Assembly: GCF_000150275.1 (NCBI RefSeq)
Contig: NW_002060946.1
Location: 4,235,454 to 4,299,453, forward strand
Length of the DNA stretch: 64,000 nucleotides
Source of the DNA: Trichoplax adhaerens
Lineage: Eukaryota; Animalia; Placozoa
Direction of reading: 5' to 3'
How positions within the stretch are numbered: the first letter of the stretch is position 1; every line of letters starts with the position of its first letter. Shown piece after piece: positions 1-64,000 of this stretch. The notes beneath the pieces are model-generated. The model ran no database searches. It was not told where the DNA came from and worked only from the letters and a program-made list of their open reading frames with translations. The position numbers and the translations under genes are program-made.

Positions 1-718
1 AGGCTAGCTAGCCTAAACGCCTTTCGAGTATTGATATAAGGGGCCTAGAAGAATAGTACTAATTTACTAGACTCAATAGCTATTATTTCCTTTACAACAA
101 TATGATTTCGTTCATTATAGACGAAGCGAATCTATTTTCTCAATTTCTTGAGTACTATTGAAACCCTCAATTTGAATAATTGTTTCTAAAACTTGAATGA
201 TTGGATTATAACTAACAGGTATAATATCAATAAACTTCATTCTTCCCTGTAGCATATAAAATGGACAGAGTAGCGAAATAGACCGGTCCAAAATTTTTAT
301 TTGCATATGTGTAAGCTAAATACAAGAGAGACAGTCAAACATACACTATTAAGTGTGTCATTTACGTAACTTGTATAGCAAGTAGTATACAAATGCTATT
401 TTTTCTGAAATCAGTACTAGTACTTCTTCTTAATCCAATACATTAGATAGTGATAGGATTCATTCTATGAACTTATTTTTATGGAAAAAGAAATAAATTT
501 CAAACTGGGATAAAAAAGAATTATATCGATACACAACTACGTATCTATCTACTTTTATTTTTAATACTAATTGTGCTTGATAATGTTATTAACCCCCTCT
601 CCTGTAAAATAGTAAATATAACTAATGAGATCCTATAAATTTATCGATCCTCCACTACAGCAAAGCAGAGATTTTTAAAAAGTGGAGGCTATGGTTTTAT
701 TAAGGAGATAAACCAAGT

Positions 719-3700
719 TTAATCATCCGGATCCTCTTGTGGGGATTCAGAATACTGCTTTCGGAATTTGCGATCTTGATAGAATCGATGGCCATCAATA
801 ATTGATTGTGCCAAAACCAAAAATGCTGTGAAGAAGCCAAATACCTTTAATTTAAGTACCGATAGAAATAAAAGTAATTGTAAACCAAATTTGCTTATAA
901 AGTAAATATTGCTTTCAAATGCATTGGATGATAGTGAGAACGAATGCTGTAGCAAGCTGTCAAAGAATTGAAATAATTTGAAACAGTTTTTTAATAGCTA
1001 TTAAATTACAACTTATAGTTGTATGACTACTCCTCGCAAAAAGATATAGATAAAATGTACTTCATAATAATGAAAGAGCAAAATAGCTCCTTGTCAAACA
1101 GTTGAGCTATTTTAAAAATCTACCAACATACAACGTACAGTAATATGGATGTGGGAAGATACAGGTGAAATATATTTTATAATGATCAGAGAGTCACTAG
1201 TTCTCCATCAAAAAGTTGAGATATTTTAAAACAGTTATATAGTATTGTAGCTATTAACAACAAATAACTTATAACACCGCTACTGAATATAGAAAGACAC
1301 TCGTAAAATATATTTTATTATAATAATGAGAACGAATAACGTGCTCGTATTGTCGAGAAGTTGAGACATTTTAAAGCTGTTTTCTAATAGTTATTAACTT
1401 ACAATATAATACGGCTACCGAATGAAGAAAGATACTGGTAAAATATATTTTATAAAGGAGAGAAGAATGAATACAATACTATCAAAAAGAACTGAGCTAT
1501 TTTAAAATGGCTTTAAATAACTATTAGTAACATACGCTTATATTTAGTAATTCTTTATAATTCATCACTCGTAATATAACATGGCTACCGGGCATAGAAA
1601 GCTATTAGTAAAATATATTTTATAATGATGAGAAAAAAATATGACACTGTCAAAGGGTTAAGGCATTTTAAGACAGTTTAAGAACTCCTAATTTACAACA
1701 CAATATGGCTGCCGAATATAGCTATCGGTAAAATACATTTTATAATGATAAGAACGAATGACATACTGTCAAAAAAATTAAAGCATTTTAAGACAGTTTC
1801 AATAGCTCCTAACTCACAATACAATATGGCTACCGAATATAGAAAAATATTCGTAAAGTATATCTCGTAATAATGAGAACGAATTGCGTATGCCAAAGAA
1901 TTGATGAAGGCATTTTAAAACAGTTTTTAGTAACCTAGAATTTACAACAAAGTATGGCTACCGACCAGAGAAAAATACTGGTACAATAGGCACCATAGAC
2001 TTACCACCGCAGCTTGTAATTGAGCGAAATTCAATTTTCCCTTATAAGTTTTGATATTGGCTCGTTGGCCCATCGCAATCGAGCCGGTTGCTAAGCCATT
2101 AGCAATAAAATATAGCATAGATACACAGCCACATAGAATTGCTTCCTGTATTTACACGGGTAGATCATGATTATTCAAAGAACAAATACTTCAGCAGCAT
2201 GATAGGAATACATTTATTAAATTATAATATAATAATTTAACGTAAAGTTTCTTATTCTGACTACTATACCGTACATGACAATTAACGATTAATCTAGTAA
2301 AAGATATAAGCTTTGAAGGTTAAGAATGAGAAAAATTAGATACCGTAGCATTCCAATCGATTTGCATTCGTTCCGTTAATCGGATGGTTTTAATTATAGA
2401 CATTACGGTACTATAAAGAAAGGTGAATACACTCATAAAGAGGAAAAATCTCATCCAAGCTGCATTAGGTAGGCTAGTATAATTAAATAATGATCCATTC
2501 AATGTTTGATTCCATCCAAATACCAAGGAAAATGCAAGAATGGAAGTTACCTATGGAATAATAATATTAAAAATCAAACATATTTTTATTAATTGTAATT
2601 TAGATTCTATTTCCAAGTTGGTAACATTTTTAATTTGGGAAACTATTCATAAATGAAACAGGTTTCACTCAGAAAATCTTATTTTTTACTAAGAATTATA
2701 GGCTTCTAATAGTATTAGCTTGATATTAGGTGATGATTATGGATAGCCATGAACATTGAGATTATATTTATGGAAGTGGCCATCTTTTCCCCACATGGCG
2801 ACATATTCAATTGAAAAACTATTACTATGCAAGTTAGTTCTTCATTTAGTGTATTCCGTTTTTATTGATTGCACAAACTTCCCTAATCATCAATTTGATA
2901 TATGAGGATCATAGCTAGAATTTCATACTAAGATCAAAAGTCAATCTCTTGGAAACACTTTCCTTAACGCACAAAGCGATCACCTAGCGAATTCTGTTTT
3001 TTAGTGACTAGCATAGACTTCTCATAACATCAAATTGGTCTAGCGAAAGGATTGGAGCTACCCATAGTCCTTGAGAATTTTTATACGTAAGATGAAGAGT
3101 TGTTCTCTTTGAGAAGCATTTATAATTTGAAAATCATCCTCAATGTCAAAGGCAATTTTTTATTAGCTAGCATAAATTTTGCTTATTAATATACTGTATT
3201 CAAATGATTCAGTTTGATACCGTAGAATGATTGTTCATAGCAAATTTATTGAGATTGATTGTGGAAAGGGGGATTTTTCCCTTATTACTGACATATTGTA
3301 TTGGGAAGGTATTGTACAGGAATTAGCTCTTGCAATGTCAATCAGATACTGAATAACAATTGCTGATAGTAAAATTCGTCGGAATTCGAGATTGCTGAGG
3401 TTAGCATTTCTTTCTCCTCTTGAACCTTTTATATTACTAAATAAATAGCACATCAATCATGTCTTCGTTTAAAATTGAACTGAAATTACCCGGCGATTAC
3501 TTACAGCAAATACCATTGTACCGGCATTTTGGCTAAAATAAAATTATAAATAATATACATTTTTATTGCTTTACTCAAGAACTGCAATGAAAATAGAGCT
3601 CAGGTAGGCTTAGTCATTTTTTATAGTTAGTAGCCATTGCTGAGATCATTAAGATAGAGTATTATCAACGTTTTGCAAATTTTTCCATTTTCTATTTTAC

Positions 3701-4720
3701 CAAGGCATGATATGATGCGTTCTTCTTGAGGATACATAGTTATGTATGGCGATTGTAAAAGGCACTTTCACAAAATTGATAGTTGAACTCTCATCAAAAA
3801 AAGTAATTCACTCTTTGATTTTTATATCGCCAACGAAAGAAATAATAGGATTGAATAGATTCATTGAAATTTTACTTTTTCTTGATACTCGCCTACTAGC
3901 ATGCTCTCTGATTTTGATGCCTTGAGTTAAGAATATTATGGCTAGTGAAAATAAAAGTGAGTCATTTCTAGGTCTAAAAGTAGACTAGCTATTCAAAGTG
4001 AAAGAATTTTATTCTAATATCGATTTAGATATTGTTATATGCACTGAGTACCGGCAATCTTAGAGAATCTGAATATCGAAGTGTTTGATTAGAATGATTT
4101 GCAATGAACAACGATGAAATATGAAGTAATTTTCGATAATTTTTCGCTGTAGAGAGTTCTTAAAGGTATTAGTATTGGCTATAGCATCAAGTTAATCTTC
4201 AGAACCCTCACTAGCAGGTCCATTTTGCACTCGTTTCATTGACGAATATTATACAAAAATGCTGCACCTTCTGAAGTAGATTGAACACTTGTAGTGAGAA
4301 CTGCCTGTTAAACTTAAAGGCTTTTAGCAAATAATTGCCCTATCTCAAAATTGACTAATAGACTTATTGTATTGCCCAATAAATGAATGATATCATTCAA
4401 TTTCAGCCTTTACCCTGACTATAATGTTTACCATTCTACTATCACTCGCTAGCAGCTTATTGCTTATGACGATCAAGAAATACTGTAAAGTATGACAGAA
4501 ACTCGACGAAAAATGAATACTATAGGCAGTAATAGTATCCTTGAAAGTGGAATCTCCGCGATCTTATTGCATACCTATCGAACAGCTAGATACTTACTAC
4601 TTGAGTTAGTGTTAAGGCACCATCCAAACTTTTCAAGTAGTCCTTATTGAATTTACTTGCATTGGATTGAGATTGATCTCCAGTTTCTTCTTCGCTGCGG
4701 ATCGGAGTTGTTTCTGACAT
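719..4720 (-). CDS. MARVEL-domain tetraspan membrane protein (CMTM/plasmolipin/MAL-like), ~198 aa. Exons: 4598-4720, 2344-2550, 2005-2145, 719-844
   Basis: Four exons joined by GT-AG introns, all phase 0, give one open frame: MSETTP...DYLKSLDGALTLTQV|VTSILAFSLVFGW...RFFLFMSVFTFLYS...DWNAT|EAILCGCVSMLYFIANGLA...LQAAV|VFGFFTAFLVLAQSIIDG...*. It has four hydrophobic segments and the MARVEL-like 'YLKSxxGxL' and 'AAVVFGF' signatures. Confidence 0.88.
930..1985. repeat. Degenerate ~120-bp tandem array (about 8-9 copies) filling intron 3 of the first MARVEL gene
   Basis: The core 'ttataatgatgagaacgaat...tgtcaaa...gagc/gcattttaa.acagttt...aatatggctaccgaatatagaaa' recurs about every 120 bp (e.g. near 1320, 1450, 1620, 1740, 1865). 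Confidence 0.8.
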
Positions 4721-6566
4721 GATAATAATCTAATTTCAGATCAAGTCCAAATTGGAAAGTTGCTATTACCCAAATTATAAATACTCCTAGAGTAAAGCAG
4801 AAGAAGTAATTTTACATTCAAATACCGCTAACTAGTTACTGCAAATAATAAGGAAAATCAATTTTCCTGCCTAATAGATGGAAAATATCTAGTTACCGTT
4901 TGATATACGCGCAATTTGATGTGAATGTTTAATGGGCAATTCCTCTATTCTCATCATGAACAATAGACCACCATATGTCGGCATGAAACACAATTATTCT
5001 ACAATATGGCCATATACCCAATTAGAAGGCGAAACGAGTTGCATGAGGTCATAAATTGCTATGAATAGGAAAGCTTAAGGAAGTTAATAGCAATATTTGA
5101 GTTTAAGAGCTACTTGCAACTGATTGCACTTAGAATGCCATAATTGAAACTGTAGTAATATCGCGCGAGAATGCTATAGTAAGGTAAGATATAAGCCTAA
5201 TATGAGGACTACCTTGGTAACCTTTTGTATCTTTGAATCAGAAATATAGATATACAGTGATACAGGAGTATGACTACTCCTGTCATCCATTTTACATGAT
5301 GACAACAATTTTAATCGTTGATCTCTTATTAAGTCGGAGAGAGTTACAGAAAGTATACAAGTAGGAATTACAACTTTGCATTTTAATATAGAAACATCAA
5401 GCAAATAGGCACCATAGAGATTCAGTTCTAGCTGAAATCATATCCATATTTCTCGGACACTTGGTTAATTAATTCTGAAATTACTAGGTAGAAGTAAGTC
5501 TAGTAAGAATAAAATTATAAAGAATGGTATACTCATTGGATGAGAAATCAGCTAAAGTTAAAAATTAAGAGAAAGTGTAGAAATTATCCATTATTAAATA
5601 CGATAACTATCTAGCCTATGCTAGGCCGTTATAAGAAGTGGCCGATAGATCAACCTTCGAACTATTTTCCAGACTAAACTAAAAGACGATATTGGACCAC
5701 GGATAAAATGATAAACTAAGTATTACGAAGCTAATTAATTAATTTATGAGCATGCAGGTTAATATACTTAATTGATGAGTATTTTAAACGCATTTTGTAG
5801 ATAAACAAATACAACATACATAGAATAAGAAACTCATGATAAAAAGAACATTGATATTTTATTACAATACTTTAGGTTCCAAAAATCAAAATTTTTGCAA
5901 TTTCTAACATTCATATTGAAACTGTGGCATCTGGTTAATTAACAGTTTTATTCGTAGAAAGTATAAATACTAATACTAGCTAAGCAAAATATGCCAATAG
6001 ACACTTTCATCTTGTTTAATATTTGAGATACGGTAATTTAGAGCTAAGATTTTTGTTTACGGAATACACGTTTTCAAGATAGCTTAAGAATTAAAATGCT
6101 AACACCTTACTAATATCATATCTTGCAAGTAGGATACTATATATTCAAGTTTGGTTCTAAATCATCAATTAAAGCAAAATTAGTTAAATTTATAATGATA
6201 AAACTGCTGCTTTAATAAAGCAAGAAATGATAACTAATCATATTTATGACAATTTTACTCAAATGTTTATACCTTCATTAGACTTAGGCTAAATAAATTA
6301 ATATACTATATACTATGCGAACATAACAACGGAAAGCGTAAACTAAAATAATAGATAATCATAAATTATTTTCCAACTAATTGATCATTGCATCTCTCTT
6401 TTCTCTTTAGTAAAGAGATACAAGAATATAAACTCAGCAAGAACGCATGTCATGCGTATTGAGATAGGATTGAGATTGTTGTTTAGGTATGCATTCTTAA
6501 TTAAATCATTTTAGAAAGAAAAAAGAAAAATGACACTGTCAACAACGTCTAAAATGATACTAGAAA

Positions 6567-8447
6567 TTAATGATAAACAAACTTTTGACGTGCTTGAATA
6601 TACTCTTCAGTCTGAAAGCATTGTTGCATCTGATCCAATTCGTAATTTCGATGGTCATGCAATAATTGAAACCAATCATCAGTCATTAATTTCCTCTTCT
6701 TATCCAATATACTTTGCACCTGTTCATCATCTTGTGTTAACTTATTGGCTTCAACACTTAACATTTGATCGAAATGATCATGATCTTTAGCAATTAGTTT
6801 ATCAAACATGCCTATTTTAACAGCTTGACGCGCTAACATTGGCACGACATTATTAGTAATTTGTCTAGCTCTCTCTTGGCCGACACGTTTAGGTAAGAAA
6901 TAGGTATAATATTCAGAACCGAATAACCCCATCGATTTATAGTGCGGGTTAAGGATGACAGCATCATGCGACCAAACCAAGTCAGCAGCTAATGCCATCA
7001 TAACACCACCTGCTCCGGCGTTACCTTGCATAGCTGATATGACAACTTTATCACGAATAGAGAAAATCTCTTTAACTACATCATCGATTGCATTAATGTT
7101 TCGCCATGATTCTAATGCAGGATCTTTAGAGGCTTCAATGGTATTCAGGTTAATACCATTGGAGAAGAAATTGTAGCCACCACATAATACAATTGTATTA
7201 ATCAATTGATCTTGGCTACAGCGGTGTATAGCTTGGCGTAGACGTAAACATTGCTCAGTACTCATAGCCCCATTATAAAATTCGAAATGAATATAAGCGA
7301 TGTTGCCTTGACGGTTTATCCAAATTTCTTGAAAGGTCTCAGGCCGATACCCGTATGAATAATATTCCATCTTAGGTGCGACTTCTTCTACACCTTCTAA
7401 TTCACATTGTGATAAAACTGATGTGGAAGGCAATTTGATAAATTGCCTACCATGGCTTGCTTTCATATGGCTGATCCATACACCTTGATTGTCGACAGTC
7501 TTGAATAGAACTGCTCCACTACGTTTAGCTATGATATCACCTGGTTTAGCGTCGGTCCGTTTATTAATTAATTCTGGCGATTTTTCAACATGAGCACCGA
7601 AAATTAATCGCCTAATGTTTGCACCATGAGCTGTATTTTCGGTATACATAATAGCGCCCGGTTGAGAATCTGACATACGAACAGTGTTAGCAATCTTATG
7701 AGCGGACATAGTTTTCCAATCGACAAGTCGATCATTCCACGCCATTTTGGCACGAAAAGATCCCTTGACATCCGGTTGATCATAATCTAATGGTCTCGGT
7801 GGTATTTCAAGACGGAATTGGTCAACAGCTTGTAATAAAGCTCGTACAGCAGCTTGAACAATTTCATTTTGATATAAGCTCGATTTGGTAGCTTGTCGCT
7901 TTATTGGGAATGTAGCTGTACTTGAAACATCACCAGCATCTATTTCGTCGGCCGCTTGTAATACAGTTACTCCCCATTCCGGCAATTGATCATGTAATGC
8001 CCAATCGATTGAGTGTATCCCACGATCGCCAACAATGCCGGGATGAACAATCCAGCAAGGTGTGGATCGAGCAGATGGTTCATCATATAACTGTGGTGGT
8101 ATGCGCTTCGTCAAAAATGGGCAAATGATAATATCGGGATTTTCACGTTCAGCGCATTCTATCATCGTATCTGGACTTGGATTTTCAACAATTTCGACAC
8201 GATGGCCACGAGTGGTTAATTCAAGGTAAGCACGTTGAGTTAATGAATTATTGGAATTGCAGAAAAACAAGATATTATAACGATCGTGAACCTCTTCACC
8301 TATAACAGCTGATTCTGCAGTTTTTCTTGCAGTGACGGCCAGTTGATGGATTGGAGCAGCTGCTTGATGATGAATAACTCGTCGCAATAAGGACGTAGTT
8401 GATGAAAATTGGCGTTTACATAACTGATGTAGCTGACTTTTCAACAT
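6567..8447 (-). CDS. hoxX: HoxX/HypX-like protein (N-terminal formyltransferase fold fused to C-terminal crotonase/enoyl-CoA hydratase fold), 626 aa, intronless, with predicted mitochondrial presequence
   Basis: Family motifs present: NSLTQR, CPFL, VHPGIVGDRG..SIDWAL, WGVTVLQA..EIDAG, SDSQPG, FYNGAMSTEQC.RL, FFSNGINLNTIEA, GNAGAGGVMMALAAD, LNPHYKSMGLFGSEY.TYFLPKRVG, and C-terminal ARQKFVY. The ~56-aa N-terminal extension is rich in R/K/S/L and has no acidic residue before position 45. Confidence 0.93.
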   Translation of the reverse strand: MLKSQLHQLCKRQFSSTTSLLRRVIHHQAAAPIHQLAVTARKTAESAVIGEEVHDRYNILFFCNSNNSLTQRAYLELTTRGHRVEIVENPSPDTMIECAERENPDIIICPFLTKRIPPQLYDEPSARSTPCWIVHPGIVGDRGIHSIDWALHDQLPEWGVTVLQAADEIDAGDVSSTATFPIKRQATKSSLYQNEIVQAAVRALLQAVDQFRLEIPPRPLDYDQPDVKGSFRAKMAWNDRLVDWKTMSAHKIANTVRMSDSQPGAIMYTENTAHGANIRRLIFGAHVEKSPELINKRTDAKPGDIIAKRSGAVLFKTVDNQGVWISHMKASHGRQFIKLPSTSVLSQCELEGVEEVAPKMEYYSYGYRPETFQEIWINRQGNIAYIHFEFYNGAMSTEQCLRLRQAIHRCSQDQLINTIVLCGGYNFFSNGINLNTIEASKDPALESWRNINAIDDVVKEIFSIRDKVVISAMQGNAGAGGVMMALAADLVWSHDAVILNPHYKSMGLFGSEYYTYFLPKRVGQERARQITNNVVPMLARQAVKIGMFDKLIAKDHDHFDQMLSVEANKLTQDDEQVQSILDKKRKLMTDDWFQLLHDHRNYELDQMQQCFQTEEYIQARQKFVYH

Positions 8448-10705
8448 TATGAAATAATATTCTGGATTAGGCGTATTTAGAAAATGACTTCAAGGATCGT
8501 TGATTGATTATCCTAATTGTATGAATTGAATAAAAAATGACAATTACTTCCGGTAAACGTTATTTCTGTAATTGATTTGACAGATTTTATGCTATTGCGT
8601 ATGTATATATATTTTGATTTGGGTAAAATAAAATGGAGATTTGGCTAAATAAAATGAAGTAATACAATCTGCTAAACTAGATCGAAAGACAATTAAATTA
8701 TTGACTTGGTGTGTCTTAATTTATATTAAAAACTCGGCAATTCAATTTTTGATGCCAATTTATAGTTAATGACAACAGTACAACTCCTACTCTATGATTT
8801 CTTCGACAAGTGGGTAGTTAGTGTAGCCTTAGAATAAATTATAGGTTATTTTGAAGAGACTAAATATTTAATATTGGTCATATTGATAGGCCACAGAAAT
8901 ATGCGGAATAATTTATATCACTTGTATTATCATGTTAATTGGGCTAGTTAATGTGTTTAGACGATCACCATAACATTGAACTTTGAACTTTATTACTAGA
9001 GCTTATTAAATGGCAATTAATTATTTAATTAACTTAAAAACATAGTTTACTATCTAATGATATACTGTAATTACTATTTAGACGAATAAAATAAAATCTA
9101 GGTTAATTTTTCAGCTTTTACATGCAACTTTCGCGTGTAACGGAGAAAAATTAGATCTGTGTCCAATTGCACAGTAATTAACCCTTGACCTCATTTCTGA
9201 AACATGAATTGTGATTAAGACAGAAAGTTTAAGATTTGCTCCCCACATGTTGCTCAAATATAGCAATACCATTATTAAAGTACAGTTTAAGTACGATATC
9301 AATTACAAATTGAGGTGTAAAGTAGCAGGAATAAAAGGAAATAAAATGAACTTTCCGTCCAATCGGATATCATTTCAATTTACGGAGAGAATTATTGATA
9401 TCGTTAATGTTGATTAATTCTTCGTATATTGGAAGTCTTTCCATAGAAAATATTATCAACATATCGACTATTAAATTTAGCTATTCTTATTTTAATATCG
9501 GGACGTTATTTTCTCTATATCTTCAGTGAACAATGTCATGAATTCGACTCAATATCTAGGACATTATATAAATTGATCAGATGGAATGTCTAATTCAACG
9601 ATATTAACACATTGTTTGAAATTTATTTACATTTAAGGACAGTAACTTAAATTGGCAATTTTGATAGCGATAGCCTGCAATTTTTGCTTGTAAAGCATTA
9701 ATACGGAATGATCATAACTTGACCTAAGGTTACCTTTAGAACAATGAGGGTTAAAAAGTAATGGAAGAAATGGTTACACCCAAGCCAAAAAGAATTCTTA
9801 TTTAAGCGTTATTCGCGAATCCTTTTTCAAATAATGACTAAACAAGAAGCTAAAGCTGATCACGTGTGGTTAATTCCGTTGTTGTATGGTTATATCGGTT
9901 ATAATAGTCTTTTTAAGTAAATAAGAATATAAACTAAAGCTAATCATTTTCTCTCAATCTTATTCTTGTTTCAAGTTGGTTAGACTAAATCCTTTTAAAT
10001 AACTGATGAACATAAGCGAAATTAAATCGAATGTCCTTTAACATCGAAACAGTACGCGCATATCTAATAAATACGGGTTTAGCATTCTCCCAATTTTTAC
10101 ATCAGCTGCAAAAAGTTCTAGTTCAACTAACTTATATAAGCACAGGCTTTACTGAAGGAAAATTACTTAAAAATATTTCAATTAAATGCTCTAGTTGTAT
10201 ATAATGAGATTATTGAATAAATCTGGAGTTAAGCTTATCTGAGTATAAAAGAAATTAAAATATTTCGCTATTATGATTCTAATCAACGAAATAAAAACCC
10301 AATCAATTATTTGTTCTGTTATCACACTCGTTTATTATCCAGCTACGGTAATTTAATGAGTACTATTAACTTGTCCTGTTCGTTATTATTTAGCAATAGC
10401 AGTCTAATTAGTAATATTCAATTTAATACGACAAAAGAGCACGAATACATGATGACATTGGCTAGATTATCATAAAAGATAATAGATAAAGAAATTATGG
10501 GTACAAGACGATAGTATAATTGTTAGGAAGTTAATTCAGTTTCATTAAAAAGTAACTTTATCGTCCTATTGTACTCTTTATAACTGATTTTAACATCGAC
10601 GAGAGTTAGGACAAAAATTTTATTTCTTGAAAGATTATAATTGTCTACGATTTCCTGCATGAAAGTTAATACTCAAATTTTATCCTCTTGACCTGAGGAG
10701 AAAAA

Positions 10706-10802
10706 TCTATATATAATGTCGAATGGTAATACTATCTGTTAATTATTAACTAATGGGTACATTATCGTAAACCGTCAGCAAAGCGACGGGAGTTTGGACT
10801 AG
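10706..10802 (+). mobile_element. Miniature non-autonomous Helitron (97 bp, both termini present)
   Basis: Structure is a|TCTATATATAA...CCGTCAGCAAAGCGACGG (hairpin 10772-10789), 9 nt, then CTAG|t. It sits between A and T with no target-site duplication. A near-identical 3' portion recurs at about 59455-59525. Confidence 0.8.
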
Positions 10803-13109
10803 TTTCAATAAAATGGATCTTTTGCAGTCCATAAGTTGAGAGTTCATGTTCCATTGTAGACTTTTACATGTCAAGGTCAAATAGAATTAGCCCCTTAAGT
10901 GTTTTCGAGAGAGGATTATAAGGTGCACCTATAATCATTCCCCTTAAGTAATCTAGAGTTAGCGTAGCGAATTTTTGCTGCACCGATCACACTTTATGTT
11001 CAATTAGGATGTTTAGATATTCAAATGATTACTTAATAAAGACATTCAATTCATAATAATTTCTAGTATTTAGGGTTATGATAATATTATCCCACCATAG
11101 GCTCTACCAATAGATATGCGTTTTTTTTAAAATAGATATCTTATATGGTTATTATCTATCAGATCAATCACTGGTTAATGACCTTCTCTAGCATGCTGCA
11201 ATATTCGGTTCCTATAGCCTTGCAGCATATAATAAAGTGCTAACGCCAGCTATCTAAGACTGCGCAAATAATCAAATCATTAAATTAACAGATACATAGT
11301 GGTTTGTGACATAGTCGATCTTGTTGCAGACTTTTTTAAAACGGATATTCAAATAATTATGTAGCGAATGCATAGGTACCATGCTTAATGCAACGCTATT
11401 TTTATGGTATATGATGCTATCTTACTATAGTCTTGCTACAGACACTAATTCCATCTTTCGGCTACAGCAGGAATGCTAACTATCTGATAGCACTCCTTGA
11501 TATATTAAGCCAATAGCGGAAATAGTGCAAAATGCCCGCAAGATTGGTTTTACTGTCAGTAAGACAATACTAGGTCAATATGCTTGGCTAAAATCCGCAA
11601 AAAAATCAAAACAACGAGCTAGCTTATACTCATACGAAATCGATCATGATTTGGCTCCATTCCAGCTTACTACGCAAATCGATAACGCTATTTTAGACAT
11701 CCTCTTACATTTAAGAAAGTTGATAAAAGTTAAAACTTCTTCAGCAATTTCACTTGTTTACTAATCTTAATAATTGGAAATAAAGCTATAAATCACCAGC
11801 CAGACTCGTTGGAAAAGCTGATCAACTATCTGTTCCATGAGTAAAGTTGAACCAAATTTTCTATTTTAATTCATCTTACCTAACACTGAGGAAGGATAAC
11901 GGAACTTTTAGGCTCGTTGTTGGTTCCAAAGCAAGTAAAGAATGATCGTAAAGCTATAATTAGAATGTTTATATAGGTGCTAATCAGTCTCAGCTATTGC
12001 TAGTCTGATTAAACAATTGTGGTAATAGTTTTCAATATCAATGACGCTTGCTAAATTTTAGGCGGTACGGTAGTTTTTAGGAGAAAAGCTCTTAATCTAA
12101 AATAATTTCACAAAAGTCATATTGAAAAGATAACTTTTTCCACTTGCATGGAGGATAATGAGCATAGTTAAGACTCTCATTATTTCTTACTTGTTTGACT
12201 ATTAATCTTCCTACATAATCCCGCCTAGAACATGTTGCATTGTTTCCTTTTATTGAACAGAATGTTCTTCAATCAATAATCAAATAGAAAAGAATTGCCT
12301 ATATGGTAGATAAGCTAACTCCAAAGTGTTGATAGCCTCCCCCTCTAATGTCACTCAAAAGAAAATTGATCCATCAATCAATCTGTCAATTCGTCAGGTA
12401 CAAAGTTCAAGGAAGGGAATCATGGACGTGATTGGGAATGGTTGAACTCAAAATTATCTACGAACGGATTATGATTAATAAATATTATTTTAGATTTAAA
12501 AGATCAATCGTCGCCCTGGCACTGACACCGATGTCGCCATAAAGGATCATAAAGTCAATAAATTACAAGAAAATTAAATAACATCAAAGTACAGCGATGT
12601 CGTAGATTGTACTTTAAACTATCTGAAATTGGTATTAAATTTCCGTTGACCTGGATCGAATGATATTTTACATTGGTAAATATCTAATTTTAAATGAATC
12701 ACTAAACCTTAAACGATTTACTAAATAGAAATTAATTACCCTTATTGACTCCTTTACTTTGACGACTACTTATCGATTATTGAAACATCTACAATTCTCA
12801 TCACTTTCAATATTGCCGCAATTACCTTTACCAATTGGCTAGGTGATTGATTAAAATTTTTAATGTAGATTACTGCCACTTATCATACGAATTAGCCAAA
12901 GCATTTGTGGAATTCTTTAAATTAAACACTGCTAAGAAAACAAAGCATGTTATAACGTTGTTAGCGTAAGATTTTTAGCAAAGATTGGCGATGCGGGACT
13001 TGAAAGACAATATTAAAAAAGGATTAAATCAAAAATTTGGAATGATGGAATGCCATTGGCGATTGATTTGACGGAACAAAATAGGTGAATCTCACTACAA
13101 GAGTTATTC

Positions 13110-13650
13110 ACAATCTCATTGAAACTTTTAGCGAGTTGAAAGTTAGTTTAAAGTCCTGCACTTGCCAAGCACTATTCAGAAAAATGAACTTAAAATTTAT
13201 CCAAAATGTGTACTAGAAAATGGGTGATTATATTTCAAAAATGATTATTTATGCATTTATTCAAGGTACAGTAATTACGATTCGCAGTTTATTCAAGCTT
13301 TGAGAGTGTAAGTTGCAAGAATTCAGTAGAAACAGAATGATTGCGCTCAAAGATAGAGTAAAGAATTATCGTTTCATTAAAACAAGAGCGACCTAATAGC
13401 TATTTTAAAGGCCTATTGTACTTCCAAAGGTCATTCAGAAATGACTAATTTAAAATTTACCCTGAAATATAATTAAAAACAGATGATTCCACTTAAAAAG
13501 TAAATAAAGTTATTAATCGTAGATTTTATTGAAATAATGGGCGGATTGTCGCTTATTTTAAAGTTCTACACTTACTGAACATTATTCAGAAGGTCAACTT
13601 AAAATCTGCTAAAAACTATAGTGAAAACGGATGGATGCATTTAAATAATG
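13110..13650. repeat. Three decayed copies of a ~100-bp motif
   Basis: 'aagt.ct.cactt.c..a.ca.tattcagaa....aacttaaaat.t..c..aaa...a.t.gaaaa.gg.tg' occurs at about 13150, 13410 and 13560. Confidence 0.6.
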
Positions 13651-14459
13651 ATTAAAGGTCGTAGTTATTACAAAGAAAGCTCCATAAGTGTTGCTTCTGA
13701 CCGAAAATGTTCAACACAAAACCCTTACATAGAAAACGCACGTGAAAATCTCTAGACCTATTACGCAATTTCAGAATTAATTTCAATTGTCAATTGTAAA
13801 CTATTTAATTTTTTCCCTCAAATCAACCTAGTATGAGGTAAATTTTCAAGTCTTGAATTGACAACGCTCATAATCAAGCTTGATAACCGGAGAAATTTAA
13901 TCCTAAATCTGCTAATTTGACTCTGTAAAAAATCACAGGGTAAAAGGTTGATCGTTATTGGTGTTTATAAATTAAAGATTCCTTCCGAAAAATGTAACTA
14001 ATTAGGCCAGTTGTTGATGATCCTCTGAAGTTCTACTTGTAAATCAACGGTTGATATTATTTGGATTAATAATGTATGTTTCATAATGACCTTGACTAAT
14101 GGATCTTTCAAAAATTCTACTTGTTGGTCAACGGTAAGTAATAAAAATCAACATGTCATCATCTTGCTTCAAATGCTATCATCACGCCATCTCAGCTACC
14201 ATCAGGTTATACTGGAATTGTTGATAAAATACAAAAGTTTTAATAGCATTCTAATATTTATTTTTATTGCAATGATTGCCGGTCACTTTGGGAGAATAAC
14301 TCTACCCATGGAGTTATAATAACTTCGTAAACCACAGACGTTATTGGAGGAAGGGGTTGGCTTTGAAGGAAGGGGTTGGCTAAAGATATTGATTTTTCCA
14401 GACGGCTGTAATGAATAAAATTATTTACTTTATTGAATTGGGCTCTGCGGGTTAAAGCA

Positions 14460-15620
14460 GTCAACATGCAATGATATCTTATAGGATTGAAAAGAGAATT
14501 AGCAAGAGTTATTATTCAATGCAACTAAACCTGTCTTATTATAGTTAATATTGATCTGAAATTCTTCGACAGTAATTTTTTTATAATTAATCAAAATCAT
14601 TTCTAGCATAAGAGGGATTACCATCTAATAATGTATGATTGAAAAAGGAACAAGATGTGAGCGATAGGGGGTACTATTAACAGCCAGTACAACTAAAAGC
14701 TATTATGCTATAGTCAGTTATTGATCCAAAATTTTTAGACGAAAATTTTAATAATCGAAATGATTTTTTTACGATTAAATTTAATTCTACAGGTTAAAGT
14801 GATCAAAATATAATCATGACTTTGTGATTAATAAAGAGAGCAAGCTAAGATGTTGTTCAATGCGGCTAAAACCTATGTTATCGACAATGTAGATCCGAAA
14901 TTCTAGATAGCAATTTTTTTTTATGACCAAAATAAATCTCGCTGTTGAATTTGGTAGTACAGTTTAAATTGATTAAGATCCAATTATGTCTTGGATGATT
15001 GAAAAAGAGAATAAACTGTGATACGCGGTACTGCTAAATAAAACCAAAAGCTAAATATTCTAGTCAACACTGATTCCAATTTTTTTAGACTGTTTTCTAA
15101 TATTAAAAGGATTTTTACTATGCAATTTAGCTTTATAGGTTGAAATTATCAAGATCCAATAATGTCTTATAAGATTGAAAAGGAGAATAAGCTGAGGTAT
15201 TGCTAACTTCAAAAATGTTATAGACAATATGGATCCAAATTTCTAGGCAGCAAATTCTTTTTTATAATCAAAACTTTTTCCACTACTGAATTTGGCAGAA
15301 CAAATTAAAGTGATAAAATCCAATCGTGTCTTGTGGGATTGAAAAGGAGAATAAACTGCGGTAGGGGTAGTACTAAATACGACTAAAATGCTATAATATT
15401 CCAGTCAATGCTGATCCTACATTTCTAGACTGTCATTTCTTTTATAAAAAAAATGATTTATACTACGGGATATAGCAATACAAGTTAAACTGGTAAAGAT
15501 CCAATCACGTCTTCTACTGTATAATTACAAAGATTGAATAAGTGCTATGTTCTAGTTAGTATTTCTAGATAAAACGAAACCCTATCGTACATTAGACTAG
15601 GTTGATCCCAAATTTCTGGA
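14460..15620. repeat. Degenerate ~175-bp tandem array (about 7 copies)
   Basis: The anchor 'gattgaaaa(a/g)gagaataa' and variants occur near 14485, 14637, 14825, 14997, 15173, 15337 and 15531. Each is followed by a 'gatcc.aa.tttctag' motif. Confidence 0.75.
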
Positions 15621-15769
15621 TAGTCACTTTAAATTTTGTTGTCATGTCAATTTCTTGTATATCTATGAGAAAAATTTATCAGAGCTAATAAAGGATATAA
15701 AAAAATAACCCAATGCTCGTTTCCAGCGACATTGAAGAGTTTACAACTTGTTGATATTAGGTTGAAAAA

Positions 15770-16850
15770 ATTGAAATCAATTGAATATAAATTAACCAGT
15801 TTTACTGGCTCTGATCAATAGTATTTTCAGTCACTAGTTGATTCCTAAAGATTAGATATCAATTTAGAATAAATAAACAACTTTAGTACGCTTATGGTCA
15901 ATTTTATAATTGAATACCACCGCCATTTTATCGTCCACTGTTCTCTGATCGATAAAATTACTTAAGTCACCGGGTTGTATTCTAAAGGCTCTATTTCCAT
16001 TTAGAATAAATGAACTATTTTACGCTTATGATCAATTTTATAACTGAACACTGTAGCCATTTCATCGTCCACTATGCGTAGTCCCATTCTAAATATTTAG
16101 TATCAATTTAGAATAAATGAACTATTTTGCACTCATGATCAATTTTATAGCTAAACACCGCAGCTATTCTAATGTTCACTAAAATAACCTAATCTCTTAA
16201 GAGTATTATGCAGCCGCTGAGTTAAATTCTAAAGAATTGAAATCAATTTAACTAAATGAACCATTTTAGGCTCATGCAATACCCGATTATCCTCACTCAG
16301 TCACTGAGCTCGTTCATTTCTTTTGAATTTAATAAACCATTTTAGGCCTATTCTAAAACTACCGGATCAACAGTATCACTCAGTCGCTGACTTTCGTTTT
16401 AAAAGACTCTGTATCAGTTTACAATAAATGAACGACCTTATGATCAATTTGATAGTTAAATACCGTAGCTATTCCAAAGTTTGCTCTATAACCTGATCAA
16501 CAGTATTACTCAGTCACTGATTTTCGTTTTAAAGACTATGTATCAATTTACAATAAATGAACGACCTTACGATCAGTTTTATAGTTAAACACCGTAGCTA
16601 TTCCAATGCTTGCTATATAACCTGATCAACAGTGTTACTCAGTCACTGTGTTTAATTGGAAATACCTGATCGACCGTGTTACGGTGCTTAATCATTCAGT
16701 TCAATTTAGCATGCACGAATTATTTTTACTTAGCATTCATTTCAATGAAACAGTTTAGGCCATGATCAATTTATAATAAAACACAGCAATTCCACAAGCT
16801 CACTACCATTACCTGATCAATTGTATTACTCACCAGTTTAAGTAGCTTGA
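15770..16850. repeat. Degenerate ~120-bp tandem array (about 8 copies)
   Basis: 'tatcaatttagaataaatgaac...atgatcaattttatag.taaacaccg.agctatt...acctgatcaacagtattactcagtcactg' recurs. The copies at about 16410 and 16540 are nearly identical. Confidence 0.8.
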
Positions 16851-19800
16851 ATTTTGACTTTGTCGTTCAAGTTATTTTCAATCGATGCGATTGAAAACGT
16901 AAGCGAGAAAGAGCAAATTAACGGATCGATCGATCAGTATCACTTTTCCACTGGTTTTTCTCGACAGGAAAATCAGAGAGGCTCGCCCAAGGGGTAAAAT
17001 TGGAGACAATAAATTGTTACGTGAAATTTCTGTTGCAAGACCAGTCTTGGTTAACGAATGGCTAATACCTTTGCATTTAAAAGCTAATATCGTTGTTGTT
17101 CAACTTGTTTCGATGTACTGTAAAATAACTTGATAGATAAGAAGAAATATTACAAGGATTTCAACATTCCATTGACAAATTTCTGACTGTATAGGCTTAT
17201 TTCTATCGCTTTACCTGGTCTACTTATCATCCACTTTTATCTACTAGAAAGATATTACGTTCATTCCGATGATATCGGTACGCAAATATCGTCAATGTTG
17301 ATGACGTGATGATCATCGAGCTGGTAGTGATGCATGTGCCAACATGCATCATCATATAATTAAGTGTAAGAGAATTATTTTTCCTTCCGCCCAACCTTTC
17401 CTGAACATTCCATAACTATTACTATTATCTGTATCCAATGAAGTTATTAGAATAATAAAATATGAGCTTATTTTAGCAACGACGTCTTATATGAGCCATT
17501 TCTGACTGACGATTTACTGAATATATCATTGTCCATATGAATAAAATAATCCTTTTGCTTGTAATCATGCTTGATGTTTGTTGTAGACTGTTAGAATATC
17601 GAACAGTTATTCTTGAACTATTTGGGCAGAATATAGATTGATCAATATACAGCAGATACCCATGCAAAATTCATTGAACCACTTCCTCTTGCATCATAAT
17701 GATATTGCAGTTTTTAGATTTGCACGAATAGAGTATTACATGGGGAAGTGATTTTTTTTATGAACTAGTTTGGTAGAACATGGATTGGTCAAGATAGATA
17801 CTAATGCAACATTAATGGAGTTCCTTCCTCTTGCCTAGAATCTTATGATTGTAGTTCGTCATTTTTTGGACGAAAAAAGTAGAATAAGAAGGAAATGATT
17901 TCACCAATGACTCTAGCCATGAAATTTGTCTACCGGTCAGATAAAAGGTCAGAAACTTTGCTACTGAAATACCCCTACTTATTCAAGCCTTCCGCATAGT
18001 TTTCTTTTTACATGCGCTTGATAGTTTTATGAAAAACTTCTAAATAAACAACGGAAATCAAGCAATGATTATCCAGTCAAAATATTCCCACTGGAGGTAA
18101 GTGATGAATACGATACTATATAGAGTAATGTGGTAATTTCATATATAATTGATCACCAAAACATTAAGGCAACGATGGCTTCAATTTTAAATACTAGATG
18201 ATGCCTGTAGTCTATGGATTTATAGACGCGCTTACTCGTATCTTAAAGTTGTTGTTATAATATACATGTACAGTTCCCTACACCGTTTCCGTGAAATGTC
18301 CAAAGCCAATCAACGATACAGTATAGCTATCGATTCGTAACTGTAAACAAGGACTCCAGCATCATCAAGGATTGCCTGCAATCTCCTATTTTCAATACCT
18401 TTGTTCGTCACCTATGGAAAGAGTAACAACTTTCAAATTGCCCTACTGGCGTAGGATCAAATCGTCCACACAGAAGCAATGTCGTTGTGTTATTTAGCGA
18501 TTTGCAGTATTCAGAATTAAAAGTACTACCCAATACTTTGACTGTCAGTAAGGAAATTACATGTCGATATAGATTCAATATCATTCAATTATTTTACAGT
18601 TCACCTTTGACCATGGTATTGTCGTTCAAAGTGAAAGAAAATTTCTCCTATCTACCGTACAAAAAATGCTCCAAAAGTACGACTAGCCATCGTTTTGACT
18701 GCCAGCGAAAAATTTGCATGTCAGCATAGAGTCCATTTCTGCATAAATGTCCTATCGTTAACTGATAGCGCTTTTATGGTTGATAAATATATTTCATCCA
18801 GATAGTTTACGTATGTGGAATTGACATAATTATAATAACAGACTTTTTACTGCCATAATTAATTAATTACACGTCATGCAGATACAGTACATGTAGTGCA
18901 TGCCAAATAAACTCCACGGTCTTATTCTCATTTTATTTCACATTTGAAAGGTATTTTAGCTTGCAAGCGATCGAAATACAATATTTATTGTATCTACCAA
19001 ATGAACGTAGCAGCACATCAATGAACAGCAATCATAATGGATGAAATTAGCTCATTTTCAATATACCGTATATTCAGTAAGGGATGAAGAAGTAGGTAAT
19101 CAGTATAATGGGGACATTGTACAATTTCAGTTGCTGGTCTCTCCAATCTACAGTATTAATTAAAATACAGTCATCATCAAGCGAAAATGCGTCTAGTATG
19201 CATAACACATTTTTGCTATCAAAACTATTCGTCATCGTCATAAAATAACTGGTTTATCCAGAATAGAAAGGCAATTGATACTGTTGCAATATTTATTACT
19301 ACACAGTACAGTACTTTAGAAACCTTTAAGCTAACGATTTGTAATCTAATCTTGTTGACGTCAAGAGCATACCAAGTAATCGCTAGATAACTGCCACAGA
19401 TTAATTGGGTACACGTCAGTAGTACTGTACTGTATGGTATCATTATCGTCCATAAAAATAGAAAGAAAATGAAAATTTATTTGTGCTACTCTGTATTATT
19501 ATCTTGCAATGTAATGCAAGGTTTTACCCAGTGACGATTTTTACTGTATTATCACTAAAGTGATGAAAGTATAAACTGATTTTATTGAAAATTGCTAACT
19601 GGCTACATACCTGGAGCAAAATATTTTACGTTACAAATGGCAACGATTTTATAATCCAATTTGGGTCCATATTCGTCCTCTGAATCACCTCTCGCTTTGA
19701 TCGATAAAAGAGCACTTTGTACTAGTGAGAACAACATTGCCCAGTGGCCATTTTCTAACCTTGGTATTAAGAGATTTTTCTTTGGTTTCGATACATTTAA

Positions 19801-21484
19801 CTCACAATGATTACGCAGAATATTTGATTCACGACTGAATTTGTAGTTTACCTTGATTTTGCGTAAACCATGGCCTCCATTATAAAGTTAAAACGCAGAG
19901 GTATATTTCGACTTCTATTTTTTAACATTTCTCGTTGATTAAACACCAATTCATACAGGTCATCGTTGCGTTATCACTTTAGCTTAGAAGATTTCCACCT
20001 TGCATTTTAGCGACAATGCTAATTCCAAGTCTGTACAGTAACAGGTGTAGGCTGGAGGTAATATAGGGCGTCTAATCCTTTCGGTTTACTGGGTCTATTT
20101 CTATTTGATGATTGCAAAAGTCTACACTTGCCTAGCAGAGCCTCCCTTCCTAAAACTCAGTAGTGAGCTTATATCGATAACTAACGAAGAGTTATGAACA
20201 TCTAGTGGGATTCAAATATTTAAAAATTATCGTCCCAATTCTTCACTGTCAGTAGAGGTTGCTGCAAGGCTTACGGTGCTTGTACTTTATATCTCTAACT
20301 AGTAATTTAGTTGTGATAAGCCGTGTAGGTTCACTGCTGTTCGCCAAGCAAAATTTACCACATTATGCAGCTAAAGTTAAATAAATAAGATGAGAGAACT
20401 AGGCAAGCTATGGCTGATGCAAGCTTGGCTTGGGAAAGAATGAATTTGGATTTGGCGATATCCGAGTGTCCGTTCGTCTACTGTAAATCCGGCGCTTTAC
20501 AGATCACCCATACTCTCCGCACATGGACCGAAATGGAAAGGATGTTGGAAAAAATTCCTGCTAAAATTCGCTACTTATACCTTAAGCAGTAGAGAATATT
20601 CTACCTCTGTGGACGAAATTGATTTTTAAGCGCAAGAATTTGTCGAGATGGATAAATTCGTGCATGCATCCATAATTTTATGCTAAAAGCATATTAATAA
20701 CATCACGGATAAGGAGATTAAAGGGAACGAGCACTAATGCATCTTTCAGAAATTGCAACGCATTAGGAGATCGCTGAATAAAATCACCAAATTCACGACG
20801 ACGTTAGGATTCATATTTTTTATTATGGTTATCATTACTATCGAGTACAGTAGTGTAAAGATTTTAAAATTTATACGTAGATGATAATAGGCATCAGCCT
20901 TTCCCTTTAGGGCATATTGGTAGCCTGTTGCTTCGTGCTAACTAAATAAATTATGGACCGTATTTATAGTGACATTATATAGTCGACTATGCTCATCGTT
21001 CATAGAATATGTTTGCTATTATTTTAATTGCAATGCAAGTGTTGCACCGGCTAATAATAAATAATAATAGTAACGTCTACACTACATACTGTTCACATCA
21101 CGGTTTGTCGGTTTCTACATACCAATTCTTGGATTGGTAGCACTTGTAAATATCAATTCGGATTCAACATTTCTGCATTAGTTATAATTCTGTTCATAGA
21201 TTAAAGATTGCAATACCGTTCCTACTAGTACTGTATAATATGAATATGAGGTAGTAATTGTACGCTTACCTACAGTATTAGCTGTATTATATTATGCTTA
21301 CACTAAACGGAATACTAACAATGGCGCAATATCTACCGGGAATAGAAATATTTTCGCATCTATAATATCATCTTGCGCCTTCATAATGACGAAAACATAG
21401 TGATACTAAAAGCTTCATACTTAATGGCAATTTAGCTACTGGTACTACCTATAAATGCTACGAAAAAGAAATGACTAGTTTCAG

Positions 21485-24292
21485 TTAAACAGGCGTTTTA
21501 GGATATTGTGAAGGAGTGGGCTTATTCAACATTTTTTCTTTGTAGTATTGCTTGCCGTACAGTATACTATCGACTAAAAATAACAGCATGGTCAGGAATC
21601 CAAATGCCTAAAAAAATAGTTCATTATTAGATCGACATAAAATGATTATTATACGCACTTGATAATGATCATGTCTATCGTTTATGATACATTAAATACA
21701 GATATACTTTATACCCTGTTACTTGATGTGTTGGATAAATAATTTATGACAATTATAGTAAATAGTTCGTTGTGAAATTCACCACCGCAAGCAATGGTGT
21801 CTACAAGCATTCAGAAGCTGTTCGCTTTTCGAAAAGTACCTACTCTAACAGTTTCACCATCCAGTAACATTTTACGACTGAATAGTGATTTTTTAGTCCG
21901 GCTTACTGTATCAACTTCGTTGTAATGTACCATTGTCTTACTATACTATTTCGTCCGTTGAACTAGTATCACCGACCAGCATTTACCATCGTCAATTTTA
22001 CTAATACAACGAAACGATAAGTTAATTATAAAAGTCATTAGGAAATACTACAAACCGATGCAGTCTCCAAGATTCCTTGCCAATCATCCCAAGAACCTGG
22101 CACGGTAACAGTGATATTGGCTATTAAGGAAGAGCCAACTAACCAGAAAATGACCATAACTGCTGAGATAATTGAATTCTGCAAGAAATAGGATTAATCG
22201 ATCAGATAAATCTCGTTTCTACATAGCAAAACGAAGCCTTCGTGTCTCAATCACATCGGATATTCACAATCGTACTAGTTTATTGTAATTTCCAGTAGGA
22301 TATTAAAGAAAAGATGAAATCAACGACAATTAGCAAGTGATGACTTTATAATTACAGTTCAATTTGCAAAATAGATTCGCTAATATTTACTTACAAACGT
22401 TAGCCAATGAGAACTAGAGGCAATTGCAAGGTTTTTGTACGCAGCTACAATATGTATTGCACAATCGGCGGTACAATATAGCCATGTTATGACGCCAGTA
22501 AATATAAAGAAGCCGACATCATTAGGTCTAATGGTATAATGTGGCATGTGTTGATACTTTGATCTCCAGGATGCTGTCAGACAAAACGATAGGAAGCTAA
22601 ACATCTTGGAAAATAAAGGTAGTTTAAATTAATATATTGTACGCATAAGAGTGCATTACGACTGGTCATCTTCACCCAGTTTGCTATTACCAATACAGCA
22701 ATGCGAGCAAAATGATAGCAATTAAACAGATACTGATGAAATAGAGTGGATGCATTTAATTCTTGCTCCTATGATGTCCTTCATCTTTTCATTTGGGCAC
22801 ATTTGGTATTCTGTCGATTTGAATTTTTACATCTTTCAACCTTTACTAGACGATACTACAACGCATTGCATGCAAACGTTTGGTATAAAATCGGTTTAGG
22901 ATTTCTACTATGCTCTGTACGTATGAAGCGCAATAAATAAAATTTTAATCAAATTAATACATGTAAATGAAAACCTAGTGCCATGACAAGTTGATATCTC
23001 GACTTTGTAAATGCATTCATTCGATGTCAAGACGCAGCTGCTTGTCATCGCCAATTTACGCATATTCTTAAACTTGTTCTGTATAATGTACAAGTAGTCA
23101 TGTAGACTCAGTGTATATACAGTATATACCTTGAGAACGTGTGTGTATGCATGTATTACTAAATTTAGTAACTCCATCATTTAGCAACAAAGAAGTCGTG
23201 CGTTCAAATATGAGACAGGGTCATGAAATGGAAGAAATCTTGCATGAGACTACTAGTCTTACTGCAGAATTCATGACAGTCCTATACGCAGCAGTAGTGT
23301 ACACAGGTATCTGACTACAAGAGCGTATATTGTGTGATGCTGTATGGGGCGCTGTACAGTATCATATAACACATTGCAATTTAGCGCTGGCGAGCTTAAC
23401 CCTATGCTAAACTTTCCAGCAGTTAAAGATTGCTTTGCAGCATACTCAAATGCTTACTAGATTTGTATATAAATATATATTACTCTCTATCGCTATGAAT
23501 GATGCAGCAGTCATGATCATCGGTGTATTCAAAATGGCTTTACAGTCTATTGCAAATGTCCTGTATGGCCATATCAAAATAGAATAAAATGAGTTTCAAC
23601 TTGTTGTACCGAATTTCAGACAGACACGAATTTCGCATAACAATTGGTACGAACAGTAAAGAATGATACTAATGATATATTAGGATCATTGTAGAATAGA
23701 AAAATGCGCGTACGACGATAATTATAATTGATGTGAAGAATATGCATTCAAGAGGTCCTACGCGTACTTGAAAAGTATGCAAGCTCATAAGCTCAACAAG
23801 TCAATCTGACGGACTTTTTATATCTCGTACGCGTGGTGGTACTTACTGTCTTGATTGGACAGTATCGCTCTATGATACTAATCATGATAAAATGATTACA
23901 CTTCTATGATCATTACAAGCAAATATTGGATGTTTTGAAGCATACGATATCAATGTAAGTTGATCATAGAGCATTATTGGTCGTCCAATTGAAATCGGTG
24001 TACTATACTACTCGTGTACTTTAGAAATTACCAATTCTAGGATTTTAAGTATTCCTTCAATTTTTCGACAATACTGCCAACCTACGACAATGGACTTCCT
24101 AATTGGGAACTCAGGAATGCCTTCGCCATTTCTGTTAGGGTCGTCAATAACTGTGGTTACTATTTGCTCTTGACTTTGATTTGGATCGGGAATTTGGGCC
24201 TCAGCTTGTATCACTGGTCCTTCCCTCAATGGAGGCTGTTTGGAAGTATCTAATTCATCTTCATTTAATAACTGTTTATGCGGTATCGACAT
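21485..24292 (-). CDS. Second MARVEL-domain tetraspan protein (CMTM/plasmolipin-like), ~238 aa. Exons: 24032-24292, 22395-22604, 22056-22178, 21485-21607
   Basis: GT-AG introns, all phase 0: MSIPH...WQYCRKIEGILKILEL|MFSFLSFCL...VGFFIFTGVITWLY...HWLTF|NSIISAVMVIFWLVGSSLIA...LETAS|AFGFLTMLLFLVDSILY...*. 'GILKILE' and 'SAFGFL..LLFLVD' are typical MARVEL motifs. Confidence 0.9.
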
Positions 24293-27130
24293 CACGGCTT
24301 CCGGTAGAGTATTTGCGATATCGTCACTTAGGCGTAGAGTAATGTTTCAAAATTGCAAAGTTCAGCTCTTCACTGCACAACTCTGTAGAAAGAAAAAAAT
24401 GGAATCCCAGTCGCTTTCAAGTTTCAACCAGTGAGAATCGTTGCCTGTTGATCAAGGTGAAATCTCCTCTGCAGAAATTTTCAATTTTCACAGCAATGGC
24501 AATCACGCTACCATGACGTAAGAGCAGTACAGCTGTGTAATGTGTAGGCAGTATTTTACCGTATTGTACTGTACAAGTCCATAGTACTCATAGGGTTAAG
24601 ACCTTTGATTCTGTACTACAGTACTACGTACGGTAACACGGTAGAGTACAGTATAGGGTTACCAAACCTTCATTTTTACTTTGTACTGTAGCGTCTGGCG
24701 TACTTTAATGAATCATGGCGATGAAAGTAAACGTCGTAGGTGAATTTAAATGGCAGATTCGTGTAAATGAACTCTTTCTCTATCGATTGATATGAAATTT
24801 GTTCCAAGAAAAAAATATTGGATCCACCTGTTTGCACAAAAATCATAGAAATTAGCCTGTCCACACTGTACTGTCCTGCACAGCATTCCAAAAGTACTAC
24901 GATAATACTGTAGAGATTTCAAGCTTCTAACCAATTTTACGGGAAAAGTATAGAATATCTAGAGAAATAAGAACCAAATTAGCATTCTTGAGTTATTAGG
25001 CTACAATCAAATATAGAACTTATCTAGTTTGGGCCTGGTTTAGCTTATACAATTATATGTTTTCAGGGTGCCATCGAAAATAATCACACAGTATAGTCCA
25101 CCACTGTACTGTTGGACAGTGGCAGACGAGGGCCTGCAAAAAAGACACTATGCCCGTCTTGTGCAATGGAGTGAAAAGGCAACCTGGACCCGATCAAATT
25201 GTTGAATTTTCCAAACCCGAAGTGAACGCAATCGCTATACAAACACTGTATTACCACAGAAATTCTGAACTCCAATCCCGCTCTCGAGTCGGATTGAAAT
25301 CGGGTTTCAGGTTGATTTTGCACATCCCTGCACGATGCAAAAGAAACTGATACTCGTCTCGACACTATTGTACTCCACTGTACTTCAAGGTAGTTTGACC
25401 TTGTTGCGAATGGATTACTTTTAAAATGAGTCAAGTTGAGCAACTTTATAAAATGGTAGCATGATGCTTTGACGATGACGCTGGCCTATGGTGGCTGCAA
25501 TAGACGTGTTCAGAATTCACCAAATTAACAAAAAAAGTCATGCTTAGACAATCCCATATATGCTTGTCAAAGCATGACTTTTTACTATAACTGGTGTACT
25601 CTTTGTATATCGCCATCATAGACAGAGTACAGCGGTACTTACCAACGATGAACAACTTGTCATTTGAACTTTTACGGTCACATGAGATAGCTATGAAATA
25701 CTAGTCTCTGTTAATTATAACTTTGTCATTGCTATTTTTGTAATTATTGTAATTACAGTGACATTTCTGTTGGTACTATCAGAATCACTGACACTACTGA
25801 AAATTCCCCTAATTATACAGTATACCGTAGTAATCATCACCAATAGAATGGTATCGTAAACGCGTGCAAAATGCCCTACTGCAAAGGCAAAACAAGAAGG
25901 TAAATCATTGTGATCGTGCCGCCCACTGTTATTAACAATCACGTCGACATAAAAATTTTCACACACTTTGCTTAACTACTCTGCAAAACGTACCAAAAAT
26001 AAATTATGCATTAGCACAGAAAGCTGACAACCAATTAGCTTTCGGTGGTGGAATAAAATGCCTTGGTATGGTATTGGTATAGCGAGTCTGATATCCACCC
26101 TACGTGCGATCAAGTTAGATCAAGTAGACCTGTTGACGATATGATGATGTTGAGTAGAACATCAACTAATATTCTAACTATGACAACTTTCATTCGCATG
26201 GCATGTGCTACGTAAAATAAATAAATAAAGAAATAGTTTGTCTTGCAGTACTAACGCAGAATAACAGCACAATTCCCGCAAAGTGCAGGGATCTGTAACG
26301 TAAATACTGTCGATTAGGTAGCCTATTTTACAGGAAATTCAAGCTAGTAAATTGAAATAAAAACACTTTTTGCGCTTGCAATATTGCTGTATACAGTACG
26401 CGTATATTGAAATCTTCAATAGAGGAAAGATTGACTAGCTTATGCCTGCTAGAAAACGTTCAATACCAGTACACTTGTACTAAACTTGTACGAAATGGGC
26501 CAAGTTGACTCGAGAAAAGACTTTTAACGATCGATGTTTGCCAATATCATACAGTTATAATTAATGGTTTACAACTTCAACTTAGCAGTCGACAATAAAA
26601 ACAGAAAGCTACAGATGGTAGAGAGATTCGTCATGACTATTTTTAATTCATAATAAGATACTGTAATACTAGTTTGATCAGTGCTTTAAATAGTGCGATT
26701 ATGTATCACCATGTAAATGCCCTTTTTCATTTTATTTGTAAACATAGATTAGACCAGGGTCTGCTGATATCTACCGGACTGTTGATGAACTATTTTCAAC
26801 ACAGTAAGAGACACGACCCATAATTCAAAACATAAAATGGCAGGATTAATTATTATGTAATTACAATTACCATCAGTCTGCGGATATCATGCAGTATCAT
26901 AGTAAGAAAAAATACCTCTATGGCCAGAGCGCTGACTTCTCGTGCAGTCATTTTGCGCGGTTGGGTGTCAAATAGTGGCATAGATAGCCTGTACTGTAAA
27001 TTACTAAGCTTAAGAGTTTATTTTTTCCCCAAGTCATGATTATGCAATAATACTCTTATAGATAGTGGACACGATCACAACAGTACTTGGATATTAAATT
27101 GGTGTATTCTACTAGTCATGGCAGCACTGG

Positions 27131-27180
27131 CGTCAAGTCGATTCGTTAACTTACGATTTGGTCCCTAGATACCTATATAA
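27131..27180 (+). promoter_or_regulatory. Putative core promoter of secreted gene 1: conserved 24-mer plus TATA-like box
   Basis: cgtcaagtcgattcgttaacttac (27131-27154) is identical to 31801-31824. It is followed by tatataa about 100 bp before the ATG. Similar tatataaa boxes lie about 100 bp upstream of the genes at 35073 and 44766. Confidence 0.55.
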
Positions 27181-27272
27181 CTGCGGTCTCCTTCATGCAT
27201 TGATCCATTCAAATTCACCATTCAAATTGTGGCATACGAAAAAGTTGATCAAGCAAAAGAAAAAGACTGAAA

Positions 27273-27980
27273 ATGGAATTGCACAAGTATTCATTACTAG
27301 TCTTAATCTCTGTTACAGCCATCCTCATTCCAAATTGTCAAAATGCATCAGTAGCAAAGAGATCAGCAACGGATGACGCAGGGAAACTCACCCATCCAAT
27401 ACAAGCATTCGCAGAAATACTTCAAAAGCTTCCTGATACTTGCAACCTACCTAACTTCAACACTACCGATATTAATCTATTAGAATATGCTAGAAAAAAA
27501 GTTGGAGAATCAAGATTTATAGATGCCGTCACAAAAATGATAATTAGTGATTTGGCTAAAAATAATCAAAAATTATTGTTACATCAATTTATTTTATATC
27601 CAAAAATTTTGAATACGTCTCTGTCGCTCAGGAATGTATTTATCAACAGGAATAGCAAGAATGCCTCTGTACAAGAATCAAAAGCATTATTCAGATATTA
27701 CTTAGCACTAGCTACTAATATAACTGCTAAATTTGATGACAAGATTCTTACAAAGGGAAGTAGAGAATGCAAATCTTTATTGTTAAAGGCCAATTATGTG
27801 ATTTATTATGTAAAACAGCTATTTAACTTCAATGAAAACAGTAGCCCTAAATTCCTTATCCAAGACAAAAAAAAATTAGGATTTGGCCTTGTTTATATGA
27901 CATCTCCCCAAAGTGGTATTTCTTCGCGTATGCATCTAGCTTTACTTTATCAAATTTTGGAGGAATTCATCAGCCCGTAG
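27273..27980 (+). CDS. Secreted alpha-helical glycoprotein of unknown family, paralogue 1 (235 aa, intronless)
   Basis: Signal peptide MELHKYSLLVLISVTAILIPNCQNA, a KR dibasic site and several N-x-S/T sequons. It shares C.LP..NT, ILYP.IL, N.NS...V, YYL.L, P.FL.Q and YQ.LEEF with the ORFs at 35073 and 44766. Confidence 0.88.
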   Translation: MELHKYSLLVLISVTAILIPNCQNASVAKRSATDDAGKLTHPIQAFAEILQKLPDTCNLPNFNTTDINLLEYARKKVGESRFIDAVTKMIISDLAKNNQKLLLHQFILYPKILNTSLSLRNVFINRNSKNASVQESKALFRYYLALATNITAKFDDKILTKGSRECKSLLLKANYVIYYVKQLFNFNENSSPKFLIQDKKKLGFGLVYMTSPQSGISSRMHLALLYQILEEFISP

Positions 27981-30900
27981 AATGGAAGGAGCAATTAACA
28001 TAACAGAATGAGACGTTACCGATTTCATGCAGAATTATTTAACTTTAAAAAAAACAGTACTTGTAAAACTATGACGCTGTTTTATTCGGTTTATGTTGAG
28101 TTAGCTTCAATAGGGTTATTTCAAATTTTTTTACCTATCTTTTGCTGTTGGTTTGTTTCTTAGCAAGACCAATATAATGTTCAAGTTATTTGCGTTGTTG
28201 ACAGATATTATTTTCGCTATGGTATAACTAAAATTAAAATATTGAAAAAGAATAGACAATAATCTACGATAACAATTAGTAGTTCCTGATTCACATATCC
28301 GGCTAACTATTCCGGTATCGATGAAAAGAAAATACTCCGACAGATATCATAGTATATAGGTACATTAAACTTCAATATTTAGCGTTCTTTAGAATTGCAT
28401 ATTTGTAGCGATGCTTGAAATAGCGTAGCCACGTAAATATCAATGCCGGTTTGCATTCAAATTTAAAGTAATACAGTGTTACGTACGTCAACTAGTTCTC
28501 GTCTACAACTTCGAAATGAAGCCGAATGCAAATTTGATAAATTTTTATTTACATTATAACATTGAATTATATGAGCTCAAATATAATGTGTATGAAAAAG
28601 GTGCTTAATGTCGCACCGTGACCTGCAAATCAATAAAGTCAATATTCAATAAAAATATGCTAAACAGGATTCTGAAAATTAATGAATGATATAGTTGCCA
28701 GTATAATTACGATTAGTTACACGTAATTATAGCATTATGGTTTATAATATTTTAAATTCTTATCTTGTTTATGGTAAAATATTATTACCGATTAATATAA
28801 TAAACTTCTTTGCTGTCTCTATTTTACAAGTATCAGCTAATCGCACACCCCACTAGTGATACTTCGTCCACTTAACTTATACTCAGTAAATTCTCAGTTA
28901 ATTATGCAGATACAGAGTATTATATTTTAGTTAGAATGAAGATAAATATAATGCTTATTAAGCACATAAAATGTTCGTAAGACGCCTTAATAATGAGATA
29001 AAAATTAATTAAACAAATGGTAGTCAAATATTACTTCGTTCTAATGAAGAGCATACTGACTCCAAAGTCTGAAGTACGGTGCATTTCAATTAAAATGATT
29101 AAAGATGATTTATTGATTTAAATGACAACGCAGACATACCATCCAAACGTTTTCCAGGAAATTTTTGATAAAATTCAAAATTGGCAATTTATATTTATGT
29201 GCACAATTATTATAATACTCTATAATAGGAAAAATTAAACGGTCTGCTTTATGTTTTATAACAATGACAATGTTTTTATGATATGTATTAGGACTCAAGC
29301 ACAGTGTAATAAGTTAGCAAGTTATGAAAATATTTGCATGTATATGAGAAAATCACACTTAGCTGAAAAGTTACCGTAGTACCACTGCATTATACTCCCA
29401 GTGTTCTAAATATTACTGCATTGCTAGCAATTGCATATCTTGTTTGATATAGCCTCAGTCATAGTATTTTAAGAAATCAGCGTGCTCTGCACTATTACAG
29501 TAAAGAAAGTAAATTTTTCCCTTTTACGTTTTTCAACAGCAACGTTGTTGAATAATAGGCGTAAGGACTTAAGCCTAGTGTAAATCAGCAAGTAATTAAA
29601 ACATTCACATATACAGTATGGTACAAGAAAAGAAAAAATAATAAAAGACAATAATAATATCACACTTAGTTGGAAGCTATTGTGATAAATTTTTGAACAC
29701 GATAATAAATAATTAATCTATAGAATATTAAAATAATAATTTTTGTGAGTCTGTATTAATGTAAATGTGTGTGTGCTTTACGGTACATGGTGCGGTAAAT
29801 TGCAGGAAATTAACCTAAATTCGTAGAGATGTTTCAACACACGCCCATTTTACGACTAATATTATGTTTTAATCTAATTCTACGCTTACTCTGTCAAACT
29901 TTACCAGATAAAATAAATATACCTGATAATTTAAGCATTGATCAATATAGAATTAAGCTATGCAGTTTAAGGTGACGAATGGTGTAGCTAGTAATACTTA
30001 TCATTATCATAATATTATAGTAATTCCTTATATTGTAATAATAAGTACAGTGTGTTAATATAACATTGACCATCATAATGTGCGCCAAAGCATAATTATC
30101 GAGGAATCAAAGACCCCAAACCATTAGAAATGGATCTATACTCAAGAAAATCCCCCTTTTTGCGGTGGGAGGATGTCGTAAATAAATAATAACTAATAAT
30201 AATGAGTAATAATACGAATTACCTTTCTGTACAGCAATATTACTGTATTGTAATACTATTTACTATCTACGTTGAAGCTGTTGCATGTGTATTCCGATGT
30301 GATTTACCGCAATTATGTGAAACGACAAAACGCCGTTGTTAGTGTTTAGAAATGTTATGAAAGCGTACATTATATTGAAAATAGGACTTCCTTGTTCTTC
30401 TCCTTCCTCAAGTATTTTATCATTAAATTTAATCCCGATGAATGATCAAATAAAGGCAAAAGCCCTATACAAGAAAAGACGCAATTCTACGATTCAGGTT
30501 ATTGCAGATTGTTGGGAGTAAACAAGAGATCTAACGGTCTGCCAAAATTGAAATGTGTGAGATTATTTGACATATAGTAACTACTCGTCATAATTATGTA
30601 TTATGACATGGACTACTAGATGATATATCTAATAGTTTATAGTTTTGTATACTGCATGCTAAAGTTCTGAAGTTGTTTGCTTGCTAATGATACATAGCTA
30701 GAACCGAGTTAAATGATAGTGATCGGAGTATAGCATTTAGGGTGCTGAAAATGCCCACGCTTGCACCATAACTTTCCAGGTGCGGTATTTTTACTTTAAA
30801 ATAATCATTTTAGCTGTGTAAGTACAGTATCATTACAAGTTCTGCGATTGTTTTCTAGCATATTCTAAGCAGGCCATCGGGTTATCAACTTTCAGCTTAG

Positions 30901-31741
30901 TGATCTCTGTCAATCTTTTTAGTATTCCCTGTTCCTGCTAGACTATTTTCTTGCTGTTGACATGAAAATAAATAAAGTAAATAAAAACGCAAAAACGCGG
31001 TCATTCTTACCATTGTTTTGCGGCACTCCTTGGTTCACTGACCGAGCGATGAATCAATTTAAAAGTTGACCGATCAGTTTGTAACCTGCCATTAACAGCA
31101 GGCGATTTATAACTTGACAGGAAGGCAAATAAGCGGACCGGATAAATAAGCTGTCTATAATTAACAATTATATTCATGAATTCTATTTACTAAGCACACA
31201 TTATGTGATACATACAATATCATAGCTAGTATTCTACGCGAATCGAGTATCCTGCCTGACTACCGTAACTACGTTAAATTAAGTTAAAATACAAATTACA
31301 GCGACTAACTAACTAAACGTATTCACTTTACATAGTTACAGTAGTGCACTCTAAGGATTCCATATAGTATGCTACCGGAGACAAAAAGAAAGGAAAAAAC
31401 GTTGATACAGTCAGGAATTACTAAAACACTAACTAACTAGAGAAGGAGAATACTGTCAACTATTCATAAGTGCACTCCGAAGTAGCCATCAAATTGGTTA
31501 TGCATAATACGGCATACGATTTCAGTCTTCCCATATAGTCAAATGACCAGTAAAACAGTCAGCTGCACGTTTTTGCCAACGATCAGTTGCTGACCCTCTC
31601 CTTCTTTTTGTGTAGGATATTGTCATGGGTACTAAAGGTTTTCTTCTAGTGATCACTACCAATCTACAGTATTATTTTAACTGCTGCTCGTGTTATTTAT
31701 TAATTTTATGTTCCTTATTAATTAAAATTGGATGTGTTGCT

Positions 31742-32110
31742 GATAGTGCCATAGGTTACACAGTACTTGGATATTGAGTTACTGTTGATGGCAGTACTAA
31801 CGTCAAGTCGATTCGTTAACTTACCATTTGGGCCCCAATTATCTATATACAGTAGTAGCAGCCGTTCGCATGTATTAATCCACTCACGGCTCACAAGTTC
31901 ACCATTCAGTGAATGGCTAATTATGCGATTTCGTTTCTAGATTTCCTACTTAATAAAATCGATGAAAACGGTAACCCTAAATTTCTTAATTAGTCCATAG
32001 AAAATTGGGGATTTGGCCTTGTTTATACGACGTCTCCACAAAGTGATACATCATCGTGTGTGAATATGGCTTTATTGCATCAAATTTTGAAGGAATTTGG
32101 ATTAGAACTA
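31742..32110 (+). pseudogene. Pseudogene of the secreted family, closest to paralogue 1: promoter retained, ~0.55 kb internal deletion, nonsense codon
   Basis: A promoter/5'UTR copy is joined directly to the C-terminal coding remnant DENGNPKFLN*SIENWGFGLVYTTSPQSDTSSCVNMALLHQILKEF. TAG at 31991-31993 replaces the conserved Gln. The ATG and signal peptide are deleted. Confidence 0.85.
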
Positions 32111-35072
32111 GCTAGCTATACGTTGATGTTCGTATTTAAGCAATAATTACATAACAAAATGAGATATCTGATTTTATACGGTTATACGGTTATTTAGCTT
32201 AAAACCCTTATATGCCCAAGTTGGAGTCAAAATGACCCCACTTGCTCATAAAGTTGTCATTAAAATTTTTATTTATGATTCGATTTTAATTACTTCTTAG
32301 TTAACTTCATTAGAGTTATTTCAATAATTTTCATCCTTTCTTATGTTGTTGACTTATTTCTCAGCAAGAGTAATGCGACGTTAAAGCTATTTGTGTTGTT
32401 GACAGTTAATATTTTCATCACAGTCTAATTAAAATATTGAACAAGCATAGACACTAATCTACGATAATAATTATATTTTATTAGTAGTTCTTGATTTACA
32501 TATCGGATATGTTAAGCTAGAGTATTTAACCGGCAAAGAATTCCTGTATCGATGAAAAGACTCTGATATCAAGGCATATCGATCATTTAATTTCAATATT
32601 CGCTTTCTTAAGAGCTGTATATTTACAATGATGCTTTAAATAGTCTGGCCGCAAAAAAAAACATCAACTCTCATTTGCATTAACATTTAAACTAGAGTAA
32701 CCTAGCGTTACGTACGATTTGCAAATTTGAAAAATTTTTATTTACATTATAATATTTAATTATATCAGCTCAAATATAATGTATATGCAAAGGTACTCAA
32801 TGCAGTACTGTGACCTGTAAATCAATAAATCAATATTCGATGAAAGCATGATAAATAGGATTCTAAAATTAATGAATGATACAGCTGGCTGCATAGTTCC
32901 GATTAATCTGTATGTACTTTACGGCATATAGTACTGTAAATTACATTAACCCAAATTGGCCGAGATGTTTCGAAGACAACTAATTGTAAAGTATTCGGTA
33001 ATCTAATAGTCAAGGATCCAAGAAAATGAAGCGCACAATGATTGGATCAGCGTTAAAGTAAGTGCAATCGGCTTAAGCATTAATCGATATAAAATTAAGC
33101 TACACAATACTAATCTAGACAAGTGCAAACAATTTACCATATCGTGGTCGCTATAAATAATATGATACGGTATATTGATACAACTTTCTCAACCATATGT
33201 ATTATTATATTAATTTTCAGCACAAAGTTAACAGCAAGCTAAAAATTATTGGTATTTTCATTAAAATCTGTAGCTTACAGACGTTTAAATACACTGGCGA
33301 TAGACTGAGTGACGGGTGTCTAGATTGCAAATAGAGTATTTAAAGAGTAATACAGTAGTAAGAATAATAACTATCAATCACATTTTATAATTAGTTAATT
33401 ATCTTGGTGTCGATGCCTTATTCGTTGGACCGGCATTTTGCTATCTATGGTACTTAAGAAAGCGTATACTGTGCGACGAAACTTAATTATCGAGGAATCA
33501 ATGACCCCGAATCATTAGAAATGAATTCACATCGTGCATCACATGTCGATATATGTTGAACGTAAAGAACAGCCGCCCATTTGTGCTGGGAGGATGTCGC
33601 AAATAATTTAGTTAGCAAATATTAATGAGCAATAATATGAATTATCTTACTCTAAAGCAATATTACTACACCATCATATTATTGTACTGTACCGTAGTAG
33701 TACATTAATCATTAGTGGTTAGAAAAGCTATAAAGGCGCACATTGTTTGAATATAGGCCATCTTCCCTCTTCTTCTTCCTTACGTATTTTACCAGTAAGT
33801 TTAACTTCGATAAAATATATTTTTATCAATGATCAAACAAAGACAAAAGCTTTATGCAAGTGAAAACGTCATTCTGCTTATTGCAGCTTGGTGTGAGTAA
33901 ATGAGAGACCCTTCATAGTCTGCCAAAATTAAAATACATGAGATTCTTTGAAATAGACGTAATAACTACTCTTCCTAATTATGCACTGCATGCTCTATGC
34001 TAAAAACCCTGCAGCTGCTTGCTTGCTAATGATATACAGCGAGAACGAAGTGAAATGATGGTGATCATTGCATGGCATTCGGGGTATTAAAAACTCCACG
34101 CCTACATCACAATTTTCCAGGTCCGGTATTTTTACTTTAATAATTATAAATAATTAAAACATCATTTTAACAGAGACAACATACTCGTATAGAACAGCAA
34201 ATAGTATACTACATACTTTTAGTGCGGTGTACTTACTACAAAGTCTGTAATCGTTTTCTAGCTTATATAGAGTAGACCAATGGGTTATCAACTTTTAGCT
34301 TAGTGGCCTCTATCAATCTTTTTAATAGTCCCCATTTCTCTAGATTATTATTTCTTGCTGTTGACGCGAAAATTAATTAAATAAAGAATGTAGAAACGCC
34401 ATCAATCTGACTATTATTTTACAGTACGCCTTAGTTAACAAACCAATCGGGAAATTAATCAATTTAAAGTTGACCGATTACTTTGTAACCTGCCATTACC
34501 AGCGGGCGATTTATGACTTGACAGGATGGTAAATAAATGGACCGGATGAATAAAGTGTAACAATTATATTGATGAATTCTATTCATTATATTGTACATAT
34601 TAAAGTGGTGTACTCTACGGATTCTGCACAGTTACCCTTCAGAGGTAGAAAGAAATGAAAGAAAAAAATTGTTGATGCAGCAAGATATTACTGAAACAAT
34701 AACTAGAAAAGGAGAGGGACTGTCAATTTCAGTGTTGTCAACAATTCATTATAAAAAAGTGCAGAGGCTGACTACAAGTATTTCTCTGATCATTTTAACT
34801 TCACACCGTAACGGCACTCGGAAAGTAGTCACAAAGTAGGTTGCACACAGGACGGTGTACGCTTCAAGTCTTCCTATGCAGTTAAATAACCAGCAAAATG
34901 GGAAGCATCACATTTATACCAGTGATCAGGTACTAACCGGCTCTTTCTTCTCATCGCTAGAGTGCAACACATATATAAACTGTGGAACCGGTCCAATATC
35001 GCTAGTAAAATGTTTTGCAGCATCGCAAGTTGTACTGTACGAGTTACTAAATTTATTGGTCCAAAAGTGAAA

Positions 35073-35810
35073 ATGGATTGGTATTCATTGTTGGCTTTTA
35101 GTTGCATTATAACTATCATCATTCCTAGTGAAGGGAAGAATTTACGCTGCTGCGATGAGGAAGCTTGGAATGTAGGAAATTCTCAGTATTCAGTGAATTG
35201 CGATAGTGCAATTGCAGTATTGAAAGCAACCGTTCAAGCATTATCTGACAAGGATGATTGTAATTTGCCTAGCTACAATACTACAAATTTTGTGCCCTCA
35301 GCTTGCGGGAAAATAATTCAACAATCAAAATTTCCAAGTGCTGTCCTCGATGTCGTCATTAGAAATTTTCCAGTTAAGAACAAGACCCGACCGTCATATT
35401 GTGAAGACATTTTGTATCCCCGAATTTTAAATACTGTATCTCTTGATCATGTATTGAATAACAAAAATAGTACGAATGCCACCGTCGTAGTATCTCTTAA
35501 ATTATACCTATATTACTTGCAATTGTTATTCAGTACGACTTCTAAATATGTACGGAAATGTAGAAAGATTCCTGAAATTTGCGAATATAATTTCATCAAC
35601 AGTATTTTATGCCAAGTCAATCAGGTAACTGAACAAATACCAACTATTTGCTTCGGCGAAAAGGCTAACGTTAACCCCATATTCCTAAAGCAAAGTACGG
35701 AAGATATAGCATTTGTTCTTCTTCATGCTAAATCACCTCAAAATTGCAAGCCGTGGGACTTAGATTTGGCTTTAATATACCAGCTTTTGGAAGAATTTAA
35801 ATTTAAATAA
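35073..35810 (+). CDS. Secreted Cys-rich alpha-helical glycoprotein, paralogue 2 (245 aa from ATG 35073, intronless)
   Basis: The true start is probably gtgaaaATG GAT TGG, the same context as the paralogues, rather than the ORF-track start at 34962. Signal peptide MDWYSLLAFSCIITIIIPSEG. Family motifs CNLPSYNTTN, ILYPRIL, LYLYYLQLL, NPIFLKQ and LIYQLLEEF. Confidence 0.88.
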   Translation: MDWYSLLAFSCIITIIIPSEGKNLRCCDEEAWNVGNSQYSVNCDSAIAVLKATVQALSDKDDCNLPSYNTTNFVPSACGKIIQQSKFPSAVLDVVIRNFPVKNKTRPSYCEDILYPRILNTVSLDHVLNNKNSTNATVVVSLKLYLYYLQLLFSTTSKYVRKCRKIPEICEYNFINSILCQVNQVTEQIPTICFGEKANVNPIFLKQSTEDIAFVLLHAKSPQNCKPWDLDLALIYQLLEEFKFK

Positions 35811-38800
35811 TTTTAAGTACAGTATGTAAATAACAAATTGGCATTACAGAATAAACTTGCACAGGCTTCATATGAAGTTGTTTTAACACTTTTAAAAGAC
35901 GATACAAAACTTGAAGATAATTATTACACTGCGCCATAACAACATAATTTAAATAAAGTTACTTCAATATCTTTACTCTTTCTTGGATTATTTTTAGGCA
36001 AAAGTAATGTGACATTAAAGTTTTTTACAAATAATGACAGTTGATGTTTTTTTGTCTTGGTATACGTGCGCAGAATATTGAGAAAGAATAGACATAATTT
36101 TACGGCAATAATAAATATTCATAGTTGAAAAATTAACAATTGGTGAAGCTGCCTGCGAAGTTTCACGTACTTATGCTACTATGCAATCATTCTATTCTTA
36201 AATTTTGCTTTTGTTAGTAGTGAAATTGTATGGTAATTACATATATTATCGTTATTCTATTATTATTGGTACATCCTTTAAATTTCTTTACTGTAATTGA
36301 ATGTCGTCGTATAGATATAAGTCACGCTATTAACTATACGAGCATATTACCCGTAATATCTTCCATGAAATTAAATTAAAAGTCACGACACGTACTGTAT
36401 ATTGCTATAGCGTAAATATCTCGCCGGTACTTGACGCTAGAATAAAAATTAAGTAAATAATCTTAGTAAAAATGTTTTATTTGTTCTTTCTATAATTTAA
36501 TTTGTTACAGTCTGCAGATTGTTGAACCTCAGTTCCAATTCTTAATCCAATCTTAAGGATAAAAACTCTTTCCAATATTTCATTCTTACTTCATATCAGT
36601 TAAATCCAAGTGATATATTAGTGATATATTGGTACCGGTACATTTGTAAAACGACTAATTAAGCAATAGCGAAGGCTTATAATATCAAATAATTAGTCGA
36701 TAATAACAATTACTCTATTACAGTAATTAAACAATTAATTGGTGCTAAATTAATAGTTTATTTAAGTAGGTACGATATCTTAATCATAGAAGTGTAATTA
36801 CGAGTTGATTACTCTTTCTCATTTGGCATAACAATAATTTAGCATATTGGAATTAATATATTGTGTCTATTTTATAATATATTCGATCATACGGTATATC
36901 GAAAATTAAATGCTACAACGATCAAACGCGATGCAAAGATAATTCAGGATCAAAATAGGCTTTATTTTAATCTGGTACACCAATGGGACGGATCAAGTGA
37001 AATGATAGCGCATATCCTATAACTGTACCTACTCATTAGCTTAATTACGGCAAGATATAGCAATATGCATACGTATACTCACATGAGCAGAGTTACTACA
37101 GTGTTTGAATATAGTCGACCTTGTTGCCAACCAATGAGAATTTCGATTGATATACGCTCTATTTCATGTTTTTGTTGCGCTAATAGCTGAATTACCGCAT
37201 AAAAGAGAAAATTTGGTCTATATCAGCCTATAATCATTGAATGAATTAAAATTTACGATCATAACTTTCATAACACGAAATAAAATAGTTTGTATACAGT
37301 CTAAAAGAACAGAGAAATAACAATCTATGTCACGTGCAAATCATTAGTTATAACCTTGTATGCTGCTGGTCATTAATTATAAGTCTTAGATTAATTAATC
37401 TCTTTGAATACCCTAAAAGTATACCGCTTTGAGCCTTTCGTTGTTTATAAGATAATCCATCACAGTCCTGTTGATCCATAATAATACATCTATCCTGGAA
37501 TAGTTATAATTAGCGTTTTGAAAAATAGAAGAACGAATAACTTCGAATTATTGTGTTTGAATCATAACCTCATCAATAAATAAAAAAATTGATAGCATAG
37601 ATGAAAATATTATAAATGGGGATCCAACGATTAATAAATGATACGCCTCCAGTAACATTCCGATTAATTATAGCTATGATGCCATGAAACCGTATTATAA
37701 CATTTTGAATTTTTGTTTTGTCAATGCTAAAAGTAATTCAATCTTGGCAGATTGCGGAATATTTGTATATGTTAACATATACAATATCATGCATTGTATT
37801 ATTCAATAGAATATATGACTAAAGCGCTAAAGACCCTACTTAAGAGCCTAAAGGTTGAGATAAAAAATTAATTAAATAAAATGGCAGTAAAATTTTACCT
37901 AGCTCTAGACTGCAAACGTCAAGATATTACTTGTCATAGTGGGGAAAGTAAATAGCTTACATTTACGTTTTATAAGAACGATAAATATGAATAATGATGT
38001 TAGGACTAAAATCTGATTTACATTAACATGATATGAAAATAATTGCATACGTATGACAAATTACATTTAGTTAAAAGGTTATCGTACTAATAAATACACT
38101 ATGCTACAGTATTTCAAATATTGCTACATTGTTAGTAATCGTATACCTTGTTAGACATACAGTAATCTCAATCACGGTACTTTTAGGGAGCCAGTGTGAT
38201 TCGCTCTAGAAAAGTAAATAATGTAGCCTGTTTACTTTAGGCTTAACATCAAGAATATCCCAGAATAACCAGCATAGGACTTAAACTTGGCGTAAATCAA
38301 TAAATAATTAAAATATTCACATATTACCTACATAAATAGGAAATCATGATAAAATTATATTCAGCTGAAAGTTGTTATGGTGAAATCATAAACATGCTAA
38401 CAACTATCATAGTATTGTAATGGTACAGTAGTGTGGTGACATGATTTTCGTCAACAATATACAATGTACACAACGCTATAGGGTACTACTTTTCACTGCG
38501 ATATTATGATCAAGCTAAAAACTGATTGACACTTCTAATAGATTCAGCAGTTCAACCTTGAGTACACTAGATACAAGCAGATATTATCGGCCTAAATTAA
38601 CGTATATAAGATTTTTTTATCACCATTATTCTAATGATGTATTGTAACTGTATACTTTACCTCAATTAAATGATGTCGTTATCTACACGTATACTGTATA
38701 CCAATAAGTTTGTAATTTTTTGCTTACTGTGGATGATATACAGCAAGAACAAGAGTAAAGTGGATGTAATAAATTAAGAACGGTATTTGTTTTTTTATTA

Positions 38801-39039
38801 CTATGATTACGAAAAGAAGTTAAACGTCATCAAATCTCATCACTCTTTCCTATAGTACTGCTCTCTACTGTACTGTATTAACAGATACACCATATGAAAA
38901 TTTTAGTATTATTATCTATATGAAATCACAAATAAATTGACGAGGAGTATTAATTTTACATGGTTAGTATACGCCAGTCTACACTATCATATATATATGT
39001 ATAAAACGAAAGGAAGGAAAAACCTATAGTGATGTACCT

Positions 39040-39270
39040 AATAAAAATTTTATACCATAAAAATTGTGTTATACGAGCTACGAAGTTTGGCGATCAAAAA
39101 TGAAAAGGTATTCATATCCATTGTTAGTCTTAAGCTGAGTTATAGCCATCGTCATTTCTTGTAATGAGAATTCTTCAGCAGTTAAAGTTCACAAGATGGA
39201 AAAAGTTATGCTCAGCCAAAAGTAGTATCGAAAAGAACGTCTCCAGCACCAATCTAAGTAAATATTTTTT
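39040..39270 (+). pseudogene. Second pseudogene of the secreted family, closest to paralogue 3: 5' remnant only
   Basis: The 5'UTR and signal region align with 44700-44830. The ancestral ATG reads AGG (39106). The frame reads (MK)RYSYPLLVLS*VIAIVISCNE against MYLYSLLILSYVIAIAIPSNA, with TGA at 39136-39138. The rest of the CDS is largely deleted, and the family 3' flank resumes at about 39650. Confidence 0.75.
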
Positions 39271-42200
39271 TCTTTCCATAGATTGTTACTGTCATATATC
39301 TGAATCTTAGACTTGGTTTTAATGTTAGTATAGTAAGGTAGTACTGTTTGACTGACTCGGTTCGTATCTATAGATATTGTTAAACGATAATATGTATAGA
39401 ATGATAACGATTAATGGTTTATCATAGGATTAGGTATTGATATTATGCCCAAGCGTAGAATCGCTATGCGGAAATTGTGCATTGTATGCGTACGGTATAT
39501 ATAGCTGTATTAGAATGAAGACTGCGAGATTTTTGCGGTAACTACAGAAGTAATGCGGAATAAAGTTAGCTTGTAGCTTAGAAAAAGAAGCACGTGTATT
39601 TCTTTGAGTCCGAACCTGTTCCCCACGAAAATGCGCAACAGTTACTGTCTTCAGATTGGTAAATCTTAGTCCCAATTCTTTATAGAATTTCAAGGAAAAG
39701 ATGTTTCCGAGATTTTATTGTTATCTATATCAGTTAAATTAAAGTAATGTATTAGTGCCTGTACAAAAGGACCAATAAACAATAGCAGAGGCTTAAAGTT
39801 AGTCGATATTAACATATGTTCAATTACAGTAATTGAACAATTAATTAATACTAAAATAGAAGTTTACATAAGCAGACACGACAACTAATCTCTGTCATAA
39901 AAGTATAATTACGAGTTGGTTAGGCTTAACTTAATAAGAATTTGGTACTTTGCTTTTAAAATTCAGTAAATGTATTGTTTCTACTTAATAATACGTAATA
40001 TACTAAAAATAATATCAATTACTTGCAAGCGTCATAGCGGTAAATGTGTTTTATGAGTACTACTATGATATTTAGCATTTATCCAATAGAGTAAAATGCT
40101 TTGATTTCGTCGATTAATTAACGATCTGATATAATCATTATGCATCCTAAAGCCGAATATTGTTATATTTTGGAGATGGCAATAATTACAGGAGTGAAAG
40201 GAAGGAAATTAAATGATAGTGCATAGCATATCGTCACGCCTACTCATTAACGTAAAATACAGCCTGGTATATATGATGGCAGAGAACGAAACGAGGTCAA
40301 GAAAATACTGAATAAAGAGTAAATATCATAACAATTATTTAACTTTCGGAATAATGTTACTGATTGACCCGTCGACTCATGTATCAGAGATGGGTTTACT
40401 ATTCTTTGTCTTTATGCAAATACGTTAAATATCTTTAAATTTCTGAAAGATAAATTATACATTAAGGAAGATTCTTACGATAATCAAATCAATGTATAGG
40501 CATGGTATAGATTACTGTACTGCTGTCATGATATAGCCATTGTCATCAGGCTTTATTCACAAAACATGCATCTGAATATGGCGGAACATGTTGCGAACAT
40601 TGATAAATACTATAGCGGATTGTATTATTTCACTAAACGGCAACACAGATACTAAACTTTGCTTAAAAGGTATCCTTGGTTCACTTCTTACTGAAATTGC
40701 CGTTAGTATAGACCATCTATGCGCTACACCAGCTTTCACTTCATGATTTCAGTACGGTCCTCAATTATTTATTCTCAGATTTCTTTCATACTCATCTAGC
40801 AGTTTAATGGATTTATAAAGCAAATGATGGAACTTTGTACATTATTATTCTTGTGCTTATGAAAGTACGTAAACCATACTCCGATTTGTTCTTTTCCTAC
40901 TACTATAGCAGAATCAACTTTGCTCGTTACTTTATCTTTAACTTGGTAGAAGACTACCATGATTACAACTGCGATAGTAATACCTTGCAGTCTATTAATC
41001 CTACCTAGTACACCAAATTATAATGATATAGTCGATATTTAATTTAGGAAAAACGATGTAAATCTTAATCGTGTCTATATCTTGAAATTATAATGCCAAT
41101 ACTGAGAGGTGCTAGCTGGCTATATTATCTGATTTCTAAAGTGATATAGAGATAGAAAAGTAATAGTAATATAATTAAAGGTTTCCCAACAATCTATAAT
41201 ACGCTTTGTGTAACATTGTTATTATTACCAGTCTCAACTAGAATTAGACATACCATATACGGACTGTAACAGTAGACTAGCAATCGGGGTGCGGTTGTTT
41301 CATTTTTTGCACCCCTTCATAGATTATTTATTAATAAAATCTTGTTTACTCTTTTACCCATTCTTCTTAACCGGATCTTGCCTGCGGATATTGTTCTAAG
41401 TATCACTTAAATTACCGGAAAACAATGTTTACCTTGATACCAATGACAAAGGACAAAATAATTGATATAGTATAGACTGCATAGTTACTAACGCAAGCTA
41501 CTAAATATCTGCGACAAATGCACAAATAGTGAGCCCATTTGATTAGACATCTGTACTGATATATTCCTGTAATTGTATCGGCAATTTTACGTGGTAACTT
41601 CGTAATATAAGCTAAAAATAATAAATTTAATGCTATACTCGTATGGCAATGTTCTATTTATATGTACACAGTAGATACTATCGTTAATAATAGGGTAGAA
41701 AATAAGCTCTATCAGCAGTAATAGTAAATAAGGAAAAAGAAAGGGGATAATTTTTGTTCATTTGAGGCCGAAGGTTAACAGCAATAATAATAATTTCCTT
41801 TTTAATTCTGTACCGGTAAGATGCAAATTAAAATTAAAATCAGTAAACTATATTAGCAGTCTTTGTAGGTCGTGAGTTTGCTTCTAATACAACATTTGTC
41901 AACTGCACTTCTTGTACAGTGCGGTAATCATACTGTTTATCGAATGAAGTAAAGTACTGGTACTGCTTTGCTTTCCTATACTTCGATACGTTTTATAAGT
42001 ATATAGAATAATGTTAACGAATAGTTATATACATAGCATACAATTAGTATATAGCACAATAACAGAGGCCTAGGACGTTTATAAAGTGCATAGTATTCAA
42101 TGAGTACCGTACTGTATATCGATATGTTTCGCAGATATGATTGAGTTAATTAATACTCCAATACAACTATTCCGGATAGAATATGAGATAACTAGTTTCT

Positions 42201-44765
42201 AATTATTGACTGTAAAAAAGAGTTTACATGGCTACGGTGCTGATGTAATCTATTTAATGTCCATAGCAAAAATTATTGCAATTGCTTTTGCGTGGAGTTT
42301 GAAATAAATATAGTAGCTCTTAGAAACCAATTAATCATGACAACTATGAGATCAGCTATCCGTAGTGAAATTACTGCAATGACAGGTACAATATAACATG
42401 AAATAAATAATTTAACTATTTGATAATGCAATTACTTCGAAGTAATAATTGCAAATGGACCTTGGTAATATCATCAAGTACTACGTACTTCGCAAAGTAC
42501 CCATGGTAACAGAGGATATACGGTTAATTTTTAAGTTTAGACGATTACAATTTCGGTTCGGGTTTTTTTGCTATGTCGATTGACAAATCTCAAGGCCTAA
42601 GTCTGAAAATCGTAGGACTACTTACGTGATTTATGTTTCTCATATGGGTAGCATTATATAGGATGCTCTAGGGTTGACAGAGCTGATGATTTATATGCTT
42701 TTTATGCGTAGTAGTAGAGTTCACACTCGTTATGCTTTGCCCACTGTATCCAGTCTGTATGTAATGTACCTGTACTTTTTACATGACATTAATTTTATAC
42801 ATAAAGCTGAAACTAAAAATATTATACTGTATACTGTACATAAAAGCTTTGCAGTAATAAGTAATACTGTGATATGTACTGTAGTCTTAAGTTACTTTAA
42901 GTGTATGTAATTAAAGACAGAAATAAAGTTTTTATACTTTATGCATACCATATTTGGCTCGAGATTCGCTATTTTTTTTCGTTTCATCGTGCTACGAAAT
43001 GGCTAATTGTATTCAATAGTTAAGTTGTATGCTACGTGGACTGTAGATATAATTACATAATTTTATAATCTTTTGTACATAGATTTAGTAATCATAAGTC
43101 ATGAAGAAGTCGCTTCCCGTTCGTTACCAACGGGTGTAGATAGCTAGTTTAATTTAATATGGTGATACTGATGCGTTCCATAAGGGTTATTTTTGACAAT
43201 AAACGTCTTGACACCTAATGTTTAGTTTCCGATTCGTCACCATTTCTTGTTATATTCTACTGCAGTGTACCTAATATTCCCTGTAAATCTACAATGCCAA
43301 GAAAGATTATAGATGCCTCTTCCTTCTATATATCCGATTATCACTGTCACATTTTGATTAAAGCGATTAACTTTAAAGCCAACACAATATTCAAATAATA
43401 CCCGAGGTAGTTCAATCAATAGGAAAAGTAAATAGCCTACTTTTGCGTTTTATAACAACGATAATTTTGAATAGAAAAGTAAATAATACGTATGTAGGAT
43501 GCTTTTTTTTACGTTTAACATCGAGGATATCCCAAAATAATCGCAAAGTATTAAATTTAATGTCAATCAATAAATTATTAAACTATTTATTGGGTAGTAT
43601 ATGAAATGAAAATAATAATGAAATCATTTAGCTGTAGGTTGTAATGGAATTATGAACATGATAAAAATTATCATAATGCTATGCTGCTGTTATACTACTT
43701 TAATTTTCACTACGAAGTCATTTAATCATGTACTTTAGTAAAATGAAATATACATCATCAACTAGAAATGGAAGAGCATAAGGTTTCAAGATACAACTAC
43801 TCTTAATAATACATAGTATTGTCACTTCATTTGTAAGTGCGTCCGAGTGCGGTACCTACCTCAATTAAATTATATCGTCGTCTACACGTAAGCGGTGTAC
43901 TAAAACTTTGCAATTGCTCGTTTACTTGCTGCTAATGCATTGATATACGGGTATACGTACTGCAAGAACGGAGTAAAATGGTGTTGGTCGGTTACCTCTC
44001 TTGATATGACTGCGTACTGAGTATAAAACGGATAAATTGTCTGTTTCGCACGGTATGGTGTGCAGATTAAGCTAGTACTTTAATAAATAATCTTGTCAGG
44101 TATTTATTAGACCTTGACGAGATGATAATTAATAATTTACGAGTATACTGCTACCGTAGTGTACGTATTACAAATTCTGTTTATTGTTGATTTTGTAAAG
44201 CAGGGTGGGGGTTACCTACGTTCAACTTCGTTGGTTTCTATCAGTTTTCTTACGGTCTCTGTTCCTGCCCAACGTCCTTTTGTTATTGTTAATAAGAAGA
44301 TGAAGAAGAGGCGCAGCAAAACGGTAAAATATCCAATCACTTTACCCCAGGTGTATCGCCCTCAACTGTACTACAGACGGTGCGATTTAGTTTACAGTAT
44401 ACGGTATATCTCAGTGTTATGTGAACATTTACGTAAATGCTTAATTAATCATGCAAAATTGCAAATTAAAGGAAGGGGAATTAGGTGAATTAACATTAAT
44501 TTAATATTACGCAGTTGGTATACTCCAGTCTATATACTGTAGAGTGTAAACGTAAAAGAATGAAAAAGAACAGACGAATAGTCGTAAAACCTTTACCGTT
44601 GGGTATTGTTTTCTACCTGAATGCGGTAGGTGCAGGTGTATAATTGGACGTTCAATGCGGACCTTATATAAACCGCATAAACAGTCCAACATCACTACGA
44701 CAAATTTTTATCCTTTTCAAGTTGCATTGTGCGAGTTACTAAATTTGACGGCCGAAAAGTGAAAA

Positions 44766-45527
44766 ATGTATTTGTATTCATTATTAATCCTAAGTTATGT
44801 TATTGCCATCGCTATTCCCAGCAATGCAAAGGCTTTACGGTACCGGGATGAGAATGCTTCAATGCTTAAAAGTTCAACAAAGTCAAAACTCTGTTTAAAG
44901 TATATGCAAGGATTGCAAGCAGTTTTTCAACGATTATCTGATGTGAATATTTGTTCGTTTCCTAGGTATAATACTAGAAATTTTGAACTTCCGAACTGCG
45001 AAAAAGAGCAAACTTCACCATCGCCATTTACAGATACTTTCCTTGATATGGCTATTAGTAATTTGCCTTTTAATAATACAAATCAATCGTTATGTCGTAG
45101 GGATATCTTGTACCCTACAATTCTCGCTAATGTATCTTTCCACCATGCATTGATTAACAAGAACAGCACTGACGTTTCCGTACAATTATCTATTAAATTA
45201 TATCGATTTTACTTAAAACTGTTACACGCTATAGTTAATACAGACAGAAATAATAAGGTTCTTAAATTGGAGAAGATGTGCTCAATTCCATTCATGGATA
45301 CTAGTTTGGACGCCATCAACGTTGCAGCTCAAGAGATACCATTCAATTGCTTCGATTGCGAAAAGGACATCAATCCTATATTCCTTTACCAAAATACCAA
45401 AGATATTGCATTTGTTTTTCTTCATGCTCCATCCAACCAAAGTTGCGAACCATACCATTCAAGTGTCGTCTTGATGTATCAGCTGTTAAAAGAGTTCAAA
45501 TTTGAAAAATTAAACTCGCTTATATGA
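44766..45527 (+). CDS. Secreted Cys-rich alpha-helical glycoprotein, paralogue 3 (253 aa, intronless)
   Basis: Signal peptide MYLYSLLILSYVIAIAIPSNA. Motifs CSFPRYNTRN, DILYPTIL, INKNSTDVSV, LYRFYLKLL, NPIFLYQ, DIAFVFLHA and LMYQLLKEFKF. TATA-like box at about 44665. Confidence 0.88.
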   Translation: MYLYSLLILSYVIAIAIPSNAKALRYRDENASMLKSSTKSKLCLKYMQGLQAVFQRLSDVNICSFPRYNTRNFELPNCEKEQTSPSPFTDTFLDMAISNLPFNNTNQSLCRRDILYPTILANVSFHHALINKNSTDVSVQLSIKLYRFYLKLLHAIVNTDRNNKVLKLEKMCSIPFMDTSLDAINVAAQEIPFNCFDCEKDINPIFLYQNTKDIAFVFLHAPSNQSCEPYHSSVVLMYQLLKEFKFEKLNSLI

Positions 45528-48500
45528 GCAACAATTCGTATGCAGTACAAGACTTCGCTGATATCATATAACATTGTTTTAATATATTTAAAAGACGATA
45601 CTTATAAAATTTGAAGGGTAATCATTACGCTGAACGACATCATTATAATTTATATAAATTTATTTTCAAAATTATCCCTCATTCTTGGATTATTTCTATG
45701 CAAGAGCGATATAATATTGAATTTGTCTAAAATGACAGTTTAATGCTTTTTTTCACGGCATACTTAGAATATTAAAAAAGAAAAGCATAATTTGCGATAA
45801 TAATAATCCTTAGTTTTTGTGTTTAAGGCTTAACGTAATGCAGTATTGCAGTATACACCTCGGCAAGCTCTCAGTTGTAACTTTAAAATTAAAACGTAAT
45901 GCTAAATCGATTGCATTTCTATTTATACTATGAAATATACTGTACGAGTTTATGCTATAATTTATCTATACAAAGGTAAACTATACCTCACTGTGACGTA
46001 CATTTAAATGTATAAATTAATGCGTATTTGGTTTAAATTATAGTATGCTGTACCATGAAAAATGAACTACTGATGAAGCTGCCAGTGAAGTTTCGCCTAG
46101 TTATATTCTATTCTTAAATCTTCTTTCTATAGGACAGAGAAATTTTACTGTTAGCATCTAGATATTACTGGATTACGAAATATTTGTCTGCGATAAAGTA
46201 AGTATACTATATTATTATTAGTGATATATCCTTTAAATTTCTTTACTGTAATTAAAGGCAGCGGTATAGACATAAATCATGTTATCCGTAATATATTACC
46301 TATAATACTTCCCTTCAACTTAATGTCGCGACAGATATATTACTTAAAATGTAAACAGTCTACCGGTGCTTGAACAATAAAATAAAAACTAAGCATATAA
46401 ACAATCGTTAGTAAAAATTTTTCCCATTAATTGTTTACAGAACTTACATTGTTAATCTGAGTTCAAATTCTTTTACAATTTTGAAGAAAAACCTGTTTAA
46501 AAGATTTCATTGTTATCTTATATCAATTAAATTTTAAGTAACATTTTACACACTCTGCAAAAGGACTAATAAGCTAGGCTTATAATTAGTCGATAATAAT
46601 ATTTATTCAATTATAGTAATTAAACATTTAATTAGTGCTAAAATGGAAATTTAGATAAATAGACGCGATAGCTAATCTTAGCCACAGAAGTGCAATTATG
46701 AGTTGGCTACAGTTAACTTAATAGCAACTTTTGCTCATAAAATGAACATATTATTTCTACCCGATAATTAATAGATCAGGTCAATTACCTGAGAAGTTGT
46801 AGTATTGCACGAATCCTATTATCATGTATAGCAGTTATCGAACAGAATGTAATGCTTCAATTCCGTCGATTAATTAGTGATTGGGTGTAATGATTATGCA
46901 TACTAAAGCCGAATGCTGTTATATTTTGATAATTGCAATAGATAGTGATTATAGTGAATGAAAGAAAGTTAAATGATAGCGTATAATCTATTGCTGTGCC
47001 TACTCATCAACATTAATAAGGCAAGATATACATACATATATTTGATATTAGAGAAGGAAGTGAGATCAAGGAAATACCGAATAAATAGTAATATCATAAC
47101 GGTTATTTAACCTTCGAACATAATTAAAATTAGCTTGCGATGATTTCTTCGTGTATATGAATAGCTACTACATATTGACATTCCGGCTTCTATTATACTC
47201 CAAAATATATTTTCAAACTAGAGAATGCTTTGCTAATTACGGATAAACTGAATAAACTCTATATATTACGTATAAATAACACAAGGTTTAAAGTTATAGA
47301 ATCGATCGTGTCACCAAGTACATAAGATAGTATATTCACATTTATATATTATTATTTCGAAACTGTTTCAGCTTGTAGCTAATTAATTATAATATCTCGT
47401 ATATACATGTTTGTATAATTATTAGGCTATTATTTTTATAGACGTCTCCGGTATTTTCTAATTAAAATTGAATTTCTTTAGCAACTTTTTTAGTATAGTG
47501 CGACCATAAAGTATTTTTTAAATCGCGATGCGGTCATAACTCTTCCTATAACTCTATTATACCTTCCGCATTGTAATTGATCAAAGTATAATCTTAACTA
47601 TTCATTAAAGAGGCGCACCTACCTTGAAATAGCAGTTTAATGAATATTTTAAATTGCAAGCTTGATAAACTGCTGAAATTTGCCTATCCTTTGTTGTTGA
47701 ATAGATTAATCGATAGGAAGGATTTAAACCACTGATTTTATTTCTTTTACCATAAAATCAATTTTGTCTTTTTAGTAACACGTCGCTCATGAATAATAGA
47801 TTAGTTTACTATTCTTTGTCTTTATGCAAAAATAATTGTTCCCTGATTCTTAAATTGGGTTCCATCTTGAATTTCTGAAGGCAAATTTATGTTAAGGACA
47901 ATCTTTGCGATAATTGAATCACTACGTAGGGCAATATGTCAATACAATATACTTACTTGATGTTTCTATGAAAACAACACTGTAGTGATAGACTGATAGT
48001 TAGGTGCAAAAAGTTCCTAAATTTTTACCCTATCATTGTCTTGATTAGTTTGTGACCTATTCGATATTAATTTGTCATGATTCTACAGAATAATTTCTAC
48101 AGTATATGAATACGATACGGTTATACCTATTACCGATAAACGAAAATTTTAATTAATATGGACTCTAAATAATATTTTGCTGAATCATTGGCTGTTTTGC
48201 CAGATGATAGGAAAGATTGATTTTATGGTGGCCTTCAACCTTTAATTAAACTAAAATGTATTGTATACTCATAATTTCCATGGCATAAAATCACATACCT
48301 CTTATGAAATAAAAAATTTAATTCAATAGCAATCTATCGGAATCTTGTCATATAATCCTCATAAATCACAAATTTTTAAATAATTATAGTAACATTTAAA
48401 ATGTACTAAGAACGCATAGTTTTTAAATCTCTTGTTTGAAATGGTAAGCTATCTGAGTACAGTAATATTTATATACATACAATGTGGCGATCATTACTAA

Positions 48501-50609
48501 CTATCTTGGGATAATTAAAATTGGGCGTTTTTAAATATTCGAGATTATGCTGCTTAGGCACTTTTTTATTTGAAACTTTAACCGAATAGAATCTTGCAAT
48601 TTACCACTATTAATTGCCTATGTTGAATAAGTAAAGTAAAATTCTTGTCTTTCAATGTCTCCAAAAATATATATTTTTGGATATATTTGTCTGAATAGTG
48701 CTTTAATCTATCAAAATCTTCTAATTTCTTCTAATGTGTCAATCACGAATTACACACGTCTTAATAATTGATATTTTTCAGGGTCTTTAGAGATTAAGTC
48801 ATTTTGTTGCCCGACTATCGTTACTTTTATTAGTAGTTTTTGACCTAGAATAATTTTCTACTGCGCTACTATCGTGATAAAGTCATTGTCATCAGGCTTT
48901 ATTCATAAAATAACACATCTGTATAATTGTCGAACATGTTTCTTGTGAATATTGATAAATACTTAGTTTAAAATGATAAGTGCATCCTTGGTTCATTTCA
49001 TAGTGAGTTTGCTAATCCAATTTTCACTTAGAAATTGGCTTCAATATGCAATGATTCATTTTAAGACTCCTTTTCATACTCATTAAACTTTTTAATAAAG
49101 CAAAGTTAGAACTTTGTAAATTGTTACCAATGTGCTTGTGAAGAAATGTGACAATAGCCTTCTTCAACTTTTCCACTGCTGTAGTACAATTAACCTTATT
49201 AGTTGCTCAGCTTTATCTTAGTGGAAGATTGACATGATTACGGCTGCGATTGTGATACTGTACATTAGCGCTAAATGATATATGACATGGTCGATATTCA
49301 GTTAAGAAAAGACGATGCTAATCTCATTTTGTATTTCCTTGAAGTTACAACATCAATACTGAGAAGCGTTAGCTGATTGCATGATTTCTTAGTGATATAG
49401 TGACAGAAAAGTAATATCAATAGATTCCCAACAATTTGTAATACTGTATACCTTTCATCATAATGTTGTCGTCAGCCTCAACTAGAATTAGATATACCTG
49501 GCAGGTTTTCTGTGATGCCGTTGCTTACTTTTTCGTACTTATTTTGTAAATTAGTTGGTAAAAAAATCTTGTTTGTTCTTTTTATTCATTCTTCTCTTTG
49601 AATTGGATCTTATCCATAATATTGTTTTTATTATTACTTGAATTGCCGGCGGACAATGATTTATCTGGATACCAATTTTTGTAGCCATTACTAACACTAA
49701 CTTGAATTGAAACATCTGCAGATAAGGTCAAATAATTGATGGAAGATATATTGTAAGGGTGCACTTACTAACAAACAGTACTGAATATTTGCAACGAGTT
49801 TACAGATAGGGTTGCATATTCCAGCTAACCCCTGTGTCGATATCTGTTAGTTAATATGCTGACGGTTTTATAAGGTAACTTAATAGTGAAAGCTAAAAGT
49901 AAGAAATTGAATGCTGTATGGCAATATACGAGTACTATTAAGATATGAACTGATATTTACAGTAAATGCATACTTAATGTAGATAATAGAATCGAAAGTA
50001 CATCAAGAATCAGGCAGCAACAAAGGAGAGGTGACAACCTGTGTTGTTTTTGAGATCGAAAGTTAATAATTTGTATCATTTCTTTTTTCTATTTTGTAAG
50101 ATGTAAAATAAAATTGAAATTAGTGATATCATGTTAGTGGCCTTTATATGTTGTTGGTTGTCTTACTAGTTCGACCTTATACTACTTATTCAGTTTCACT
50201 TCTTCTACAGGACGACAATACTATTATTCGTGGGATGAAAGAAAGATAGGTAGTATGTTGCTGACCAGAACTTTAATAAGTTTAGTAAGTATCTAGAATA
50301 GAATAATAATGTTCCTGCATGCATACTTAACATACAGTCGATGTATAGTATAATAGAAGCTCCAATCACTTAGCATCGTTAGCATATAGTATCCTATTTA
50401 ATGTGCGATTATATAACTCAAACGTTAACGAATTAATCCATACTTGAGGTTGCCAACACGACAAATTCAGATAGATTTTAAAATAAGTCGTCTATAATTT
50501 TGACTGTAAAAATGAATTTGCAAGACTACGGAGTAGATGTAATCTATCTGATGTCTAGAAAAAAAATGATCGTAATCCGTTTTAACATACTGTTTGAAAT
50601 GAATGCAGT

Positions 50610-51400
50610 AGTTTATAATTGTTAGAAAGTAATCAATTATGATAACTATGAAATCGACTATTCATAACGAAATAATTGTCAAGGCAGGTACAACAACATC
50701 AAATAAACAGTTTGTAATTATTTAGAAGTTAATTATGATGGCTACGAGAGTAGATAAACGCATTTAGTTTTAAATAAATAATTTCCAATTTCTTGGAAAA
50801 GTAATTATGATGATAAAGAACAACTGTATGTAGGAAAAAGTTATTGTATAGGCAAGCGTATACGGTATCGAATTGATAGCATATAATTGTTGGAAACTAA
50901 TTAAGATGACAACGCTAGTAGATAGATATAATAGTATTTATTGTAATGCAGTGTCAAATTAATAGCTTATCATTTTTGAAATGTTACTATGATAATTATG
51001 ATTACCAAGCGAAATCTGTATATCGACATTGTTGTATATTCGAGTGTATGTAATCTATAATTAAATGTTTGTGATTAACAAAACGATGACAATTCAAGCA
51101 GATATGTCTAGAAGAACTATTATAAAGACAAGTAAATACGCTATCACATAGATCGTTTAATTATTGGAAGCTAATTATGATAACTGATAGAGTAGACGCG
51201 AATGATTAGAATTCATTTTCCCACTGCACCAATAAATAGTCTATGATTTTAATTTTTGCAAGCTAATTCTATTACGATAATGACTGTAAAAGCAGATAAC
51301 GCTTAGCAGAACTTTTCAGCATGTTATCAGATCAATAATTTATCATTTCTAGAAAGCAATTATGAGCGATTTTCTGCAAGATTAGATACGTAGAATAAAT
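50610..51400. repeat. Highly degenerate ~90-100-bp tandem array (about 8 copies)
   Basis: 'aatt.tt(g/a)gaa(a/g)..aattatgat.actg/a...agtagat' occurs near 50617, 50716, 50787, 50885, 50970, 51159, 51250 and 51345. Confidence 0.6.
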
Positions 51401-52020
51401 GATTGTGTATTGCAAACGGTATCATGTATTTACTATTGCGTAGCATAAAGAGGATTTCCTGGATATTTCCTCGAACAGTATGTTAAGTCATGTTTTGATT
51501 ATTAAAGGCATGCGTTTCACTAGTACCATACACCCCCCCCCCCGATTTCTATTATTATTACTTTACGATCAATTTTGATTAATTTGATTTTACGGCTTCT
51601 CCTTACGCTTGCCTCCGTTATTATTTTCTGAAATGAACTTATTCACTAACCCATCGACGTCATCCACCAAAAGAGTGCCATTATCCCTATTGGACTTTTA
51701 GTAAATCTCTAACACTTTCTAAGGGAAACACTTTAATTGCTGATATTAATTTCGAACGCTTTATACGGTGATAATGTTTTGTTTGTGTGGATTTGGTGGG
51801 CAATTGCCTTTGTCAAAGGAAGGACTTAAGTGTTAGCACTACAGCCTGCCACTATGCAATTTGTACAGATGATGGAGAAGGTTTTCTTCTATCTCTACTA
51901 AATTATAAACTATCACAGTTATCCCACATTATTAAGCTTCTATTTTACGTAGATCATATCGTTATCAAACTACTTCTAAAATTTCCGAAAACAAGTATTT
52001 TATTTTTGTGTAAATTAATT

Positions 52021-52090
52021 CCCCCCCCCCCATACCCCTAAAATTGGGGGGGGGGGGTATCTGTCTGCTCGTCTTGTCTTGTCTGTATAC
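52021..52090 (+). mobile_element. Possible Helentron/HINE (DINE-1-like) terminal remnant: C-run/G-run inverted repeat followed by a TGTC-type microsatellite
   Basis: C11-ATACCCC-taaaatt-G12-TAT, then ctgtctgctcgtcttgtcttgtctgt. The other end was not identified. Confidence 0.4.
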
Positions 52091-52883
52091 CATTCGGTTC
52101 AGGATTTTTGTAACCATTTAGCAGGAAAACCGATTGAAATCGTCCCTATTTATAGCAAAAGCTAGAGTAGTCACTGCTCATTTAACTGTAAAAAAGAACA
52201 AGAGGGAAAACTGCTGTTCACTGTACTAATAATGTGGTGACTGATTATTTCGCTGGTTAATTTGAAGTACATCCAATCCAAATTAACTACTCTTGTGCAG
52301 TATGGTATATATTACCATCGACTACTAGGAAAATGTTTCTGGTAGTTGATGAATTCACACTGAACTACTGGTGGTAGTTTCCGTCTCTTTCTTACCATGG
52401 ACTCTTGAAAAGAAAGAAAGAGACCGATTAAAGCGTACACCAAATCATGGATAGATTTAGTTCAGGTTTTAATTTGCACAAAATCAATCTAGCCTAGGCA
52501 AGGACTACTCGAAGAATATTTCTAGTGGTTTATGCCCTAGGTATGGACTACTAAAAGAAGACCTTGCATGGCCTCAGTGGCGTTAGATCGATTGCGGACA
52601 GTATAGTGTACCGTTACAGACATGCAATGCAGTTGAAATGACCAGTAAGATAATCCACCTCTCCTCTGTTAGTATGACTGCCGTGACTCTATGCAGTCCA
52701 CTGTTCCTACAGTACTTTACGCTACAATGCAATGTACTGTGTACTACAGTACTGTGCAGTACTATACACAGCGTATTCATGAGCGCATGAGCACTGTAAT
52801 GTGTAAACTGTAGGTGCAGCCAATCAAAGTCGCTCTCAGCCTTGTCTTGATCTCTTTAGAATCTTGCTCAAACTTGCATAAAC

Positions 52884-55354
52884 ATGGCGGTCATTGCTGC
52901 AGCTACCAGACGTGCTCTTCTCAATGTAGTCAGTTCTAGTTTTCGTCCAAAGTCATCTTCTGCCATACGAGTACAGGTGGCACTTCTTTCTACGGCTCAT
53001 AAAAGCGATGAAGGATCTGGTCAAGATATCCGCTTATCGGATACAACGTAAGTTGTGCAATTTACAATCTGCTGATGCTGGTGCTGTGCTATTTCCTACC
53101 AAGGGTGCAACAATATCAGCCAATACGTTAGCGAACAATAAAATTAATGAGTGTCGATTACTCAATTCTGACTTGATACTTAATGTTTCAAACACCTACT
53201 GTATAGTGAAAAAGATGATTTTGTAGGCATAGCAGCGTCTCCATTCCCTAAAGAATCAGCAGACATTTTAATGGCACCAGTCAAAGCGGAGGATGTCGAA
53301 GTTAAACCTGATGGTAAGTCATCATGATTGCACAGTACATACTGTAAAACAAGGACTTTTTTGGTGCAGCCGGATCAATTCGATGACGCAGATGTTAAGA
53401 TTATAAAATTTCACACCTCCTTCCAACGGTGCAACAACCAGCTGAGGTTCTTTCCTACTCAACTACCAGCTTAATAGACTGGTTCTCCAATGAGCAACAA
53501 ACATCATTGCTAATCGCTAATCGCTAAAAATGATCTAATAGACTTTAAGCTTACTCCCATTCTTAGCAGTTACATCGTAAATTAATTTAGTACTGTAAGA
53601 GAATTCTTACGTAACCTAGAATCACCACCAAAGAGGAATAAATGTTATAAAATCTGGACATTACATGTCGGTATACCGCATGATGCATAAGTGTATTTCT
53701 TGATACTTAAGCAAGCTTAGTTTTGAGCCACAAGTGGCTATTAAGGTGTAAAAGAAATGATCTACAGTACAGTACAACAGCACTGCTTCCAAGATTGGGA
53801 TTACTTCAGTCTGTTGTATCCCCTAACCCTTGTGATAGATCAATCACACCTATGAATCACATCCGCGCGGATATGGCGTGATGAACATTACTACTTGCCA
53901 TTGATGCAATATATAACGTGATAAAATTACGATTCCGATATTCAGGAATGTTATATTTAGCAATGGAATATAACACCTAGAATCGTACATACATACAGTT
54001 CCAGCAGTTGAGTATTAGACTATTAAAGCGTAAATTTACTTTTGTATCTAGAAGCTAGGATATTCTTATAACCTGTACAAGTATGCAGTACTGTACTTGG
54101 ATTGTAAGGTTATTAAAATACGCAAATGTAAATATTTCCGCATCGACCATATAGTGCATATGTTGATAAAAATATTTAATCTAATTTAATTCATGAAGGC
54201 TATTATTAAACGGTAACTTATCACGATTAAATACTGTACGTATTTTAAACAATGTAGGGTTGCTATATCTACCTGAAATCAGATATAGACGAATTCTAAA
54301 TCAAGCATTCGGACCAGGTGGATGGGCTTTAATGCCACGTGGCCAACCAACAATGATCAATGTATGTAGGCAAAATCGTATCAAATACTCAAAGCTAAGA
54401 TGCTATCCATATTGTCGCAATCATAATTACAATCTTGGACTACTAAATGTTCCCTGTGGAATATTTAGTAGCCTATGCTACAATTCTTGAAAATATCGGT
54501 GAAGATACGAGTCTTCATGATACTTAGTAGTTGAAAATTTAATTTTCTATTAATCTCGCACGATAGAAAATATCCTCCTTGTTTGTTAGCACGGTAAAAT
54601 GAACTATTGCATAATATACTGCCATAATAGTTATGTAATTTTAGGATATTGAATTCGAAATATTACAATAGAAATGTTCAGTTTTGCATAATGTATGACG
54701 ATACAGTGATGTTTCCCTTCCGACTGATTCAATTTGAACCGTTTTTGATTGTAATCATCATTTACGTATTAGACAACGACAATTAATACTTTACTAGTTT
54801 ATATTAAGTAAAAAATGGAATGTTTTTATAGTTGAAATTTTACAACTCTGAATCTAATTATGAATGCATATTAACTCTAGAATGAAGGCGAACTTAGTCA
54901 ACTCGTTATACGTGAATTTGCTCTATACGTTGGTGGACGATTCGTAGCTCAAAGTGTAGGCGAACATTTGCACTATTCTAAAAATGAATTAAGTACTGGT
55001 AAAGCTCTTGAATCTGCTAAGTCGAATGCGTTGATGAGGTGTTGCAAAGATCTTGGTGTTGCGTCGGAACTTTGGGATCCAACGGTACTACAAATAATTA
55101 TATATAATTAAATCGTACTATTGCATTTATTACACGTCTAGCGATTCTTAATCGTCAACTATTGTAATTATTGTTTATTTATTATGTGTACGAATATTAT
55201 ACAGTTTGTCTATAACTTCAAAAAGAATCACTGTGTTGAAGTTTGGTGTGAAAATGCGAGAAACTCCAAAGAAAAGAGAAAGCTTTGGCGCCTAAAGCGT
55301 CAAGGCAATGATGTTCTGCCGTATCCCTGGAAACCAACGCAGTCCCAAAATTGA
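52884..55354 (+). CDS. MGM101: Mitochondrial genome maintenance protein Mgm101 (Rad52-type single-strand annealing protein), ~242 aa. Exons: 52884-53047, 53207-53313, 54258-54361, 54881-55084, 55205-55354
   Basis: The spliced product contains [64 protein letters not shown] and KRKLWR...YPW, matching the Mgm101 core. The N-terminus [26 protein letters not shown] is a typical mitochondrial presequence. Intron phases 2,1,0,0 are consistent. Confidence 0.95.
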
Positions 55355-56055
55355 ATTAACATACAAGGTTGACTATCAGTAGATCTGCAATCTGTACAAC
55401 TAAAAAAAATGAGTCTTGCAGTATGCTTCGGGTTTTAAGATTTGCACTAACATTATAAATACTCTCTGATACAGTTTAGTTCATGTATCGCTACTCAATA
55501 TTGGTAGATATTTTTTTCTTATCTACCTTTTGCGGTATAACGGCGATTGAAGATACGGTATGAAATGTATCATGCTGTAATAAATTAAATTCTAGTATTT
55601 TCCTTTCATTTAGTAGACCTTAAAAGCAGATGCTAGAAGCATTATCATAATACAAATTAAAATACTACCGTAAGATACTATCTAACTTTCTAAAAAGTAT
55701 ACAACGTTATTGTATCCGAAAATTAATAACCACTGCAGTTGAGCTCCATTTTTGTAATAGCACAATAGAATATAATATGCATTAAGCACTTTTATTTCAG
55801 ATTCTGAGTTATGTTCATAATCTTTACAGATAATCTATGAAGTCATCATTAATAAAAATTACAAATGTATTTACTTACAACACTGCTTTTCTAATAGTAG
55901 CTCAATAAATAACTATCAGGTTAAAAGTGTAAAACAATTTCTATACTGGCTTGGATAGAACGATGATTGCTAAAGAAGGGAAGGCAATTTTAGCCACCAT
56001 AAATTCGCGTACTAATAAGTGATTACTTTTCTTGACAGTACAGTAGCATGCAATA

Positions 56056-58883
56056 TTACTCCTTTGCTTGGCTGCCTTCGTCTGAGCTTTGCTTATCGTT
56101 GATAATTTCTTCGGTTTCCGCTAGATTATGTTGAGGGTTGTCTAGATCGCTATTAGTTTCTTCTGCATTATCACATAAACTCCTTTCATTCACCTACATT
56201 GGCAGAATACACAATTTTGTAAATGCTGTATACCCTCAGCCATAATATATTTAAATATAATTTCATGCATCATTAATGAAAATGAATATTCTAATTGCCA
56301 GTTGGAACGCAATCCTAAAGCTTGATTTATACCTCATTGTCATCAATCTTGTCTTCTAGTCCTAAAAATTCATCAAGTAACATTTGGGTGTTTTCATCAC
56401 TGTCGACAACTATATCTTCAAGTTTTGATGAGCTAGTTGACGATGTTTGACTTAAAGGTCCTGTCAGTCATACCATGGATAATTTTTAAGTGTTTTTACA
56501 ATGTAATAAGTTCAGAAAACAAGATAGTTACAACTTACTTTCAAGATGTCCTTTGGTCTTAAATAAGTTAAGTTCCCTTTTAAATTCTTCCTCAAATGTT
56601 TTTTGTCTATCTAAAAGTTTTTTACGTTCTTGCCCTTCCTGTAATTCCTCTTTATGCGCTCTTTGGTGTTCTAATGATTCTGTAATTCATATAAGGTAGA
56701 TAATCTTACACATAGGATGTACTGATAGTATGAGAACGAGACTCCACTCACTTTGCAATCTGATATATTCAAGTCTTGTCGAGTTGCATCGTGATGTTAA
56801 TGTTACAGAATATGAAAACGTTAGCAATGACTGTAAATCAATTGAAAATTGCACTTTATTACTTTATAACGGCATCGTAACAAGTAGTGCTTACTCTTTA
56901 GATTCCTTGTATTTTTCAAATTGATTACGATGCCTTTGTTTGAGATTTTCAAAATCAATTCTCTTGTTGACAAATTCTAATTCTTCTAACATTTGTTCGA
57001 TTTCGATGACTTTATCAGCCATCTCCTCTACGTAAATCATGAATACTTACATTTTACATCCATACGCCATCAATTCTAGTTGATACTCTTAATTACATCT
57101 GCCAGTATTAAAATTTATCAGAGACTGGTATGGTGTCTATTTACCTGTACTTTTACGTGAGGCTTCCACTGACGCTATAGTTGACGATAACCCAGCCAAT
57201 TCCATATGTAAGACTTTATAGGAATTATAGAAATCATCAATTTGCCCCTTTAATTTCATAATTTCACTGTCTGCAGCCTGTATAGTAGTTAAATGACAAG
57301 TAAGCTTAATAAAACTACGGTACTATTGTATTTAATAGTTACGTTTGCAAGTAAATTAAAAATTGAAAGAAATGGAGTTTAACCGTTGCATTTTCACTGC
57401 AAGCATTGGTAGCTTTATGAATATCGGCCCAATTTCGTTGATATCTGCATTAAAAATATTACCACAATTGATATCAATTTGCCAACGTGGACGTAATAAA
57501 AGATTAACTTACCTATCTAAGGTTTCAGCACCAGCATGCAAACCTAGTTCAGTAGATTCGGAACTGAAATATAATATTGAAATGATTTTCCTTTTACCAA
57601 TGCCGTAATTAGAATATATTTAAAAGGTTTATAGCGTTACTATTCGCCAATTATACGTAGTTTTCAAATTAATTTACCTGTCTACATTGTCGGAACCGAG
57701 AAAGGATCTGTAAATGTGCGATATAACATAAAACTGTTACGGACAAACTCGAAGCTGTACAATGCCCTAAAATAGTTTCGAAATGTTACGAAATGACTGT
57801 AAAGAGTTCAATTTATTAATGTCACTTACTTAGTCGTCGAGCTTGAAATAAGCTTGCCAACGGATTTAAGTCTTTAAGTTTAAAAGATACACATTACATC
57901 ATATCAATGAATAAATGAGTTAAAGTAACCATTACAAAGTTCAATCATCAGGTCGTTTAATAAGATGTTATTACAATTCATAGCAAAATAATCTTTATAG
58001 TAAATATTAATAGCAACATGGATCTATTCGAACGTATACCAGCATTATGACTATAGTACATTGCATGTACATAATCTGAACCGAAATCTAAGTAGCAGCA
58101 ACAGCCTAAGCATAAAAATTGACAACAATATAAGTCTTATAACCTGTGAAGAGAATTGATCAAATTTTTATTGATGGTGTACGACTATAGCATACGAGTG
58201 GCCAAGTAAGACTCACTGTCTCGTACACTGTAAAATCTTCTATTTCAGTTATCATCAGCAAAAACAGAAGAGATTGAGATGTACAGTACTAAGGCAAGCT
58301 CATTGAACTACGAAAAACGTTCTAGATCGTTGAATCTAGGCTAAGTTTCACAGATTTTAGAATCGATATTCTATCGCTACTGCCAAAAGTAAAAGAATTT
58401 TTTTGGGGAAAGTGCAATTGCTGTAGTCCAATCGTTACCCAGTGCTCCGATGATAACTGAAGACAAATTACCTCCAGAGCGAATCAGCGGAGTTGAATGT
58501 TGATTCTCATCATTGATCATCAATCATATTCATTAAGAGATTGTTATTGGCTTTCATTTATTTAATTATTGGACATCATAATTGGGCAAAATTTCACAAA
58601 ATAGTATAGCCGTAAGCTAAATTGATTTATTTACGACATCGCCAACTAATTTGTAATGATGAGCCCATCTAGGATACAGTATTATCAAACTTGTATACGT
58701 TATACTGCAGTTTCTTTGCGTGTTTACAGCGAAAATGGATGATCAATCCAAGTTGATTAGCATGAAACAAGTCGAAGAAATCTTTATAGACTATCTTAGT
58801 ATAACAGCAATTACATACCCGTCACTTAGGCCATGTTGTACATTAGAAAATAAGCGATCTTTAATGGAAGTCAGCGACGCCAT
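56056..58883 (-). CDS. DTNBP1: Dysbindin (BLOC-1 subunit 8), ~314 aa. Exons: 58819-58883, 57830-57871, 57678-57707, 57513-57563, 57384-57444, 57145-57277, 56895-57027, 56752-56774, 56539-56679, 56333-56460, 56056-56193
   Basis: The spliced frame is continuous through 11 exons with GT-AG introns: MASLTSIKDRLFSNVQHGLSDGLKS..., AGAETLDRYQRNWADIHK..AADSEI, FEKYKESKELE, KLLDRQKTFEEEFKRELNLFKTKGHL, LLDEFL, then an acidic tail. These align with the dysbindin motifs LRERLLSVQ, AGLELLSRYEDTWAALH, LKERQKFFEEAF and ALDVFL. Confidence 0.9.
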
Positions 58884-59131
58884 GTTGGTCTTGCCGTTTG
58901 TCTTTGGCTCAACGAGTTTCCTATGGTTTACTACTTTACTATGATATTTATTGCTCAAGCTCAGCCATCCCACTATGACCCCGTAGTCACTGTACGAGTA
59001 GAGTGCAGTCAGTACAGTGTACAGTATAGTGGTCAGAAGAAGTTCAAGTTTACTGTATCGTGCGGCACTGTCTTCGTATACTGTAGTTTACATTATGGTA
59101 GCTTGTACAGAATTCACGCAATGGCCTACTA

Positions 59132-59816
59132 CATCGTAGAGACTTGCATTTAAGGAGGACCTTTGAAATCTCTGTTACCATGAACTTGCTCAAGATTGAG
59201 TAGTCCTGCTGTAACATTTTATGAGAGAAGGAGCTTTCTAACTTCTTTAAACTAAGGGTATTCATCGTAGAGACTTGCATTTAAGGAGGACCTTTGAAAT
59301 CTCTGTTACCACGGACTTGTTTAAGATTGAGTAGTCCTGCTGTAATATTTTATGAGAGAAGGAGCTTTCTAACCTCTTTAGGGTATTCATCGTAGAGACT
59401 TGCATTACACAGTACACGGTATAAAGTTACTGAACCTCTGACAGGTCTACGACAAATGGTAATACTATCTGTTAAATGAGCACATTATCGTAAACCGTCA
59501 GCAAAGCGACGGGAGTTTGCACTAGTATTTTATGAGAGAAGGAGCTTTCTAACCTCTTTAGGGCATTCATCGTAGAGACTTGCATTTAAGGAGGACCTTT
59601 GCAATCTCTGTTACCATGGACTTGTTTAAGATTGAGTAGTCCTGCTGTAACATTTTATGAGAGAAGGAGCTTTCTAACCTCTTTAAACTAAGGGTATTCA
59701 TCGTAGAGACTTGCATTTAAGGAGGACCTTTGCAATCTCTGTTACCATGGACTTACTCAAGATTGAGTAGTCCTGCTGTAACATTTTATGCGAGAAGGAG
59801 CTTTCTAACCTCTTTA
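59132..59816. repeat. Young tandem array of a 125-131-bp unit (4 near-full copies plus partial), upstream of DTNBP1
   Basis: The unit starts 'catcgtagagacttgcatttaaggaggacc' at 59132, 59263, 59388 (truncated), 59568 and 59699. Copies differ by only a few substitutions and a 6-bp indel. Confidence 0.95.
59407..59525 (+). mobile_element. Helitron 3' terminal fragment inserted in the tandem array
   Basis: It ends CCGTCAGCAAAGCGACGGgagtttgcaCTAG|t, the same family as 10706-10802. The junction corresponds to the A|T of 'gctgtaa|tattttatgag' in the repeat unit. Confidence 0.8.
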
Positions 59817-62663
59817 GAGTATTGCTGATATAAGCTCACTAAAATGGAGTTCTTGTTCGATACTCTATGCGTACCTCAACACTGTACTGTATTGCATAAT
59901 TAAGTAGAGCACAAATGATATTACAGTAATAGCTAGTAGATGCCTGAAGGCGAGAATGGCTTACCGGCAATGGAGTGGAGTGCAGCAGGCCATGGTACAA
60001 GTACGTATAGTGGGTTAGAAATCCACTGATCTCTTAACATTGGATAAGCACACCGCCTCTATAATTATACTAGTAGATTAGTGAAGAGCATGGAACTCAA
60101 ATCCAAACTGCTATATCGCTATCTACGCGTAAATATATTCGATCCTTCAATATATGCAATCATGCACTATCTGTAACTATTCTGAGGGCACAAAGGTGAT
60201 ACTATGGTAGTAGAAAAGCAAGGTAAAAGGATAATTTTATTTGCTTTGAAGCGAAGTCAGAAATTTTGAGTACATAACATCGGTAGTATAACATGAAATT
60301 TCAATTTCTTGATCAATATTAAATGATAACGCAGCTCACTAACACATAAAAATCTACAACAAACAAAACCATCACAATAATTATTACATCTATACGCGTA
60401 TATGGAACATCATGTAAAAGGATATAAGGCATATTCATCCCTACAATACATGCCATAGCCGAAAACTTTTCATCGCTTTGCAAATTTCGGTTATTAACGT
60501 ACGTACATAAGCATATTACATCGAATGAAACAATTATCAAATCAACGTTAAAGTATAAAATCACCCATCAGAAAAAGAAAATAATTATAATGATGTTTCG
60601 TAAAAATGGACAATATTTAAATGTAGCATGTTAGTGTACAATTGTGGAGTAATGTACAAATACATGTGGCAGCTAAAATAGAATAGCCACTAATCACTGT
60701 ACAAAGAATAAGATTGACATATATCAAGTTTGGCACAATTATCAATTTAATAGCATCATTCATAGCACTTTAAATGAAGATATCATATGCATTCTGGAAT
60801 GGAATAAATTTAGAAAATAAAAAAAGTGCATAACAGTTTTATTATTTAGTTTAAAGTGCATTATTAGCCTTTCTAATGGCAATGTTAACAAAATAAAGGC
60901 ATATAATATGCTACAGTAAATAGGTATACATATATAGAAACAAAATAAGAAAGAAATGTTAGAAATTACATCAAGTGGCAAAATGTACGCATTCACTTTC
61001 ACCGTTGCTATATAGGAACATTAATAATAATGCAACCATAATGCACTATAAAAATTAGTAAACGCACTGCAGGATATCATACATATGTATTTATATTGAA
61101 TACAACTGATGCACAACCAAAATGAAATTAAATTTAATCAAATCAGATAGTACCGCTGAAATGAACGATTTTAACTCCATGGGATGTATACACGTAATCA
61201 ACGTTTTACAGGAATATTTGTTAAATAAATGATAGAGAGATCAAGGAAGGTTAACTTTACCTACCTTATTTTTTTAAATCTATATCAATTATATGGCTAC
61301 AGACAGCTTATAACAACTAAAATAGGAAGCAAAATCTACTTGGATGGCATAGTAAATAAAAGAATCATTAGTAATGCATACTCTCCTGTTAAAATAAACA
61401 TACATCACATTGAGTATTACAGTAATTCAAATATTAGACTTATAAAGAACGTCAGTAAAATAGATAATAATCATACTATAATTACCGTATTTAATTTAAA
61501 ATTCTGGTAATTACAGGTAATATGAGCGTGAAATCTAGTGCAATGATTTTAGATGCCTAAACAGCAGACAATTATATTGAAATAAAAATTATTTTATCGC
61601 ATTCTATCGCAGAAGAAAATAGATAGATGTATTAATTATTAATTAAACATTCGGAAAGTAAAGAAAATCAGAATATTATGTCCATAAAATTAGTTACACC
61701 TCCCACTGAGATAAATCGACACATTACAGATCATCCAGAACAGAAACAACGTTAATAATTTATCATTCGTAATTTAACACGAGATTAATGTAGATGAAAT
61801 ATTCACACAAGATCGACTTTTAACTGATTGATATAGCTAGCAATGAAAAATGTTATATGTTTGAATTCAAGTAGTTTCTATTATTTCGTAATAACGACGT
61901 ATCGAGAGCTATAGAAGTGTGACATTGTATTGGCTATGCAAGGAATATATTAAACCGTTAACAATCAGTATCATAATCTACTAACATTTGAAACATAATA
62001 CGATATTCTACAATAGAGCAAGTATTGTACAATTTAAAAAAGAAAAAATCAAATTTTTAAGCTATTGCAGACTTAGATATATGCATGTTAATTACAATAG
62101 TTAATCAATATTTTTGTTCAGAAGGTGTATTCAGCTGAGCCAAGAATCATAGCAAGAAATAATTTAATCTACAGTATATTGTATATGAAATTACTTAGAG
62201 TATTTCGTATTGGAATCCACTGTAAGATTTTTAAAAGCAATAATCCATGAGTTACAAGGAAGTCAAAGAGTAGCATCACTTCGTTAAAATTTTGACATGT
62301 AAATCGTACAATCATGGCTTGAAATATAATGAACTCCATCAATCTTAACGTACTATATAGGTCTGGTAACTTAAAACAGACGTATTCATATATCACTCCT
62401 AAACTTACATGATAACAAAATGTATTAGGCAGATCTACTGTTTCTTAATTTACTGTACTGAATCACGAGTATATCACACAATAGACGCCAGCAGAAAGTT
62501 ATTATAACAGAATCGATTTTCTTTACATGTATAATACATACCAAAAATGACAACTATAGTATATTAAAATGGTATCTTAGCGCAAATTTATCTTTCACCA
62601 CGACTAATTAGTTTTCAGTAGATAAACATTTTTTAAGTTTTTAATAAGAGGGCCAAAATATAG

Positions 62664-64000
62664 CTATGCCTTCTTAATAAATGATGGATTAGAATGTTTG
62701 ACAGAATTTTCGATGTCTATCATCGTTGGACCCATACATTGTATTCCAAAATGGCCAATTTGACCACAATTGTAACAAGAAATACGAGTTTCACTAGGCA
62801 CTGGAGGTCTAGGAGTGGGAGGAAAATAAGGCCCATTATAGTAACCATTGGAAGTACCATTATGCAAAAAGAAGCTAGGCCCAAAATTTGTGTATGGTGG
62901 AGGGTAAGCTTGACGGAGATCGTACCAATGTTTCATTGGGATAAATTCTGATTGGTAAGCATTGCCACGATAGTCTCGACCTCGGTGATTATATCCCGGA
63001 TAAGAAGCGTTCAGAGGAAAAGCGCATTTGTTATCAAAGTGACCAATAGGCGGTGGAATCATTGTATTAACTGGAGACGTCGGTATTCTGCCGTTTATAG
63101 CATACATAGAAGGTACAGCAGTATAGAAATACTGTTCATCCCCACTTGGAGGCCTATCATCAATTTCACTATCGCCGTTTCCAGATCCTACACTTTCCAT
63201 ACTTTGATTCTTCTTCACGGGCTTACTGTGATTGAATTAAAATACATCTTAAAGATTATGTTGTGATAACATCATTTTACTACCGATAATTGTATAACAC
63301 AAATACTTCGTAACAATAAATTTAGAAAATTGTATGTGACTTTGCTAGTTAATCTCATACTAGTATCAGAGCACAGCATGAGGTCATAGTCGTAGTACAT
63401 ACTTTTGATAATCTTTCTTGTTTTGAACTTTATTGGAATCACCACTTGTTAACTAGGTTAATTCAGGTAGATTGTATGGAAACAATAATGAAAATCGTAA
63501 TAAATTATTAGTAATAATTATTAGCGATGAGTAAAAGATTACCAATATTCTAAGTAGTCTTCCAAAATGTGTAAAATACTCGTATAAAAATCAAAGTATA
63601 TTGCATCAGTATACATATATACCCCTTTATGTATTACGGTGTCATTTTCCGACTCGCCATTAATATGTAACCCATCCAACCATTCCGTAACGTCTCTTCG
63701 GCGAATGCCATTACTAGATGATGAGTATGAGTCAATTGCTTTTTGCATCAGATCATTAATTTCAGCAGGTATAGTACCATCGTATGGTGCGTTTGTTCCA
63801 TCTGTACGATAACGAACGGACATAAAGCTATTTAAATTGATGCTTTTTGTAACATTTATATCGAAATGGCTTAAATTATATATATTATCTATACTATATA
63901 TTAATATACAGTATACTAATTATTAAGACACATTTAAAAGTTAATTTTACCAGTAGAGCTGTTAAAAAAGTTGCACACTAAATCGGAGGTAAGGATTTGG
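62664..64000 (-). CDS. 3' part of a ZCCHC2/ZCCHC14-like protein with a C-terminal CCHC zinc knuckle. Exons: 63951->64000, 63623-63801, 63403-63452, 62664-63225. The gene continues beyond the window
   Basis: The terminal exon encodes a Pro/Tyr/Gly-rich low-complexity region followed by SCYNCGQIGHFGIQCMGPTM (CX2CX4HX4C), resembling the SCYNCG..GH.AQDC.Q.SM tail of ZCCHC2/14. Upstream exons join in frame via GT-AG. Confidence 0.72.

Follow-up and report, generated by a model that had tools for sequence, protein, structure and literature searches.

An intact, expressed HypX/HoxX gene in a placozoan genome encodes a candidate mitochondrial carbon monoxide synthase

HypX (HoxX) is known in bacteria as the aerobic CO synthase that draws on a folate one-carbon unit and serves assembly of the NiFe-hydrogenase cofactor, for which it associates with HypC and HypD in a complex. 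Its occurrence in the genome of a placozoan raises the question of what such an enzyme might do in an animal, and where in the cell it might act. The window analyzed here, a 64,000-nucleotide stretch of Trichoplax adhaerens DNA, contains a single open reading frame of more than 300 aa, and this frame encodes HypX (Table 1). The gene is present in one copy in the genome. MARVEL domains (PF01284) were also looked for across the window, and none matched at E up to 0.1. In-frame TAA and TGA stops lie at 8490-8492 in the 5′ UTR, giving an open frame of 640 aa, and since the 5′-UTR segment of the coding exon bears stops in all frames, no upstream exon could lengthen the protein.

Table 1. Features of the HypX locus (positions within the window)
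Feature	Position	Strand	Remarks
HypX/HoxX coding sequence	6567..8447	(-)	626 codons without interruption; TAA stop at 6567-6569
HypX 3′ UTR	6089..6566	(-)	RNA contigs end at 6089-6120; one extends to 5934
N-terminal extension, codons 1-56, presumed mitochondrial presequence	8280..8447	(-)	absent from bacterial HypX
Formyltransferase-like N-domain, residues 57-351	7395..8279	(-)	Pfam and 6J0P alignment
N-domain catalytic residues	His135 8043-8045, Asp141 8025-8027, Asp170 7938-7940	(-)	
Inter-domain linker, residues 352-373 (Aquifex 269-287)	7329..7394	(-)	alignment; limits from published HypX
Crotonase/enoyl-CoA-hydratase-like C-domain, residues 374-626	6570..7328	(-)	contains Asn392, Ala479
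C-domain catalytic residues	Tyr503 6939-6941, Glu512 6912-6914	(-)	
5′-UTR segment of coding exon	8448..8512	(-)	no AUG; three frames all closed
5′-UTR intron a	8513..11879	(-)	GT 11878-11879, AG 8513-8514
Leader exon 1a	11880..11941	(-)	at least 58-62 nt, AUG-free
TATATAAA box (TATA box)	11968-11975	(-)	listed with leader exon 1a
Alternative leader exon 1b	16834..17046	(-)	at least 212 nt; first exon or exon of upstream gene

The predicted chain contains, in order, the Pfam domains Formyl_trans_N (PF00551), Formyl_trans_C (PF02911) and ECH_1 (PF00378). A phmmer search against the PDB aligned query residues 57-612 with HypX of Aquifex aeolicus (6J0P, E 1.7e-118), and an AF2 model (pLDDT 85.7) matched 6J0P/6J1E over both domains in Foldseek (TM 0.91-0.95, rmsd 2.0-2.4 Å), in agreement with the full-length, two-domain HypX/HoxX of the preliminary description. 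Identity to the enzymes of A. aeolicus and Cupriavidus necator, which have the same two domains, was ~39-42% over the whole length. Positions His135, Asp141 and Asp170 aligned with Aquifex His74, Asp80 and Asp109, and Tyr503 and Glu512 with Tyr416 and Glu426; all five Aquifex residues are named as catalytic (PMC6802093). The formyltransferase triad had been proposed earlier from its +6/+35 spacing, which is identical in the two proteins, and the C-terminal Tyr/Glu pair was likewise retained as described, although spaced +9 here compared to +10 in Aquifex. The five residues were invariant in 120 homologues, the one exception being a sequence gapped at the Tyr/Glu columns, and the +9 spacing was found in 63/63 eukaryote-clade proteins checked. 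We considered the +9/+10 spacing as a marker distinguishing hydrogenase-linked from orphan HypX and rejected it, as no correlation was observed.

Residues that tether the 3′-phosphate of CoA are also conserved (Aquifex Ser194, Gln195 and Asn306 correspond to Ser261, Gln262 and Asn392), as is the tunnel residue Ala392 (Ala479 here). With respect to the 5′-diphosphate contacts of the Aquifex enzyme (Arg9, Gln15, Arg131 and Arg542), Gln71 is kept, Arg9 and Arg131 are replaced by Ser65 and Gln193, respectively, and the counterpart of Arg542 is uncertain. A bacterial HypX bearing quadruple substitutions of these contacts still binds CoA, and affinity depends on the 3′-phosphate set only. Thus, the alignment indicated no loss of catalytic residues or of 3′-phosphate tethers, and the predicted protein is a complete HypX with all known catalytic and key CoA-binding residues. 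It shares with bacterial HypX the identical His/Asp/Asp and Tyr/Glu residues, the tethers and the tunnel alanine. In contrast to bacterial HypX, it has a 56-aa presequence-like extension, is encoded by a nuclear gene with spliced leaders in a genome in which hydrogenase and HypCD were not detected, belongs to an all-eukaryote clade, and displays the +9 spacing and the Arg9/Arg131 replacements.

The gene is transcribed. RNA contigs from two on-record runs span 6089-8636 and leave the flanks uncovered, such that only the gene and its UTRs are represented. One contig of run X10 has a loose end at 8516 that exactly matches 11884-11913, while a loose end of 212 letters is present on a contig of run X4, and its first 30 letters match 16835-16864 exactly; the donor of the latter exon (GTGAGT, 16828-16833) is spliced onto the shared acceptor at 8513. 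HypX transcripts hence carry two alternative 5′ leader exons, with GT..AG introns and one common acceptor, which precedes the start codon (ATG) by 65 nt. The coding part is intron-free, but with introns in its 5′ UTR the gene is not intronless. Relative to an 80%-identical orthologue, dN/dS was 0.083 for the core and 0.41 for the N-terminal extension, and 8 of the 10 SNPs in the coding sequence were synonymous. HypX is therefore under purifying selection.

An intron-free coding sequence in a family previously known from bacteria only might be taken to point to recent transfer from bacteria, to contamination of the assembly or to a relic in decay. We rejected recent transfer and contamination: the gene resides on an 8.16-Mb contig with GC like that of the host, it has spliceosomal 5′-UTR introns and a TATA box, the sequences closest to it come from eukaryotes (49-54% identity, compared to at most 44% for the best bacterial sequences), and it lies within an animal clade with a support of 97. 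Purifying selection argues against both these origins and a relic, and we regard this whole class of explanations as having almost no probability. The evidence identifies HypX as a true nuclear gene that is expressed in a placozoan-like animal.

The animal clade is nested within a larger eukaryotic group comprising animals, bryophytes, Chara, brown algae and protists, which forms one side of a branch with a support of 100. Judged from these sequences, placozoan HypX falls within an old eukaryotic lineage of the family, which is monophyletic and separate from the bacterial one. Consistent with the preliminary description, which knew of no described function for such proteins, we found no paper on eukaryotic HypX/HoxX in the literature searched. 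Its suggestion that the enzyme was repurposed in animals fared less well, since the clade also holds plants, algae and protists, and hydrogenase-free HypX is common in bacteria. Fusions of HypX with FolD occur in protists, in the brown alga Ascophyllum and in Chloroflexota, and tie the family to the supply of 10-formyl-THF.

The genome was searched for partners by exon-by-exon HMM scans of the 105.6-Mb draft assembly, and absences reported here refer to these scans. No match was obtained for the NiFe-hydrogenase large subunit (PF00374), HypD (PF01924) or HypC (PF01455), in line with the earlier premise that NiFe hydrogenase and Hyp machinery are lacking. Heme oxygenase (PF01126), a search for which had also been proposed, gave no match in a single exon-wise scan, which does not amount to proof of absence, and the MHYT domain was likewise not found in this genome. 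Genes of the MTHFD type and FTHFS are present. Formyl_trans_C returned HypX alone, and no Aldedh match indicative of ALDH1L was found near any Formyl_trans_N locus among the 13 of 73 candidates scored.

Placozoan HypX is not alone in this setting. The NiFe large subunit was missing in at least 15 of the 50 bacterial HypX genomes tested, and hypX adjoined a gene for an MHYT domain, which has been shown to sense CO, in 8 of 80 loci. Such orphan bacterial HypX proteins (Peribacillus, Cellvibrionaceae, Agarilytica and others) resemble the placozoan protein in being kept without a NiFe hydrogenase, implying that the product is used beyond cofactor assembly. They differ from it in that they fall in the bacterial clade, have no presequence and often have an MHYT neighbor, whereas the placozoan genome is without MHYT. 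The hypX-MHYT pairs suggest that bacteria, too, sense CO of their own making as a signal. These findings bear on whether eukaryotic HypX could still be a maturation factor that passes CO to some iron-carbonyl acceptor protein. That HypX is conserved across eukaryotes hints at a specific role, and complex formation of the bacterial enzyme with HypC and HypD offers a precedent for such a handover. However, none of HypC, HypD and the NiFe large subunit was matched in the genome scans, orphan bacterial HypX is paired with a gas sensor rather than with a metalloenzyme, and to our knowledge animals have no carbonyl-iron enzyme. We consider a maturation role improbable.

From the conserved residues, we infer on good grounds that placozoan HypX synthesizes CO. 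In the mechanism that we propose, a presequence of ~45-56 aa would import the protein into the mitochondrial matrix, where the N-domain (His135, Asp141 and Asp170) would transfer the formyl group of 10-formyl-THF to tightly bound CoA. The CoA arm would then swing through the internal tunnel toward the crotonase-like C-domain, in which Tyr503 and Glu512 would decarbonylate formyl-CoA to CO, with regeneration of THF and CoA. Without a HypCD acceptor to receive it, the CO would leave the enzyme in free form.

The closest biochemical parallel, the N-terminal hydrolase domain of ALDH1L1/ALDH1L2, has a formyltransferase fold homologous to that of HypX (E 7e-08; Foldseek matches). In both systems a pantetheine thiol takes over the formyl group of 10-formyl-THF, the group then leaves as a C1 gas, and THF is regenerated. 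Whereas ALDH1L uses a 4′-phosphopantetheine arm, NADP+ and an aldehyde-dehydrogenase domain to convert formyl to CO2, HypX needs no redox cofactor and relies on bound CoA together with a crotonase-fold domain to set CO free. The 10-formyl-THF dehydrogenase also has a mitochondrial isoform. This homology, together with the unmatched CO acceptors, would be compatible with a eukaryotic HypX that stops at formyl-CoA or acts hydrolytically, yielding formyl-CoA, formate or deformylation with little or no CO. We view this outcome as unlikely, since Tyr503/Glu512 are conserved in all eukaryotic homologues and the corresponding pair is required for function of Ralstonia HypX, the entire C-domain is as strongly constrained as the dN/dS of the core indicates, and CoA in HypX is a tightly held prosthetic arm rather than a released product.

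Turning to location, the preliminary description had noted a basic, acid-free extension of ~56 aa. Its length of 56 aa and presequence-like composition held up, but it is acid-free only to residue 44: residues 1-44 include 7 Lys/Arg, 4 His and 8 Ser/Thr with zero acidic residues, while Glu45, Glu51, Glu52 and Asp55 all follow. A φ-x-x-φ-φ motif (LRRVI) occupies residues 21-25. Extensions of at least 18 aa were found in 60/90 eukaryote-clade compared to 1/24 bacterial-clade proteins, and 46 of the eukaryote-clade extensions satisfied a crude presequence rule. About a third of eukaryote-clade proteins, among them those of Bradysia and one Hydra isoform, are missing the extension; a mitochondrial location is therefore not universal in eukaryotic HypX.

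These extension-free members favor the idea that HypX is active but non-mitochondrial, with the extension a disordered linker or serving another purpose. So does the low confidence at which the extension was modelled (AF2 pLDDT <50 over residues 1-52; the short helices drawn at 2-12 and 18-26 are at pLDDT near 30). Its maximal hydrophobic moment (0.60) was reached by 30% of shuffled sequences and so supports neither location. Against this idea, the first 44 residues combine their positive charge and lack of acids with no hydrophobic signal-peptide core. Moreover, in the 80% orthologue the extension is 44% identical overall, yet its first 22 residues and the φ-x-x-φ-φ motif are kept, and N-termini of the Arg-rich 'MLR...' kind are also seen in amphioxus, corals, Nematostella and the brown alga. 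A non-mitochondrial enzyme is thus a serious but less probable reading. We infer from N-terminal composition, with good foundation, that placozoan HypX is mitochondrial, and on balance we lean toward the combined view of a catalytically intact, mitochondrial enzyme that makes free CO from 10-formyl-THF.

CO is recognized both as a gasotransmitter and as a modulator of respiration; in animals, its accepted enzymatic source is heme oxygenase. The product of HypX would be the same, although fold, substrate and compartment are unrelated. The CO might be a deliberate gas product, used as a signal or respiratory modulator, or alternatively a by-product of an NADP-independent drain that recycles THF from surplus one-carbon units. 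Since free CO beside cytochrome oxidase would be inhibitory, flux through HypX would need to be low or controlled.

An intact, expressed and conserved HypX with an import-like signal on an old eukaryotic branch may represent a second, heme-independent source of CO. We tentatively extend this to the family, in that the eukaryotic clade as a whole could possibly serve as a stand-alone, folate-dependent CO synthase and thereby provide a second route beside heme oxygenase. The gene is carried by the hydrozoan Hydra and by Ascophyllum, a bladder-bearing brown alga. Kelp floats contain CO, and the family would be a candidate for its production; nothing relevant to kelp CO was found in the literature searched. 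For the Portuguese man-of-war, Wittenberg (1960) is cited as having traced float CO to serine. A 2026 genome paper on Physalia attributes this CO to heme oxygenase and does not consider HypX, and HoxX, folate and formyl are unmentioned in the siphonophore expression papers. If our proposal is correct, HypX would be the obvious candidate enzyme for serine-derived float CO, and the 65-year-old puzzle of CO formation from serine in siphonophore gas glands would become testable. Folate was reportedly involved in Wittenberg's man-of-war work.

Taken together, if eukaryotic HypX does synthesize CO, it could be the main source of the gas in the placozoan, in which heme oxygenase went undetected, and would constitute a second CO source wired to the folate one-carbon pool, probably in mitochondria. 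It would likewise provide a candidate gene for the biogenic CO of algae and bryophytes. HypX would then have to be regarded as a general CO synthase rather than as an accessory protein of hydrogenase, a view backed by the hydrogenase-less bacteria with their MHYT pairs.

The 626-codon HypX ORF was the longest in the window by a wide margin, in DNA that is gene-poor and of 32% GC. Along the protein, Pfam domains followed the order Formyl_trans_N, Formyl_trans_C and ECH_1. The top match of a PDB sequence search was Aquifex aeolicus HypX (6J0P and variants; E = 1.7e-118, query residues 57-612), with the next matches, 10-formyl-THF dehydrogenase and crotonases, trailing by over 100 orders of magnitude. 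An AlphaFold2 model built with 22 homologues as input (mean pLDDT 85.7) superimposed on the Aquifex structures 6J0P and 6J1E over both domains, with TM scores of 0.91-0.95 (normalised to the crystal chain) and an rmsd of 2.0-2.4 Å. Elsewhere in the window, three paralogous ORFs encode proteins of 235-282 aa with signal-peptide-like starts and common motifs containing N-glycosylation sites, and another encodes a Pro/Tyr/Asn-rich protein with a CCHC zinc-knuckle motif (CxxCxxxGHxxxxC).

Features of the window, and HypX loci (L) and homologous HypX proteins (P) from other genomes or metagenomes
Feature	Locus or protein	Position	Strand
HypX ORF, 626 codons, uninterrupted (ORF scan)	window	6567-8447	-
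Single-exon paralogous ORF	window	27273-27980	+
Single-exon paralogous ORF	window	34962-35810	+
Single-exon paralogous ORF	window	44766-45527	+
Zinc-knuckle ORF, 184 aa	window	62664-63218	-
MHYT gene next to hypX	L015	9730-12153	
MHYT gene next to hypX	L026	5191-7917	
MHYT gene next to hypX	L053	7137-7961	
MHYT gene next to hypX	L024	7001-7861	
MHYT gene next to hypX	L038	7905-8672	
MHYT gene next to hypX	L071	10675-12615	
MHYT gene next to hypX	L084	6734-7507	
MHYT gene next to hypX	L074	161-922	
Genome without NiFe large subunit	L015, L016, L019, L021, L024, L025, L028, L034, L039, L045, L047, L053, L055, L068, L072		
HypX-FolD fusion, protist/brown-alga group	P0043 (Ascophyllum), P0020, P0050, P0059, P0064, P0082, P0097		
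HypX-FolD fusion, Chloroflexota	L018, L022, P0090		

Contigs from two runs recorded as RNA-seq spanned 6089-8636, the HypX gene with its UTRs, and left the flanking DNA uncovered; being assembled contigs, they report transcript presence and splicing rather than level. Two RNA contigs departed from the genome at 8513-8516, and the first 30 nt of their continuations had perfect matches at 11884 and 16835. Read in the direction of the gene (minus strand), the two leader exons end in canonical donors (TTAG/GTAAGA and ACTG/GTGAGT), and one acceptor (…ATTAG/GATAATC), 65 nt 5' of the ATG, serves both. A TATATAAA box lies ~30 nt upstream of the RNA contig start at leader exon 1a. Since the 65-nt leader is closed in all three frames, translation starts at the annotated Met with either leader exon. 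Measured against an orthologue of 80% identity found on marine metagenome contigs, dN/dS was 0.083 over residues 57-626 and 0.41 over the first 56 residues, and 8 of 10 SNPs among runs were synonymous. The gene is present once in the assembly, embedded in an 8.16-Mb contig. HypX is a real, expressed animal gene; that it might be a contaminant or relic is effectively excluded. Contigs from the RNA runs were also found at 9008-9198 and 9593-10283, within the HypX 5'-UTR intron, and may represent a nested transcribed unit or retained intron sequence.

We located functional residues in two alignments of the query, one with the PDB chain and the other with an identically numbered HypX of the Aquifex type. 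In Aquifex HypX the formyl-transfer triad is His74/Asp80/Asp109, the decarbonylation pair is Tyr416/Glu426, and CoA affinity depends on Ser194/Gln195/Asn306, which bind the CoA 3'-phosphate (PMC6802093). Trichoplax HypX retained His135/Asp141/Asp170, Tyr503/Glu512 and Ser261/Gln262/Asn392, together with Gln71 and the tunnel residue Ala479. It differs from the Aquifex enzyme in having Ser65 for Arg9 and Gln193 for Arg131; Arg9, Gln15, Arg131 and Arg542 were without effect on CoA affinity in Aquifex (PMC6802093). The five catalytic positions were invariant in the best 120 homologues, one sequence being gapped at the Tyr/Glu columns. Thus, the catalytic residues named in the preliminary description were correct, with the footnote that Tyr and Glu lie nine residues apart (+9), a spacing shared by all 63 eukaryote-clade proteins examined and a quarter of bacterial ones. 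These observations fit an active enzyme, which would move formyl from 10-formyl-THF to bound CoA and then decarbonylate it to CO, regenerating THF; the rival reading is that the product is something other than CO.

The nearest relatives of Trichoplax HypX (49-54% identity) were eukaryotic, two of them on Mb-sized contigs that also carry fragments of nucleoporin exons, and the top identity to a bacterial HypX was 44% (best of 599 loci). Named matches include Branchiostoma, corals, Nematostella, Hydra, bivalves, a tardigrade, a fungus gnat, mosses, a liverwort, Chara and Ascophyllum. In a FastTree phylogeny of 180 sequences, a single branch with support 100 separated all named eukaryotes from all GTDB bacteria, and IQ-TREE (LG+C20 PMSF, 56 sequences) recovered the same split; both trees are unrooted, with bacterial sequences confined to those closest to the query. 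An animal clade of placozoans, amphioxus, cnidarians and bivalves had support 97. Taken together, the trees and identities indicate that HypX is old in eukaryotes and patchily retained, and its eukaryotic relatives, the split and the animal clade rule out a recent transfer into Trichoplax. HypX of Bradysia (fungus gnat) and Hypsibius (tardigrade) clustered with streptophyte and protist sequences, away from other animals; Bradysia-type proteins lack a presequence.

Bacterial HypX has nothing that corresponds to residues 1-56, which were modelled at pLDDT <50 and include two short helices (residues 2-12 and 18-26). The first 44 residues are free of acidic side chains and include 7 Lys/Arg, 4 His and 8 Ser/Thr, and the hydrophobic core expected of a signal peptide is missing. 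The hydrophobic moment did not set the segment apart from shuffled sequences, 30% of which reached the same value. A phi-x-x-phi-phi motif, LRRVI, occupies residues 21-25 (LRCIV in the 80%-identical orthologue). Extensions of at least 18 aa were present in 60 of 90 eukaryotic-clade HypX compared with 1 of 24 bacterial-clade proteins; 46 of the 90 passed a crude presequence rule, and the amphioxus, coral, Nematostella and brown-alga proteins begin with Arg-rich 'MLR/MFR…' leaders of a typical kind. Mitochondrial import of Trichoplax HypX is likely on this basis, by our estimate at odds of roughly two to one, and would place the reaction in the matrix; the rival is an enzyme that is not mitochondrial. 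One metagenome assembly (ENA ERZ25069326) held two paralogues, L100 and L101, each a single uninterrupted ORF on Mb-sized eukaryote-like contigs, in one of which the N-terminus is presequence-like and 47 aa long, against just 14 aa in the other; they may be the mitochondrial and cytosolic copies of one organism.

Genome-wide absences were assessed by exon-wise HMM scans of the draft assembly (105.6 Mb, 1,414 contigs). As the preliminary description had stated of animals, the NiFe hydrogenase large subunit, HypD and HypC were unmatched throughout, with bacterial controls detected, and no MHYT domain was found. Because no HypCD acceptor was found, CO from HypX would be set free; the rival is that it is handed to an unknown acceptor. 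Enzymes making 10-formyl-THF are encoded at two THF dehydrogenase/cyclohydrolase loci, one joined to FTHFS as in MTHFD1. A complete FolD (methylene-THF dehydrogenase/cyclohydrolase) is joined to the HypX C-terminus in several protists, a brown alga and a Chloroflexota clade. These fusions apparently arose independently, since the eukaryote/bacteria split separates the two groups, and the joining of HypX to an enzyme that makes 10-formyl-THF points to an unaltered substrate.

Hydrogenase-free HypX is not peculiar to eukaryotes. The large-subunit profile PF00374 was unmatched at E up to 1e-3 in at least 15 of 50 HypX-encoding bacterial genomes, among them those of cultured strains of Lysobacter, Peribacillus, Bacillus and Marinomonas, and at E up to 1e-20 in another 11 of 30. 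Even among bacteria, HypX is thus not exclusively a hydrogenase accessory gene. At 8 of 80 bacterial loci (Bacillota, Cyanobacteriota, Gammaproteobacteria) an MHYT gene adjoins hypX on the same strand, encoding a protein that is free-standing or fused to PAS-GGDEF-EAL or histidine-kinase modules; six of these eight genomes lacked a convincing hydrogenase. Experiments have shown that the MHYT domain of CoxC senses CO by means of copper (PMC11347149), and our literature search found no paper joining MHYT and HypX. Taken together, these findings suggest that free HypX-made CO could have uses of its own, and the hypX-MHYT pair may form a module for signalling by self-made CO.

The sequences are not new: many invertebrate proteins carry the NCBI label 'hydrogenase maturation factor HoxX-like', as the preliminary description had expected, and our literature search, which found no paper discussing eukaryotic HypX, agreed with its remark that they are not known to have a described function. 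The 2026 Physalia genome paper named a heme oxygenase gained by horizontal transfer as the source of float CO. It refers to the classical result that CO is formed from L-serine in the gas gland but, like two siphonophore expression papers, mentions neither HoxX nor formyl-THF; a candidate folate-dependent CO synthase in hydrozoans would be a better fit to the L-serine result. In Trichoplax, one exon-wise HMM scan of the draft assembly (G000) gave no match to heme oxygenase (PF01126), a lead rather than proof; if the absence is real, this is an animal without the canonical CO-forming enzyme. HypX may serve to make CO itself, as a signal or for respiratory tuning, or it may dispose of surplus formyl units with no need for NADP+, in which case HypX would be an analogue of ALDH1L2, giving off CO where ALDH1L2 gives CO2. 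Trichoplax HypX is a known enzyme, here in a eukaryotic setting that is hydrogenase-free, probably mitochondrial and previously undescribed.

Follow-up and report, generated by a model that had tools for sequence, protein, structure and literature searches.

Helical cytokines are, to our knowledge, traceable by sequence in vertebrates only, with the addition of Upd in insects. The Upd proteins of Drosophila are secreted, glycosylated ligands that are thought to be helical and cytokine-like, without recognisable sequence similarity to the cytokines of vertebrates; they work via Domeless and JAK. Hormones of the growth hormone/prolactin/leptin type, which we know from vertebrates only, carry a disulfide that links a distant helix with a crossover loop or with the end of a helix, and their receptors bear WSXWS. 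IL-34, M-CSF, SCF and Flt3L also adopt the four-helix cytokine fold, as dimeric short-chain bundles, and signal through RTKs; that is, a ligand with a cytokine fold can do without JAK. In a recent survey, IL-6-family ligands were confined to vertebrates, and molluscs were the earliest lineage with IL6R-like receptors (PMC13203501). Published accounts of CRLF3 in Placozoa disagree (PMC6797617 versus PMC12026705). We found no paper tying Trichoplax to helical cytokines.

The locus described here lies in a 64,000-nucleotide stretch of Trichoplax adhaerens DNA, hereafter the window, and is best compared with the IL-6/IL-12 family (IL-11, IL-6, CNTF, CLCF1, LIF, IL-27p28 and G-CSF). Like the members of that family, its products are probably secreted glycoproteins, and both families are fast-evolving and tandemly duplicated. 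The likeness extends to the predicted up-up-down-down topology, with long A-B and C-D crossovers, the first of which includes a mini-helix; structural alignments of IL-6/IL-12 family members with the model give Z scores of 7-8 and rmsd values of 3.5-4.6 Å over 114-138 residues. The Trichoplax family differs in that sequence and profile similarity are absent, the mature chain is longer (~215-230 residues), the predicted helix D is a short one, conservation in the hydrophobic loops is strong, a predicted disulfide staples the end of helix A to the start of helix C, and the genes are intronless; in addition, neither a gp130/IL6R-type receptor nor JAK was detected in the Trichoplax genome. Domeless and the WSXWS of the receptors for growth hormone, prolactin and leptin were not found there either. 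Growth hormone, prolactin, placental lactogen and leptin have the modelled topology in common with the Trichoplax family, with no sequence relation to it. IL-34 is among the structural matches (Z 5.4-5.7); the RTK-signalling group differs in its lower structural scores and in its dimeric short-chain architecture. We tentatively favour the view that the locus is a birth-and-death array of secreted proteins with a long-chain cytokine fold, most likely diffusible ligands.

Organization of the array and its counterpart in Trichoplax sp. H2

Three complete ORFs of 235, 245 and 253 amino acids lie in tandem on the + strand and are devoid of internal stops; they account for three of the five ORFs longer than 150 amino acids in the 64-kb window. 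Paralogue 1 (27273..27980, 235 aa) has a hydrophobic N-terminus and six N-x-S/T sequons, and is preceded by a TATATAA box at 27174..27180, 99 nt 5' of the ATG, which aligns with the boxes of the other copies. Those of paralogue 2 (34972..34978) and paralogue 3 (44665..44671) each lie 101 nt 5' of the respective ATG. For paralogue 2 (35073..35810, 245 aa, 12 Cys, four sequons) the mechanical ORF begins at a GTG at 34962, and the Met that aligns with those of paralogues 1 and 3 is at 35073. Paralogue 3 (44766..45527) encodes 253 aa with 8 Cys and six sequons. The TATATAA boxes, together with frames free of internal stops, make it plausible that all three are single-exon genes. Aligned over their entire length, the proteins are 30-42% identical, and 52 columns are invariant. 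The ORFs and this full-length alignment bear out the preliminary description of three intronless paralogues of 235-253 aa, and the motifs it had listed occur in the order it gave in all three proteins.

Two decayed copies are interspersed on the same strand. Relic 1 (31760..32905), which is paralogue-1-like, has lost most of its coding sequence to deletion; it retains a promoter-like stretch (31760-31849), a C-terminal remnant of 66 codons with two stops (31904-32101) and a 3' flank (32299-32905). Relic 2 (38990..40355), which is paralogue-2/3-like, retains a TATA sequence at 39000, a 5'UTR at 39060-39107, an ATG at 39100 that opens 12 signal-peptide-like codons ending at a TGA (39136-39138), and a 3' flank (39641-40355); the remaining coding sequence is lost. 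A whole-genome profile search matched the three paralogues and the C-terminal remnant of relic 1, and nowhere else. The frames of the intact copies stay open at ~66% nucleotide identity, and the relics carry deletions and stops. The locus would then be a tandem birth-and-death array of single-exon TATA-box genes, three of them intact and two decayed.

A syntenic trio, annotated as hypothetical proteins, is present in Trichoplax sp. H2, with DNA that is 99% identical. Between T. adhaerens and H2, the coding sequences diverge by 0.63%, versus 1.1% in non-coding DNA. The dN/dS of the family is ~0.4-0.8, which indicates fast evolution under some constraint. In H2, paralogue 1 is frameshifted by a 2-bp deletion at window positions 27391-27392 (codon 40); thus, at least this copy is dispensable. 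An identical protein to paralogue 2 is present in a public collection, its H2 orthologue RDD47036.1 is entered as 'hypothetical protein', and the 200 nt 5' of its ATG are identical between the window and H2. Paralogue 3 is represented in the databases solely by its H2 orthologue RDD47048.1, with 3 residue differences. We found no paper on the H2 locus tags or accessions.

The N-termini of paralogues 1-3 consist of a hydrophobic segment of 15-17 residues and then small residues (..IPSNA followed by K, ..IPSEG followed by K), and by inspection they look like signal peptides; in paralogues 2 and 3, small residues occupy positions -3 and -1 of the putative cleavage site, and in paralogue 3 the putative signal peptide comprises residues 1-21. 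Inspection revealed no second hydrophobic span and no KDEL-type C-terminus in the family. Beyond its N-terminal region, paralogue 1 has just two Cys, C57 and C166, both invariant in the family and equivalent to Cys63 and Cys172 of paralogue 3. A reading of the products as prohormones was rejected, because repeated peptides flanked by dibasic sites are absent. The products would be fast-evolving, N-glycosylated, disulfide-stapled secreted proteins of ~215-230 mature residues.

Searches for relatives returned the family itself. A Pfam-A hmmscan at E<=10 gave three unrelated noise matches alone, and the IL6, LIF, CNTF, GH and leptin families were unmatched even at that threshold; the motif parallels with IL-6 given in the preliminary description therefore find no support at the level of sequence. 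The family profile matched no PDB chain at E<=10. Among 1.84 billion (1.84e9) representative proteins, a profile search returned the three family members and nothing else, and a word-indexed protein search with paralogue 2 returned its own cluster alone. Judged by these comparisons, the family appears so far to be restricted to the placozoan genus Trichoplax, i.e., to two closely related strains.

Predicted fold and structural neighbours

A structural model of mature paralogue 3 was created with AlphaFold2 from an alignment of 3 sequences. The best model, below which the other four all score, has a mean pLDDT of 55 and a pTM of 0.61, with 118 of the 232 residues at pLDDT <50. It contains four helices (mature residues 17-38, 116-141, 153-174 and 210-221, pLDDT 70-87), joined by an A-B loop of 77 residues, a B-C turn of 11 and a C-D loop of 35. 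Predicted helix A (44877..44942, precursor residues 38-59, pLDDT ~73-87) ends 4 residues ahead of Cys63. The A-B crossover loop (44943..45173), modelled at low pLDDT, includes a mini-helix (FTDTFLDMAIS), the invariant ILYP.IL and an N.NS sequon. Predicted helix B (45174..45251) spans precursor residues 137-162, and predicted helix C (45285..45350) spans residues 174-195, with the invariant Cys172 ahead of it. The region of predicted helix D (45456..45509, residues 231-248) carries the invariant L..YQ.L.EF; this helix is short, at 12-18 residues. The first amphipathic segment of the preliminary description (FTDTFLDMAISNL and its equivalents), proposed there as helix A, falls in the model within a short helix of the A-B loop, and the first bundle helix lies ~45 residues N-terminal of it. 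The fold would thus be a long-chain bundle of up-up-down-down topology, in which A is followed by a 77-residue crossover, B, a short turn, C, a 35-residue crossover and D.

Several features of the sequences speak for this model independently of AlphaFold2. The predicted helices show higher helical hydrophobic moments, Pro and Gly are enriched in the loops, and nearly all sequons map to predicted loops. One Cys of the invariant pair lies just past helix A and the other just ahead of helix C. If these two are bonded, helices A and C must be antiparallel, and with a B-C turn of 11 residues a crossover from A to B is forced. The most strongly conserved motifs (ILYP.IL, NP.FL.Q and IAFV.LH) sit in predicted loops, so that the real fold may hold more than a plain bundle. 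The ESMFold model was unusable (pTM 0.23). An AlphaFold2 model of paralogue 1 that included the signal peptide (pLDDT 47) was discarded as an artefact: the signal-peptide helix packs into the bundle, and fold searches consequently gave Dps/ferritin and generic bundles. This model repeats the order helix A, long loop, helix B, short link, helix C, and its ferritin/Dps-type matches lead us to infer that the two models may have a topology in common.

An exhaustive VIA-align search with the paralogue 3 model against 48,161 PDB chains placed helical cytokines at all of ranks 1-22. The best match is IL-11, with a Z score of 8.0, which is in the tool's 'common arrangement' range for helical proteins, and an rmsd of 3.5-3.6 Å over 123-126 residues. 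Next are placental lactogen (Z 7.9), prolactin (7.7), CLCF1 (7.5), leptin (7.3-7.6) and IL-6 (7.2), and the other top neighbours are IL-27p28, CNTF, LIF and G-CSF. Foldseek against the PDB gave no match at E<=0.001 for the model of paralogue 1 or of paralogue 3. The non-significant list for the latter holds many cytokines, and upon re-alignment of these candidates the same cytokine families fill ranks 1-42. A structure search of the ESM Atlas with the model returned nothing above a TM of 0.31; in feature searches of the Atlas, a match of 0.76 to hepatitis core antigen was obtained for both proteins and set aside as noise. The fold prediction and structure search proposed in the preliminary description have thus yielded, for the predicted model and at Z ~8, an up-up-down-down bundle of four helices, connected in part by two long crossovers, whose nearest solved structures are exclusively helical cytokines; this is the outcome that had been named there as supportive. 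A cytokine-like fold of the family is therefore plausible on the strength of the model.

Receptor candidates and alternative explanations

The Trichoplax genome was searched exon by exon, an approach of limited sensitivity, for components of a cognate pathway. No exon encoding an EpoR_lig-bind or IL6Ra-bind domain rose above threshold in this search, which found no WSXWS motif or EpoR/IL6Ra-type receptor, no JAK-specific domain (Jak1_Phl) and no STAT_bind. A sub-threshold SH2_Jak match was rejected as JAK, since it sits in tandem Src-type SH2-kinase genes. STAT_alpha exons above the Pfam cut-off occur at two loci. There is also a family of FN3 genes, in two clusters on two other contigs, whose D1-like exons match best to Tissue_fac, IL6Ra-bind or CRLF2-like_D2, not to generic fn3; these matches are weak (16-28 bits), WSXWS is absent from the D2 exons read, and Box1 is absent from the one cytoplasmic tail seen. 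Of the FN3/WSXWS receptors that had been suggested as a target for this search, there is thus a weakly receptor-like FN3 family, without WSXWS in the D2 exons read. The proposal of a class-I cytokine-like ligand has fared similarly: the modelled topology and its neighbours speak for it, and the lack of a sequence or profile link, of JAK, and of an EpoR/IL6Ra-type domain or WSXWS in these searches speaks against it. The cytokine idea as a whole is partly supported, and we regard the family as an orphan one of candidate cytokine-like ligands, of unproven homology.

If the proteins do form the modelled long-chain cytokine-type bundle, their most likely role would be that of an extracellular ligand, i.e., a diffusible cytokine- or growth factor-like signal that other Trichoplax cells would bind through a surface receptor. 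A substantial possibility, to which we give less weight, is that they are lineage-specific, secreted alpha-helical glycoproteins whose fold or role is not cytokine-like, the AlphaFold2 topology being an artefact or only partly right; they could then be gland-cell products that serve in extracellular digestion, in mucus or in adhesion, or else antimicrobial or defence proteins. Half of the chain is modelled at low confidence, ESMFold fails, conservation peaks in segments modelled as unstructured loops, Z reaches just ~8, the Atlas structure search is empty, and the parts of a cognate pathway were not found in the genome search. Rapid evolution, tandem birth and death, and the loss of a copy in H2 also typify defence and digestive secretome genes. 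However, the confident helices alone, with low-pLDDT residues excluded, still match best to IL-11 and placental lactogen, and nowhere among the 48,161 chains are the cytokines outranked by a generic up-down bundle or by an apolipoprotein, saposin or toxin fold. Moreover, a crossover topology agrees, independently of AlphaFold2, with the invariant Cys pair and with loops that are 77, 11 and 35 residues long. It is highly improbable that the ORFs are non-functional, whether as chance frames, decaying pseudogenes or parts of repeats or mobile elements: three frames of 235-253 codons are open in 32%-GC DNA at ~66% mutual identity while the relics are broken; signal-peptide-like N-termini, Cys positions, sequons and TATA boxes are conserved; coding sequences diverge less between the strains than their flanks; and the family is confined to one locus rather than dispersed. 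Such a reading would accord with the absence of any gene-containing run on record as RNA, with two of five array units already dead and one copy frameshifted in H2, and with the fairly high dN/dS.

The preferred reading, a ligand with a long-chain cytokine fold, does not need descent from the class-I cytokines of bilaterians; the fold may have arisen convergently or may have diverged beyond tracing. 'Class-I cytokine ligand' would be a stronger statement, as homology and as function alike. We consider it rather doubtful that placozoans make genuine helical cytokines in the sense that the trio acts via the FN3 receptor-like membrane proteins or an RTK, with STAT perhaps further along the pathway. 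Slightly unlikelier still, it seems to us, is true homology of the proteins with the bilaterian class-I cytokines of the IL-6/Upd lineage, with signalling via a CHR receptor to STAT. The best structural neighbours do belong to the IL-6/IL-12/GH long-chain group, and the STAT_alpha exons and the best matches of the FN3 D1-like exons are as such homology would have it; yet similarity to any cytokine family is absent, the family is seen so far in two closely related Trichoplax strains, the JAK-specific domain was not found, the FN3 matches are weak and lack WSXWS and Box1 in the parts read, the IL-6-family ligands detected in published surveys are vertebrate-only, with IL6R-like receptors from molluscs onward (PMC13203501), and the genes are intronless. 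An IL-6/IL-11-type fold, if real, would be new for so early-branching an animal, and the genes would be concrete, clonable candidates for signalling by protein ligands, beyond that by neuropeptides, in an animal of few cell types. If the ligand function is also true, cytokine-type intercellular signalling, through common descent or independent invention, would exist in an animal that has neither nerves nor blood and from which no JAK has been described. Should the fold prediction be wrong, the array is another lineage-specific secretome family.

Sequencing runs that contain the locus

Among the sequencing runs that contain the sequence, none is recorded as RNA. One run spans the stretch in full, in the manner of genomic DNA. 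Short contigs over 34795-35279, i.e., the promoter and 5' coding sequence of paralogue 2, occur in two runs, not on record as RNA, and a small run, likewise without an RNA label, has contigs over 35494-35753 and 35847-36132. The last of these contigs stops 22 nt past an AATAAA at 36110, a position that would be compatible with the 3' end of an mRNA.

Three intact genes and two relics

The window is AT-rich (GC about 32%), and five ORFs longer than 150 aa are found in its 64 kb. Three of the five are the paralogues considered here, all on the plus strand and complete: paralogue 1 at 27273-27980 (235 aa), paralogue 2 at 35073-35810 (245 aa) and paralogue 3 at 44766-45527 (253 aa). For paralogue 2, the start was taken as the methionine at 35073, which is aligned with those of the other paralogues; the mechanical ORF begins at a GTG at 34962. 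The three proteins align end to end, with 30-42% identity and 52 invariant columns. The ORF calls and this full-length alignment thus confirm the three paralogous ORFs, and the order of their motifs, claimed in a preliminary description of this DNA. Each protein begins with a hydrophobic stretch of 15-17 residues followed by small residues, no second hydrophobic span is present in any of the three, and the number of N-x-S/T sequons per protein is 4-6. All three start codons are preceded by a TATATAA box, at a distance of 99-101 nt. The longest ORF of the window is a different one, an intronless frame of 626 aa at 6567-8447 on the minus strand.

None of the sequencing runs containing gene sequence is on record as RNA. 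In the region 34000-37000, the contigs of one run span the whole stretch, which is DNA-like behavior; two runs give short contigs over 34795-35279; and one small run gives contigs on the 3' half of the paralogue 2 coding sequence and its 3'UTR, ending at 36132, i.e., 22 nt past an AATAAA. This pattern is compatible with transcription of paralogue 2, without showing it. Besides its TATATAA box at 34972, paralogue 2 has another TATA-like element, TATAAAA at 34750, which precedes the contig starts of two runs (34795-34799) by about 45 nt, and it contains an upstream ATG, in frame at 35010, with no equivalent in paralogue 3; therefore, it has more than one candidate transcription start.

A profile of the three proteins was searched against the 105.6-Mb assembly (1,414 contigs). 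Matches were found only at this locus, the fourth of them, at 31904-32101, being interrupted by two stops. This match is part of relic 1, a decayed copy that has lost the central part of the gene and retains a promoter-like stretch (31760-31849) similar to that of paralogue 1, the final 66 codons (31904-32101) and the 3' flank. Relic 2, at about 38990-40355, retains a TATA box, a 5'UTR, an ATG at 39100 and 12 signal-peptide-like codons ending in TGA, and its 3' flank resembles those of paralogues 2 and 3. Three intact genes and two relics thus make up a five-unit tandem array, which is evolving by birth and death.

The syntenic locus in a second strain, Trichoplax sp. H2 (L005), is collinear with the array and 99% identical to it, and gene calling over 20 kb there gives these three genes and no others. 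Divergence between the window and H2 is 0.63% in coding sequence and 1.1% in non-coding sequence, with synonymous and non-synonymous changes in the ratio 5:7 (dN/dS roughly 0.4). Between paralogues, dN/dS is 0.4-0.8, with dS saturated. Judged by these comparisons, the paralogues are fast-evolving, yet their frames are kept while the relics decay. In paralogue 1 of H2, 2 bp (CC) are absent from codon 40 (window 27391-27392), resulting in a frameshift, and the H2 annotation begins at an out-of-frame upstream ATG, giving a 201-aa product that lacks the signal peptide. This deletion reflects either real pseudogenization or an assembly error. For paralogue 3, the public collection holds no identical protein, and its sole record is the H2 orthologue, which differs by 3 residues; the present assembly seems to lack an annotation for this gene.

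Predicted fold of the family

The preliminary description had proposed that these proteins resemble long-chain four-helix cytokines of the IL-6/Unpaired type. A model of paralogue 1 that included the signal peptide (pLDDT 47) gave matches of the ferritin/Dps type, and these were rejected as an artefact of the signal peptide packing into the bundle. A second model was made of mature paralogue 3, using an alignment made up of the two other paralogues (pTM 0.61, mean pLDDT 55). It consists of helices A to D at mature residues 17-38, 116-141, 153-174 and 210-221 (pLDDT 70-87), the last of them short, which are connected by a 77-residue loop, an 11-residue turn and a 35-residue loop, respectively. 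Residues 40-99 and 179-209, within the two loops, are of low confidence. The first amphipathic segment of the preliminary description is not helix A in this model; it forms a mini-helix inside the A-B loop.

Foldseek returned no significant match for the paralogue 3 model, though many cytokines were in its list. In an exhaustive VIA-align comparison with 48,161 representative chains, helical cytokines occupy all of ranks 1-22. The matches include IL-11 (Z 8.0, rmsd 3.6 Å over 126 residues), placental lactogen (7.9), fish interferons (7.7-7.8), CLCF1 and IL-27p28 (both 7.5), leptin (7.3), IL-6 (7.2), CNTF (7.1), LIF (6.9) and GH (6.7); these scores are modest, and with helical models, the tool cautions, Z below 8-13 is often reached. 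When the Foldseek candidates were re-aligned, the same cytokine families occupied ranks 1-42. The model therefore has the up-up-down-down topology of the long-chain cytokines, and the structural searches gave no helical fold that fits it better. An ESMFold model of the H2 orthologue was unusable (pTM 0.23), and an Atlas structure search with the paralogue 3 model came back empty. Given these two results and the modest Z values, doubt sits in the model, not in its resemblance to cytokines. That is, structure prediction followed by fold searches did return a four-helix cytokine topology, but from a model of moderate confidence only.

Several features of the sequences bear on this topology independently of AlphaFold. 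Column-averaged hydrophobic moments (100 degrees) are 0.6-1.4 in the predicted helices and 0.2-0.3 in the long loops; proline and glycine are enriched in the predicted loops, and nearly all sequons lie inside them. Mature paralogue 1 has two cysteines only, both invariant in the family, one located four residues after helix A and the other two residues before helix C. If these form a disulfide, as such cysteines in secreted proteins usually do, helices A and C would be antiparallel; the short B-C turn would then make B parallel to A, so that a crossover connection is needed, which the 77-residue loop is long enough to supply. Paralogues 2 and 3 have a further pair of cysteines, one where helix A begins and the other where helix C ends, and the spacings match (20 versus 23 residues). 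In the precursor numbering of paralogue 3, the predicted bonds are Cys63-Cys172 and, probably, Cys43-Cys195. The topology inferred from these putative disulfides agrees with the AlphaFold model. The most conserved motifs (ILYP.IL, NP.FL.Q and IAFV.LH) fall within the modeled loops, and the model hints that two of these may pair as a small beta-bridge; the true fold probably goes beyond a simple four-helix bundle. On the strength of the model, we lean slightly toward the view that the family proteins truly adopt a cytokine-type four-helix bundle. That they have such a bundle and also serve as extracellular ligands is a tentative proposal, to which we give a little less than an even chance.

Sequence relatives, pathway components and receptor leads

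The three genes are real, and they are orphans. Pfam gave only noise matches at E<=10, no cytokine family among them, and a PDB sequence profile search gave none at this threshold. A word-indexed search of 5.8 billion proteins retrieved only the query's own cluster, and when a HMMER profile was run exhaustively against 1.84 billion representative proteins, exactly three were found, all of this family. Their database label is 'hypothetical', and a literature search on their identifiers found no mention; nor did a search find a paper connecting Trichoplax to helical cytokines. Ligands of the IL-6 family have been detected in vertebrates only, and IL6R-like receptors from molluscs onward only (PMC13203501). 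The receptor CRLF3 has been reported both absent from Placozoa (PMC6797617) and present in them (PMC12026705).

Pathway components were sought with Pfam profiles, exon by exon, over the Trichoplax genome. STAT_alpha exons score above the cut-off at two loci, C1414:9845024-9845248 (L006) and C1413:8995512-8995727 (L007), so there are at least two STAT-like genes. The same search gave no match to STAT_bind, EpoR_lig-bind, IL6Ra-bind or Jak1_Phl, and a sub-threshold match only to SH2_Jak. This weak match was rejected as a JAK because it sits in a tandem cluster of SH2-kinase genes of the Src type, which explains it. The cluster, at C1408:1978000-1996999 on the minus strand (L016, L017), is made up of genes for Src/Frk-like non-receptor tyrosine kinases (SH3-SH2-kinase) and includes two 287-aa single-exon kinase-domain segments. 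We consider it unlikely that the family proteins are class-I cytokine homologues signaling to STAT.

Tissue_fac is a class-II cytokine-receptor FN3 domain. A match to it just above the cut-off led to two clusters of FN3-pair genes, one at C1400:1.354-1.396 Mb and the other at C1404:2.017-2.051 Mb, which together contain at least 15 D1-like exons; the segments read were C1400:1362000-1380000 and C1404:2018000-2037000 (L012-L015). The D1-like exons have the pattern C-x7-W..PP..C ... W..AC-x7-C and have their highest scores against Tissue_fac, IL6Ra-bind or CRLF2-like_D2 (14-28 bits), above generic fn3. A search for FN3/WSxWS receptors, suggested in the preliminary description, thus yielded a family that is weakly cytokine-receptor-like, but not the WSXWS motif, which was not seen in its D2-like exons, nor the EpoR_lig-bind or IL6Ra-bind domains. 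These genes are leads toward a candidate receptor, and no more. In their layout, D1-like exons are followed by D2-like exons and then by Ser/Thr-rich stalks, and one gene encodes a transmembrane segment and a 54-residue, Tyr-containing tail without Box1.
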